Assembly: GCA_000934665.2 (NCBI GenBank)
Contig: KZ538552.1
Coordinates: forward strand, 1 to 63,696
Direction: 5' to 3'
Source: Catajapyx aquilonaris
Taxonomy: Eukaryota
DNA length: 63,696 nt
The notes beneath the pieces are model-generated. The model did no database searches and had not been told where the DNA came from. It was given only the letters and a program-made list of their open reading frames with translations. The translations under genes and the position numbers were made by a program. Position 1 is the first letter of the stretch; each line of letters begins with the position of its first letter. Shown piece after piece: positions 1 to 63,696 of the stretch.

Positions 1-101
1 AACCCCCGATATGCTAATTTAAGGCGGTGTAGGGGCCTTCCCCTGGATTTCTATAAGGGACAAACAAACAAACTCTCCTTATTTATAGAGATAGAGAAGA
101 T
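1..101. repeat. Possible end of a Helentron/DINE-like interspersed repeat (truncated by window edge)
   Basis: (CAAA)n tract followed by 'ctctccttatttatagagatagagaagat', a layout recalled from DINE/HINE ends; pattern match only. Confidence 0.25.
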
Positions 102-1542
102 GTAAACTTTATTCTGCTCATTTAATTTCAATTCGTTACACTTTTTCACAATGGTTTTACATAAATATTTAAATGTCCCTGAAGCCTCAGGCTTCTGACA
201 CATTCTGACACACCGGGTGCAGAGTTTTCTCGGTAAGGGTCACTTTGTTGCAGGTTTCATAAAATTCCAGATAGTGAAATTTTGCTTCATATCCCCCTTA
301 ATGAGATTTCTACTTTCTGGATACTACAGAGCATTCTTTTCGGAATGCTACTGACCAACTCTCAGGAAGTGCAAGTGCGTGTGAAAGGCTAGGGATTTAA
401 TTTTATAATTATAGCGCAATAAAAATTATCCACTGAGGTGTTGGTTAGCCAGTTTGGTTAGCGATTTCTGTCGCACCACAGGCAATTTTTAAACAATTAT
501 TACTTTAGATCAGCTACTTTTAGAGGCAAATATTAGGTTAGGTGTAAACAATCCGCGTTCGACTCGTCAATGGCTGAACCCTTTTTTTTGCAGGATATAG
601 CCACAGACCACTTACTGTACACCCTTCCACAGTAATTTAAAAGGATATGATTCCTAGGAGAATCGTTTTAATAACAAGTTTAGTGCGACTAAACAGCTAA
701 CTAAAACGCCGACTTCAATTTATTGATATTCAAATTATATCTTACATAAAACAGGAGCACAAAGAGGCTCCCATAATGCCGTGTGAGTGTGGTCTAAAAC
801 AACGCAATCATTGCTCTAATAAGCATCGTAAGTGTCCTAATTGAAATAATTAAAAATTATGAATCGAGTAACATTGACAAGGTCAGAAATCATTTGGTTC
901 ATGCTTAGATGTTTTTAGTGGGCTTATCTACAAGCAGTTTACTACATAAAGCATCTTAGAATTGAAATTAATAATGACCAACACATTCTTGTAGCAGGAC
1001 ATTTTCTTGTAGGCTACCATAAACAGCACAAACCTGGTGAATTCAAAATAAAACACAAAACACTGTCACAATATTACAAATGATTGTCATTAATATTTAT
1101 TTTAATAATACATCTACGTAATTCCTCTCTTAACACTGAGGAAAAGTCATTTTAAAAAGCCTAAATCTCGTAATGTTGATTTTTCGATTTAATCATTCAT
1201 AGTACAATATGGCAATATATAAAACTGGGAATAAGTACGGTAATTCATGAACAGATCATTCAACCAAAATCTAATTTTCAAAAGGTTATAAGATGAGAAA
1301 TTCACACAAACACTGCTATGTTTGAGATACTGCTGCCATGAAACCAGTGCCTGGATATTTTGAGTGCCCTCTACCATGTAGACTGTAGAGTCCAACCAAT
1401 TCCTGTTTTACTTGATAAGTCCCATCACCCCAATACTGTAAAGTATCATAGAGTAGGCGGTAGGCCTACATACTCAGTGAAGACTAAGAAAATGTGCGTT
1501 TTACACCCCATTGCTTCGATAATACTTCTGTGCATCATAAGT

Positions 1543-2373
1543 TTACATCAAACTGGGAATAACTGCTGCATAAGCAGTTTCAGGATCATCATAGGCATCC
1601 ACATGATCTCCTGATTTGTATTTACCCTCTTCGAGGATTTTGATTAATTTTTGAGCCGTTGCGGTTGGAGTCAAGAGATACTGATTTTTGCTTAATTTTT
1701 CTTTGTTCTCATTTACCACCCCAAAATTTGACATGTAGTCCCACATGAGCTTCGTCGAAACTAATCCCGGAGCATAGCAAAGAACATTAAATTTAGGGTT
1801 CTCCAGAGCAAATGTTTTAAAAATTATATCTCGAGTAGCTTTTCCAGTGCAATACAAAGCCGAATTTGGAAATGTTACAATAGCTGCCTGAGATGTAATT
1901 TGAACAACTGTGTGTTTGCCGACAACAGCCTCGTTGAAGACTTTTGTGAATTGAGAGGTCAGACATACAGCAGAAAAAACATTCATAGTAAAATAATCCT
2001 GCATTTCCTTCGCCTGATCCATATCAGCAACATTCTTCATTGGACCCTGCGATGCAGCATTGTGAATCAAAATGGCATGCTGGAAATCAGAGGCCTTTTT
2101 TCCCAGCTTGTTCAGGCAACTGTTGATGGACTGAAGGAACTTTTGGCTGTTGCAGTTGCCCAAATCAACTGATTCTGTCACCACCTTGACATGTGGGGCA
2201 GCCTTGGTCACCATTGCCTTGGTTTCATCCATGCCCTTCACATCCCGTGAGAGCAGAAGAAGGGCAGAGTCCTTCTCCATCCGACGTCCAAATTCCACTG
2301 CCATGGCCTGCCCTATACCACGACTGGCACCAGTGATCAGGCAGAATGCCCGGCCCTCCCAGAATTTGGACAT
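1543..2373 (-). CDS. SPR: Sepiapterin reductase-like SDR, paralogue 1 (276 aa, intronless CDS)
   Basis: TGASRGIG Rossmann motif, HNAA, QITS...YCTGK (S-Y-K intact), LENP-x-VLCYAPG, SGDHVDAYD as in SPR. Start set at MSKFW (ATG 2373) by alignment to paralogues and the acceptor ttttggtttcag ending at 2389; the ORF-track start at 2433 is not an ATG. Confidence 0.92.
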   Translation of the reverse strand: MSKFWEGRAFCLITGASRGIGQAMAVEFGRRMEKDSALLLLSRDVKGMDETKAMVTKAAPHVKVVTESVDLGNCNSQKFLQSINSCLNKLGKKASDFQHAILIHNAASQGPMKNVADMDQAKEMQDYFTMNVFSAVCLTSQFTKVFNEAVVGKHTVVQITSQAAIVTFPNSALYCTGKATRDIIFKTFALENPKFNVLCYAPGLVSTKLMWDYMSNFGVVNENKEKLSKNQYLLTPTATAQKLIKILEEGKYKSGDHVDAYDDPETAYAAVIPSLM

Positions 2374-3470
2374 GATTGATTTAGTAGTCTGAAACCAAAA
2401 TGCATACATATGCACTAACAAAATTTCAATCAAATGTAGATAACCTTCAGATTGTCACATCATTGGCAAGAGTTACATTAATTTGAATGATAGCATCAGA
2501 ATGGCCATAATATACTTCTCCAACAAATAGCATAACTTCAAATTCATCATGTTGAGGTTCAACATTAAGTTTAACATTTAAAAAACTCACTAATACTGGA
2601 GTTGTTCAAAAATGCTGCATTTTGTATAGCCTACAGTATATTTCGATTTTGTCATTTCGATGATTACAACTACATCTACAAATAAAATTATTTACATCTC
2701 AACTGCTGGACTTGCTTTCCTTATAATGATTAATATTCACTTTATAGCCCTTTCATTTCTCAAGATCATACATTTGGCCTACAGTATGTCACTGTTTTGA
2801 CCATGAAAATGTGCATGTTCATGTTTTACACTAAAATTTAAATTAGGAATAACTTAAATGGATTATTTTTGCTCATTCTTACCTACAAGTCCTAAGGAGA
2901 CTACGTGCAGAGCAGATGAGGCACCTCTTTTGACTAAGGACAACTACAGCATTGGTTAGAGCGAGCTCATTTTCCGTCAGTTCAAGGACTCGGTTATATC
3001 ATCATTTGACAATAGAGAAAAAACTTCTTTACAGTTACATAATGTTGAGTCATGTACTGTACAGTACAGTGCCTACAGACTTTACAACAGGTTGTTTCTA
3101 TTATGAGTGCAAATGCTGTGTTGCCTAATCATTCAAACTTGCACCTTGCTTGAGGGCTGATGGTTGTATAATGCCAGGAAAGTATTGTGTCATTTCTCTG
3201 ACATAAGAGTACAGTGTAAAGTGCTGTTTGTGATGCTGTTGATCTGTATCATACATAGGGTAAACCATACAGTGATGGCCAGTTTAGTGTATTGGTCTCA
3301 GGAATGCATGAATATTCTCACCTTTTCTTTACACGTAGATGTTCTAAAATATTTTTCTAATGACTGGGGTTGTCCCAGTTCACATTGCATCAAATTCATG
3401 CAAATCTATCAGAATGTGTAATATATTTAAATATTTAAATATTAAAACATTTAAAATATCCTACCTAAAA

Positions 3471-3530
3471 GACAGTAATGGCCACCCATCCAGATAGTAA
3501 TGGCCAGGTATCAAGACAGTGATGGCCATG
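3471..3530 (+). repeat. Short minisatellite, ~22-bp unit x3
   Basis: gacagtaatggcca / gatagtaatggcca / gacagtgatggcca at ~22-bp spacing. Confidence 0.6.
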
Positions 3531-4819
3531 GCAGCAAACAATTATAGGCTATCTACAGTAGGGACCAAAGTAGGGACCCCATCGGTATTAGGAAGGTAGG
3601 CCTAACTGATGTGAGATAAAACCACTCAAAAGCCTGTACAGGTTGTCAGCAAATGCGACTATTTTATTTTGCAAGTATTTGTCACATAGCGTACAAGAAT
3701 AGGCTTTGGCCATTACACACAATAAGATAGGCCTATGGATTTGCTATTGCTGCGTAGTTCCTCCTAAATCATTGCTGTCATTTCTCTCCAAGAATAACTC
3801 TCGTGCTCATGATACTTAGGCCTACATATATGGCATTCAATTTTTTAAAGCCTAACACAGTAATGTCCATGGCATGGCCTTCACTATGAAACGTCATTAG
3901 ATGCTGGACAGTCATGGCCATCCTCATGAATTCATACTCCTGAACAAAGGGACTGGTTTCAATCCCACGTTTCAATAAAGCACCTCTAGACCAATACTTT
4001 CATATACCTCACACTGCTTTCGGGATATTTATGAGACCAGAAACACACTTACAATGCAAGAAAGTCAGACTTAAGAAAAAAGTTAACATTTCCAGCTGCA
4101 TTCCAACATGACCAGTAGGCCTCTGTGTCAGATACCATTACTGCTCTTGGAATGCCCGCTGTGGACTGATTTTTGACCTAGTTCATGCCAGGGACCACAG
4201 GTGTCACACCATGATCATTTCTTCATGTTCATTCGATATTTCTGAATGCTTTCCATGGTATGCTGCAAAAGGCACTGCCAAAAAGTAGGGGCAACAGTAT
4301 TAAATGCATTCATTTATTTATAACGTTGCAAAACAATTCCAAATACAGTAACGTGGGAACCAACTAGTTCAGATCTAGCTTATTGGAGACAGAATGTTAT
4401 ACACCTTTCATCTTTGTCGTTGGGTGAGGTATACAACTGAGGTCGATTTTAAAGCAAGAGCCGCAGGCTTTTGTAAACCCAACCCATTTGAAATTAAAAA
4501 TTTTGGCCTTAGGGGTGAATAGTGCAAGTGTGACAGTACCTAGTGTATCAATTTTCAATGCCTAGTTTGATATTAATTTCATCTACTTTTCCATAAAGAA
4601 AATGCCCATTATCAAGGAACTTGAACACACTATTTCCGCAATGACTCTCAGCTGAAGAACAAATGCTAGGATGAGGCCAACAGGTTTACAACATTCAACA
4701 ATGTCCCTTTCAAATTATTAAAAACTAATGGGCACCTTCAAATAAAAAAATAGCCCAGTTCTAGAATTGCATTACACCTCAGTGAGCATAAATCACCCAA
4801 TATACTCCACCATTTATTC

Positions 4820-5653
4820 TTAAGAAAAGGAGGTGTAGGTGTTGGGATCCTCATAATAATCAACGTGATCCCCAGAGGTGTACCTGCCATCCTCCAGAAT
4901 CTTCACCAGCTTCTGAGCAGCCATGGTCGGAGTGAGAATATTCTTGTTCTGCGATGCCGCCTTGTTGATGTCAGCCTTGCCAGATGGATCAAAGGCTGAC
5001 ATAAACTCCCCCAAGAGTTTGGTCGCCACAATTCCCGGTGCATAGCTAAGAACACTGATCTTGGGCTCCTCTAGAGCCAGTGACTTGAACATGATGTCAC
5101 GAGCCGCCTTGGCAGCACAATATTGAGAGGTAGTGGGAAAGGCATTCTGAGCAGCATAGGAAGTGATCTGGACCACTGTGCGACGGCTCACAGCTTCCTG
5201 GCTGAACACCTTCAAGAAATGTGCGTTCAGACATATGGGTGACACCACGTTAAAATTCAGATAGCTCTGCAGATCTGAGGGCTGCTCCATCTGGGTCACA
5301 GGAATCATGCTTCCAGGAGATGCTGCGTTGTGGACGATGATGGCGTGTTCGAAGTCAGTGGCCTTCTTCCCCAGGCGGATGAGACAACCGGTGATGGAGT
5401 CCAGGTACTTGAGGGGCTCGTTGACTGCAGCCAGATCGACCGACTCGATGAACACCTTCACATCTGGAGAGGCCTTGGTTACCAGGCCCTTGGTGGCATC
5501 TAAACCGGAGGTGGTACGGGCCATCAACAGGAGCGTTGAGTCTTTGCCGAGCATTTTGGAAAACTCGACGGCCAGTGCCTGCCCTATTCCTCGACTGGCG
5601 CCGGTGATCAGACAGAAGCTGACTCCCCCCCAAAATTTTGATTGGCCTGGCAT
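4820..5653 (-). CDS. SPR: Sepiapterin reductase-like SDR, paralogue 2 (277 aa, intronless CDS)
   Basis: TGASRGIG, HNAA, QITS...YCAAK, LEEP...YAPG, SGDHVDYY; AATAAA (minus strand, 4813-4818) right after the stop. Confidence 0.93.
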   Translation of the reverse strand: MPGQSKFWGGVSFCLITGASRGIGQALAVEFSKMLGKDSTLLLMARTTSGLDATKGLVTKASPDVKVFIESVDLAAVNEPLKYLDSITGCLIRLGKKATDFEHAIIVHNAASPGSMIPVTQMEQPSDLQSYLNFNVVSPICLNAHFLKVFSQEAVSRRTVVQITSYAAQNAFPTTSQYCAAKAARDIMFKSLALEEPKISVLSYAPGIVATKLLGEFMSAFDPSGKADINKAASQNKNILTPTMAAQKLVKILEDGRYTSGDHVDYYEDPNTYTSFS

Positions 5654-7097
5654 TCTGTTTCTGCAAGAACCATTTCACACGGTACAATAAGAGGGGAAAA
5701 AGAGTAATCAACGCCATGGAAAGGGAGAGTATAGTGAAGGGTGCATTGGCATGCAGAAAGCCTTTCCCATGTACACCTAGAATCACTTGCACGAAATGCT
5801 TTGTACATAGTCTCCTCCAAGCATTTGAAGGAAGATCTGAAGTTCTCGCCCACTCCCAGTAGTAGCCCAAATGTACCAGTGTGCACATGCAACCAAGATA
5901 GAAAGCTGAGTTGTCAACTAGAGGGTCCTAGGATGGATCACATTCATTTTCTCATTATATTTTTATATTTGTTTGCATATTAAAATTCCTGAATTTAATT
6001 ACCTTTCATGAAGTACACCTTCATACACTGATATTTTAATGCAATTGGACATAAGTGTCAGTAAAACTGCAGTGTGGATTGCCGCATGTCTAGAGCCTTA
6101 CAGATGTAGCCAAACTTTTGTTGGTGAGTGGTCAGTGCTTTTGCATGCACATTATCCTTCCATTTTTACATGCTTTGTTTTGGGCCAAGAAAACCACTGG
6201 CAGACAAAGGACATAAAAGAAGTAACCTATAAAATGTCTTCCAATAGAGATATTGGTTCTCGGTTGAAATATTTTTCACCCTAAGTTGGTTATTTTTAAG
6301 CAGTTACTTTGAAACAGTTACATTAGAAGTTAGCAAAAGTATTAGGAGCTAATATAAGGATGAATTGAATAATACATTCCAGCTTGGACGAGCTTGGAAT
6401 TGCAATGAATTTCCAATTACAAAGGAATTACTGGAACAACAGGCATTGAATGTCAATGATGGAACCCTTATTTTTAGGTAGATCCCCCTGCAAGGCATTA
6501 AAAAGAATGGATTCATGCAACCTGATATTAGCAGCCAATGATTTTGATAATCTCTAAAATTACCTGTTCCACACTACCTACCACAATGAGAAGCTAAGGG
6601 CAAACAAATTGCTAACAAGAGATCCTTTTGAAAGGCCTTCCTTGCACAAGGAATGTATGATGGATACCAACTTGCATTGCAATTGCGTTTTCAAAAGAAA
6701 CTATGTTGCTGTCAGACATTCTCAACCTCCCCACCATGTCTCAAATGGTGAGCTGAAGTCATCAATTTATTTCCAAGGAAAGACTAACCCTTACTGGCGT
6801 GCGGGATGCAGCAGGGGGAGTGGTGGCTGGGGGCAGCTTGGCTATGTCGCAAAGGCAGATTGATTTTTCGGATTTTGGAAGGGGTGTGCTGTACCAACCT
6901 AACCTAACCTAACCTTCCTTGCTTGCGGATTTAAGGCTGGAAGTGGTCTGGCTCTTTAAAAATATAGAATTAAATGACCTGAGCACGCAAATTAATTACC
7001 AATTAATGACCAAAATTTGACCAGATAATGGCTTCCTGGGATTAACACTTCGCCAAAAACAACCAAAGAAAATGTGTTTATCCAAAGTATGGTGGTA

Positions 7098-7849
7098 CAG
7101 TGCCGTGCACAATAGCATATAACAAGTGTAAACAACGACTTTGGCGTTACCTGGCAACTGGGCGTGTTCGGACATCGGCATGTGGAGAGTGCTTAGCGCT
7201 CTTTCTGTCATTGCCACTGTTTACAGGTAGCGATTGATGCTGGGCGACCTATAGCGAAGGGTGTGTGCATGCTTACCAATGCATGGCATCGGAATGAGCG
7301 GGCTGAGGGGGATATTATTATTATAATTATTATAATTATTATAATAATAATAATAATAATAATTATTATTATTATAATAATTATTATTATTATTATACCC
7401 CATTGGGATTTACCATATCCTTTAGGGGGGTGGATTACCACCATCGGAAATTGGAGCCATATAAGAAGATCTTATTTAATTACTCCAGGGTAGGTATTGG
7501 AGGGGATGTGCTAAGTGCAAGTGCAATGTCTCTAACGGCCATTCCGTAACTCCATCATCGTGGGAATAAGACAGTGACGATAGTGTGATAATAACGAAGC
7601 GCCTTCTCAAAATAATATCTCCTCAGCCCGCTTATTCCGATGCCATGCATTGGTAAGCATGACCACACCCTTCGCTATATAGGTCGCCCAGCATCAATCG
7701 CTACCTGTAAACAGTGGCAACGACAGAAAGAACGCTAAGCACTCTCCACCACTCTTGCTCTCCACATGCCGATGTCCGAACACACCCAGTTGCCAGGTAA
7801 CGCCAAAGTCGTTGTTTACACTTGTTATATGCTATTGTGCACCGCACTG
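7098..7849. mobile_element. Tc1/mariner-type MITE, 752 bp, ~220-bp terminal inverted repeats, TA TSD
   Basis: TA|CAGTGCCGTGCACAATAGCATATAAC... mirrored by ...GTTATATGCTATTGTGCACCGCACTG|TA; arms ~7098-7318 and ~7611-7849 are near-exact reverse complements. Confidence 0.88.
7312..7397. repeat. (ATT/AAT)n microsatellite inside the MITE
   Basis: Alternating att/aat triplet runs read directly. Confidence 0.95.
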
Positions 7850-8355
7850 TACATCATTCATTAAGCCAGCAGGCTGCAAGACCTGAAAGGTTGGACCAGC
7901 CCTTATCGCTAATCCTCTTTTCAGTCATGCAATAAGCTGTCAAGATTTACACTATGCAACAAAATCCACCTTATTTTCTGTCCATGGAAATTTATCGCTA
8001 TTTCTATGTTCCTTAGGTCCCTCGCAACTCATAATGACCACTCATTTTGTCTGAAATTAGTTTTTGACCTCGGGGCAGACAAAAAACGAAATCCCTCAAA
8101 ATGGATTAGTCGAATCAAGTGGGCTGAAATGTTGCTGGACCATCTCAGATTTTGGTGAAAAAAATCACAGCTCTACACAACTCTGCCATAATGCTGTATG
8201 CCAAGTTTCATCTGTATTGATAAATACCATGGGGAGGAGTAAAATCGCGACATTTTGGAAAGGGCTGAAAATGAAGCCTTTTTTGGATAATTTTTTAAAG
8301 GTTAGTGGAAGTGGACAAAACCCAATCAACATATTATACAGTATGTACGAGGATA

Positions 8356-8499
8356 CAGGGTGTTCCAGGTTCGTGGGTAACCTTTTGATAACTGATATTG
8401 CCCAATAGCAGACATTTTTTGTAGCTTGTTGTGCCCCCCAAAATCTCCTATCGGCGATATCAGTCATCAAAAAGTGACCCACGAACATGGAACACCCTG
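8356..8499. mobile_element. Short mariner-like MITE (CAGGGTGTTCCA family), internally deleted copy
   Basis: TA|CAGGGTGTTCCAGGTTCGTGGGT ... ACCCACGAACATGGAACACCCTG; shares ends and 'ttttttgtagcttgttg' with the copy at 15297. Confidence 0.75.
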
Positions 8500-8574
8500 T
8501 GTATCAAATGAAAGATAAGCACGAGGAGAAAGCGCCTATGAAATTAGTTTTCCTCAAATATGTAACCAGAAAAC

Positions 8575-8874
8575 GGGTGTGGCCAAGGGGTTAGCAACTC
8601 CCTGGAACCGGTGTACACCCTGGCCAAGGAACCAGGTGGAACCGGCTTGGAACCAGCCTGGAACCGGGTGGAACCTCCCGGTTCCAGGATCTGGTGTACA
8701 CTTTTTTGGGGAGTTGCTAACCCCTTGGGTGTGGCTGAGGAGTTAGCAACTCCCTGGAACCGGTGTACACCCTGACCAAGGAACCAGGTGGAACCGGCTT
8801 GGAACCGGGTGGAACCTCCCGGTTTCAGGATCTGGGGTACACTTTTTTGGGGGAGCTGCTAACCCCTTGGGTGT
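8575..8874. repeat. Tandem duplication of a 152/142-bp unit with inverted ends and internal GGAACC repeats
   Basis: Units start at 8575 and 8727 (gggtgtggc); unit 1 is bounded by ccaaggggttagcaactccc ... gggagttgctaaccccttgg, unit 2 by a near copy. Confidence 0.85.
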
Positions 8875-10614
8875 TGCATTTCATTGGTCACTAGCTCAGT
8901 CACATGTCCAAGAATTTTGAGCCCAACAATATTAGTGATGTATTTGAATAACAGCAGCCATATTTGGTGACAAGGGTTGCGACCCACGCAAGGTTTAATA
9001 TGTTCAGTTTGAAGCCTGGTTCATGCATGGCTCGTGAGAAAATATTAGAGATGTTTCGCAGGACCCAAATTCTTTTCAAGGACCCAAATTCTTGGACATG
9101 TGGCATATGGAATGCCACACATTATTCTGGTCATACCTTAGAGCAAAACTAATTCCATAGGCGCATCCTGCTCGTCTTCCGCTTTCTTTTGATGATGTGT
9201 TTATTGGAGTTTGACCACTTACACTAACCGAAAATAAATATGCAAAGAAGACCTCATTTTTAGCCCTTTCCAAATTTTGTCGATTTTTCCCCTCCCAACT
9301 GTATTGCGTAATATGGATGAAACTGGATATGCAGGGTTATGGTATTATTAGATGTGTACAGCGGTGATTTTCATCACCAAATTCAGAGATGGTATAGCAA
9401 CATTTCGGTCCACTTGATCTCGAGGAATTTGGATTTTTGACTGCCCTGAATCAAAAACAAATTTCAGCCAAAATGTATGGTTAGTATGAGTTATGCATGA
9501 CCTACGGCACAGAATAAATATAGAAATAGCCACAATTCCCCTGGACAAATATCGTGTTATTTAGCATTTAAAAAATAGACAAATTATCATTCTTTGCTGT
9601 ACAACAGAAGTTCACTTCTCAGAATCTTTAAATTTAATGACTTTAATGACCTCTTCTCAATATTAATGACTTTTAATGACTTGGCCAATAAATAATGACT
9701 TTTACGGAAACTAATGACCCACTTCCAGCCAAGCGGATACAGACCTATCTTAGCGACACAGCCCGCTGCCCCCACTGACTACTACCCTCCCGCCTCCCGC
9801 ACGCCAGCAAGAGCAAGTACAGCCATTTCCAAGAGTGTCCAGGTATGAGTGGACTCTTATGCAATAAATACGAAGGAAAATATGTAATCAAAAAATAAAG
9901 GCACCAGAGGCCCAGCTACTGTACATTAAAGGCATATTGAGGCATATATATTCCATGCTGTATGCATGCAAAACATTGTAGCCTACTGAAACGTACAAAA
10001 ATGTTGAGACCATTGTGAATTACGCTTTAATTCAAATCGCTTCATATTTTTGTCTGCTCCAGTAGTCTGCTCTAGGAGGTGCACACCAATCAAATTTCAT
10101 ATACAAATTCTGACCACACTATTACAAACTTTGGTTCAGACTGATCCTGCCAAAAAAAACCTGCCAATGTCCAAATTGTTCCTATTTTTCAAAAAGTGAA
10201 CTATTAGCATTATATTTCAACAAAATATTCATTGATTATTGCATGTAATAAGAATTATGAGTCTTCTATCCCTATATAGCACACCACCAACATCGAATAT
10301 CTGAATAAGTTTTTAAACTCATATCATACAATTGTCATTGCTGTACGGCATAAGTCTCCTAACCTTGAATATAAACTAAATTACCAATTTCACAAATATT
10401 TCTAATGAGTTTTACAGCAATACCAAAGTGGGAAAACATTGAAAAACTAAACTTGCATGAAGAAAACTTCACAACTGACTGAGAAACTACATATGAAACA
10501 GAATATCCACTTTCGCATAACACGTAAACAGCAACAATAATCGCCTTTTAAGTATTATTGCAGGTAATGGCAAAATCAATCTTAGAAATGGCCCCTTATA
10601 TGAACTCAGATGAT

Positions 10615-10978
10615 ACTCACAAGAGAATGACCAAGGGTGGTCACCTCCGATTTGGCTGAAACTTGCATGAGGGGTCAATCATGTGCCACAAACACAGTGG
10701 TGCAAGTCCTAAATTGAGTTGTTCAGCCGTTTCCAAGATGTGAGCAACAGAACATCCGAATTTTGGCGTACTGGGGTCGGGCGGGAAGGGACAAGTGCAA
10801 AACCCAGCAAGGCCCCTATACCCCTATTCGCCCCCTATTCTGATGTTGTCGCTCATATCTTGGAAACGGCTGAACTAAATTTAGGACTTTCACCACTGTG
10901 TTTGTGGCATATGATTGACCCATCATACAAGTTTCAGCCAAATTGGAGGCGACTACCCTTGGTCATTCCCTTGTCAGT
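10615..10978. mobile_element. MITE / fold-back element with ~135-bp imperfect TIRs
   Basis: acaagagaatgaccaagggtggtcacctccgatttggctgaaacttg... mirrored by ...caagtttcagccaaattggaggcgactacccttggtcattcccttgt; TSD unclear. Confidence 0.8.
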
Positions 10979-11289
10979 GCTCAACTGCAACCAAACTCCT
11001 TCAAATTCTAGGGATCCCCAAATTCCAGTGAGCAGGTTCACTCAAGGTGTGCACCTCTTCCTATTCCATCTTGTAGAGCACTATTACAGAAGATAAAAGA
11101 TACTATGCACCTGTATTTTCAAATCCTTCCTAGTAACCAGTGTCGATTCAGTGTGATTTAAAGTGATGCACGACTCTGCAAGGTGATAAACAAAACATAT
11201 GGCATGAAAATTGATAACAAAGCAGGCTCCACATTATGCTTTATTTTCTGCACATAACAATGTGTTCATGATTTTCCCAAAATACATCA

Positions 11290-12135
11290 TTAGTCCATCA
11301 TTTTAATAGGATCAAGCTCCCTAGCTGAGTAGTAACTCAACTTGTCTCCAGACTTGTACTCCCCCTCTTCCAGCAAATGCAAAAGCCTACTTACAGATTC
11401 TTCAGTAGTGAGAATCATCCCTTCATCAAACATCCTCCTAAACTCTGCCCTTGTTTCTGGATTTGGATTGTCAAGTCCACCTTTCTGCAGCATGTCTGTA
11501 TACACTGGGCCAGGAGAATAACCCAACACCAGAATATCAGGCTCCTCAACAGCCAGAGCTTTAAATGCTAAATCCCGAGCTGCTTTCCCCATCCCATACA
11601 AGCCACCACTTTTAAATGGCTTTGTTCCAGCAATAGAAGTTATCTGAATGACAGTCCTTCTCTGATCATCCAACTTACTGAACACCTTCAAAAATTGGGT
11701 GTTAAACAGCAGTGCAGCATATACATTTGTTCTCATGTATGATGACACCACATGCATGTCATCCCACTGCGACACAAATCCAGAGTCGGCCAAATTAGTT
11801 GCAGCATTATGAACAATGACAACATGCTTAAAATCAGCAGGTGAAAGTCCCAGCCGATTTAAGCAACCATTAATAGCAGTCAAATAGTCTTCATTCTCAG
11901 AGGTCGAAAAATCCATACCTGTCACCACAACAGTTATCCCTGGTGTGTCGGACTCAATCTGGACTTTGACCTTGATCAATTTTTCTGTATCTCTCGCCAA
12001 CAACAACATGACCGACCCTGCTTTGAGTCGGTGGGAAAATTGCACTGCAATCTGCTTACCAATACCTCTACTGGCCCCAGTCACTACGCAAAACGCCCGA
12101 CCTTCCCAAGAAAAGAAAGGCGCCGCTGAAGCCAT
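11290..12135 (-). CDS. SPR: Sepiapterin reductase-like SDR, paralogue 3 (281 aa); putative second cistron behind CCDC32
   Basis: TGASRGIG, HNAA, QITS..KPFKS..LYGMGKAARD, VEEPD..YSPGPVYTDM; strong Kozak context acaATGG; AATAAA on minus strand at 11240-11245. Confidence 0.93.
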   Translation of the reverse strand: MASAAPFFSWEGRAFCVVTGASRGIGKQIAVQFSHRLKAGSVMLLLARDTEKLIKVKVQIESDTPGITVVVTGMDFSTSENEDYLTAINGCLNRLGLSPADFKHVVIVHNAATNLADSGFVSQWDDMHVVSSYMRTNVYAALLFNTQFLKVFSKLDDQRRTVIQITSIAGTKPFKSGGLYGMGKAARDLAFKALAVEEPDILVLGYSPGPVYTDMLQKGGLDNPNPETRAEFRRMFDEGMILTTEESVSRLLHLLEEGEYKSGDKLSYYSARELDPIKMMD

Positions 12136-12149
12136 TGTGTTCCTCCCAC

Positions 12150-12475
12150 TTACTCTTTCTTGGTTTCTTGATCCTCCTCCTCCTGCTGCTCTTCCTCAAG
12201 TGCTTTGGCCAGCTGATCAGCTTGAAGCAACTCCACCAGCTCCTCGAAGTTGACTGCCTGTCTTTCGGGAGCAAGCTTCCTCAACAGCACGTTCGGGTTG
12301 AGCGGTGCGTCCAAATCGTCTAGGGGGTCCCTGCTATTCTGATCCTCGTCGCGACCCTGGGTCACCAGACGGAGAAGATATGACTCGTGGGTTTGCCGCA
12401 GGGAATCCACCAAATGCCGGCGTTCTTGTAAGGAGCCCACCTTATGCTGCCCTTGAAGCCGCTTTAGCTTGCCCT
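12150..12475 (-). CDS. CCDC32: CCDC32 homologue, coding exon 2 (terminal)
   Basis: Acceptor ttgcag ends at 12476; phase-1 join gives ...YLASL-E-GKLKRLQG...LRKLAPERQAVNFEELVELL, matching recalled human CCDC32 blocks (YLASLEKKLRRIKG; RWLQPDKVAVSTEEVQYLI); stop TAA 12152-12150. Confidence 0.85.
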
Positions 12476-13050
12476 CTGCAAGCAGAGGGGAGGAAACAAT
12501 GGCGTCTAGTTCCCAAGGGTTCCCTATCTGTCTAGCCCATCGGTCTTATTTATCATGTAGCCGGTACCAACCCTCTTGAGTGCTACTTGGGTATTCAGAC
12601 TTGAACAAACAAACCCGGAGATTGATGTGACCCTGCTGAAGAATTGCCGCCGCCGCGACGGTAGCCTGAAAGCCGCTTTCACCCTCGCAACTCGCATTCG
12701 AATGCCGCGATGATTTACCGTACGGTACTATAACGCCAAATGCATCACACTACATGGAGTCGAGGGGCCAGACAACGTGTTCCGTTAGTAAATGAAAGCC
12801 ACGTGATATCATCATTGAATCGCGGCCACTGATTAGAAATGCACCGCATGGCTAACGATGTTGTCATACATATGCGATTGAACGAAGAAGAGCGTATACA
12901 CTAGCATCACGTAACGAAGTCATTACCATTTTGCATATATGAATCGACCACAAAGCCACAGTCTAGACAGTGAAGCTTCCTAAGGGAGCTAGCGCGGTAA
13001 TTGCACGGGGAAGTGGGGGATTACAGGGCTCCCTGATGTCATCAAAACAG

Positions 13051-13440
13051 AGGGTCGTCCATAAAGAACGTCGCACAGATTTCCCAATGTCACGAACTCT
13101 CCGACTTCCCCTGGCACAGCAAACACGTGATTTTTTGATCTGGGATGGGATATAAGCACTCTTTGCCTACGTGCGCAACTACGAATCAGTAATTGCAATC
13201 AAACATTATCAACTCATTAAAATTACCCCTACCTATTAGACTTTTTCGAAGAAAAAAATCTTATAGACCGGCTGTCTGTCTGTCTGTGGACAGCTATCAG
13301 ACAGACAGGGCCGTGCTATATGATTTTTTTCGAGCTTTTGACGCCTCTCGAACATGAGCACCTCCCACTCCTCACGTCACAATCCGTCACGAGACTCGCG
13401 ACCCACCCAAATCAGCGTGACGTACTTCATGGACGACTCC
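13051..13440. mobile_element. Non-autonomous DNA element (PIF/Harbinger-like TIR family) with internal fold-back
   Basis: Left agggtcgtccataaagaacgtcgcac vs right gcgtgacgtacttcatggacgactcc (~25-bp imperfect TIR); internal inverted repeat 13246-13333 with (CTGT)n/(ACAG)n arms. Confidence 0.6.
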
Positions 13441-13520
13441 GTACTTTGCGTTTTTAATATCATTATCCAATTTCCCTACATATCCCTAAATTTGAGCGTA
13501 ATCAAACTATCCCTAAATCC

Positions 13521-14315
13521 CTAATATCCCACGCGATCCCCGGATTGATACAACCCTTCCCTGAGCACCTGGACCAGTCTGGCCACCGTGACAGCCGGCG
13601 ACAGTAACTTGCCCTCCTCTTTCATCTCTTTCAACTCCCTTTTCAAAGCCGGGTCGGCCGTGTGCCGCATCGCTTCTTCAAACTGATCCGTGGCCACCAT
13701 CCCAGGGGCATAACAAATCACTCCGACCGAGGGTTCCTCCAAGGCCAGAGCCCGAAAGTACATCTCCCGGGCAGCCCTGCTGGTGCAATAGGCGGCCCAG
13801 CTCCTCTCGGGTTTCAAAGCGCAATCTGAAGATATGTTTATCACGGACCGCTTCCCCCGTGTAAACAGATTGAGAAATGCCATGTTCAGGTCGACAACAG
13901 CGAAGATATTCAGCTGATACATGGCCTGATACTTCGACTTGTCTACTTCAAGGATCGGGTTCATTGCCTCGCTGTCCATCATGGCGGCGTTGTGGACGAT
14001 CATTGAGTGGTCAAATTGATCGGGTACGCGGAACAAACCAGATAATGCGCTCTTCAGAATGCCAGTTAGATTTGGACACGTTTCGTTTGCGAGATCGACA
14101 GCAGCTACGCACACTTGTAATCCGGGGCAGGCCGATTCCACCTCAGATTTGGTTTGCTCCAATGCGGCCTCATTGCGGGCCATTAGGACCATTACGGAAT
14201 TGGTACCCAAATTTTGGCCAAATTCGATTGCAATGGCTTTTCCTATCCCTCGACTGGCACCAGTCACCAGGCAAAATGTGGTCATACCCCAGAATTGTTC
14301 AGCAGCAGGGTCCAT
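13521..14315 (-). CDS. SPR: Sepiapterin reductase-like SDR, paralogue 4 (264 aa), nested in the CCDC32 intron on the same strand
   Basis: TGASRGIG, HNAA, NISSDCALKP..WAAYCTSRAARE, LEEP..YAPG, SGDRVGY; intact ORF; acceptor cattttcag ends at 14341. Confidence 0.9.
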   Translation of the reverse strand: MDPAAEQFWGMTTFCLVTGASRGIGKAIAIEFGQNLGTNSVMVLMARNEAALEQTKSEVESACPGLQVCVAAVDLANETCPNLTGILKSALSGLFRVPDQFDHSMIVHNAAMMDSEAMNPILEVDKSKYQAMYQLNIFAVVDLNMAFLNLFTRGKRSVINISSDCALKPERSWAAYCTSRAAREMYFRALALEEPSVGVICYAPGMVATDQFEEAMRHTADPALKRELKEMKEEGKLLSPAVTVARLVQVLREGLYQSGDRVGY

Positions 14316-14953
14316 TTCAATCTCCTTTTTTGTGCCAATTCTGAAAATGAAGGTGGTATGCTGATAATACTACCAGCCCAAGTTATGCCAAATAATAACC
14401 TGGCACAAGCATATCCTTTTTGACCTTCTCTGTCAGTGGCAAACTATTCACCAGGATTTTACCCCAAGGCCTATAGTAATCCTCCCACATATCCAAAACA
14501 TCCTGTTTACTTCAGTCACACACCTAATGGCATCTTTATGGACATCCCTTGGGAGCCTAAATAAGCAGGGTCGTGTTCCCAGTCTACTAGAACTTGGCCT
14601 CTGGTAAGTAAGGTTGTAATTTTGTGATTATTACAATTCTTCCCTATAATCTCTCACATTGGTAATCAATAAAACTACTAAATTGGTCCTGTTGCACATT
14701 GTCCCCTGAACCTGAACTGCAGCCTACTAATCTTTACCAACCTTATATTATCTATTTACTAATATTATTAAAACAAATAAAATAAATAAATCTGATTCTG
14801 TGATTACCTCCACATTCGTGCATTTCAAGTCTCATATATCATCAATATGATTAGCAGCATATCACATAAAATGAAAGTAATTACAACTGATGAACCAGAC
14901 AAGTTTTTGCAACAGGTGGTGAGAATGTCATAAATGTAAGTGCCAATTTTACA

Positions 14954-16108
14954 CACAATGGGCCGAATTTTCGTCTTTTTATTAGCCACTGTTAGTCACT
15001 GTTTAGAGGTTCTGACTATTATCTTACGATGGACGAAATTTTCTTGCTCCTGATTAGGCACTACTAAACATGGAACTGAGTAGTTAATAGTTTAAGTGAG
15101 GTTCGAGACACCTCATGGTGTCTCTTAAGTCACCCCGTCACATGAGAAATGGCCTACGCGGTGACGACTGTTCTACTTGTTCGGTGCCTTCGACGCGGTT
15201 TACGGGTGCCGAGGCGCTACCTGCCCCTCCTGGATGCTTTCATGAGATACAGGGTGATACAACATCCAACCACTTTTGTATGCCAGTCTGCATATACAGG
15301 GTGTTCCAAGTTCATGGGTTGTTTTATTTATAACTGACATTGCCCAAAGTAGTTATTTTTTGTAGCTTGTTGCACCTCTCGTCCCAGATGGTCCCTCATC
15401 GGAGAGCAAAAATAACAGTTATTTAAATAGCTGTTGCTAAAAATACCTGTAAGGATCACCTCTCCCCAGAAGTTCGTCATACCTGAAAGTAAATTTGGAG
15501 CAACAGGATCAGGGCGCAACAGGCTACAAAAATAACTACTTTGGGTGATATTAGTTATAAATGAAACAACCCTCGAACTTGGAACACCCTATATTGGTGA
15601 AGTCAGCAATCGATCTTTTACATCCTGCACCGTGCGATCACACATCTTCCGCTTCTACCTACTTCATACCAAAAATCGCACAGCACGAGCACAAGGAATA
15701 ACCCAGATCACGACCCAGATCTACTGCCCTGAGGCCCTGCTCCATAGTCATGAACGTCACATTGTCCATCACCGCCTTCTCCTTCACTTATAATAATAAT
15801 AATCTGGGTAGTGTTAGACCTCAATCGAGGTGTGCAGCATGGACCTTTATTATACTTGTAGTACCTTCTCCTTCAGTTGTTTACACCGGGAGGCATGTCA
15901 TGCACAGGCGACGCTTGTCAATGGTCACTAGCAAGCACTTAATCGGACTGATTAGGCGAGACAGCACTGGTTTGTAAAATAAAAAGCGGCTAATAGAACG
16001 ACGAAAATTCCACCTTGAACAGTACCACTAAAAGCACGTACATAGTTACTAATTAATCAGTTCTGTATAGGCGCTACTAGAGGAAAGACGAAAATTCGAC
16101 CCATTGCT
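14954..16108. mobile_element. Non-autonomous DNA element with CACAATG-type end (Transib-like), hosting a nested MITE
   Basis: Left cacaatgggccgaattttcgtcttt, right aaagacgaaaattcgacccattg; subterminal copies of gacgaaaatt; right heptamer is degenerate. Confidence 0.5.
15297..15591. mobile_element. Mariner-like MITE (CAGGGTGTTCCAAG family), ~75-bp TIRs, TA flanks
   Basis: TA|cagggtgttccaagttcatgggttgttttatttataact... mirrored by ...agttataaatgaaacaaccctcgaacttggaacacccta|TA. Confidence 0.82.
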
Positions 16109-17188
16109 TCTTAAATTACTCTACACAAAACTATCCACGTGTCATTCTCAACAAAGCTAATTTTTTGTCCAAAATAAAGGCTCACTTTCAAGAAAAAGCA
16201 ACAATGTGTAATGCTGCATTACTATAATCAAGCGCTAATAACTGCTCTTACTATAATATAATGGCTATTACTGTGCAGTAAAGAGGCAGAATAGTAGTTT
16301 ATTATGCAGGGCATGGAGTGATAAGCTGGCCAAGTGGCTTGCAAATTCTCCTATTTAAATGGCAGATACCTGGCATGAAAACTACATAACTACACCATTC
16401 AACTTTCAGGATAAAATGATAAATTCATGGAGTGGAATTTTCATCCCATGGTCACTAGATGACCATTTAATACTCAGAGAGTGGCACAGTCCTCACAAAA
16501 TGCTATGGTGATTATGGGAAGATAGATGTTATCACATGCCCATGTGCATACACAAGTTCTATGAGCACAGCATTACATTTGTTTTCAAGATTCCATTGCC
16601 ACCTTGTTATTGCGACATTTGCCTTCAATCTAATGGGCATGCAAAGTTGAATTTAAAATTCACATGCTACAATGCATTTCAATTATACTCAAGACGCATC
16701 ATTTGCATCCGCCAGTGGTTCTGATGGCTCCTCCATGTGAAATGCCAGGACCTAATATTATGCCATGTAATAAAGATGAAATACAAGCAATTATGTCAGT
16801 GGCATACAAGAGGGGTGGTGACCAGCTAAAATCTACAGAAACTATTTGATCTCTAATATGGATACCAACATCACTGTTGGATAGAAAATAATACACTGGA
16901 CCCAAGATACTGGAAAGTTTGGGCAAGCACTTCTTAATAGTGATTTTTATAAGCAGTGACTTGTCCAAGTGTCAAGTCCCATAAAGACTAAAAATGCATG
17001 TCACAATATTCTGAACCTCAATGACTTAGTAGTACCAGGAGGTAGTACCAAGAAATATTTGATTCTTCCGTGCTCTAATTTAGTGAAAATGGCAACGAAA
17101 GAAGCGAATGTGATAAGTAATGGTGATTTGGAACCTGTTAACATGTCCTAATTTAGTCATGTATGTGCTGGACATTAATTCAGCCCTT

Positions 17189-17423
17189 CTGCTAGCGACA
17201 TTTTCCAATGTGAAAGAAGTGCAAACTGAAGTGATAGAGTGCGAACCGAGTCAGTAAGAAATGGTAGGCCTAGGGTGATGTCACCAGCTGTGGACAAGCC
17301 TTTTTCTCCAAATATTGTCCCCAGCTGGTGATGTCACCCAAGGCCTACCACTTCTTACTCGCACAGCTCGCACTCTATCAATTCGCTTTGCACTTCTGCC
17401 CCACCTGAAAATGTCACTAGCAG
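17189..17423. mobile_element. Fold-back MITE (~235-bp imperfect palindrome)
   Basis: ctgctagcgacattttc...ggtaggcctagggtgatgtcaccagctg mirrored by cagctggtgatgtcacccaaggcctacc...gaaaatgtcactagcag. Confidence 0.7.
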
Positions 17424-18058
17424 TACCACGGAATTAATGTCCAGCACTGTACTAGTCCTAGCCCTAGTCCTTTAGATCCATCAGTTGACAGAGGCAGACC
17501 TGTCCTTTTTCGGTGTTTGAAACTGAGACATACAAGCAGGTCGCCTAGTGGTATGTAAAACCAGGGTGTGGTCGCCGAAACTGAATGTCTAGTTGCCATT
17601 CTTGTTTTAAACATTATGTCACATTTTAAATATTAATTGTTAATTGGGTGCCACAAACACCACAGAGTCACCAAGAGCTTCAACAGGAAACAAATTGAAA
17701 ATGCGACCAGAATCAGAGCAATCATAATTTTATTACTGAAAGAAATGTAATTTCGGGAGGAAAAAGCTAGTCGCCAAAACTTCGATTACCAATTGATAAT
17801 TTTAAGTCGCAAAATGCGACTGGCTACTGCTAATTCCGAACCCTGTCCTTTTTGTCTTTACTGTCTGACAGGTCCGACAGATCTGAAGTACTACGGATAG
17901 AACAAGTGCTAGAACTGTCCCAAGGATGTCATTGGGTTAACCCCCTAGTTAATGTTCATGATGTTATTACAACATGTAATTTGTCTCCTCTTGGCTATTT
18001 TCTTGGGTTGGTTTTTCAGTCTACTGCTAGCTATTTTTAGCAAGGATCGCTGTCAACA

Positions 18059-18162
18059 ACTAGTAACCATGGTAACCTACAACAAAGTTTGCATCAGAGT
18101 CCCGACTAGTACTAGTAACCATGGTAACCTACAACAAAGTTTGCATCAGAGTCCCGACTAGT
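18059..18162 (+). repeat. Exact 52-bp tandem duplication
   Basis: actagtaaccatggtaacctacaacaaagtttgcatcagagtcccgactagt x2. Confidence 0.92.
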
Positions 18163-18565
18163 ACAAGCAAGCTGCTATAGCCAACAAACATCTGGGAATG
18201 CACTTCTGGAACTTCTCATATTTCAAATTTCCATGGAGATGCCCTCATGCAACAAAACCGCAATATTTTTTTTCCTTTCGCTGCATGATGGCGGTATCTC
18301 CACGAAAACAGGAAAAGCGGGAAGGTTCCAGAAGTTCATTCTCAGATGTCCGCTGTTTTAGGACCATTGCACCAGCGCAAAATTCAGGTCTACTCTCATT
18401 ATTAATTGTTGCCAACAATTAACAACATGGACCTGTACCTGTACCTTGCTTGGAATGCAACTGGCCTACAGCAGCATCAAACGAATCACATTGATAACTT
18501 GTAGCCTACTAATAAAAACATGAAACAGCTGGCTCATACTACTTCAGCCGGCTAATTGGGCTCAC

Positions 18566-18755
18566 CAAGTGACGCCAAGTACTGGTCCGAATCAGGTAAC
18601 CTGTCGTGAGTATCTCGCACCACAAAGTGGTCCTCAAAGCCTAGGGTAACAGTAGGAGACGATGATCCTTGGAATGACCCCTCTCCAGTGACACCAGAAT
18701 CAACCTTGTCTTGTTCAGGTCCCCAGGGGCTTTCAAGTGCCGTCTGCTCCGTCAT
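18566..18755 (-). CDS. CCDC32: CCDC32 homologue, coding exon 1 (full protein 171 aa)
   Basis: MTEQTALESPWG...FEDHF...LPDSDQYLASL, then G|gtgag donor at 18565; matches CCDC32 motifs (W, FxDxF, LxDSxxYLASLE); phase agrees with exon 2. Confidence 0.85.
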
Positions 18756-18786
18756 GTCAGTGGTCCAAGGCCACCAGCAACAGAAT

Positions 18787-18859
18787 CTGATTGACACATG
18801 CGTGAGAAACACACGGTTGTAAATATCACCTGAGATTGACTATCGACTACGCAACTTAC
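18787..18859 (-). other. Putative 73-nt 5'-UTR intron of CCDC32 (non-coding leader exon ends at 18860)
   Basis: GC|gtaagt donor at 18859 and tcaatcag| acceptor at 18787, 31 nt before the CCDC32 ATG. Confidence 0.5.
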
Positions 18860-19875
18860 GCCAGGCGCCTGCCCCCTACTTGTTCAAAGGTGGCAGGGTT
18901 TAGAGAAGAATCACTTCAATTGTGGACACATTCATAACAGATGATTCTACTGTCAAACTTGGATAGTAGCTATTTATTTGGAATATTTTGCTCATTTGTG
19001 GGTGTTGGTGATAATTACTTGATAAGTGGAGTAGTGACGTATTGATTTTTGTGACGACTGCTAGCGACATCTGTTGCAATTTGTACTAAGCATCTTGGGC
19101 TTGGTGGGCTGGGTTAGAAAATTGTACTTGACTGCCATCTGGTGGACAAAATTAGGATGCCGTCTACGCTCGACCGTATCTTACTACATACTGTATAAAT
19201 GCAGGGTAAATGGTACAGATTGTCAAAGTATTGTGCAACCTGTTTGAGACAATCAAGTTGATAGCTTCCAACCAATACCACAATTTTGAAATTAATAGCA
19301 ATTCTAAATGCGATGAATAATTCGAGCAAATATTCACTGAGATAATGTTTTGTTGTTAGGCCTACTTTGTTTAGTAAAATCCCTTCTCGGATGTTCTGGA
19401 AGTAGTGACGCTAAATTTAGGTTGCGAAAGTAGGCTATTCTTACATATTTGATGATCAATGCAGATATGACCTGTATGTAACAATTAAGCCTCATAACGT
19501 ATGAAATTCAATTACGCGTATTTTAAAAATGCAACACCTAGGCTATTCAGTTTTGTTGGACCTACTTTCTGAAAGTGGTTTTGCAAGATGCAAGAATTCA
19601 TTTCAGTATATTTACCTAATTTCCGTGTCTTTCAACCTCAGCACTTGCTATACTAATCCGAGAGTATATAGGCCTACAACTGCGCATATTTTTTTAAATT
19701 ATAGCCATTTTAATCGTTATGTTAATTAAAATTTGAATACTACACGGATTTGTCGCAGCGATATCAAACACACGAGTTATCATTGACAATCGTCCTTCCG
19801 AAAAGTCTTACGATATATAGCCCTGCAATGGGTACCAAAATACACCAATTAAATAGGTAGGCTTAATTGGTATTA

Positions 19876-20426
19876 CAGTTGAGAATCCTTTGTCCGAAAT
19901 GCTTGAAACCAGCAGTTTTTCAGAATTCGGATTTTTCGGATTTCGGAATACATATGTAGCCTATGATACAAGTATATTTGCAACTATATGAAATGGAACG
20001 GATTTGGGATGGGATAAATGCCCTATAACGATATCGATATACAGTAAAACTTCTATAATTCGAATCTCCATGGGACCGGAAAAAAAACTTCCGAGTTATA
20101 GAAGATTCGAGTTAGGGGAGTTTATTTCCTATTCTTTTACATTGTGACCAACCAAGCTATAAGTCGAATAATATTATTATTCGACTTATAGAGAACTTCG
20201 ACTTAGGGAAGTTTTACGTGCATTATTTTCTTAATAGAGATTATGTATAAACCCTGTAGGTAGTTTTATATACATTATAAATATTTTTTATACGTGCAGG
20301 TGCAGGTAATGACGCTAGTAATGTCACATTCACATGTAATTTTCTATTTGTGGTGCGTCATGTCAGGTGTCAGCACTCAAAAAACTTTCGGACTTCGGAA
20401 TTTCGGATAAAGGATTATATCAACCG
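19876..20426. mobile_element. pogo/Tigger-type non-autonomous element resembling Tigger4 (Zombi/MER46) ends, TA TSD
   Basis: TA|cagttgagaatcctttgtccgaaatgcttg...ttcggatttttcggatttcggaata ... ttcggaatttcggataaaggattatatcaaccg|TA; related end fragment near 34775-34812. Confidence 0.7.
20042..20220. mobile_element. pogo-like MITE nested in the Tigger-like element
   Basis: TA|cagtaaaacttctataattcgaa ... ttcgacttagggaagttttac; repeated ttcgaSttatag subterminal motifs. Confidence 0.65.
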
Positions 20427-20878
20427 TATTCATAAAATATCACTGAGCATGAGCTACAGGTAGGCCTACGTATTATTTAAAAAGAATTATGTCTTTATTT
20501 TTATTGTTTATTGCAAGGTATTACAACTTCACGGATTAGGTTAGGTTTGATATTGGGAAAAAAGTGATGTTAATACTGAGTGTCTTACAATAGCTATAGG
20601 TTCTCGCCTTATGTTCCGCAACAATACAATCCACACTTGCGACATAAAAATTCCTGCATTTTTCAATGTCAAAATCCCGATTAATATACCTTGTAAATCT
20701 AGAAATAGTTTTTTTCCCCAGTCTGATAATATATTGTCACGTGAAAAAATTTGCCTGTCGTTATACATAAATCATCAGTGTAAAAATATGCACATTTAAC
20801 CATCTCACGAAAGAAAACGATTAATGACGTGCTAGAGCGCTGCGCCGCTGCGTCATACACTACAAGCACTACTATATT

Positions 20879-21712
20879 CTAAGCATGGAAAGACTTGTAA
20901 GCTGACGGGTCATCATAGTAGTCCACATGCTCTCCTGGCTTAAACTTCCCTTCCTCCAAAACCTTGATCAACTTCTGAGCCGTCATGGACGGCGTGGCCA
21001 ACACCCCCTTCTCGGTAGTTTCCTTCGCCACCTTCTTGGCATCCGCCCCTACACCCGTCATAAACTTGTTAAACAACTGCGTCCCCACCACCCCTGGCGC
21101 GTAACACAGGACAGTCATACTGGGCTCCTCCAAAGCCAGAGTCTGGAACATCATGTCCCGGGCCCCTTTGACAGTGCAGTACAGGCTGGTCATAGGAATA
21201 GGCTGGAGACCAGCCTGTGCGCTGATCTGCACCACAGTCCTCTTCGCCACCGCCTCCTTGGTGAACACCTTCAAGAACTGCGTGTTCAGGCAAATGGTCG
21301 AGAAGAGGTTGCTGGTAAAAAACCGTGTCATTCCTTCCAAATCCTCCTGCTGCGAGACCGGAACTTTGGTCTCTTCCATGTGTCCAGCGTTGTGCACGAT
21401 CATTACGTGGTCGTAATCGGAGGCTTGGCATCCCAGTTCTTGGAGACAGTCGGTGAAAATTCGAAGGTACCGCTCATTGTTACCGGTGGTCAAATCGATT
21501 GGAGCGGTCTTCACCTTGATCTCAGGTGAAGCCTTTTCTACCTGGGTCTTGGTGTCGCTGAGACCCTCGATGCTTCTGGCCAGTAGAAGCATGGCGGAAT
21601 CTTTCTTCATCACTTTGGATACTTCGATGGCGATACCCTGGCCGATGCCACGGCTGGCGCCCACCACAGCGGTGAACATGCGCCCTTCCCAGAATGATGA
21701 ATCTTTCGGCAT
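20879..21712 (-). CDS. SPR: Sepiapterin reductase-like SDR, paralogue 5 (277 aa, intronless CDS)
   Basis: VGASRGIG, HNAG, QISA...LYCTVKGARD, LEEP..YAPG, PGEHVDYYD; acceptor tgtttcag ends at 21765. Confidence 0.92.
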   Translation of the reverse strand: MPKDSSFWEGRMFTAVVGASRGIGQGIAIEVSKVMKKDSAMLLLARSIEGLSDTKTQVEKASPEIKVKTAPIDLTTGNNERYLRIFTDCLQELGCQASDYDHVMIVHNAGHMEETKVPVSQQEDLEGMTRFFTSNLFSTICLNTQFLKVFTKEAVAKRTVVQISAQAGLQPIPMTSLYCTVKGARDMMFQTLALEEPSMTVLCYAPGVVGTQLFNKFMTGVGADAKKVAKETTEKGVLATPSMTAQKLIKVLEEGKFKPGEHVDYYDDPSAYKSFHA

Positions 21713-24700
21713 GATTGATGCTTTCGATAAGACCTTGCTCTTTCCGCACCCTATTTTTGCGCTCCTGAAACATTTACGAGAATTTGAACTGATGTAAATC
21801 CAGCGATTTTAGTTGTATTGTAACTGAGACTTGCCCGTGAAATTTTCAATCAGATTCTGAGAAACTGCTACGTATTCAATAGGCTGAATAACATGTTAGG
21901 TGACAAAAATGCAAGGCCTAATTAGCATTTGTAACATTTTCCACGAATTCATTGAATTACTGTCTACGTACAGCAAAAGGAAAAAAAAACAGTGCCTTAC
22001 CAAAAGTTCCAAACGAATGTCCAGGCCTTTCTCCGAGAGAGTTCTGACTACATATGCCCTTGTAATTTTTTTTCTCCCCAGGTCTCCAACAGTTTCCGAT
22101 ATGCATTGATTATGCAACTTTACTACCTGTCCAAGGACACCATGATCAATGCTGCATACTGACGAAGCCGTCATTTATCACCTTCCTGCTGATATTACGA
22201 TCACGTCTCGAGCTCCCCCCCAAATTATCATCCAGTATCAATTACCAATGGCGACATGATATCAGATTCCCTTTGCAGTTTTACCGCCGTGTGTTTGTGA
22301 TGACGTATCCGTGTTGCTATCGTGACACCTCAGGTGTGACCTCTCGGATGAAACACCCTAAGTTTGCACGGCATCTGTTGGTATCCATCCAAACCTGCTC
22401 ATCAGTTGTATTGTCACCACACCTTGCGCGAATATGCAGAACTATATATTCTTGGTTTCTGATTCCAATAATGACGAACATTAGAGCATATGAATCTCAG
22501 AATTCTCAGGTCCTATCCTGAAGAGCTCTCTACCGTCAATATTGAAGGGAGGTTGTGAGGTGGCAGGTGATAGATTTGGACGGATTGGCCCTCCTCACCT
22601 GGCACAGACCTTTCCTCCGATGATTTATCACCGTCGGGGGCAAGCCAGGTTTGGAGGGGGCAGCCAAGAAAAAGCGAGCCCTGAGGGTTGACACATGACT
22701 GACAGCCTCCTATATGCGAGTCTCTCCCACACAACCAAATGTTAAGTCATGACAGTGCCTGGCCCCCTTCTCTACAAAGGATCGGTGTGTCGGTGGGATT
22801 GGATACAAAAATGGTTTAATAAGATTTTGCTCTATAGTCCTGGACCTACCAGTGTGTTCTAGGAAGGGATATTAAGCTGTCAAGATATACAGGGGGTGAC
22901 ATGGATGCTGATATTTTTTGAGGTTTTTAGAGCCTACTAATGTCACTTGTGATAGGTCATTCAGGAACACCCAACACCCGTAGTATCAGCTACGGGTTTT
23001 CGGCCTGCAAAGTGTAGTCCCAGCCCATCTCTGTTTTCCCACGTATATAGAGATACCAGTAGCACCGAATAGGGTGCTAAAATGGGCAATAGGACATTCT
23101 AAGCACTCTCGTGCGTTTCCCATGGAAATTGAAGGCTGCATCTGAAAAGGGCCTCATTCCACTAAACACTGAATGCAACTGAATGGAGATAATAATTAAT
23201 GAGAAACTGGTTTGAAATTGCACCATTCCCACTACGACCCGAAACTTGTAAAATTCATATGAAGTAGTACTTAGTCTATTTAACAGTTGATAAAAACTCA
23301 AGGGCAAAGGTTCTCAGGTATAGGCTACGTGTCGATACCATTTTAATAACCCATTCTTAAATATGAACAATTTTTTCTACACGTACAGTAACTTCAACAA
23401 GTGCCCTGCACATTTATCTTGACGTCATCCGACAATGTGCATTTTCCTAGTTATTACCAATGGTGATCCCCCGAATATGTATAAACACATCAAAACCGTG
23501 ACTTCCACAGTCCCTCTGAAAATCACAACTTTCTATACGAAAGCCAACATCGACTCCTATTTCTTGATAAAAATTATAGTTCTTAGAGTCACAATAAAAC
23601 TAAACAACCCCCCATGAATCCTTCTTACCAGGAACCGTGCACCTGCTAATCCCTCCGGTTCATGACTTAATCCGCACGCGACTTTATCCCCTCCTAACTT
23701 TATTATCATCTCCTAACAGGTACCATTCCACTTAACGGTTATTGTTACGGGGTAGAGCAACTCCTTCCTTTGCTTCCGGTACCGGTACTCTCGAGAAAGT
23801 AGCCGCTCATTTAGTTCCTTCAAGAACGAGGTTTAATAGCACCAAATATTGTATTCCAAAACTTATGTAGTAGATACGATCGCTCGTTATTACAGCTCAT
23901 TACTAATGAACAGCAGAGTATAACCCGCCAAGGTGGTCTAGGACAAACTATATGAACCGGAGAGGAATTATTGATATTGTCAGGCAACAAAGTAATAAAA
24001 GAAAATATGCTGTCACTGCACTTGTCATAATATATACCTTTTATTGCAGGTAACCAACAAAGCCTAGTTTGCAAAGGTCGATACGGTTTGAATTTATTAG
24101 CCTCCACAGGAGTGGAAGTGAAACATTAAAAGTGGCTACTTTTTGAATGTGGTATTTTGCGTTGTCAAGTGCGTCCACCCCGCCCACTAATTTGTAGCAT
24201 AACGTGTCTTGAAGGTAAGAAGAGCTCCGGCAACATCTGACAACTGCGTAGAAAATTCCCCTCCGGGTGGTCCTTTCCCTTTGGTTTCGGCAGTCGTCTT
24301 TTATGTTCCCTAGTCTTGTTTTTACTTTCTGTCTGGATAACACAGCAGAAAAAAAACCCCCAAAATCTTTTACTACATAATTATCCCAAAGCTATTCATG
24401 TATTCAAGGACTCGAGTATTTGCACTACTCAGCGGATAAGGTCGGTGGCCATAATTCACTCACGTTGCATGACTCTTTACCAATGGTTATTTTTGTAGAG
24501 GCGTCTCAATCGGAGCAGGGTACAATCGGCATTTCTCAAAAAGCTGATGAGAAACATCACTGGCACGCAACATTTGGCCAGGAAACGGGTGATTTTTGCC
24601 CCCGTGATTTGTGAGGCTAACTTTTGCTGTCCCTTTTGTGAATTGGATTCACTTCTCAACCANNNNNNNNNNNNNNNNNNNNNNNCCCCCCCCCCCCCCC

Positions 24701-25060
24701 CACCCCCCCGCACTTTTTTTTCCCTAGAGAAACGAAACTTTAAACATAAGGATTTGTGACAGGTGGTAGGCACGGAATCACATGCAAGGGAATTGATATA
24801 GCCCCAGATATAAACATGGTATAGAGTCGTTGGGCAAGAAGGGAGTTCCACGATTGTTACCCTCCCCTTTCCGGCCATTCCCACCAATTTGGTTCTTTTG
24901 TTTCATGTAGCACACTTCCTGAGCTGGTTGGCCATGCAGGGCAATTCGAAAAAGTCCAGCAATATTCTCCTACAACATAGGCAGCCAACGAGACATCAGC
25001 AATTTCTGCTGGAGGAAGAAAGAAAAGGTGATCAGGTCTTGACTAAGGTCTGGGGACGGA

Positions 25061-25289
25061 AGTCTGTGGTTTTACTGTAGCTGTGGGGACCAGTTCCAAT
25101 TGTGGGGACATTTGTCGGTCCCCACAGTCTCACACACGCGAAGTGTACCATTACAGTGGGGACATGTGTAAATTAGTGGGGACATGTCCCCACTATTTTC
25201 ATTTGTAGGTTTTCACAAAAGTCCATTTTTCTCAGCCTAGGTTACTTAGGGTAGGGTAGGTTAGGTAGGATAGGTTAGGTAAGGTTAGG
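25061..25289 (+). repeat. Repeat end with GTGGGGAC motifs and a degenerate (TTAGG/GTAGG)n tract, ending at an N
   Basis: Several gtggggac/gtccccac copies, then ttagggtagggtaggttaggtaggataggttaggtaaggttagg. Confidence 0.6.
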
Positions 25290-27826
25290 NCCGTTTCAAC
25301 CACCCCCTAACCGCCCCCTACGACACGTCTGTCTCTTTCTCCTTATTCATAACTTGATGGAAAATTTCGGGAGCCGGGAGATCCTACGGGCTTTGATTTT
25401 CTCACCATCTCCATCGGAGACTTAAGAAAATGGACACCGGGATTTGCAGAGTAACGCCAGAAAATGCTTCAAATCGATTGAAAGGCTCACGTTTTGCGAC
25501 TCGTATAACAAAGGAGCAGAAAATGACATTGGCTGACTCTATGACATCATGGACTATAAGACGACAGAATTTATGCGCAATATAAACTGAAAATTATGTA
25601 TACATTCGGGCTACTCCGAACTTCCCAATTTATTGGTATTGAGTATATCACATACGCAGGTACTGCACATGCGTACTAATTTATTAGAGTATCCTCAGCA
25701 GAATAATCCACCCAGCTTATGGGCAACTAAATATCTCCATTTGTTTCACTGGCTCCAAACAATACTTCCCGAAACGCCTCTATGGACCTAAGTGGATGTT
25801 GAGAATCATCCTTTGGCGCTAAATCATCAGCATTATGAGGACTCCCCCCCCCCCTTTCNCCCCCCCCCCTTTCCTCTTCCCCCTGAAGCGCCGCCTTATT
25901 AATTTAATTGCTTGCTCAGGCATTGAGGGAATTACCGGTAATGATTTAACGAGCGTGACGTCACGACAGGGAGCACCAATGGAATGGACAGGAAATTGAT
26001 TAGCAAGGGATAAAAAGAGCGCTTTTCTACCCCCAAAGTTCCTGTTCCTTCATGGGAATTGAACGCGTCACAATTGACTGACTGTCAGCAGGTGAATAAT
26101 AATAAAAAAATCTTGCTTTTACACCAAGTACCAAAAAAATTTCTACTTGGATGCGAAACGACAGGAAATGAATATCCTGACCTGTCATTAAGTTTTGTCA
26201 ACTTCAACTCTGGTGGCAGTTTGTGGGCATACAAAAAAAAGAAAGAAGTTAAACTCAGTTTGAAACAAGAGGCGCTTCTCTCCTTTCAAGTTCGGAATTC
26301 GCCAAAGTTTAATTAGAAAGTTAGGCGCCTTCGGCATGGCGACTAGGCGATAGGTGCGCTTCCTTCCCCCTTCTAAGGAATTCCAAGAGATTGCTCCAAA
26401 CTGCACATATGTTAGAAAAGAGACTAAAAATTCAGTGTACAGTGGGACTCGTGACAAGTTTAGTGCTGCGTGACAAGAGTTGCTGTCTGACTCCTCCGTG
26501 GGAAGTCGAAGGTCTTTTTGGCCCTTTCTAGCCCCCCCCCCTCCCCCACAAGGTCGTTCAACCTCCTCCAGCCCCCACCTCCCACAAATTAATGACTGGA
26601 GGNCCCCCCCCCCCCCTCCCCCACAAGGTCGTTCAACCTCCTCCAGCCCCCACCTCCCACAAATTAATGACTGGAGGATGAGAGAGGCTTGAGACTAACG
26701 GGAGTAAACCGTTCGTTCCACACCTGCTAGATGCTATGCTACTATGTGCTTCATGTTTGCATCAGCCCTATAAGAGCATCCCTTCCAAAGACTTGGAACA
26801 CCCAATACTTCAGATTTGCTTTAAAAAAAAATATTAACTTAAAATTCTTGTACATTTCCGCAATAATTTTATTTAAAACAAATAATTTTTGAACATGTCA
26901 TTATAAGTATCAGGTGCACTCTTTGGGTGGGGGGGGGGGGGTTGATATTAGAGCACCTTTTTGTTTGGCTATCTCCTTACTTTTTTGGCATACTTTCCCC
27001 TCCATGATTGGCGTACTTTTTTTGGATTCAACGAGGCATAAGTCTGATCCACTACTTTCTACCTTACCTTACAAAAAAGGTGTGGGAAAGCAGAGTCCTT
27101 GACTAGAACGAGTTGTGTTCAAAAAAAAAAAAAAAAAGGTCGTATAAAAAAATCCAAGAGCGAATCACGATCACGGGAGGGGTGGATATCCCTTGGGGCG
27201 CCGCCGATGCTTCCATTATGCATGCCATTACCCTACATTATGCCCATCTTGGCCAGGGTACATTTTGGATTGTGCTAGTCACTCACCAAGCACCAGCAGA
27301 CAGCCACGCAACCCTCAGGCTAAGAGGAGAAGCGTTCACATACCTGTGAAAAGAAAATGGAACCGTAAAGACAGTCACTGCAACGCAAAAAGAAAGCGAC
27401 AAAATCCTTTCCAACGGCTCTTTCCCAGAGGGTCAGGAAAAGAATGTTGCTGCTAATAACTATTGCTGTGCACCTACATTTAAGCCATGTTACCTCGACA
27501 CTAATGGCTGCAGGTTTTGTGGCTGCCCACATACAGGGTGTGCATAAAGAAACAACGCGATTTGAATTAGGCGCAGTTAATCATTTTGCATCGCTAGATT
27601 ATGCATGGACTCTCAGGTAGCATGCAGTTTCAACTTTTCTGGCTCAAGATCATCTCTCAGGGTGCTAAGTACTCAACTGTATCGACGAATTACAAAAATA
27701 TATATCAAATTGTTTAATATAACTGTACAAAAATTGCAAATAATATCACTAAAAATGCAAATATTTATCAATATGCAACATTCTATGGCCACCTGATATA
27801 TGCCCCTTGTTAGTAACACTTCGCAC

Positions 27827-27843
27827 TGTGTGTGTGTGTGTGT
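27827..27843 (+). repeat. (TG)n microsatellite
   Basis: Read directly. Confidence 0.8.
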
Positions 27844-30800
27844 ATGATCTGGTATGTGCCTCAGCCCACATAATACAGCCGAGTCAAGTGGGGATTCGAC
27901 TAACAATATCACGAGTGGAGATAATATCTAAATTGTACCAAATGCCAAAATCGTGCTTTTGAATAATTCAATTTCGTGCCCCTGGTTTACCAACAAGGGA
28001 ATGAATATTTCTCGTTACCCTTCGCCTTGAACACAGTGTTGAGGCCTGGAGGGCAAACTACCCAAAATTCGAGCGAGACTAAAGGTGTGCAAAATCAGCC
28101 CTTTGACAAACCATAAAGGGCTTCCAACAGGCAGGACCTTCTTTTCCGCAGCATTTTTTTATTTTTGTAGTAGCCCCCCCTTGTTATGAATCCAGCATAT
28201 TTCTCCTGTCAGTGATACTCATATGGACTTTCATAATAATTGGGTTTACCCACATGGGGTACATGCCCTGTGGGAGTTTCGACCTCCGTCGTGATTGCAC
28301 ACTAATGCCAGTTTTGGCATGGGAACCATGTAATCTGGAGGAATTTATTCAGATTTTTGTATATAACCCCAGTCAGGCTAGTTTTCTAGACAGGAAACAG
28401 CGAATTGCCAATACTTTTCTTCTACCAGCCCTGTGGTCCCCTGAAGGATTTTTTTTTTGAAAAAAAAAGGGTCAAAAGCGGCAACGGTGGAGGAGCCCCA
28501 CCAAGTTCTCTTTTTGTAGCTTCCGTCCGGCAGAAGTCCTTGCATTCCGACCAGGAAAGCAGCCCGAAGGCTAAAAATGAGTTGGAAAAAAAAATTCCAT
28601 GATCAACTCTACCAAACTGATCATTAACCATTCGGTATCGTACAGCCGGCAGGTAATTCGTGAACAACAGCCCGAATTTCGCAAATCCACCACCACATGG
28701 GGGCCAAGCACACAAGGTGTCAAAGAAACAAGACCGATTATTGACCCACCCTTGTTGGTTTATTTGTACACACCCTATACCATGTATGTGTGTAGCATTA
28801 ATCTAATTCTCTCCACTTTCCATATATCCATGGGACACTGATGATGAATTGCCTATGTCGCCACTCATCCCCAAACTCCCCCTATTTTAATTGGATAGGT
28901 AATAATGCCTTGGAAACCTTCCCCGAGAAGAGTTATTGCTTGCCGGAGACTTATTTCCCCGCGACCACCCACAATAACTTATTTATTACACGAGGAGGGG
29001 GAAAGACCGGGTTATTGAAGTCTATAGGCCACCCAAGATATATCGATTGCTGGTCTTTCTCGACTTCAAGAATTTTCCCCCTTTTTTGGGGGAAGGGAGT
29101 GCTTATGTCTCACTTCGTGACCTTTTTATGTACAACACGCGTCGAGAGTGATGAAAACAAAGTTCATTTGCCCGTGTATGTTGTTGACCCCGTGCTAACG
29201 GAGCGACCTTTTTTTTTCCTGATAAGAACTAAGTGAGAACTCCAAGTTCGAAATGGGTCTCACGATATGAACTGCAAGTGGAGAGCGCTATATCATAATA
29301 TGATTAGTGTTCTTCAGTCCTGAATACTAAATGAATCAAAATGCGCCAGATTTTCAATATTAACATAAGATAGTCGATCAGTCAAAAAAAAAATTTACTA
29401 AAATTTTAGCATTGAAAATATATGAATATTCTGGCTTAGAATGCAAAACTTTTAGAGGAAACATGCAGCTAAAAGAACCGCAAGTTTTTTGCTGACCCAA
29501 CTTTTTAGCAGTAAGGCTTGAAAATTTTCTCCTGATAATTTTGAGGAAGATCTCTCCAATGGCTTCCATACCAAAGTCCTGACGGGTTAGTTTTCCAGAG
29601 CGGAAGTTCGCTAAACTCCTTAAATGCGGCTAATGAACGTTAATTGCCCTTCCGCCAACCATACCATGACCGATTAGACAAAAACCGCCTTTTTATCCTT
29701 TTATTTCTCTAGCCATCGCTACCCTAGCAATAAAACTCGGCACGTTTGATGAGGTCAGAATCGAAACCAAACTCAAGCCCTTAAAATATGACCAGATCTA
29801 GTTCACACCGAACCTGCTAGTAACAGCTATTTTTACAGAAAATAATATAAAACTGTCAAAAATTGCTAAGTAACCTTATAGATGAGTCGGGTCTCAGGAG
29901 GATATATTAAATGTTGGAAATGACTACACGTTTTCACTATGACGATTTGGGTAAATCTCCAATTTTGTATACAAGATGTTCCAATGGAAATTATCTTAGT
30001 GGTGACACTTTGGCACTAAGCTGCTTATTTTAAGCAGCTACTTTTGTATAGTTACTTTTTATTCGCTGCCAATATTAGGTTGTATGGATCCATCCTCCTC
30101 CTTCTTCAATGACAGTAACAATATTTCTCCACTTCCAATACCCCCATAATAGCCTTTCAGAATTCATATTTTTCCGGACTAAATCCTCAGTCCGAATCCA
30201 GCTTGGTCCGGTATTGAAAAACCAGATGGTCCAGCCAACATGGGCGATGACAGGTGGCTCCTATTCCCCTTTCCCCGCACCCCAGGTCCCAAAAAGTGAC
30301 CACAAAGGAATTATGCTCTTCCTTCCAGCACCTGCTCCAAAAGAAGCCCATAACCGCCATCTGCAGGCTTTTTTTTTTTTTTTTTTTTTTTTTTTNTCCC
30401 CACATTTAAAGGCAAAAGCCAGCAAAAATCCTTATAGTACAGGTGTAGTGTAATTAACCCTGGTGCAGTGGCCGTCTAAGGAAACAGTTGTCAGTGGCTG
30501 ATGACGGAAGAGGCGGCGGAACAGGCAAAGAGGCCGCTAGAAATTGGCGGCCCCCAAGCCCCCCAACCATCTTCCCCGCCAGAAAATGTGCAGGTGTACA
30601 GGCAGCCACAAGAAGCAATCAGTCCAGCTCCGCCAGCTGGCAAATCCACCTTCCTTTTGTTCTCCCCACCATCTTGTCTAGATTAGGAGAATAGACCCCC
30701 CCTGACACTATAAAAAAAAAATGGTGGTAAAAAAATATATATCGGACGTCACTCTTTGCCTGGTCTGGTCTAATTTACGTCGACAGCTAAAACATCGGTT

Positions 30801-32019
30801 GCGTTTTCTTTGGATCTCTAGGCTCTTTGCCATCCCTTTGATCGGATTTTTCAACCTGCCCCCCCNCCCCCCTTTTCAGTTACGGATGCCATCTTCTTGT
30901 CTAGGAAGGTTTCCTTTAACGGTTTGCGAGACATGGGTACCGATCGCTTTTTGCGCTTGACTTATCGCTTCTTGCTTGACTCTGACGGCCGCTTGATCAC
31001 ATAGGGAGGAGTTTTACAGTTGCGGGATACGATGCATGCTATTTCGAACGTTCAAAGCTAACGTTTTGGTTGGCAATGAGAATTGTACGCATCCCCCACA
31101 GAAGGTTGTCGTTGTTTAGAACGTTGTGAGCATGTGTTTGCAACGTGATTAATCGATTTTCATTTTCGTGGTGTATCGATATTCTTGGGTCACGTCCTGA
31201 GCCACATGACTTCTATACTTCTCCACTTTATTATTCGTGTACTCTATACATTGCAACCGGCCCTTACATCAGCCAACCTTTACACTGTGCTAATCATAGT
31301 GTTTTTGAGCTTATCGGGCATGTGCTGATTGAAAATATGACCTAAAGCACATTTTTCGCAGGCCGATGTTTCTGTAATCAGTGTTTTGCATTACATAACG
31401 GGCTTGTTGTGCGAGGAAGTTCAAGTAGCACATCGCAACAAGGTTCGATATCTTGTGGCGTACTATATGCTTTACATAACGCATATGATTGTTTGATAAA
31501 CCCTCACAATTTAGCACCAGATTTGTTGAGATCTGTCATTGGAAATATAACGTTGGGTGTGTAGAATTCCACATTTAAAACAGAAAACAGCGTCAGGAAA
31601 ACAGTGGCAATAACATCGCAAATACCAGAATTATTGTTTATGGCCTGGTTTTTCAGGTTGTATTCAATTAGTATGACATCATGGTGTGACTCCAGTGTGA
31701 AGTCATTAATGCATGAGGGTATATTTCCTTATGCAGATAGTGGACTATATTGTCAGAAGCAAAAGCAGCAAGTTATGCGTTTTGAGAACAGGTCAACGTG
31801 AAATTATCCAGATAAAATTTTTAATAATAGAAACTACAGTATTCTAGATATTTCACAACAATTGCAGGGTTTAATTTATATGAAGGACACGCCTGAAATA
31901 TGAAAATTTTAATCACATCTTAATATCTTATATGTGGAAGAAGCACACTGATGGTTAACAGGAGAAGACAGCCTGTGAATCTCCTGGTGACATCTTTATG
32001 GTGGGAAATGATTCACATA

Positions 32020-32146
32020 TGCCTGGTTGCACCAACAAAATTACCGGTCCGATAGCTCCTAATGGACAGATAGGTAGACCTTTTAACATGTGCTATCGGT
32101 CCGTTAGGAGCTATCGGACCGGTAACTTTGTTGGTGCAACCAGGCA
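32020..32146. mobile_element. Short palindromic MITE (~53-bp arms)
   Basis: tgcctggttgcaccaacaaaattaccggtccgatagctcctaatggacagatag mirrored by ctatcggtccgttaggagctatcggaccggtaactttgttggtgcaaccaggca. Confidence 0.8.
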
Positions 32147-35100
32147 CTAATGTATTACAGCCGATTGAAACGTACTAATTATTCGTCTTGTTAAATACCG
32201 TAAGCATTCTAGAAAGCTTGAAGCAAAGTCTCCTACTTTTAAAAATAAGCGCAAATTTAATGTTGATGAAAATGATCTTGTACCCAACGTCGAATAAACG
32301 GAAAAAGGGACAGATAACCATCATACATCGTGGAACATTGCGTTATAACTATCTCTTACAGGTTATGTTATTTAATATCTATCCTGTAACAGAACAAACA
32401 AGAGCTCTTTGAGAAGTTCTCACGCGATATATCCAGGAGTTCACTACTTTTGCAAAGGTGCACTGAAGTTTTCAAGTGAAACACAATATCCATTTTAATA
32501 TCAATTTTTTTAGAAAAAATAATTGTGGTCGTATACGACAAATGCCTGTGTACCATATCCCGCTGTCACGCTCTAAATGTTACACGTTACGTCAAACATT
32601 CGTGTAAAAATATCAACTTTATGCCTTACAATTCCTGCCGTTTCTGTTGTTGTTTTTTTTACTCGTTAGCTACCGCTTTCAAGTACTAGGCGTTGCAACA
32701 CCAATGACCATTACTCACTGGCCGGGAACAGTCTAATGTCTTAATTGAGTAAAATTCGAGTACTTCAGCTGGTTAGCACTCGAGCCAAGATTGATGCATG
32801 GACCGCAGTCTCCTGAGGCCATCGAGGATCGATCTTTCAGGTACACTACGCAGTCTCAGTATTATTACAACACTCCCACCCTTCCCCCCACCCCAACCGT
32901 GCCACTTCCTGAAGTAACACCGCCAAACTTCTTGTCCCGACCACCTACCGCACACTTCACGTTTTATCGCCTTGCTTCTTTTTATTGCCGCTGGAGAAAA
33001 TAATTATGAAGCCGTAATGAGGCGGGTGGGATAAATGGGCTTGCTTCGGTCGGGGAAGTGATTTATGTAATAAATGGATTTTTTGGGGGGGCGGAGCGCA
33101 GCATCCCACTACATGGTCCAGACAGGTGGGTGAATCCAGTCGTCTTGGGTGCATAGGCGGACATTTTCATTATTTGCCCGATTATGCATATTTTGCTCTA
33201 CATATAGGGCGAAAGTGCACGGCGCAGTACCATGAAATTACTATAGGAGGGAACGGATCTATATAATGCATTTTGCAATATTTTCAACAGACTGTGTATA
33301 TGACCTGCATAATTCAATATCAGAAAAAGTGTGATTGCATACAATCGGAGATCTTTCCCTTAATTTCGTTTATGCAACCTGGCCTTTTAGTATGGGAAAC
33401 TACGAGTATACTACGCGATAAGAACCCCAAATATCGGCAAATCCATTTGGAGAGCTTTCCAAAATTCACTTGGAACCGTCCTTGACAGGGGCAATAAGAA
33501 AATCAGATCTGAGCATCGATCTGTTCTGAAACTGCATCCATACGGCGCCACCCCCCTCCTCCAGGGATGAGTTGGCGAAAAAAAGAAAAAAGAAAAAAGA
33601 AAAAAAGGAAAAAAAGCGCAGTGAATAGAAAGCAACAAGACTTTCGGATGGGGAAGAGAAGCTCCATTAGCGAACCTTTGTGCTACAATCAACACGGTCG
33701 TGGCCAAGCATTGTCACTCCACCAGCCAATAAAAGTCACCCTAGACATTATTAGCTACGTGTCCATTTGGCCGAGGACGACACAAGTCCCAAACGTTTCT
33801 TTTCTCATGACACGCGGCGTTTCAAGAGTGAAAATGTCATGAAAAGTCCCTCGACTTTTGCTTTTCTCTGACCACGCAGAACAAAGGACACTTATCAAAT
33901 TATTTCCCACGATACCTTGCGACCTTCCTGTCCATCTCTTGAATTATTGCGGAAGTGATATGACCTGTGCTACCATTATTTTTTTATTATCCATAATCGC
34001 TGACGACTTTTTTTTATATGGAAATGTCTTGTTGTTTTATCTCTAAGGCGCGGTTTGTATATCGGAGAAAGGATGTGACTAAGATATCTAGAGAAAAAAA
34101 ATTATGTCATCACGCAAAGGTCATTTATCCCTTGGACTCTTCTCACGTAATAGTCACATTTTGCACGGGGTCTGCGCCCTTGCAGTACACTTTACATGAA
34201 ATAATAACGTAAGCAGATGCACTTTTTCCACCATGTCCGTCACGAGGCCCGAGCACATCAGATACAATCCTCCAGCTGAAGGAAATGTACTTGAGAGCCA
34301 TAAATGCATATCTTAATGGGTGTAGGCTGGAAATGTGGTGAGAACACGCAACGCATTCCCCCTACTCGGGGATTTCAGGGAGAAACTTTATTTGCGCATC
34401 TACGAACCTCATTTTCTACCATCCTCCTCCCTTGGCACTAAACAGCCTTTGTGTTTCTCTCGGTTGGGGGATATTCTAGCGCATTCCCCCCCCCCCCCCC
34501 CCNCCCCCAACCAGTATCCTCCTACCTTGTAAATGTTGCTGCGCTTAATATCCGCACACCCTCCCCCATTTTTGATGACAGGATATTATCAGCCTGCATG
34601 TGTGAGGGTTGTTCCTTTTTGCTCTATCTATTCAACCAACCCTCTGGCCCATTCCTTCTTTTGTTCCCACAAATGATCTCGATTTCTCACCTACCATTCT
34701 CATTGTGCTCCGATCATCGAGCTTGGAATAGCCTCAATAACTCATTCTATATCAGGTAAAAAAAAAAAAATCGGTCAAATATATCCTTTATCCGAAATGC
34801 TTGTGACCAGACACTGTAAGAGTGAAGAAAATGTAGCCGGATATATATAATGGGTAAAGGTGTGTATTCCAGCGGGTGGTCCCTGGTGCGAATCCTAAGG
34901 CTGGTCTGCGAGTGCGAACTTCCGCAGTGGTCATCAATAAGAAAGTAAGCCTGCAGGCTCAGTTGTTTGATTACTCAAAAGTTGTTGGGGCGTGGGAGTT
35001 CTCTTCCGGGAAACCCTTCTTGTCCTAAACGCAAGCTTCCAATTGCAGTTGCTAGGCTATGCCAGGGGAACTGGGCCACAAGCTTGTTTTCTTCCTGGCC

Positions 35101-38100
35101 TCGAGGGGGGTTCACTCTTTGCACCGTCGACGGATTTACACGCTGACAAAATATCGAGATTGGCCTGCTAACAAAAGGGGCTAGGGGCTTAAGATTCGAG
35201 AAGATTTAAACATGCGTCAAATTTTGGCAAAACTAGCGGTGGTTGTTGATTATAGCAACAAGTCATCTCACAGCAACAAAGGGATCCTCCAGATATTAAT
35301 TGTACGTGATTCATGAAATTGGAGTGTGCATTGGGGCCTGTTGACTTGAACCGCGAATGAATCCCATCAACGCTCCATAATTTGGGGGAACAAATGATGA
35401 TTTTAATGATGAACCGTAAGGTTAATGCGATGCTTGAATTCAGTTGACAGAGAAATGTTAGGGAAATTCCTACGCCTTGCACACAAGGCGCTATTATCCG
35501 ATTATTAGACGGCTTTTCCAGGAAGGATAGGCGGAGAGCCCGGAAGGCACAGGGGGGGCAAAGATGATTTCTCACACTCTGACCATGATGCCGGGCATTC
35601 CAATTTGTACAATAGAAAGAAGAAGAAAAAAACTCCGTTACAATTTATATTTCACGGTGGCAGGTAGAAGCTAGCAAGTTGAGAGACACGACAGGGGATG
35701 TATCCATGTCAAGGTGCCCATATCGTGCTACGTCGTTAAAAATACATGTACCCTCCCAGATTTAGACATCAAGTCCATTCCAACTTGTCCCAACAGAAGT
35801 TGAGATGCGGGGTTCAACGTCGAACTTGGCAAGTTTCCTCTTGGCCTCTACTGTCGACGACTTCCTGGCGCCGGATTGAAGTGGAAAGGACGTAAGTACA
35901 ATGTGCCAAAATGCTACTGTTCCATTCAAAGACAACAAATGAGTCACTAGTGTCGGCAGCCTCCAAGTAGAAAGCCCCCCATTCAAGTCAAAAACCTACG
36001 ACTAGGGATACTGTCTTGTCTGTTTCCAGCCATGTCTCCCCTGCTGACTCGGGCTTTATTGCACCAGATGGCTCTTTCTTGTTCAGTTTGCTAATAACAG
36101 TGTCGTGTTGACAAACTTTTTATGATCGCACTCCCACTGTAATATTTTCTCAGCCCAGAGACCCAGGGCTGGTTTCATTTAATTTTTTATTGACTCCAAT
36201 ATAAATATCATATGTTAAAACGGATGTAAAAAAATGAATAAAATAATATGCTAGAGAACAGATTAACTTGTTGTCGGAAACTTCACAATTTAATTGGTCG
36301 AAGATTGATGACACCTGTTGAGAACTTACCCACACCCTACAATTAAAATCGTTAAAATACGGCAGGCACTTCTGTATTGGAATGCAGCTGATACCTAACC
36401 CGTGCTCTGTTAAAGGTTCAAAATATTGTGATTTTGATGCCGGCACTAATGCCATTATTTCCGGCAGTGGAACTAATGATATATCCTAGGGGGGATGAAG
36501 GGAGGTCACGCTGTATCAAGTCCCCCCTTTTCCTCAAAATCCAGAAATCTGGTTGAAAAGAAAAACCCTGCTGGAGTTTCATCTTTCCATCGTTTCGGCC
36601 TGAAAACCTCTTGGGGAGCCACCCTAGTCCTTTCTCACGAAGCTTTGTGTTTGTCTAAAGGAACATTACCCCTGCGGTCTCTGAAAGGTTCCTCCAACAT
36701 TTTTTTTTCTCCATAAAGAGATTCATCGATTTTGTCTCGGGGAGGTCGCCTCACTTGCAAGCAAACTTTGTCCTGCTAGGGCACATTTATCCCTACCCGA
36801 AAAAAGGGAGAAGCTGTGGCTTATACTAGGGACTTTGCCGAGGTCACAAACAAAACCACAAAAGAGGTCTAAAACGCAAAAAAAAATTGGAAGCTCACTC
36901 TTTTTGATAAATTATCAGCATGTGGACATACAGATGTCAGAAAAGGACTATTTATATTTTTCACTATATTTGCACTATATTCAGCAAAAGTGCGCAATTT
37001 TTTGGCTGTAACATGAGGAACTTTGTAATACAAAGTTACATCATATAATTGTTCACATTGTATCGTATAATATTGAATCCAACATTTCCGGAGAGAGTCT
37101 TCCCACCAGCACATGGGTCCATATCCTCCTGATGTGTGTCTCAACAAGTCCCGTTGTTTCCCTCCGATTACCACTTACGTGACCACACAAACTACAAAAG
37201 AGGCCTAAATGGTTCTTTATGTCTCCCCCTTTATCTTTATGGAGTAGTCAAGTTGACCATTAAAAAAGAAGAGGGAAGGTTATTGTCCCGGCTTTCTAAC
37301 AAGCACTTTGTGATTTTCCCTTCCCCGTTTCATTTTTCGCCCTCTTTCCCCATACTTCATTACTCATCCCGACGTCGTTAGCTGTATACTCGGATGGCAT
37401 GAGAATCACGTCGATTTGGTTCCGCTCCGGTTCTCCTGCAAAGTAACATCAACTCTTCCAGGGTTTTACCTACAAACTAAACCCCATAAAGTATACTGGT
37501 GCATTACAAATCCGATTATTTAACCGGTTCACCTGACAGGTGACTAAATGAAATGTTGAGCTAATTGATTTTAGGGATTCCCACAGGACCTTCCNNCCCC
37601 CCCTTGTTCTTCTCACACTTCTCCGCGCCCCGCTCAATGAAGAGAAAGCAGAACTTGAAAATCTGTTCGTGGCTCACAAGCAGTCGCCTATAGGAGCAAT
37701 CGACCAATGAAATGGGCCGATACGAATTGATTTACTATTGCACTTCTTGACCCACTTTAGAGGCATTAGCCGTAAACGCGACTAATAGAGCCCGTTATTA
37801 CCCGGCTCGATGCCTGAACCTAAATTATCATTAAGGCCAATTTTTGTGGAATGTAAAACTTGGGCGATACAGTCTGTCATTGCATATACTGAATTACGCA
37901 AGAACACTGTGCTCTGGTAATAAATCAGTTTGTTCCAAGTCAATCCCGTTATTATTTAGTTATTTCATTTGTGTTTTTTAAAAAAATATTAGCTGCTATA
38001 ATGGCGAATGAAATTATCCATTCAAGGCCGTCTGAATTGAAATTAATTTCAGAAATGACTCATTTCGACCTCAATTTTTGTAGTCTAGACCCTCCTTCGA

Positions 38101-40809
38101 GAGTTAAAAAAGGATGCAGCTATTTTATATTAGTAGATAGCATTTTTGATACCATATCAACGTTTCTGTTCAAACCAAGCCTGTTTAAAAATTGTGAATC
38201 GCCAATTGCAACACACTTTCAATATTGTGTGTCCAGAACCGCAAAAATACAAAGAAATGCTGCTGATTTTTTTAATACTAAGTTTTAACAAAATTTGCGG
38301 GTAACTTCCCGGTATCCTAAACGACTGTCAACCACCATGGCATTGTCTCGCCGATACCAAATCATCCAGAAAAAATTTGGTCGCCCCAACTTAATCTCAC
38401 ACTGAATCACCCCGTCCTTCCTGATGACAAACAGTATTAGTCAGCCTTTTGTGGCGACCTCGGTCCAAATTGGTGCTCTGGTCATGACTCGTTTACTTAA
38501 TTCTAGCGATAACAGCTCAGGTATGGTTCGTGTTAAGAAGACCAGAACATTAGGGAAGGAAAACTTGGGAGGGCCTTTGCCATCTGCTCACCACATGAAC
38601 CAGTTTTTGAATAGTAAAAAAATTGTCTCGGGGGCACTGCGGTTGGTAAATTAGCTCGGATTTGAGCACCCAGCACACGTCTGATTTAATATGCCCCTTT
38701 TTGTGTGACAAAACCCGCCTGCGCAATAAAAACTCTTTTTTTTTTTGTAAAATTTTAAACGCACTTTTCCAACGTGGTCGGCCATTATTAGGAAGCTTTT
38801 TTAGGGAAGTTTTTTTTTCATGTTCAAATATTCCTGGCGCGTGTGCAGTTCCGCCCGGATTAACACTCATGCATGTGCTGGCCTCACTCAAATCGACTGT
38901 GAATTGCCCGTCTGGGCTATTTTATTACAATGCGTAAAATGGCCTCTGTGCCACCTTTCATTTTCATAATGCACCGAGAGGATGAATATTTGTGTTTTTT
39001 CCCCCCTCCAGCGCCTGCGGACCCATGCAGTACTGCGTACGCAATTACCTGTATTGCAGTTCACTGAATCCGACTGACGTATGACTAAATACCCAAGGAT
39101 GAGTCATTTTAGCACCTTCAAGGCTAAATCCAGGTTGGTATTTCCTTAAGCCTGTCTGGAAAGCATTCGTCAGTTTACATGACTAACACCAAAGTAGTGT
39201 AAAAACGGCATTTGTTCCAATAGCAGAAAATTGCAGTTATATGACATGTGCACAAATTATTCATGCTAAGCTAAACAGTGTCATCCTAGAAAATGACACA
39301 AATATAATGAGATTCGCATGGCCTGAATTTATAAATATCCTCCTCTGCTCATTATGAAAAGTCTTCTTCGACCTGCCTCTTCAGAGTGGAATTTACTACA
39401 ATCTTGGACCAACTTTATGAAGATTTACGTCCGTAATAAAAAGCACAGCTCTCGAACTATTAATCCCCCCCCTCCCTTTCATACCGCCTGCAAGAGAGCG
39501 AGAAAAAAAAAACGCAAAGAAAACTCAAGATCCCGCAATATTCCTAGAAAATTCTACGTAATAACAGAAAAAGGTGCGAATTTTTCTTCACTCTCCAAAA
39601 AAACNNNNNNNNCCCCCCCCCCCCCCTTCAAGGTTCGTGGGATCTGACTATTCGCTCGATTGAAGATGAAATCGTCCTTTATGAGCGGGTTTGGGGAGTC
39701 ATAAAATGGCTTCGATCTTCATCTAAAGAACCGGAGCGTTGTGTTCCCAACCCACCGAGTTTCCAAGTTTATAACCTACCGTAGTTTACACACGCTAGAT
39801 TATCACAGAAATGGCGAAGCGGCGAGGAAGCTGAAAAATGTCCTCTGATATAAAAAAAAGAAGAAAAAATTTTTGGAGTAGTGCATGCTGGGACACCACT
39901 AGAGAGAATGGTCCCATTTTGTGGGGACCCAGCTGCTATTTTGTGCACTGCTGATGAAACGCCATTTTTGGGGCCTATTAGTTGAGGCGAGTTGGACGAG
40001 CTGGAGACAGCAGTTAGGAGACCCTCCCCTCTTCCACCACCCCCTGCCCTTATACCCAGCTTCCTTTCCCCTGCCTCTCATGTGCCGCAGTCTCTATGCA
40101 AATTGGCCCTGCAGTGTTTCGCAGCTTTCAAACAGAAGCCATGTCGTTTGCAGTAATGAACTAGAAGCCTTGTGAAACGTTGTGCCAGAAATATCCGTTT
40201 CACACTTGTCGAGCTTTTTTTTTTATGTGGTCATATCGCATGTTGAGTTCAAAGAACGGTATTGTTAGGTAGTTTAATTGCAATTTGCAGATTTGATAAT
40301 ATTGGTTCAGGTTTCTCCACAGCCGGCACAACCAGGAAAAGCAATATTCCAAGTTTGGGCTAAATCCGTCCAATCGATGAGAAGATAACTGTAAGAGCGA
40401 CGCCCATCGAGTGCCAAGTATCCGATTGCATACACATGGTCGGAGTAGGGGGGAATAGCCCGTATCCTCTCCCTCAGGCTGGATACGACCCTGGGTTAAT
40501 ATCTCACAAGGACTATAGGGTACACGAGGCGAATCGGTCACTAGCATCCCCTCACGAGCTCCAACCCACATATAATGGCATAAGGATAGTGTTGGTAATG
40601 TACCTTGATGCTATTTGAAGGCGATAAGGGGTTAATGACCCGATTGTTCCGATCCATGCAGGAAAAGCTGTTCCTTGCCTAATATAGTTTATCACAAAAA
40701 AAAGATGACACCTGGAGACTAAATTAGTCTAAAATCGAATATTACAGTATGGAGCTGACTCATCACGCAGGTATTCTAATTTTTCTTTATTTCATAGATA
40801 TGCCTAAAA

Positions 40810-40849
40810 TTACCCCGTGCTCGAGCCATTGGGCTCGAGCACGGGGTAA
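40810..40849. repeat. Perfect 18-bp-stem GC-rich hairpin (4-nt loop), like a Helitron/Helentron terminal palindrome
   Basis: ttaccccgtgctcgagcc-attg-ggctcgagcacggggtaa followed by an A-rich run. Confidence 0.7.
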
Positions 40850-43800
40850 AATAAATAAAAAATAAAAAAATAAAGATACTCCTAAAATTATTTTAGAATA
40901 TTTCTGTTTATGAACAATCTACAGCCATACTTCAGGCATATCAATCACCAAATTTTATAAATTGTCAGCTAAATGAAATGTACTGATATTAAAGTTCGCC
41001 CCCTTTTTACTCTGTTGGGTGGGACTACAAAAAAAAATCCCAATTCCATGCCATGTAATGTCAATATCCCAGCGAACCACCCAGTTCCCTTTGAGACGAT
41101 CTGCATGTTTCATTCAAAGGGCAACTTTTGCACTCGCTTTGAGGTCGAGAATTTGGTAGTGGCTGGGGTTGGTGTGTCGGCGCCCTGCACTGCTTGCCTG
41201 ACTGCATCCCTCAAGAAACAAGAAACCCCCCTCCAAAGCCCGCCTCCTTTCCCCTCCTACGAAAATCGGTCTGCCGTGACTCAGCTCCAAACTATTTCCC
41301 AGGTGAGAGCCCTCGTGCTCCTCCTTTTCTCCCAGGTCGGGACCTCCATTCTGCTTCCAACCCAAATACAACACTAACAACGCATGCAGTATGGAGACCT
41401 CTCCAAGCTGCTGCCATCGACCCAACATACGTTTTTTTTTTAAAAAAAAAAAACAACAACAAATACAATAAAAATATATTTAAAAAATATGAAAAAAATT
41501 CCAATTTTATGGCTTCGGATTCAACCGGATCTATTTGTCATCGTCATGGTCATATGACATGTGTCCATTCCGGTTGTCAAAATCAGAGGACAGGGGGTCC
41601 TGAATTTATTATTTGGGTGGCTACCAGGTGAACAGTGCTAGGTTTTAGGCCGATAAGGACGGGTTTTATCGCAACCGATGCTGCACAGCTTCGTTTGGAA
41701 GGATTCAGAAACCGGACCGAATGGCGGCAATGACCTCAATCGGAATGTCTTTGACTTTACAATTATCTTTAATTTCTCACATTACCAACAATATCATCCG
41801 GCATCCCTGAATTAAATGTGGGAGTTTGTTTACTAAACCGATGGGGCTAAAATGCTTAGTGCCAATGTCTGGTCTGCCAGTCCATCAAAGGAGTCCTATA
41901 CCTCAAGAGGGAGGCACTTTTGTGCATGTGGAGCACATGTCCTGTCCTTCTCGGGAGTGGACTTTCGCCACAGCAATCACACATCCTCCAGTTGCTTCCA
42001 AGTGACACCGATTTTCTGCCCCGGCCTTATTTGACAAGTGCCCTCCATCATACGATTCCCAAACGCGGTGTTGTTTCGAAACTCTTTGCCGGTTACGCAA
42101 AAATGTCGGTAATTCATCCGAATTATGACGACACGTTTTCATCGTCGAGGTCAGAGTGAAAGCGGTGGATGATAATAATACCTGGAGCCCTTTCACCTAT
42201 TTATAACGTTCATCCCGCCTGCTTATTTACGGCCGTCCTTCCTCAGGCTGGATATTTCCCACCTCCTTGGCTCGTATATAGGAGGTAGGCCACAATATTT
42301 TGAAGGCATTAAAAAAGTTGATTACCTGATCATAATATGGTCGGCCCAGATTTATGGCTTTTACACACTGCAATGAAAACCCCTTGAAGAAAAGCTAGAC
42401 TACAATGGAGTCAGATAATGTCGCACTTTTTTTATTATTTTATCCCGCCAGTTCGTACTGATAAATCGTGGCCCATCACCTTTTTGCTGCCAACTGTGCC
42501 CAACACCTGTTATTACTTCGGTTACGCACAACAATGTGCTATGCCAAAAGTTATATCACTTTTGGGCATGACCAGGCTGAGTCAGGCGACAATAACTCAT
42601 ATTCTGCAAGTAATGGAGATAAATTACTCCCATTTTTTTTTGTTTTTTTTTGCCAGCACTTTTAAACAAGAGGCTGTATACAAGTAGCCCAAAAACGAGG
42701 TCTCAAGACCCGTTTCTGGTCGCAAATCCTTTTACCACGACTCTTACTAACCCTAAATTTAGTCCACAAGGCCCTGTAGAGCCAAAGTGTATGGGATGTG
42801 AGGAGGGGAAAAAACACCACCCACGCCTTCCAAGAGAATATAAGCTGGCGATTTAGGTTGGCAAGACAACCAAAAAAAAATATATATTTTTTCTCCTTCT
42901 AGTGTGTCGAATTTTTCTTCTCCCCGACCTGGGAGCTCGGAGACGGCATTGCCCCACTTTTCCCGCCTACACAAGCCAACTCTTACTTAGACTGTATACA
43001 CTCTAGTTCACCACGTCCAATTTTCCTTCCAGGTCTCCATCTGACATCTACACGTCTCAGCACGTGAATGGATTCGCCCACTTCAGTCCTAACAAAAGAC
43101 GCGTTTTTCGCTATTTCTGCTCCACTACTTCTGGATAGTCAGTCAGCCTAAAATCCTCACAATTCCACCATTTTCTACTGCCTCAAGGGAAGGGGGGGGG
43201 GGGGGNACTCCAGAGGTTAACCAACCCAGAGCCATAATACCATTTTGGCCTCTCAGAACTGTCGAGAAATCACGGTACTAAGGCAACCCTAGGCTGAATA
43301 TCCTAGGCAAGTTTTTTTAACGAAATGACAAAAAAAAAGTATGAATGATAATCAAGAGAATGCGGGAATTAAATTCAGACAAGCTAATTTGGAACGCGGT
43401 TGGAATGAGATGAAAAGTTGAGGCGGACTTGTTGTCTGGTGCAGGCTCCCTATATTTACTTGAAAATGCGCATTTTGTTGAGATGAGAAAAAAAAGAGAT
43501 GTCCCTCAAACGTTGCAAGAATGGAGATTTTTTTGGGTAGCTTTTTTTTATGGGCGAGAGAGGTTTTGGTGACAAGTTGGGCACAGGCTTCTTCAAGCCG
43601 TTGGAGCCTGATGGAAGAAAACTTCCAAGTCGTTCCTAACGTGTCGCCTTTTCCCAGGCATCATCGTCATATTTATGGGCTACACCGGGGGCATGGGATG
43701 GGACCAAGTAATATGTCCTGAGAGTCAAGTTTTGCCTCTCCAAACTGTTTAATACCTTCATCGATTTGAGTGCGCCAAAGTTAGACGATCGGTAAGTTCA

Positions 43801-46800
43801 TGCTGGTTCACCGAATCTCTCCTAATTCAAACACGAATTTTACTAAATATGCACATAAATACTCAGATGTGCCTGTTTTTTTTACATTTTTAAAATGAAC
43901 AAATGAAGAACACAAAAATCTAACATTTGTACAAGTGTCCTATATATAGCTCCACTCCTTTAAATCAAAGAACGATCTGACGTCACACCAGCCATGTTCT
44001 GATCATGCGCAGTAGTATGCTTGCAATGAGATTCGGGGACATGATAGGAGGGAAGAGCCGGGCTGATCGTGACGTCAGATCGTTCTTTGGTTTAACGGAC
44101 TGTATAGGCATATCTGATTTAATAATACTGTATATTGCACAACTGATAAATTCACTGTTTGCCAAGTTGTTTATTATTGTTACAAACAGTGTAGCTGCTT
44201 ACAACATTGAATATGAGTAGCATAAGCTGGGATCCGCTACTGCTGGCCTCCTGCTGATGAACACCGAAACTTTTCAAATGGAACGGGACTGGTCACCTAA
44301 TTATGTGGAGCCAGATTATTATTATTTCTTTTTGTTTTTAACACTAAGACCGTCCGACAGGTTTATGAGGCTGTGTAAACGTGGTTGCGTGTGCATTTGC
44401 AAAGGCCATTTACCTCTCCCAAATTCTTGAAGGGGTCGGGAATTATTACAACAACTAAACCCGTTTGTGCGTGTGTGATGCGAGCCCGACTAAGTCTTGT
44501 TCGTACTGAAAAATGAAACTGAAGGTAATGAATTCGGCCCTGCCCCGTAATTACAAGGCCGGACGCTTTTTGTTTCGGTATCCGACCCAAAGCCACCGAT
44601 AATAAATAACGTTTGATTGCGCGCTAATTGTGCTATGGTAACACAACACTGCTTCCCGCTCTTCAGAACTGGGGGTAATGACATCCAGGGGCGTTCCATC
44701 AATTATGCAACAATGCTAGATTGATGACCTGTGTTACTACATACGTCTCAAATATCAGCAAACATATTGACTCACCATATTCCCACGTTCGTTTGATCGG
44801 ACATGTTTGATTCATACCCAATGCAGCTGCTTGTATAGTAGGCAGCAGGATCAATGAAACGTGCATGTGAGCAGGCTCTTGCACTGGGAGAGCCTGCAAC
44901 CTGCTTGAGAGCAATCTGTATGCCCCGCTGCTATCAAATGGGGATTTCAAGACGCTTTTACTCGCAATGTTACTCTGCTGCATGGCTCACCCCTAGATAT
45001 AGGGGGACCTCCCCAGATTTCTCATCCACTTTGATGAAACTCCTCCGGTATTAAAGTTCGATTAAAATGTCCACGCACAGGGTGGCTACACGTTAACAGC
45101 CAATCACATCATCTGACTATTCACGTGAAGCGCAATATTCTGACATGTAATTAAATGCCGTTGCGGCTACTCTCTCAACTATCTCAACTACCCATGGTAT
45201 ATGACATCTAATCTAATGTGCGTCGAATCTCTGGATGCACTGATTTGCAATCAGCACCTTGGTGCCACTAGTAAACAAAGTTGTTGCCCGCTTTTATATA
45301 CTACAAGTTCTGGCCTGCAAAGTTCGCAATATCGCGACCATTTTCACCAACTTCTAGTCCAACTTGATGCAAAACAACATTTTACATAGGCGTTGCCACG
45401 ACACTGCACATGAAAAATGGCTCCTCTGATAAGATAGAGGTGGGATACAAAGAGCAACGGAAGGAACTTTGTAATTGGCCGCCTGCAATGGGAGATATCA
45501 CGTACAGGTAGAACTGACGTCATTGGCCAAAAAAAAGTGCACCCTGTACGTGAAGTCAGTTATATTACCCTCCACCGGCCCTTCAGGTATTTGCGCTAGA
45601 AGATTTTATCGCAAGGACACCGTCGACAAGCAAACCCGCAACTAATATTAGTCCCGCAATATATCCGTCGAGGTGGTCCTAATCTGCAGGTTATATCGTT
45701 CCTTTTGTCTCACCCATTACTTATTCCTTTGATCAATAAAAACTCGGCTGCTTGTTACACAGCTGTTTTTTTGCAACGGAAGGTGTCGTGTCCGGCACGA
45801 TCGCAGGGGCATACACAATGACCGATTGATAGCCTTATCTCTCATCACCTTAAACGGAATTAACAAACACATACTTCGTAGATTTTTTTTTTTCATAGAC
45901 TACTGATCTCCGCGATCTTCACAACCTCAATGGTAACGAGCATAATGCGAAGGACAGTGTCACTATACACTATCCATGCACACCATTTAAGGCTTCAATG
46001 CCACTATTTTATCCACCTTCATGTATGAAATATTATCACTTCAGATTATTTTTAACGTTCCTAGACTATACACATTGCATAATATTGTAGCATCTTGCAG
46101 ATGGATAAGGCATTTTAAAAAAAAATGTGTGGCCGATGTTCCCTAGGTTTCGTGTCGTGTGCTGCACATCAAAAAGTATCCCCGGGGCGCGAAAGTGGCA
46201 TTCAATCGGAAAAGGGGGGAGCCGCCCTGATCTCAAAATGGCAGGTGTCAAAAAAAGCCGGATCAAAAGTACACCTATCAGCCATAATGTGTCTCCTTCA
46301 CCTCAATCCCACGTTGATCTCCCCTCCGCCTCCTACGTGTACCATCATAAAAAGACCTCCAGTCCCATTGCGACCTATATTTATACTCGGCAGGGCCACC
46401 CAGTGTTTTGGCAACTTGGTCACGCAACCAGACATATACGTAAAATCATCATATCCACAGTGAGGCCCAACCGTTACAATCATTTTTTTTGTGTATAGAA
46501 AAAGCCGCGCACACCTGTTGAACACACATGTGATCCCACGTGGGCACACATTCTTTCCAGGGCTATAAATTTGAATCACCTCAATCACGGGTGGAGCGTG
46601 ACTTGGGTTCAATTTCGACTCACTTCTCAAAAAGTGTCGTGAGTCGTGTCCATTATTGGAATTGCGTTTGTTGACCTGCCCAAACAGCTGACCAGCTAGT
46701 ATTAAAACGTCTCCCACATGCTGTTAGAATGATGTGGACAGAGTATCTTTTCATCTGGCAGTCCAGACCGGAGATCTAGTTTAGGACGGCGATTATCAGC

Positions 46801-48868
46801 GGCAATCAGTGGGTTGCAGTTTCAATCCTGGCGGTCTCCCATGCCCATTGTCTGCGAACATTGCCTCATTTGCGCAACGTTGCCGCCGCAATAAATTGCC
46901 TCGGCGGTGGCAGTGCGGAATTAGGCCGCAGTATAGGACATGTCATTCTAATCAAAAATGGGCGCATTTTGGTTGGACATTGTACTACCCCCAAGAACCT
47001 ATATGAGCCCATCCCACACTAACTGCAGCTGGTTGCATTGACAAGCTATTGACACCATCGTCCTTGATTCTAATAATATTCACTCGAATAGCAAAATGGG
47101 GCAATGGCCTTCATATAGGCAAATCAACACTGCCGGCTTGTTAATAATATTGCATGCGTCTGTCGGTTGCTAATACTCGTTACAACTCACGCTTCATAGA
47201 ATTTTTGTAGCTGAAGGTTGCTTGATTCAACACTTCAAAAAACGCTAGATGACACACCCACATTCAATTAACGAAACGAAAAGCGCGGTTGGTGGGCCAT
47301 GAAAAGACCTCCATTTTAATCCCATCAAGAGGGGATCTGGTCATCTTATCCCCACTTTCCCTCTCCTTTCAAAATTGTATCTGTTTCGGATCAAGTCCTT
47401 ACCTTATCGAAGAGGGTCCATTGCCATCAGTAGCCCCACGGTGTCCAGGGAATAGCAGGATGAGGTGGTCTTCCAACAACCTGCACACAACCGCTGAAGG
47501 AACTGTCACTTCCTATTTGTAATCACTAGACGCACTTGCAGAAATGGACTATTCCCCTTAGTACTGAACTATGCAAGGCCCTACCAGCCTCTCCCCAGTC
47601 AACTCGAAAAGGTATACAAGATTTGACTTGCTCGTGTCGCAATTCAAGACCTACTGTGTCAAAAAGAGAGACGGACCTATACCACTAGAGTAGCTGCTTA
47701 GTCAAATGACGTAAGGGGACCTCATTTTAATACCAAATATTGTGAGTCTTCGTGTATAGTTCAACATACCCTACTCATATGTAATAGTAAAATCAGGTTA
47801 ACTGGAGCAGCTTACCTAATGGCTAGAAAGGTGTCGAGTGCAGTTCCACATACATAATTATATCGATGCTTTCTTGCTAGATTTTGTATCTGAAAACATC
47901 GATACGAATGTGTCATTGCACTAGGGTTTGTCATAATTTGAAAGTCACTTGTTACTGTTTGTGGGACATTTTTAATGGTCACAATCACACCAACAGTGTA
48001 GACTCGAAGAAAATGTCTTTATGGAGCTATAATATCCTAATAAAAAAGGTCACAAAGTAACTTCAGCATCACAGCAACAACGAGATACATCGCGAACTAT
48101 GCAACACTCGCAGATATCAATATTGGACATTTCGTCCCTATATACACTCCTAAAAAGTAATTTTGGAAGATTTGGATGGGGTAGGTGGGAAGGTATACAG
48201 GAAGAACCAAGTGGTAACCAATCGATTCGTTCTGATCAGTCTCGACAAATACGTACCATGTGATTTGGCCCTAACTGTGATATGCAGGAAATAATGTTGC
48301 ATTGTATGTGATGGTTATTCAGTGTTATAAACCTTTGGCTTGTTTATCCATTCCAGGTTTTTGATGCCAAACTCCGTGAATATTAAACTGTATTCAACGA
48401 GTAGCACACGCAGTCAAAAAAAGAATCTATCTTGGGACCTGGATCTACAACTGAGCATTAAATCCTAACTGTAAAAACAATACTACAAACCCATTGGCTT
48501 CGAGGGCACAAAGAGAGAAACAAAGGGTTGTGTAGTAAGGTTGAGATTGACACGCACATACACACAAACGGTGATATGTTGGGACCAGTTGAACTGAGCA
48601 CTAGGAAGGGGGGGATGGCAACTTAGGGCTCATCTGTTACATTTTTAAAAAACAACCCACCTAACCTGACCGAACTTTCATCAATGTCCTGACTGAAGGA
48701 CACCGTAGCGCGAGTTTCAATCCGACAGGTAGAACCCAAGCACCCCGCCACCATGCCCCTGCCTGCCCCCTGCCACATACTCAGTGAAACAGGTGCCGAA
48801 CATGATCACGACTATTACGAGCCCACTCCACGTCATGCGTTCCACACAAGTTCGCACACCAACAATGT

Positions 48869-49258
48869 TCACCAACAGCAAAGCCTCTTCCAGACAGACT
48901 TTTTGGGTTTTCTGGAGTCCATAGCATATGCTGCATAACTAGGAGGCTGCTGCTGCGTCTGCTGCTTCTTGCCCTTCTTCTTCTTCTCCTTTTTGCTGCT
49001 GTCATCCTGGTGACGGGTGTGTTTCAGGGCCCAACCGGATAAAATCCGGCGAGCCTTGGATTGACGGATGGTCAGCCGGTGGAGGTCCTGATTCTTCCTC
49101 AGGGAGCACAAGATGGCCTGGTCGAATACCTCTTTCAGGTTCTTCTGGGTCAAGGCAGAGCTCTCGATGTAGCACTCTGCGTTGATTTTGTGGGACAGAC
49201 GACGGGCTTCCAGTTCGGAGACAGGCTGCTCTCGGTAGTTGGCCAACTCGATCAACAC
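48869..49258 (-). CDS. RHOU: RhoU/Wrch1-like Rho GTPase, coding exon 4
   Basis: Acceptor tgtcag ends at 49259; VLIELA...YIESSALTQKNLKEVFD (G5 box)...KKSVWKRLCCW*, similar to the RhoU WWKKYCCFV end. Confidence 0.92.
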   Translation of the reverse strand: MLIELANYREQPVSELEARRLSHKINAECYIESSALTQKNLKEVFDQAILCSLRKNQDLHRLTIRQSKARRILSGWALKHTRHQDDSSKKEKKKKGKKQQTQQQPPSYAAYAMDSRKPKKSVWKRLCCW

Positions 49259-49322
49259 CTGACAACACAAACGGCTTGTGTCAGCCCACTGCTGCAAGAA
49301 TGCCACGGCACAAGACACCTAC

Positions 49323-49511
49323 CTTCACATCGGTGCGGAGGTCACTCTGGGTGCCCACCAGTATGATGGGCGCTTCCGGGCAGTGTTTCCGGATTTCAGG
49401 AAGCCATTTGTCGCTAACGTTGGCAAATGAGGTGGGTGAAACCACGGAGAAGCACAGGAGGAACACGTCCGTATTGGGGTAGCACAGTGGCCGCAACGAG
49501 TCGAAATCATC
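49323..49511 (-). CDS. RHOU: RhoU/Wrch1-like Rho GTPase, coding exon 3
   Basis: ttgcag|[29 protein letters not shown]...[13 protein letters not shown]|gtaggt; 189 nt, phase 0; the TQSD G4 box is typical of RhoU. Confidence 0.94.
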
Positions 49512-52500
49512 CTGCAATGAAACGAAACATATACCATCAAACACTGCCAAATCCTATTTTCAGTCCGAGTGACCACCCCTGTCGGTTCGCATGGTAGGAG
49601 GGAAACCGGTAGTTTCGGAGACATCCATTGACTTTTTAGGGCCTAAGGAGCCAGGTGATGTCTTTGTGTTGACTGCAAGGGGAAATGGGTCACATGGCGG
49701 GGGGACAGGTGGGGTCTTTTCCCCTTCAGGTTATATTGGCTGTCTTTGCCAGAGGGGACGAGTACAAGACACCGTTGCTTGTCCAAGGTGAAACCAGACA
49801 ATACACCAGCTGCGTCACCCCCCAGAATATTGTGGTACCACGGAACAGCCATGCACCAGCAACGCACAGAGCTGGAAGTGATTTGTGAGGTAGGAAATTG
49901 GCGCCTACTTCAGACACCCAACACCCCGATGGTCAAATATTTGCTTTTCCCAGTCCTGTAAATCAACAGGAAAAGAGACAGGCCGTAGAGGGGAATTGAA
50001 TGACACTCCTTCCCATGCCATGCACCCACGAGATGGATGGTGTTCTTCCATGTCGAGCCGTGCGGCATCAGCATTTGCTAAAATCCCATGACCCGGAACC
50101 GGAGCCAAATGATTCGGAACTGGGCCCCCGTACAATTACTCGCCTCTGAATGGTAATGATATCGCATTACGCCGATTCTGCACGTGTCTGATTGCACTCC
50201 CCAATATACAATTTCGGCAGGGAATCCAATCGGCACTAATGCGGGTCCACAAAATCTGATAACAGCACGTATGTACCGGTTCGTGTTCGGGTGGCACAAA
50301 TGCCTCTCATTACAATCGTTGGTAAACATTACCCTTCCCTGGCCATCTACTAACTTTCTCCTCCATGTTCAGACAAACGTCCTTCCTTGCTACAAAAAGT
50401 CGTGCGCAAAAATTCGCCGCCTTAGTGACAAATGAACTCTCGTGACAACCTTCACAGTGAAAATTTTTCCTGAAAAATTCTCGTTCCCGGACACCAGTAC
50501 GGGCCGGTTTTTCATTAGTAATGACTTCTGAACTTGAATCACGACACCAGTGTCACCTCTACTTATGTTAGTTTACAACGTTGTGAACTTTTTTTAATGT
50601 TTTTTTTTGTCATCCTTGGTCGGGTTCGTTAGCCTTTGACTCCGCCATACACCCGCTCTGATTCAAATGGCCATAAATATTTTAATATCAGTGTTAATGC
50701 GATGGTAGCATCAACCCATTTCTCACTTTTTTTTTTAAAGGCCCTTAAATTTTGTGCCCGAATTTATTGCCGGTCCCAGGATGTGACGTACTAACTTGTC
50801 TCGCCGCCTAAGATCACAACGCTTAATTGGGTCCTGGCCTGCAATTTGCTTCACACACTCCATTTTGTCATTGTTGCAGACTGAACACTCCAAAAAAAAA
50901 GAAGAAGAAGAAGAGAACCTGTAATTGGATATTTTCCAAGGGTCACGCCTGTCACCATTGGAGATTGTGGTCATTTCCCCCCGTCGGCCTATATGATGAG
51001 GGAAACTTGTTTGTTCCACTTCCCTGTCACTTCCACGTGGGGAAGATAACACAGGGGGCTTTAGGTCTATACTCGAAACAAACAAGGGCAAAAGAACATC
51101 TCGCACTAGGCTATCCAGTCGAGACAACAACTCGCAAATTTACACTACAGTATAGCCTGCAAATTGACCGCTGGAGTCATGCTGTCTGGAGTGACCACTC
51201 GTAACGAGCGGAAAAAAAGCTGCTTACAAAAAAAAAGCGCAAGGGTGAATGAACCAAGGAAGCAGTCACGTCTGCAAACTCAACTTGGGCTCTGTATTCT
51301 ATATGAAATGGCAGTCAAATGTCTTCTGTTCCCCACCTTTATTATTTTAATGATTACGATGCTTATTACTGTATGCGTAGGGTTTTTTTTTAAAAAATAT
51401 ACGGGGCGTGATTATGTATTCCCCCCTGCCCCCCNCCACCTGGGATCTAACGGTACTTATTAGGGGTTAGGAGAAAGCGGTGAGGTGTCTCATATCGGAC
51501 GTTTATAATAAGACGGCGGTCTGGGAATTGATTGGCTGGACTCGAACTGGTTCCGGTAGAGTGCCTGAAAATTTATTGGCCGCATTGTATCTGCTAGGTC
51601 GTGCCAGTCATGTCCGCCACTTTTCGAAACCTTCCTTTAATTTATATATATAAAGACAAAAACCGCGACGCTTTTGTTCATATACGATAAGCGATATAAA
51701 CCGTTTTAAATTGATCGTTAGAAAACACGAGGGGGATGGGACTTCGTTACTGGCTTATTTTAGCCATCTAGCGTATCAGTTGCTAACAGATGAATAAACA
51801 TAGCCCGGCGAAACCTGCTGACTACACACACACACAAAAAAAATCTATAGGAGTGCAGCTTCCGGTAAGGAAAACAAACACGCCGCATTTATTTTGGAGA
51901 TAAGGACCCTTTTCCTGCACCTATTTTCACCGCTGACGTGACGTAAATCATCCCTGGGGTGACGTCGTACTTTGGAGGCATATTTGGTGACCCCTCCCTC
52001 TCAGAGATGTCCTCCGCATTCTAGGTGACTTCCTCCTGGTACTTATGCATGCAGTAATGACCTCATCAGCCGCTCCCAAAGCGCCTTTGCTGACGTAAGT
52101 AGTCATTCAACATCGTGCTGCTCATGCCATCAAATTATTTTCTATCCCCCCCCACCCCCCACCCCCCCNCCCCCACACCTTCAACCTGACTACACCTTTT
52201 GAGCCATACGGTACCGGGTATCCCCATAAGTCCAATTGAACGTGTCCATGTGTGAACATCCTCGCTTTGAGCCAATGCCAAAATTTGAGCCGTTACGCCA
52301 CATTAACCGATCTCGCAGACATGGCTGGTCAACAACCGGAGCTGTTTATTTCAGACTATCCAGACTCACAAACCGCCACCGGAACATACCCCCACGATAC
52401 ATCAGTCGCCAATAAAATCCACATTATATCCCAGCCATCAACGCCCAAAGTACTCGCATCTGGTCAACCTCACTTCACATATCCAGCCCTCGGAAAGGGC

Positions 52501-54161
52501 ACAAAAAATATATATATGTCAGAATGGAAAATAAACAGCGTGTCAGTTGTCGGTGCAACCAACCGAATGGGCCTGTTCCCTGATATTGGAAATCATCTTC
52601 GACACTGACGGAGCGGAAAGGGGAGGGGAAGTGTCAAGACAAACAACTTGGGGGGAGGGGGGGGGGGGTTCTTCTCCCCTTGCTCCCAATTGGTGATAAA
52701 AATCACCGTAAGTGCAGTATGGCAAGCCCATATGTCATTATAGTCGTGTATCACGTTGTAACTATTTCCAGAACGGTCTTGGTAATACGTTTATGTGCGG
52801 TTTGAATGACTCGATGGTGGAGAGGGGGGACACGCTCCACTTGTACGTGGAATTCAGCCAGTTTCTAAATAATTGATGGCCACCCAAGAGGAAGCACAAT
52901 ACTTATTTATCATTGAAAATAAAAAAAACTAGCAAGGATGTTGAATACAAATTTAGACACTAGGAAATGAGCCAAAGCAATATCCGAGTTTGTAAACATG
53001 GTCAACATCCTGTCAGCAAGTTGGAAATGAATGTTTTTTTTCCGCCTTGTCGTGGGTATGTCAGTGAAAATCCGAACCTGTCTCGTTTAGTCCCAGGCAA
53101 CCGCGGCGCTGTTGACCAATGACAACATTGATCGAAAATGTCGAGTATACTCGTTGACTCGTTGGTAGAAGGATTATGCTCGCAGTTTGCATATTGAACC
53201 GGAATCGCATTTACGACAGCTCGAATTAAAAAAAAAACCAACAGGTGAATAATTTCGTCCCGTCATCACCACTTCCACATAATTACTCGTAATGAAGACC
53301 TGTCCATGACATGTGCAAATGATGACATCAGGACACGATAATTATTACCCCCAGCTGATGATCTCACGAATGCTCATACCAATTGTAAAATTAAGGGCCT
53401 GATAGCATCAACTCAAATTGAAGCCAAAAATGCTTAATCAGAGTATTTTCTCCTTCATTTACCCAGACACAACCGGTCCTGCGCATTTATGAAACTCCTC
53501 GAAAATGGAAGTTGGCATCAGCAGCTTCCAACACTATACTCATCGAGCCAATTAACCATCTGACAACCCGGTTCGATTATAACCCATTTAAGAGTTACAA
53601 CTAAAAGTCCCGTTCCCTCTTTTATTCCACCCGTTCCTAAAGCCAATTATAGTAATCCAATAAACGCCCGTGGCCTTCCCGCTAACTAGGCTGCGTCTTA
53701 ATGGGACAACAGTACAGTACACGCCAAAGAAGACCCACACAATCTATATGAGGTCAAAAGATTAGTCCACGGTCCCTGCATGTGTGTGTATGTGTGCACT
53801 AAGCTAGCTCGTGTGTGTGTAAAGTTTCTGACGCAGCATCTTGGCTACCACACCTGGCAGCTGGCAGATGGAAGACTACAAGGCTGCCTTACCGGGTGTG
53901 TACAAAAAAAACGCGGAAAAAAAACCTCAGGCAGGTGTCCAGAAAGAGGAAGCCATAAGAAGTTGGTGAAGGAGCAGAAAAGATGCAGGATTTTTCTTGA
54001 ACCCAGCACAGGTGTGGAATATACAAGTCTCCTCAGCAGGTAAACTTCCTGGACATGCCTGCAAACCGTAACAGTATTCTCTGTCACCCAAAGTCTTTTC
54101 ACCTCGACAATATCCAACGTTTATGCCCAGTGGTTAAGGAATAAAGTGAGGGGGGGGGGGG

Positions 54162-54313
54162 NNNNNNNNNNNNNNNNNNNNNNNNNNNNNNNNNNNNNNN
54201 NNNNNNNNNNNNNNNNNNNNNNNNNNNNNNNNNNNNNNNNNNNNNNNNNNNNNNNNNNNNNNNNNNNNNNNNNNNNNNNNNNNNNNNNNNNNNNNNNNNN
54301 NNNNNNNNNNNNN
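54162..54313. other. Assembly gap (N run) between G and C homopolymers
   Basis: N run; smaller ones at 24663-24685, 39605-39612 and 57085-57098, plus many single Ns. Confidence 0.95.
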
Positions 54314-57300
54314 CAGGCAACCCCCCCCCCCCCCCTCTCACTAAACCCAGAAAAGCCCCCCATTTTTCGCATCTCAAAAGGTCATTCGAGGTCACCAACT
54401 CTGAAACATTCACCTGTCCAAAAATATTAATTTTAATATTTTTGAAAAAATTATTGTCATTTTCTGATTTTCGTGACATATACCTGCTGATTGGCAATCT
54501 GACGACACGTGGTCTTATGAAAAAGCGTGGCACCGCTTATTCTCTCCTGATTAAAGGCTATAGGGCTGTCCGTCCGGGGGCATTACCCACTGAGTCAGCA
54601 GCTGATCAGGATCTGTCACTGTCACATCCCTCCCTCCCCGACTTCTTCATTCCGTGACCTAATACCCTCCTCAGCTTCTTAAATCATCCCAAGAAAACTT
54701 CTCCGCCCCGAAATTTACTATTAATATATTCCCAGGCAGTGTACATCTGCCAAACGCAATTTGGAGACAAGTTCTTCTCCAGGCCGCCATGGTTGATTAG
54801 AGGAAATGAAGGGGGGCGGTAGGGATGGGATGTACAGGTCGTCCCTTGGGTGTACTTAGAAGGAATGCGTGCTCCGTAATATCTGGGACAATTTGTCCTG
54901 ATTGTGCCATCCATCCGGAGGGGCTATATATATAGTAGGGGGGGAGGGGATAAAAAAAAATGCATATCCCCGACACGCCAAGCCACTTCACTCACCAGAG
55001 CTATTTGGGTGAAGCTGCAATGATGTAGAACGAATGGCGGTAAATTGCATCTGAGGGACTAGTCTCATCCTGGGGGTAATCCATCCGCCGACGATGGATA
55101 CGGGAAAAGTACGGGACAACTTACCAGATTGGCTCTCCAGCTTACGTGCAACGCATGTTGCCTCCAAATGGGCCTTTAAACACTAGTAAAAAGGCAATGG
55201 ATCTAAGCATATTCAATAAGTACTTAAATGAACAAAGGGGTTTTAAATTTTTTTTACCAATAGCCATTCACAAAAATAAATATCTGCAGCATCCTTTTTT
55301 TGATTTATATTTATCATATTTCTTATTCAGCCTCATCTTCTGCGGTGGAAGCAGCAGGCACGGAAACAACGGGGAGCCTTCCCTATACCTATAAAGCAGC
55401 TGCAAAATCATTCTTCTTCTCACGTAACATAATAGACACGACTCGACAGAACAGGTTTCGCATCCTTCCAACCAAGTGTTTCTCCCAGAAAGGATTTTTA
55501 TCTTGGATGAGGTGTGTTTGAAGTTTCTTTTTCTTTTTTTAAAAAAAAAACTCCATCCCTTTTTCTTTCTTCCTTTTTTCTTTTTTTGGAAGTAGTACCC
55601 CCACCCCCTACCCCCAAACATATTGGGATATATTCTGGCTGGCAACATGCAGCATCCATTTAAATCCGTCCTAATGAAATCTCGAGGGATGTTCGCCTTT
55701 TCTCTCAACTGACCTAACCCAACCTGGGGCCATGCATTTAAATTAACACCGTGATGGGGTGGAATTGTAATGTTGAAAAAGTTTTCAGTCCTAGGCCCAT
55801 GCCGTCAACCCCCATGCACAAAGGGGCAAAAAAGTCTCCAGCCATGAGACTTACCCCCCACCCCAAAAAAATAATGAATGGCACCCACATTAGGGGGGTT
55901 CTTATTGGGACAAGGTGGCATTCAATTATATTGATTTAGAGAGGCTTAAAATGTTAGAATGGCCATAATTTCCCTTATTTCATTATTCCATCAGGTAAAG
56001 TGGTGCATTGAATTTATTTCCCCAGGAATGTGCGCAACGTGCCGAAAAAGGTAAATTACCCCTCACCTCGATGCAATTATCCACGTACCTGCCGCTTTGA
56101 AAACGCAACACGTGCAAATTAATCCCCCCCCCCCCCCCTCCACCATTCCAACGCAAAAACTTATCAGAGCTAACCCCCTTACTCAACAAGTTCCCCACGC
56201 CCCCATTTCCCAACTTCCATGAGTCCCAGCCTTTACACAAAAAAAGAAAAAAAATAATAAAAGAAAAAAAAGGAACCGGCTCAGAGCCCTTCATCACATC
56301 GCACCTGGCCTTTAATAATTGCGTTTAGAATGGGGGTTGGTGGAAATGGCCTGCACGAGATCTGCATATGAAACGTTCCTCCAATGGGGCGGGAGGGAGT
56401 TCACAATATTATCAGGAAATAGGTTGCAGAAGTTGAATATGTTGATAACTACTTATCATTCGTTACCGGTCGCGTTACGACAAGTGTCGGATAGATGAAT
56501 TGTTACAAAATTATTTTCTCCCCTTATAAATTTTTTTGCATTAAAATTGACTGCAATTTCAAACGACTCAAAATGACGTGAAATATTTGGTAATCAGCAT
56601 ATGGGACTCACAGCACCGCGTATCGTAGGTGCAAAGTCACAACGTGTAGGCCTCTATGATTTGCTACATCAAGGCCTACCTCCAGGCCAGAATTTTAAAA
56701 AAAAGTTCAGAAAAGCCGCACCGAAAAACCTGTACAAAATTCCACAGCGATAAGGAAGAAGTAAGGAAAAGAAAAGAAAGAAAAAAAATCGGTGGTCCAA
56801 CAAGGACCGCCGAACCGTCAATTAGCACGTCCATTTGAAACGTTAACCAGTCAGTTACGTTACATGTAGCACGGCTTTCGGGGCCCTTGTTCAAGATTTG
56901 GGAAAAGAGCGAAATGGACGAGGCTAATCAACACCTTTGGGCTTCGGGACTTGGCTCGATTCCTGGTGCCAAAGGTTATAATCCTGAGCTCACCTAAGCA
57001 CCGGTTGGCCGACTTCCTCTCTTTCCAACCCATGCACGCGAATCCTACCCTCCGGAGAAAAATATTTACTTCACACCCCCCCCCNNNNNNNNNNNNNNTC
57101 ACCCCCCCCCCCCCCCCCCCACACCCCCGACTCCCTCACTCAGCTCGACCTTCCAAGGACTCCGGGCCATTAGTATACGTGATGTCCACATGGCAGCAGA
57201 AATTCGTCTCACCGGTGACATAATTCGCCAAGGATTTTTCAAGGTCCTGAGAAGTGTGCCACGTACGCTAGATCTGAAAACTCATCAACTATTGTAAAAA

Positions 57301-57869
57301 TCGCCCCCCCCCCTGCCCCCTCCCGAAAAATTATTGGCCCGACCCTTGCCCCCCAGGTTTTTTCCCACGATGCCAGACCAAGCAGGTCGCGTGGTCAGGA
57401 CCAATCCCTGTTCTCACGGGACCCAAATCCATTAGCCATTCAGGATGCGATGGACCCCAACATGGGACAAAGTGACCCCTCAGACTACCATTGTCCCGGT
57501 GAGGTGGGCTGGAAACAACCATGGATAGAAAAAAATAATAATAAAACTACTGACAGATGCTTGGCATTACACAAAAAAAAGCGGTGTCACAAAGACAAAA
57601 GTCGTGGTCCACCTGACGTGGTTATCTTAATTACTTCTGCACAACGAACAAAAATCCTGGAGAAATCGAGCCAACAATCCTGTGGTGCCCCCAAGGCTCA
57701 ATGTTTCTGCGACCTTCTCTTAATGAACAATATTTCTGCCGCTTTCAGTAACTGTCATCATTAACCATTCGAGCCGCGAGAGTCCTTGTTGGGTTTCTTT
57801 TAACCCAATGAAATATTGCGCCCAAATTGTCCGTTATGTCCGGTGCGATTAGCCAAAAATTGTGCTCAC

Positions 57870-57928
57870 CTGTCCTGCAGTGTCGCACAGCTGAAACCGG
57901 ATTGGCTGGCTGTCCACATTGACCACCA
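57870..57928 (-). CDS. RHOU: RhoU/Wrch1-like Rho GTPase, coding exon 2 (59 nt; frame not shown in the ORF track)
   Basis: tttttgcag|(V)VVNVDSQPIRFQLCDTAGQ|gtgagc; supplies the G3 box; phases 1 and 0 fit the flanking exons. Confidence 0.93.
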
Positions 57929-60900
57929 CTGCAAAAATAAGAAACGAGCAAATTATTACATCGCAAAATTATGCTCCTTAAAAAAAAACAACACTAGATG
58001 GTTAATTGCATGTGAAAGTTTAGTATCACAGTTCTTGACCGCTGGTTGAAAATGACAGCTGGCTAGTTTTGAGACCGGGAGCCGGAGCTTCATCAATTTA
58101 TTCAGGAGGGCCTGCTCTTGTCGGCTTGATTGGACCTCGGAAGAGCTGCCCCACTCCAGGCTCAATTACTCCTATCAACATGCCTCCCTAATCGTACATA
58201 CCCCTTAGCCAGCCCTCCTTGCTTGTGTCGGCCTCTCTTTTTGCTACCCCAACCCCCTCCTATCCTTCCACACTATTATATCAGACGGATACCAAATGAC
58301 CCCGATTGCGGCCACGTTTGACACCAGTCACAGGACCACATTTTGGGGGGGGGGGGGATGCTGCTCACCTACCAGGTCAGTATCTTATTCAACACACAAA
58401 GAAATATATTATGAAACACTGCTTTTTTTGGCAGCTTATTCTCTATACTTAAATAGTGCTTCATTGAAAGGGTAAATACATTATCGATTCAGCTATTGAG
58501 GGCTTCCCATCGAGCCGCTCTCAAATTTCTGTTAGATGGATTGGCAATGCCAAATGTCGATAATGCAGTTAACGACTAAAAAAAAGAGAGGTCCACTGGG
58601 AAGAGCACAAAAGCGACCAGGAGTGGGCTTGAAACGTCCAGGTCAACTGATGGTCGCAATGTTACAGTGCTTCATCAAGTTTTCAGAAGAGGAACAACCC
58701 CAATAATTTTGCTCAGCATGACAAAAATGAAGTATTCAGGCCAAAAAATGAGCTTTTTTTTCAATCCATGTTTGTGGTGACATTTGATGACAATTATTTC
58801 CAATCAATTATTCAATTATTTTACTGTAAACAAGTATACTGTCTCAATCGCTGAATACACGTGCAATCCAGGCTAAGATTCTGCAACCTAATCCATACAT
58901 AATGTACTACCATCCTATAAGAAATAAACATGCATTGTCTCTAACCGTTGCGCATAATTACAGAATGCCCATGCACCATTGTTAAAACGTGCCACAGCTC
59001 AAAAAGTAGCACACCATTGTCGCATTCCAATTCTGTTCAGCCAGCCCCTGTTCAAGATATAACTTGACGGTTCCAGCTAGTGAACCAAAGAAAAAGTATG
59101 GATTTGGAACCAACAACCTTGACCACGACTTTTGGCGCTTTTAAAGAGGAACAGCTCTTGGGCCAGTTTGAACAAGTCTCAACGCATGTCCCCCCCTCTT
59201 CTTTTCCTTGCCGGCAGCAGACAGGCCAGGGCAGTGCTCATCGAACGTGCTTTTGTCCGTCTAACCTTGGAGACCTCCTTTTGTGACCTTCCTTCCCCCT
59301 CACCTGCCGGCCCCTTGTAAAAAGGATCTAGTAGGGAAGGATAAAAACCCCCCCTACGGAGACCGACACAACTGGTTCGCTTTTCAACCCCTTCTCATCC
59401 TCCAAAAGGTCAGCATGCGATGGGGGCTTGACCCTTCACAACCCCCAAAAATTTGATCCCCTTTCAGGATACCATCCTTAAAAACAGTCGCAACCAGGAC
59501 CATGTTTACGACCCTCCTAATAAATCTGCAGTGCTTGGCCAAAAACCGAGCACAAGAGGCCAGAGACAGGTGCTTCATCTCCTCTCTCTTGCTGAAATAT
59601 CGACCTGACTCCATTTTGGCCCGCCAAGAATTTGCTACCAATGTTAGAGTGAATCTGTTACAAGCCTCCCGTGGGTGTTCTTACTATACCCATGTCCAGT
59701 CTTCAGGTGGGGGCACTCCCACGGAGGATGCCACCGTCTAGAAGATCTTTGTCTACATAATCTGACCCCCTGGTGACCAGCATGCTCTTCACTCCCGCAG
59801 AGACACAAGCCCCCCCCCCCCTTTTTTTTTTTTTTTTGGAAACCCCAAACCGCCACCACCAGTTTTATCTAAACCCACAACAGCTGGGTTAGAAGAAGGG
59901 GGAGCTTAAAAAAAAAAGTTGGGGAGACCACAGATAGAAAAGATACACTTCTTTTTCTCCCCCACTCCCGTTTCTACCAACTTAAAACCTTCAGAAATTA
60001 TACAAAAAAAAAAAAAACCAGCTTGAATGGGGGATCCTAATCTGAACCAGGAGCCTGTTCACACGGTCATTTCTGTATTCCTAGTCGATCCGGAACTATT
60101 CAATGATTAAAATTGCTTGTACAAGTGGCCATGAAAAGTGGAGGTTGCGCCTAATATTACAATACCACCGTGCACAATGGGCTGTAAAACATTTTACTGG
60201 ACTATTAATTTTCATTCATGAAGACAAGCTCGCCTCCTTGTCTTTTCCCCCCTTCCTTTAAAGTTGAAAGGAACGTGCTTAGGAATACCCCCTAAGTTTG
60301 GAGCCAGACCATGCATCGCCTTACACGGTCGCAAAAATCTCAAACAGCTGCTTAGGAAATTCTTGCACTCGTGTCAAGGTGAGTTCCTCAAGGACGACCT
60401 TGCCTTTCAACATTTTCCTCTCATATTTTTTAAACCATTACAACTATTTAAAAACAGAGTCAGATCCTGCTTACCCAAAACTATTGACACAACTATAAAA
60501 ATAGGCGGGTTGATCGTCCGACGTATATATTGTTAAAAAAAGCCCAGGAAGAAGCGTCCTACTTGGGATGCAAAATAGGCTCGTAAAACCATCTGCTAGG
60601 ATGCATAACCTTCGAGTCTTTTTTTTTTCTTCACTCTCCGGGAGATTATCTGCGCCAAATATGAAGGTCAGCTACTTCCACGACTTCCTGTACCGAAACT
60701 AGGTGCAAAATATTTTTTGCACGCTTTAAAACCAGTTCTTAAATTGGAACCTGGATTTTGACCGCTAATCAACCAGGTCAAGATTTGGAGCTCATCCGTT
60801 TTTAGATAAGGATGCAAGTTGCACATCGAGGCCAACGCAGCATATAGCCCGGAAAAAACTAGAATAACATAGTTAACTACATGCACTTTGCACTTGATAG

Positions 60901-62137
60901 CCACTTTTGCGATAAGTGGACTAATTGTAGTTTTTTTCGGGGGGGGGGGAGGATAGGGGGAAGTAAACATATGAGTCATGTGAAGTTCCGGAGGTCTTAT
61001 AAATTGGCTCTCGTTAGACGGCTATTGTGGGTACGGGTCACAAAAACGGGGGGAATTTTTACATTCGTGTTAACCTTGAGGCGGCGTAACATGTGTAATT
61101 AGAATTATCAATGATCGTGTAGTGCGCCATAAAAAATATATCCCCGAATCAGCCGGACTCAAGTCACGATCCAATTCGCATATATCTCGCAAAAATTTCA
61201 GGTCGTTCACTTTGACACCAATCTAGGAAGCTATGCGTTGGATTGAGGGGGGTGCTTTACAACAACAGGCGCAAATGACTCATTGTCAATAACACATGGC
61301 GCCTATCTTATCTATGGGGGACTAAAGTCTTCTGATTTCGAAAATGAGGTGCCTGGGCGTGTTCCAAAAATGAGAGAAAAAAAACCGGGGCTGGCTGCAA
61401 CAATAGCTCCCATCCTACACAAAAAAGGTACATAAAGCACGGAATTCATCACCTCCATGAGATCGTGATGGCGCTATTCCCCCCCCCCCCNCCCCCCCGC
61501 CCCCACAAAATGCCTTCACTTGCCCTTCTCTCAACAGTCGGTGGTCTACTCCGGAGCAAGGGGCAATAAAGGGATAGAAAACAATCAGCATTATGGTCGT
61601 CAAGTGCAAGAGGAAGGCTGCACCCAAACTACCATTTCATGACGTTTATGCCTCATGTTTCCCCATGTAGTAAAACTCGGATTTTGTTTTGTGGTCGGGC
61701 TTATTTTCCAGGAAGAACAGCCGGCGGGCCCGGGCTCGAATGAGCCAATCAGCCCCTTTTCACCCATCTTACAAAATTGAAGGGAGGGCATCCCTCGGGA
61801 AAATTTCGTCTACACTGGGTACGCCCACATTGGGTCGACAATGGCTGCAAATTATAAATAAGTGAGCGGCCTCTTTTTCCAGGGGGTTCATCAGAATAAC
61901 CCAATATTGGCTACCCTTCCGGATGACCTTTGTGGCAGGTTGGAACCCTGCGTTCTTCGGCCCACCAAACCCCACCTCTCGTGCACCAATCTGGATTTTC
62001 AGGTTGGGCACAGGTTTATGAGCCCCGCTTTTTCTTTTGTTGGGCTTCTAGGGCCGCACTACTGGAGCTACCACCCGCAGAGCCGGGGCTGACCAGGTAA
62101 AAGGAGCGTCGACACACACATTGTTTGCGGTACTTAC

Positions 62138-62333
62138 CGTTGTAGTTGTCAAAGGCGGTGGGCACATACTCGGTAGGATAACCGTTGGTGGTGTAGCTGA
62201 CCACCAGCGAGGTCTTCCCAACAGCACCATCGCCGATCAGCACACATTTGATACGGGCTTTGCAGTCTTTAAACTGTTCCTCGTTGGCCGGAATCAACAG
62301 GCTGGTGCCACGGTCTTTGGCGTACGGAGGCAT
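62138..62333 (-). CDS. RHOU: RhoU/Wrch1-like Rho GTPase, coding exon 1 (full protein 277 aa)
   Basis: MPPY...[38 protein letters not shown], then G|gtaagt at 62137; G1 and G2 boxes with the RhoU-type sequence. Confidence 0.93.
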
Positions 62334-62590
62334 CTTCGGCGAAGCCCGTGGGGATGGAATGGTTGACAGCAGCTGAGGGGGGATGTGAACACCCCCCGTG
62401 ACTACCCAGCTCGGGAAGATGCAACACTGTCCACTATCACTGCACACGCCGGTACACACATGGAACTGTCTGGAAACTACAACTGCCGTACCATCCCACC
62501 GTCTCCTATCCCACCCGGGCCCTGACTGTTCTTCAAATCAGCCCTCCCTGTGCCAGCAGCTGATCCCATTCGACCACCTCTCCTCCCATC

Positions 62591-63402
62591 TGACGTCACC
62601 ACCCGCCTCCACCAATCCCAGACCGACTCTCTCACCTGCCGAACACTGGCGAAGTAGAAATGTCTCCCTTGTATGTGCCGGAATTACACATACGGTCCTC
62701 ATCCGACAACAATCATCTTACAGGTGGACACTGGGCAAATTCGGGAAGATGCGGGACTGGCCAGGGCTGGTCAGGACAGGTCCGGATGGTATTGAGCGCT
62801 GAGACCAGCCGGATTCAAACTCTGCGCTGGGCTAGAGAGGAGGGAACTCAAATTCCAGTCCCGCGATCAGCATTTGGATGGCAGGCGCACAGAAGCTGGC
62901 AGGAGGTGGCTGCCCAATGGATCTAGCCGAGTTGCTAGAAAGTGCTACCTCCTGCGGACTTGTGCTGTCCTGATGCTCCTAGCTGCCAAGTGGGGCTGGA
63001 ATTTTCTTCTGTTCCGGCCAAACTCCGACATGCCCATCTCTGCTGACGTCACACATTGCACGGTTCGAGCAGAACCGTACAACCGATACAGCCTGCCCGA
63101 TCCCACCGACCCTGCCGTGTAGGGAAGCGGGCTGCTGCAGCCCCCGTCAGCCGGGCGCTTGGCCGGGGATAGTCGGGGACAGGTTTCAACATGCAAAACG
63201 CTACTCATACATGCCTAATGCGCTCAATGTATACAAATGACTATCAAATAAAATGTGTAATATACTGATCTGTAGGCAGGTGCGTAATTTTTGTGATTAT
63301 GAGTAATCCTGAAGTGTGAGTCATAAAATAGGTGAAATTGCGCCACGGGAATGATTCATGTGCATATACCTGTAGCCACATGTAGGCTGGCAAAGTGATT
63401 CA
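62591..63402. promoter_or_regulatory. Candidate RhoU 5' regulatory region with CRE and AP-1 motifs
   Basis: TGACGTCA at 62591 and 63044; TGAGTCA at 63317; TGATTCA at 63352 and 63396; TGAGTAA at 63300. Confidence 0.35.
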
Positions 63403-63696
63403 TAATGTGGCCAACACACGATGGCACTATTGCAGACACAGCACAAGTAGCCTATGCATTATTATTGTTAACTTCGAGGTTAACCTGATTCTACTGTTAA
63501 CCTGCTATACCTGTTAACCCTCCAGGAAGCGTGCCTGCCTGAAAGTATTACGGCAACCGTGCCGCGGGGTCTTTTTGGACCCCATCCACATTTTAATTGT
63601 TATTAATTATTATATAACACTTTTCAATGTATTGACTATAAACAATCATTCTTTGAACAGTGCCTAAAATGATAGCTAATTCAAAATAAACATCCA

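What the first reader, a model, noticed from the sequence alone, without database searches (positions are those of the whole stretch)
11290..18755. AUG-free CCDC32 ORF followed 14 nt later by SPR-3: candidate leaky-scanning bicistronic mRNA
Seen: the CCDC32 stop (12152-12150) and the SPR-3 ATG (12135) are 14 nt apart, with no room for a poly(A) site, promoter or pyrimidine-tract acceptor. I read both coding exons (18755-18566, 12475-12150), their junction and the spacer and found no ATG in any frame after the start codon over ~530 nt; about 8 are expected at uniform base composition. Codon choice appears to avoid NAT-G (GAC GAG GAT CAG; GAC GAT TTG GAC GCA; CAC GAG; AAC GTG). The CCDC32 start context is intermediate (gacATGA) and the SPR-3 context is strong (acaATGG). 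Known: AUG-depleted upstream ORFs are the signature of leaky-scanning bicistronic mRNAs. Inference: one mRNA encodes both CCDC32 (an AP-2 adaptor assembly factor) and an SPR-family enzyme. I know of no description of this pairing, but could not search for one.
Basis: partly seen in the sequence, partly recalled or inferred. Interest (0 to 1): 0.9.

Follow-up and report, generated by a model that had tools for sequence, protein, structure and literature searches.

The report
CCDC32 and SPR on one mRNA
In this animal genome the gene for the endocytosis helper CCDC32 stops 14 bases before an intact sepiapterin-reductase gene in the same exon and contains no internal ATG, so both proteins are probably made from one messenger RNA, a rare but known arrangement in animals.

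Summary
On the minus strand, a two-exon CCDC32 ORF (18755-18566, 12475-12150) stops 14 nt before the ATG (12135) of an intact 281-aa sepiapterin-reductase-like ORF, SPR-3.

- **ATG depletion.** The 527 nt between the two start codons hold no ATG. It is the only one of 64 trinucleotides that is absent. A dinucleotide model expects 5.2, and 0.1% of shuffles reach zero.
- **Codon choice.** NAT is never used before a G-starting codon (0 of 6, against 12 of 21 elsewhere; Fisher P = 0.017).
- **Transcript evidence.** The only public run found behaves like a transcriptome. One contig joins exon 1 to exon 2 at GT..AG. Another, 1112 nt with no differences, runs from the exon-2 acceptor through the stop and spacer into SPR-3.
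- **Gene structure.** The four SPR paralogues in the window each have a splice acceptor 8-52 nt before their ATG. SPR-3 has none.

My best reading (about 0.5) is a bicistronic mRNA with SPR-3 translated by leaky scanning. The main rival (about 0.3) is an SPR-3 transcript with another 5' end. No single molecule and no translation was seen. I file it as a new member of a known kind, of moderate interest.

The parts
18756..18788 (-). 5' leader of CCDC32 seen in the run's contig; ATG-free. The contig carries about 27 further letters that do not lie on the genome directly upstream. An AG sits at 18788-18787, so an upstream non-coding exon is possible.
   Evidence: record 7: 279 letters, 18566-18788 laid
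18566..18755 (-). CCDC32 coding exon 1 (ATG 18755-18753, context gacATGa; 63 codons + 1 nt; GT donor at 18565)
   Evidence: the N-terminal region aligns with the N-termini of homologues
12476..18565 (-). CCDC32 intron (6090 nt, GT..AG), removed in the run's contig; it holds the paralogue SPR-2 on the same strand
   Evidence: (joint 12475 to 18566)
12150..12475 (-). CCDC32 coding part of exon 2, including stop TAA 12152-12150; Pfam CCDC32 PF14989
   Evidence: (E 3.6e-7, 30.7 bits against cut-off 27)
12136..12149 (-). 14-nt inter-ORF spacer (GTGGGAGGAACACA): purine-rich, with no pyrimidine tract, no acceptor-like site and no poly(A) signal
11290..12135 (-). SPR-3 ORF, 281 codons + stop, in the -1 frame relative to CCDC32; start context acaATGg; sepiapterin-reductase-type SDR with the glycine-rich NADP motif and YxxxK
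11365..12476 (-). Stretch covered by one 1112-nt contig of run X1 with 0 differences: whole exon-2 CCDC32 part + spacer + SPR-3 codons 1-257
   Evidence: record 6
11240..11245 (-). First canonical AATAAA after the CCDC32 stop, 45 nt past the SPR-3 stop (ATTAAA at 11307-11302 lies in the last SPR-3 codons)
20879..21712 (-). Paralogue SPR-1 (context): single coding exon, acceptor at 21763, 45-nt non-coding 5' exon 22045-22001 joined in the run
13521..14315 (-). Paralogue SPR-2 (context), inside the CCDC32 intron; acceptor-like site about 29 nt before its ATG
4820..5653 (-). Paralogue SPR-4 (context); acceptor-like site 8 nt before its ATG
1543..2372 (-). Paralogue SPR-5 (context); acceptor-like site 17 nt before its ATG

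Best explanation
CCDC32 and SPR-3 are two cistrons of one nuclear mRNA. Transcription starts upstream of CCDC32 exon 1. The 6.1-kb intron is removed, and the terminal exon carries the last 108 CCDC32 codons, a 14-nt spacer, the whole SPR-3 ORF and a short 3' UTR with AATAAA. Most scanning 40S subunits start at the CCDC32 AUG (G at -3, A at +4: intermediate context). Those that pass it meet no other AUG for 527 nt, so they reach the SPR-3 AUG (A at -3, G at +4: strong context). That is leaky scanning, and selection has purged every AUG from CCDC32.

Shown here: the anatomy, the splice, unbroken assembled cover across the stop and start, and the ATG depletion with its codon-choice signal.

Inferred: that single molecules carry both ORFs, that SPR-3 is translated from them, and that leaky scanning is the route.

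Likely origin (inferred): the coding exon of one member of an old tandem array of SPR genes, each built as a short non-coding 5' exon plus one coding exon, became continuous with the last CCDC32 exon. CCDC32 thus took the place of SPR-3's 5' leader.
For: (1) Stop and ATG are 14 nt apart in one exon. The spacer has no acceptor-like site. No canonical poly(A) hexamer lies between 12150 and 11307.

(2) Run X1: the joint 12475 to 18566 has GT..AG ends. A 1112-nt contig with 0 differences covers 12476-11365, across the CCDC32 stop, the spacer and 257 SPR-3 codons, and it starts exactly at the exon-2 acceptor rather than in the intron.

(3) ATG: 0 in 527 nt against 5.2 expected (P = 0.001). ATG is the only absent trinucleotide of 64. 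0 of 7 possible out-of-frame ATG junctions are used, against 45 of 71 in the five neighbouring SPR ORFs. NAT is used at 0 of 6 sites before G and 12 of 21 elsewhere, P = 0.017.

(4) The family's one conserved Met column (M in 20 of 25 aligned homologues) is Leu here.

(5) All four SPR paralogues have an acceptor 8-52 nt before their ATG, and SPR-1's is confirmed by a joint in X1. SPR-3 alone has none.

(6) SPR-3 looks functional. Its best PDB matches are sepiapterin reductases at E about 1e-41 over its full length, against 1e-9 for the next SDR. A 72%-identical protein with the same N-terminus exists in another organism's assembly.

(7) ATG depletion upstream of ORF 2 and a weaker ORF-1 start context are the published marks of leaky-scanning bicistronic loci in green algae (PMC11291117, section 8 read; PMC7896298, passages).
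Against: - No single read or long molecule spanning exon 1 to SPR-3 was seen. A contig across two genes does not show one transcript (caveat printed).
- The kind of run X1 is not on record. That it is RNA-derived is my inference from its GT..AG joints.
- The 1112-nt contig stops exactly at the acceptor. In a de Bruijn assembly this suggests that exon 2 has more than one upstream partner in that run. Only exon 1 is visible as a partner.
- The CCDC32 start has a purine at -3, so leakiness may be modest. No species-wide start consensus could be made.
- Absence of internal Met is not unusual for this family: 3 of 16 full-length-like homologues have none, and the mean is 2.0.
- Exon 1 alone (187 nt) being ATG-free is weak evidence. 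About 4.5% of random 187-nt genomic windows here have none.
- Exon 2 is T-poor (16% T), and that lowers the ATG expectation.
- The arrangement could not be checked in any relative.
Confidence: 0.5

Rival explanations
1. SPR-3 is made mainly from its own transcript, which shares the terminal exon with CCDC32. One form would use an alternative, ATG-free non-coding first exon spliced to the same acceptor at 12475, like the 5' exons of the paralogues. The other would start at a site inside exon 2. The CCDC32 C-terminal coding region then serves as SPR-3's 5' leader and is kept ATG-free for that reason. CCDC32 mRNAs carry SPR-3 only as a 3' UTR.
For: Paralogues have short non-coding 5' exons (SPR-1: 45 nt, joint; acceptors). 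The 1112-nt contig ends exactly at the exon-2 acceptor, as expected if exon 2 has more than one upstream partner. Most of the ATG-depletion signal lies in exon 2: 5 of the 7 avoided junctions, and a 405-nt genomic ATG-free gap 12540-12135 that is the second longest on that strand.
Against: Only one joint into 12475 is listed, the one from exon 1. Exon 1 is also ATG-free, with both of its possible junction ATGs avoided. No promoter evidence of any kind exists for exon 2.
Confidence: 0.3
2. Bicistronic mRNA, but SPR-3 is translated by termination-reinitiation. Ribosomes finish CCDC32, the 40S subunit stays on the RNA and restarts 14 nt downstream.
For: Stop and start are only 14 nt apart. The spacer contains UGGGA, the letters of the 18S-complementary motif 1 of calicivirus reinitiation elements (motif recalled from memory; sequence).
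Against: From established knowledge, reinitiation falls steeply once the upstream ORF exceeds a few tens of codons, and this ORF has 171. Reinitiation does not predict removal of ATGs from the upstream ORF, and that is the strongest signal here. A 5-letter motif in 14 nt may be chance.
Confidence: 0.08
3. Two separate monocistronic mRNAs. CCDC32 mRNA is cleaved just after its stop using the weak AAGAAA hexamers at 12169/12161, and SPR-3 is transcribed from a start site within the last part of exon 2. The ATG depletion is chance plus composition.
For: AAGAAA variants lie 9-17 nt before the stop. The exon is T-poor. Met-free CCDC32 proteins occur elsewhere.
Against: The contig runs unbroken from the acceptor to SPR-3 codon 257. 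Shuffles give P about 0.001, ATG is the only absent trinucleotide, and the codon-choice test gives P = 0.017. A 3' UTR of about 10-25 nt would be unusual.
Confidence: 0.07
4. A fusion protein made by -1 frameshifting or readthrough, or an SL-trans-spliced operon that is cut into two mRNAs.
For: SPR-3 lies in the -1 frame of CCDC32, and that frame is open from 12195. The exon-1 contig carries about 27 unplaced 5' letters next to an AG.
Against: No X XXY YYZ slippery site lies in 12195-12150 (read). The SPR-3 N-terminus starts at the same Met in its 72% relative. No acceptor or pyrimidine tract precedes the SPR-3 ATG, and the contig shows no branch there. No SL RNA or any other Rfam family is found in the window.
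Confidence: 0.02

Closest known systems
Nuclear bicistronic loci of green algae translated by leaky scanning (Gallaher et al. 2021, PMC7896298, passages read; PMC11291117, section 8 and passages read)
   Same: Two unrelated full ORFs lie on one exon or transcript with a very short inter-ORF spacer; a 14-bp natural spacer is cited there. ATG is depleted upstream of ORF 2, and the ORF-1 start context is weaker than that of ORF 2.
   Different: This is an animal genome, where such loci are exceptional. ORF 1 here is long (171 codons) and completely ATG-free. No experimental support exists here.
Vertebrate bicistronic mRNAs with two full proteins: RPP14/HsHTD2, GDF1/CERS1, SNURF/SNRPN (review PMC4705651, passages read)
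   Same: A housekeeping protein ORF is followed on the same mRNA by an unrelated metabolic-enzyme ORF sitting in what would be the 3' UTR. The mechanism is thought to be leaky scanning and/or reinitiation.
   Different: A different gene pair. According to the review the mechanism of those pairs was not investigated, and I did not check whether their upstream ORFs are ATG-free.
Drosophila dicistronic genes, e.g. Sloth1/Sloth2 (PMC9681215) and the FlyBase dicistronic models (PMC4528330); search listing and abstracts only
   Same: Animal nuclear transcripts that encode two peptides or proteins from adjacent ORFs.
   Different: Sloth1/2 are small paralogous peptides. Here two unrelated proteins of 171 and 281 residues are paired.
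SL trans-spliced operons of nematodes, tunicates and others (recalled, not from a call)
   Same: Closely spaced same-strand genes transcribed together.
   Different: Those are resolved into monocistronic mRNAs through a trans-splice acceptor before the downstream gene. No such acceptor exists before SPR-3.

Membership tests
Leaky-scanning bicistronic nuclear mRNA | Both ORFs lie on one mature mRNA molecule | tested here: inconclusive
   The exon1-exon2 joint and an unbroken 1112-nt contig across stop, spacer and start are present. Contigs cannot prove single molecules, and no long reads are available.
Leaky-scanning bicistronic nuclear mRNA | Short inter-ORF distance without RNA-processing signals | tested here: met
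   14 nt; no acceptor-like site; no canonical poly(A) hexamer until 11307/11245.
Leaky-scanning bicistronic nuclear mRNA | Depletion of AUG between the first start codon and ORF 2 | tested here: met
   0 in 527 nt against 5.2 expected, P = 0.001. ATG is the only absent 3-mer. 0 of 7 junction sites are used against 45 of 71 in the neighbouring ORFs.
Leaky-scanning bicistronic nuclear mRNA | ORF-1 start context weaker than ORF-2 start context | tested here: inconclusive
   gacATGa against acaATGg fits by the vertebrate Kozak rules (recalled). No consensus for this organism could be derived.
Leaky-scanning bicistronic nuclear mRNA | Both proteins are made, and their ratio depends on the ORF-1 start context or upstream AUGs | not testable with these tools
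   Needs Ribo-seq, proteomics or reporters.
CCDC32 (Pfam PF14989) | Match to the family profile above its curated cut-off | tested here: met
   The exon-2 translation scores 30.7 bits against cut-off 27, E 3.6e-7. 47 HMMER relatives were found. Profile hits carry PF14989 and are named coiled-coil domain-containing protein 32 in decapods.
CCDC32 (Pfam PF14989) | AP-2 assembly chaperone activity | not testable with these tools
   Function is known from mammalian work (PMC11348294 and others; search listing and abstracts only).
Sepiapterin reductase (SDR family) | Full-length similarity to solved sepiapterin reductases, better than to other SDRs | tested here: met
   E 1.1e-41 over residues 12-270 to human and mouse SPR chains; the next non-SPR SDR scores 1.2e-9. 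Pfam adh_short E 2e-19.
Sepiapterin reductase (SDR family) | Glycine-rich NADP(H) motif and catalytic Ser...YxxxK | tested here: met
   Present and aligned with invariant columns G20, S22, R23, G24, G26, Y180 in alignment A1. K184 stands four residues after Y180, giving YxxxK, and aligns with Lys of human SPR (translation, alignment). It is not invariant across A1, where SPR-2 has Arg in that column.
Sepiapterin reductase (SDR family) | Enzyme activity on sepiapterin / 6-pyruvoyl-tetrahydropterin | not testable with these tools
   With five copies only 36-39% identical to SPR-3, substrates may have diverged.
SL trans-spliced operon | Trans-splice acceptor upstream of the downstream cistron | tested here: not met
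   The purine-rich spacer and the upstream codons have no pyrimidine tract, and the contig does not branch there.
Programmed -1 frameshift fusion | Slippery heptamer in the overlap of the two frames | tested here: not met
   None in 12195-12150 (sequence printed).

The most novel reading that the evidence does not exclude
An animal nuclear gene in which a conserved 171-codon protein (the AP-2 assembly factor CCDC32) has been purged of every AUG, including the family's one conserved Met. It now acts as a translated leader that meters ribosomes onto a downstream sepiapterin-reductase paralogue. The pair would have arisen when the coding exon of one member of a tandem SPR array was captured by the last CCDC32 exon. 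This would tie the output of a pterin-pathway enzyme stoichiometrically to an endocytic chaperone, and it would be one of the longest fully AUG-free upstream cistrons known in a metazoan.
Probability: 0.45. Interest if true: 0.65.

Novelty: new member of a known kind. Interest (0 to 1): 0.5.

Why it matters
Natural animal mRNAs that encode two unrelated, full-size, conserved proteins are few, and for most the translation mechanism was never worked out (PMC4705651).

This locus gives a clean, testable case. It has a long upstream cistron with complete AUG avoidance and a measurable codon-choice signature. It also has four paralogues in the same window that keep the ordinary gene structure and serve as internal controls.

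It matters for annotation too. Standard pipelines would either drop SPR-3 as a 3' UTR or invent a promoter for it. The case also shows how a tandem duplicate can be captured by a neighbouring gene's terminal exon.

The biological link between AP-2 assembly and pterin metabolism is unknown and may be nil.

Tried and rejected
- **Sequencing runs.** One run (X1) was listed and no RNA holder was listed. This says nothing on expression.
- **Uncovered stretch.** Nothing of X1 was laid on 11364-10754, which holds the last 25 SPR-3 codons and the 3' UTR. The tool says a hole proves nothing, and I could not explain why the contig stops at 11365. There is no GT donor there, and the frame is intact through the G-run, as the 72% relative shows.
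- **Contig depths.** Depths were 22.5 for exon 2 + SPR-3 and 9.5 for the exon-1 junction. I did not use them, because the tool states that depth cannot rank parts of a gene.
- **Word-indexed protein search** with the exon-2 translation: 4 candidates, none significant.
- **Profile search.** I looked for a CCDC32 fragment on a contig of the same length (1264) as the one holding the SPR-3 relative P0001. 20 hits, none on such a contig, so the arrangement in the relative stays unknown.
- **The listing of cluster members:** database switched off.
- **The genome search 'own':** no genome is held.
- **Metagenome scan** with the SPR-3/P0001 alignment: 279 pattern matches, none a relative.
- **Earlier findings of this scan:** nothing on this genome or on look-alikes. 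One search returned only algal and yeast cases that did not affect my reading.
- **Rfam scan of the window:** 0 families.
- **Bacterial promoter/terminator scan:** not applicable to a eukaryote, so ignored.
- **Literature search for AUG-depletion wording:** mostly irrelevant word matches.

Readings rejected:
- **Recent retrocopy in a 3' UTR.** All five SPR copies have a single coding exon, they are only 36-39% identical to SPR-3, and no A-tract follows SPR-3.
- **Frameshift fusion and SL operon.** See the rival explanations.

Full report
**What is there**

All features lie on the minus strand. An ORF starts at 18755 and runs 190 nt to a GT donor. It resumes behind a pyrimidine-rich acceptor at 12475 and ends with TAA at 12152-12150, giving 171 codons.

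The exon-2 translation matches Pfam CCDC32 (PF14989) at 30.7 bits against a cut-off of 27. An exhaustive HMMER search found 47 relatives. A profile search returned proteins carrying PF14989, some named coiled-coil domain-containing protein 32 in decapod crustaceans.

Fourteen nucleotides after the stop, at 12135, an 846-nt ORF begins and runs to 11290. It is a short-chain dehydrogenase (adh_short, E 2e-19). Its best solved relatives are mammalian sepiapterin reductases at E about 1e-41 over residues 12-270, while the best other SDR reaches only 1e-9. The nucleotide-binding motif and the catalytic YxxxK are present. A protein 72% identical, with the same N-terminus, exists in another organism's assembly. 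Every other relative is 42% identical or less.

**The observation**

- **ATG count.** Between the two start codons (527 nt of spliced RNA) there is no ATG in any frame.
- **Expected numbers.** Base composition gives 8. Dinucleotide-preserving shuffles give 5.2, and 0.1% of 5000 reach zero. Shuffling codon order gives 4.8 (0.04% reach zero). Permuting synonymous codons among identical residues gives 2.6 (2.3% reach zero).
- **Uniqueness.** ATG is the only one of the 64 trinucleotides that is absent.
- **Genomic background.** No ATG-free gap in the 63.7-kb window, on either strand, reaches 530 nt. The longest is 425 nt, and the exon-2 gap of 405 nt is the second longest on its strand.
- **Junction sites.** All 7 codon junctions that could spell an out-of-frame ATG avoid it. 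The five SPR ORFs in the same window spell it at 45 of 71 such junctions.
- **Codon choice.** The gene uses NAT freely (12 of 21) except before a G-starting codon (0 of 6). Fisher's one-sided P is 0.017.
- **Conserved Met.** The family's one conserved Met column (M in 20 of 25 aligned homologues) is Leu here.

Points against over-reading this:
- 3 of 16 full-length-like homologues also lack internal Met.
- Exon 2 is T-poor (16% T).
- Exon 1 on its own is not significant. About 4.5% of random 187-nt windows here lack ATG.

**Transcript evidence**

One public run holds the stretch, and its kind is not on record. Its contigs skip the CCDC32 intron exactly (12475 to 18566, GT..AG on the minus strand) and a 236-nt intron in the 5' leader of the paralogue SPR-1. 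I therefore infer that the run is RNA-derived.

A 279-letter contig holds exon 1 from 18788 and joins it to exon 2. A 1112-letter contig with no differences covers 12476-11365. That is all of exon 2, the CCDC32 stop, the spacer and 257 codons of SPR-3.

The tool warns that a contig across two genes does not prove one transcript. The long contig also stops exactly at the acceptor, which in this kind of assembly hints that exon 2 has more than one upstream partner. Only exon 1 is visible as a partner.

No canonical poly(A) hexamer lies between the CCDC32 stop and 11307. AATAAA stands at 11245, 45 nt past the SPR-3 stop. A CCDC32 mRNA therefore almost has to carry SPR-3.

**Context that sharpens the case**

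The window holds five single-coding-exon SPR-like ORFs on the same strand: 20879-21712, 13521-14315, 11290-12135, 4820-5653 and 1543-2372. The other four are only 36-39% identical to SPR-3, so this is an old array.

The four other copies each have a good acceptor 8-52 nt upstream of their ATG. They are built as a short non-coding 5' exon plus one coding exon, and SPR-1's 45-nt 5' exon is confirmed by a joint.

SPR-3 alone has no acceptor near its ATG. Its nearest acceptor is the CCDC32 exon-2 acceptor, 340 nt upstream. CCDC32 thus occupies exactly the place of SPR-3's 5' leader. The copy at 13521-14315 lies inside the CCDC32 intron.

**Mechanism**

My best-supported reading (0.5) is one mRNA with two cistrons. 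SPR-3 would be reached by the ribosomes that skip the CCDC32 AUG (gacATGa, intermediate by Kozak's rules, recalled) and scan 527 AUG-free nucleotides to acaATGg. AUG depletion before ORF 2 and a weaker first start context are the published signatures of leaky-scanning bicistronic loci (PMC11291117 section 8; PMC7896298).

Rivals:
- **Own 5' end for SPR-3 (0.3).** An alternative non-coding exon spliced to 12475, or a start site inside exon 2. The exon-2 part of CCDC32 would then be an ordinary AUG-free leader.
- **Termination-reinitiation (0.08).** It fits the 14-nt gap, but it fits neither a 171-codon upstream ORF nor AUG purging.
- **Separate mRNAs (0.07).** They would use weak AAGAAA signals.
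- **Frameshift fusion or SL operon (0.02).** There is no slippery site and no acceptor.

**Comparison with the known, and novelty**

Bicistronic nuclear mRNAs are well documented in green algae. They are known as rare cases in animals, such as RPP14/HsHTD2, GDF1/CERS1, SNURF/SNRPN and the Drosophila dicistronic genes (PMC4705651; listings). This is therefore a new member of a known kind.

Full-text searches for CCDC32 with 'bicistronic' gave 1 paper, a meeting-abstract collection. Among the 15 listed papers of a search for sepiapterin reductase with bicistronic, dicistronic, polycistronic or operon, none held 'sepiapterin reductase'. Neither search showed a description of this pairing.

**What could not be done**

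- No long reads or raw reads were available.
- No genome of the organism or of its relatives was available.
- The contig that encodes the 72% relative could not be fetched.
- Conservation of the arrangement and single-molecule linkage therefore remain open.

Noticed in passing
window 13521-14315 (-), inside the CCDC32 intron 12476-18565: An intact SPR-like paralogue (SPR-2) is nested in the CCDC32 intron on the same strand, with its own acceptor-like site about 29 nt before the ATG. A same-strand nested gene would have to terminate without cutting CCDC32 transcription short.
   Followed up: partly
window 18787-18815 (-): The exon-1 contig of run X1 has about 27 letters that do not lie on the genome upstream of 18788, next to an AG at 18788-18787. 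This could be an unplaced upstream non-coding exon or a leader. In the unspliced genomic sequence an ATG at 18799 opens a 15-codon ORF whose TGA overlaps the CCDC32 ATG (ATGA).
   Followed up: no
window 12136-12149 (-): The 14-nt spacer contains UGGGA, the letters of the 18S-complementary motif 1 of calicivirus reinitiation elements (motif recalled from memory). It may be chance.
   Followed up: no
window 11365 (-): The 1112-nt contig of run X1 ends inside SPR-3, at a run of G 75 nt before the stop codon. There is no splice donor there, and I have no explanation.
   Followed up: partly
proteins P0109, P0115, P0124: Three CCDC32 homologues from other organisms also have no internal Met, and they carry Leu or Ile at the family's conserved Met column. 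It would be worth checking whether they too have a downstream ORF.
   Followed up: no
window 19964-20577 and 7070-7700: Stretches with high summed contig depth and many differences in run X1 (for example depth 85 at 19964-20577). They are probably expressed repeats or transposon fragments between the SPR copies.
   Followed up: no
window 62016-62537 (-): An ORF piece with the start of a Ras-family GTPase domain (Pfam Ras, E 7e-9), probably an exon of a small GTPase gene.
   Followed up: no
proteins P0093, P0100, P0105: Gene calls from other organisms' genomic contigs diverge from the family alignment at the residue matching the exon-1/exon-2 boundary seen here. This suggests that the CCDC32 intron position is conserved.
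   Followed up: no
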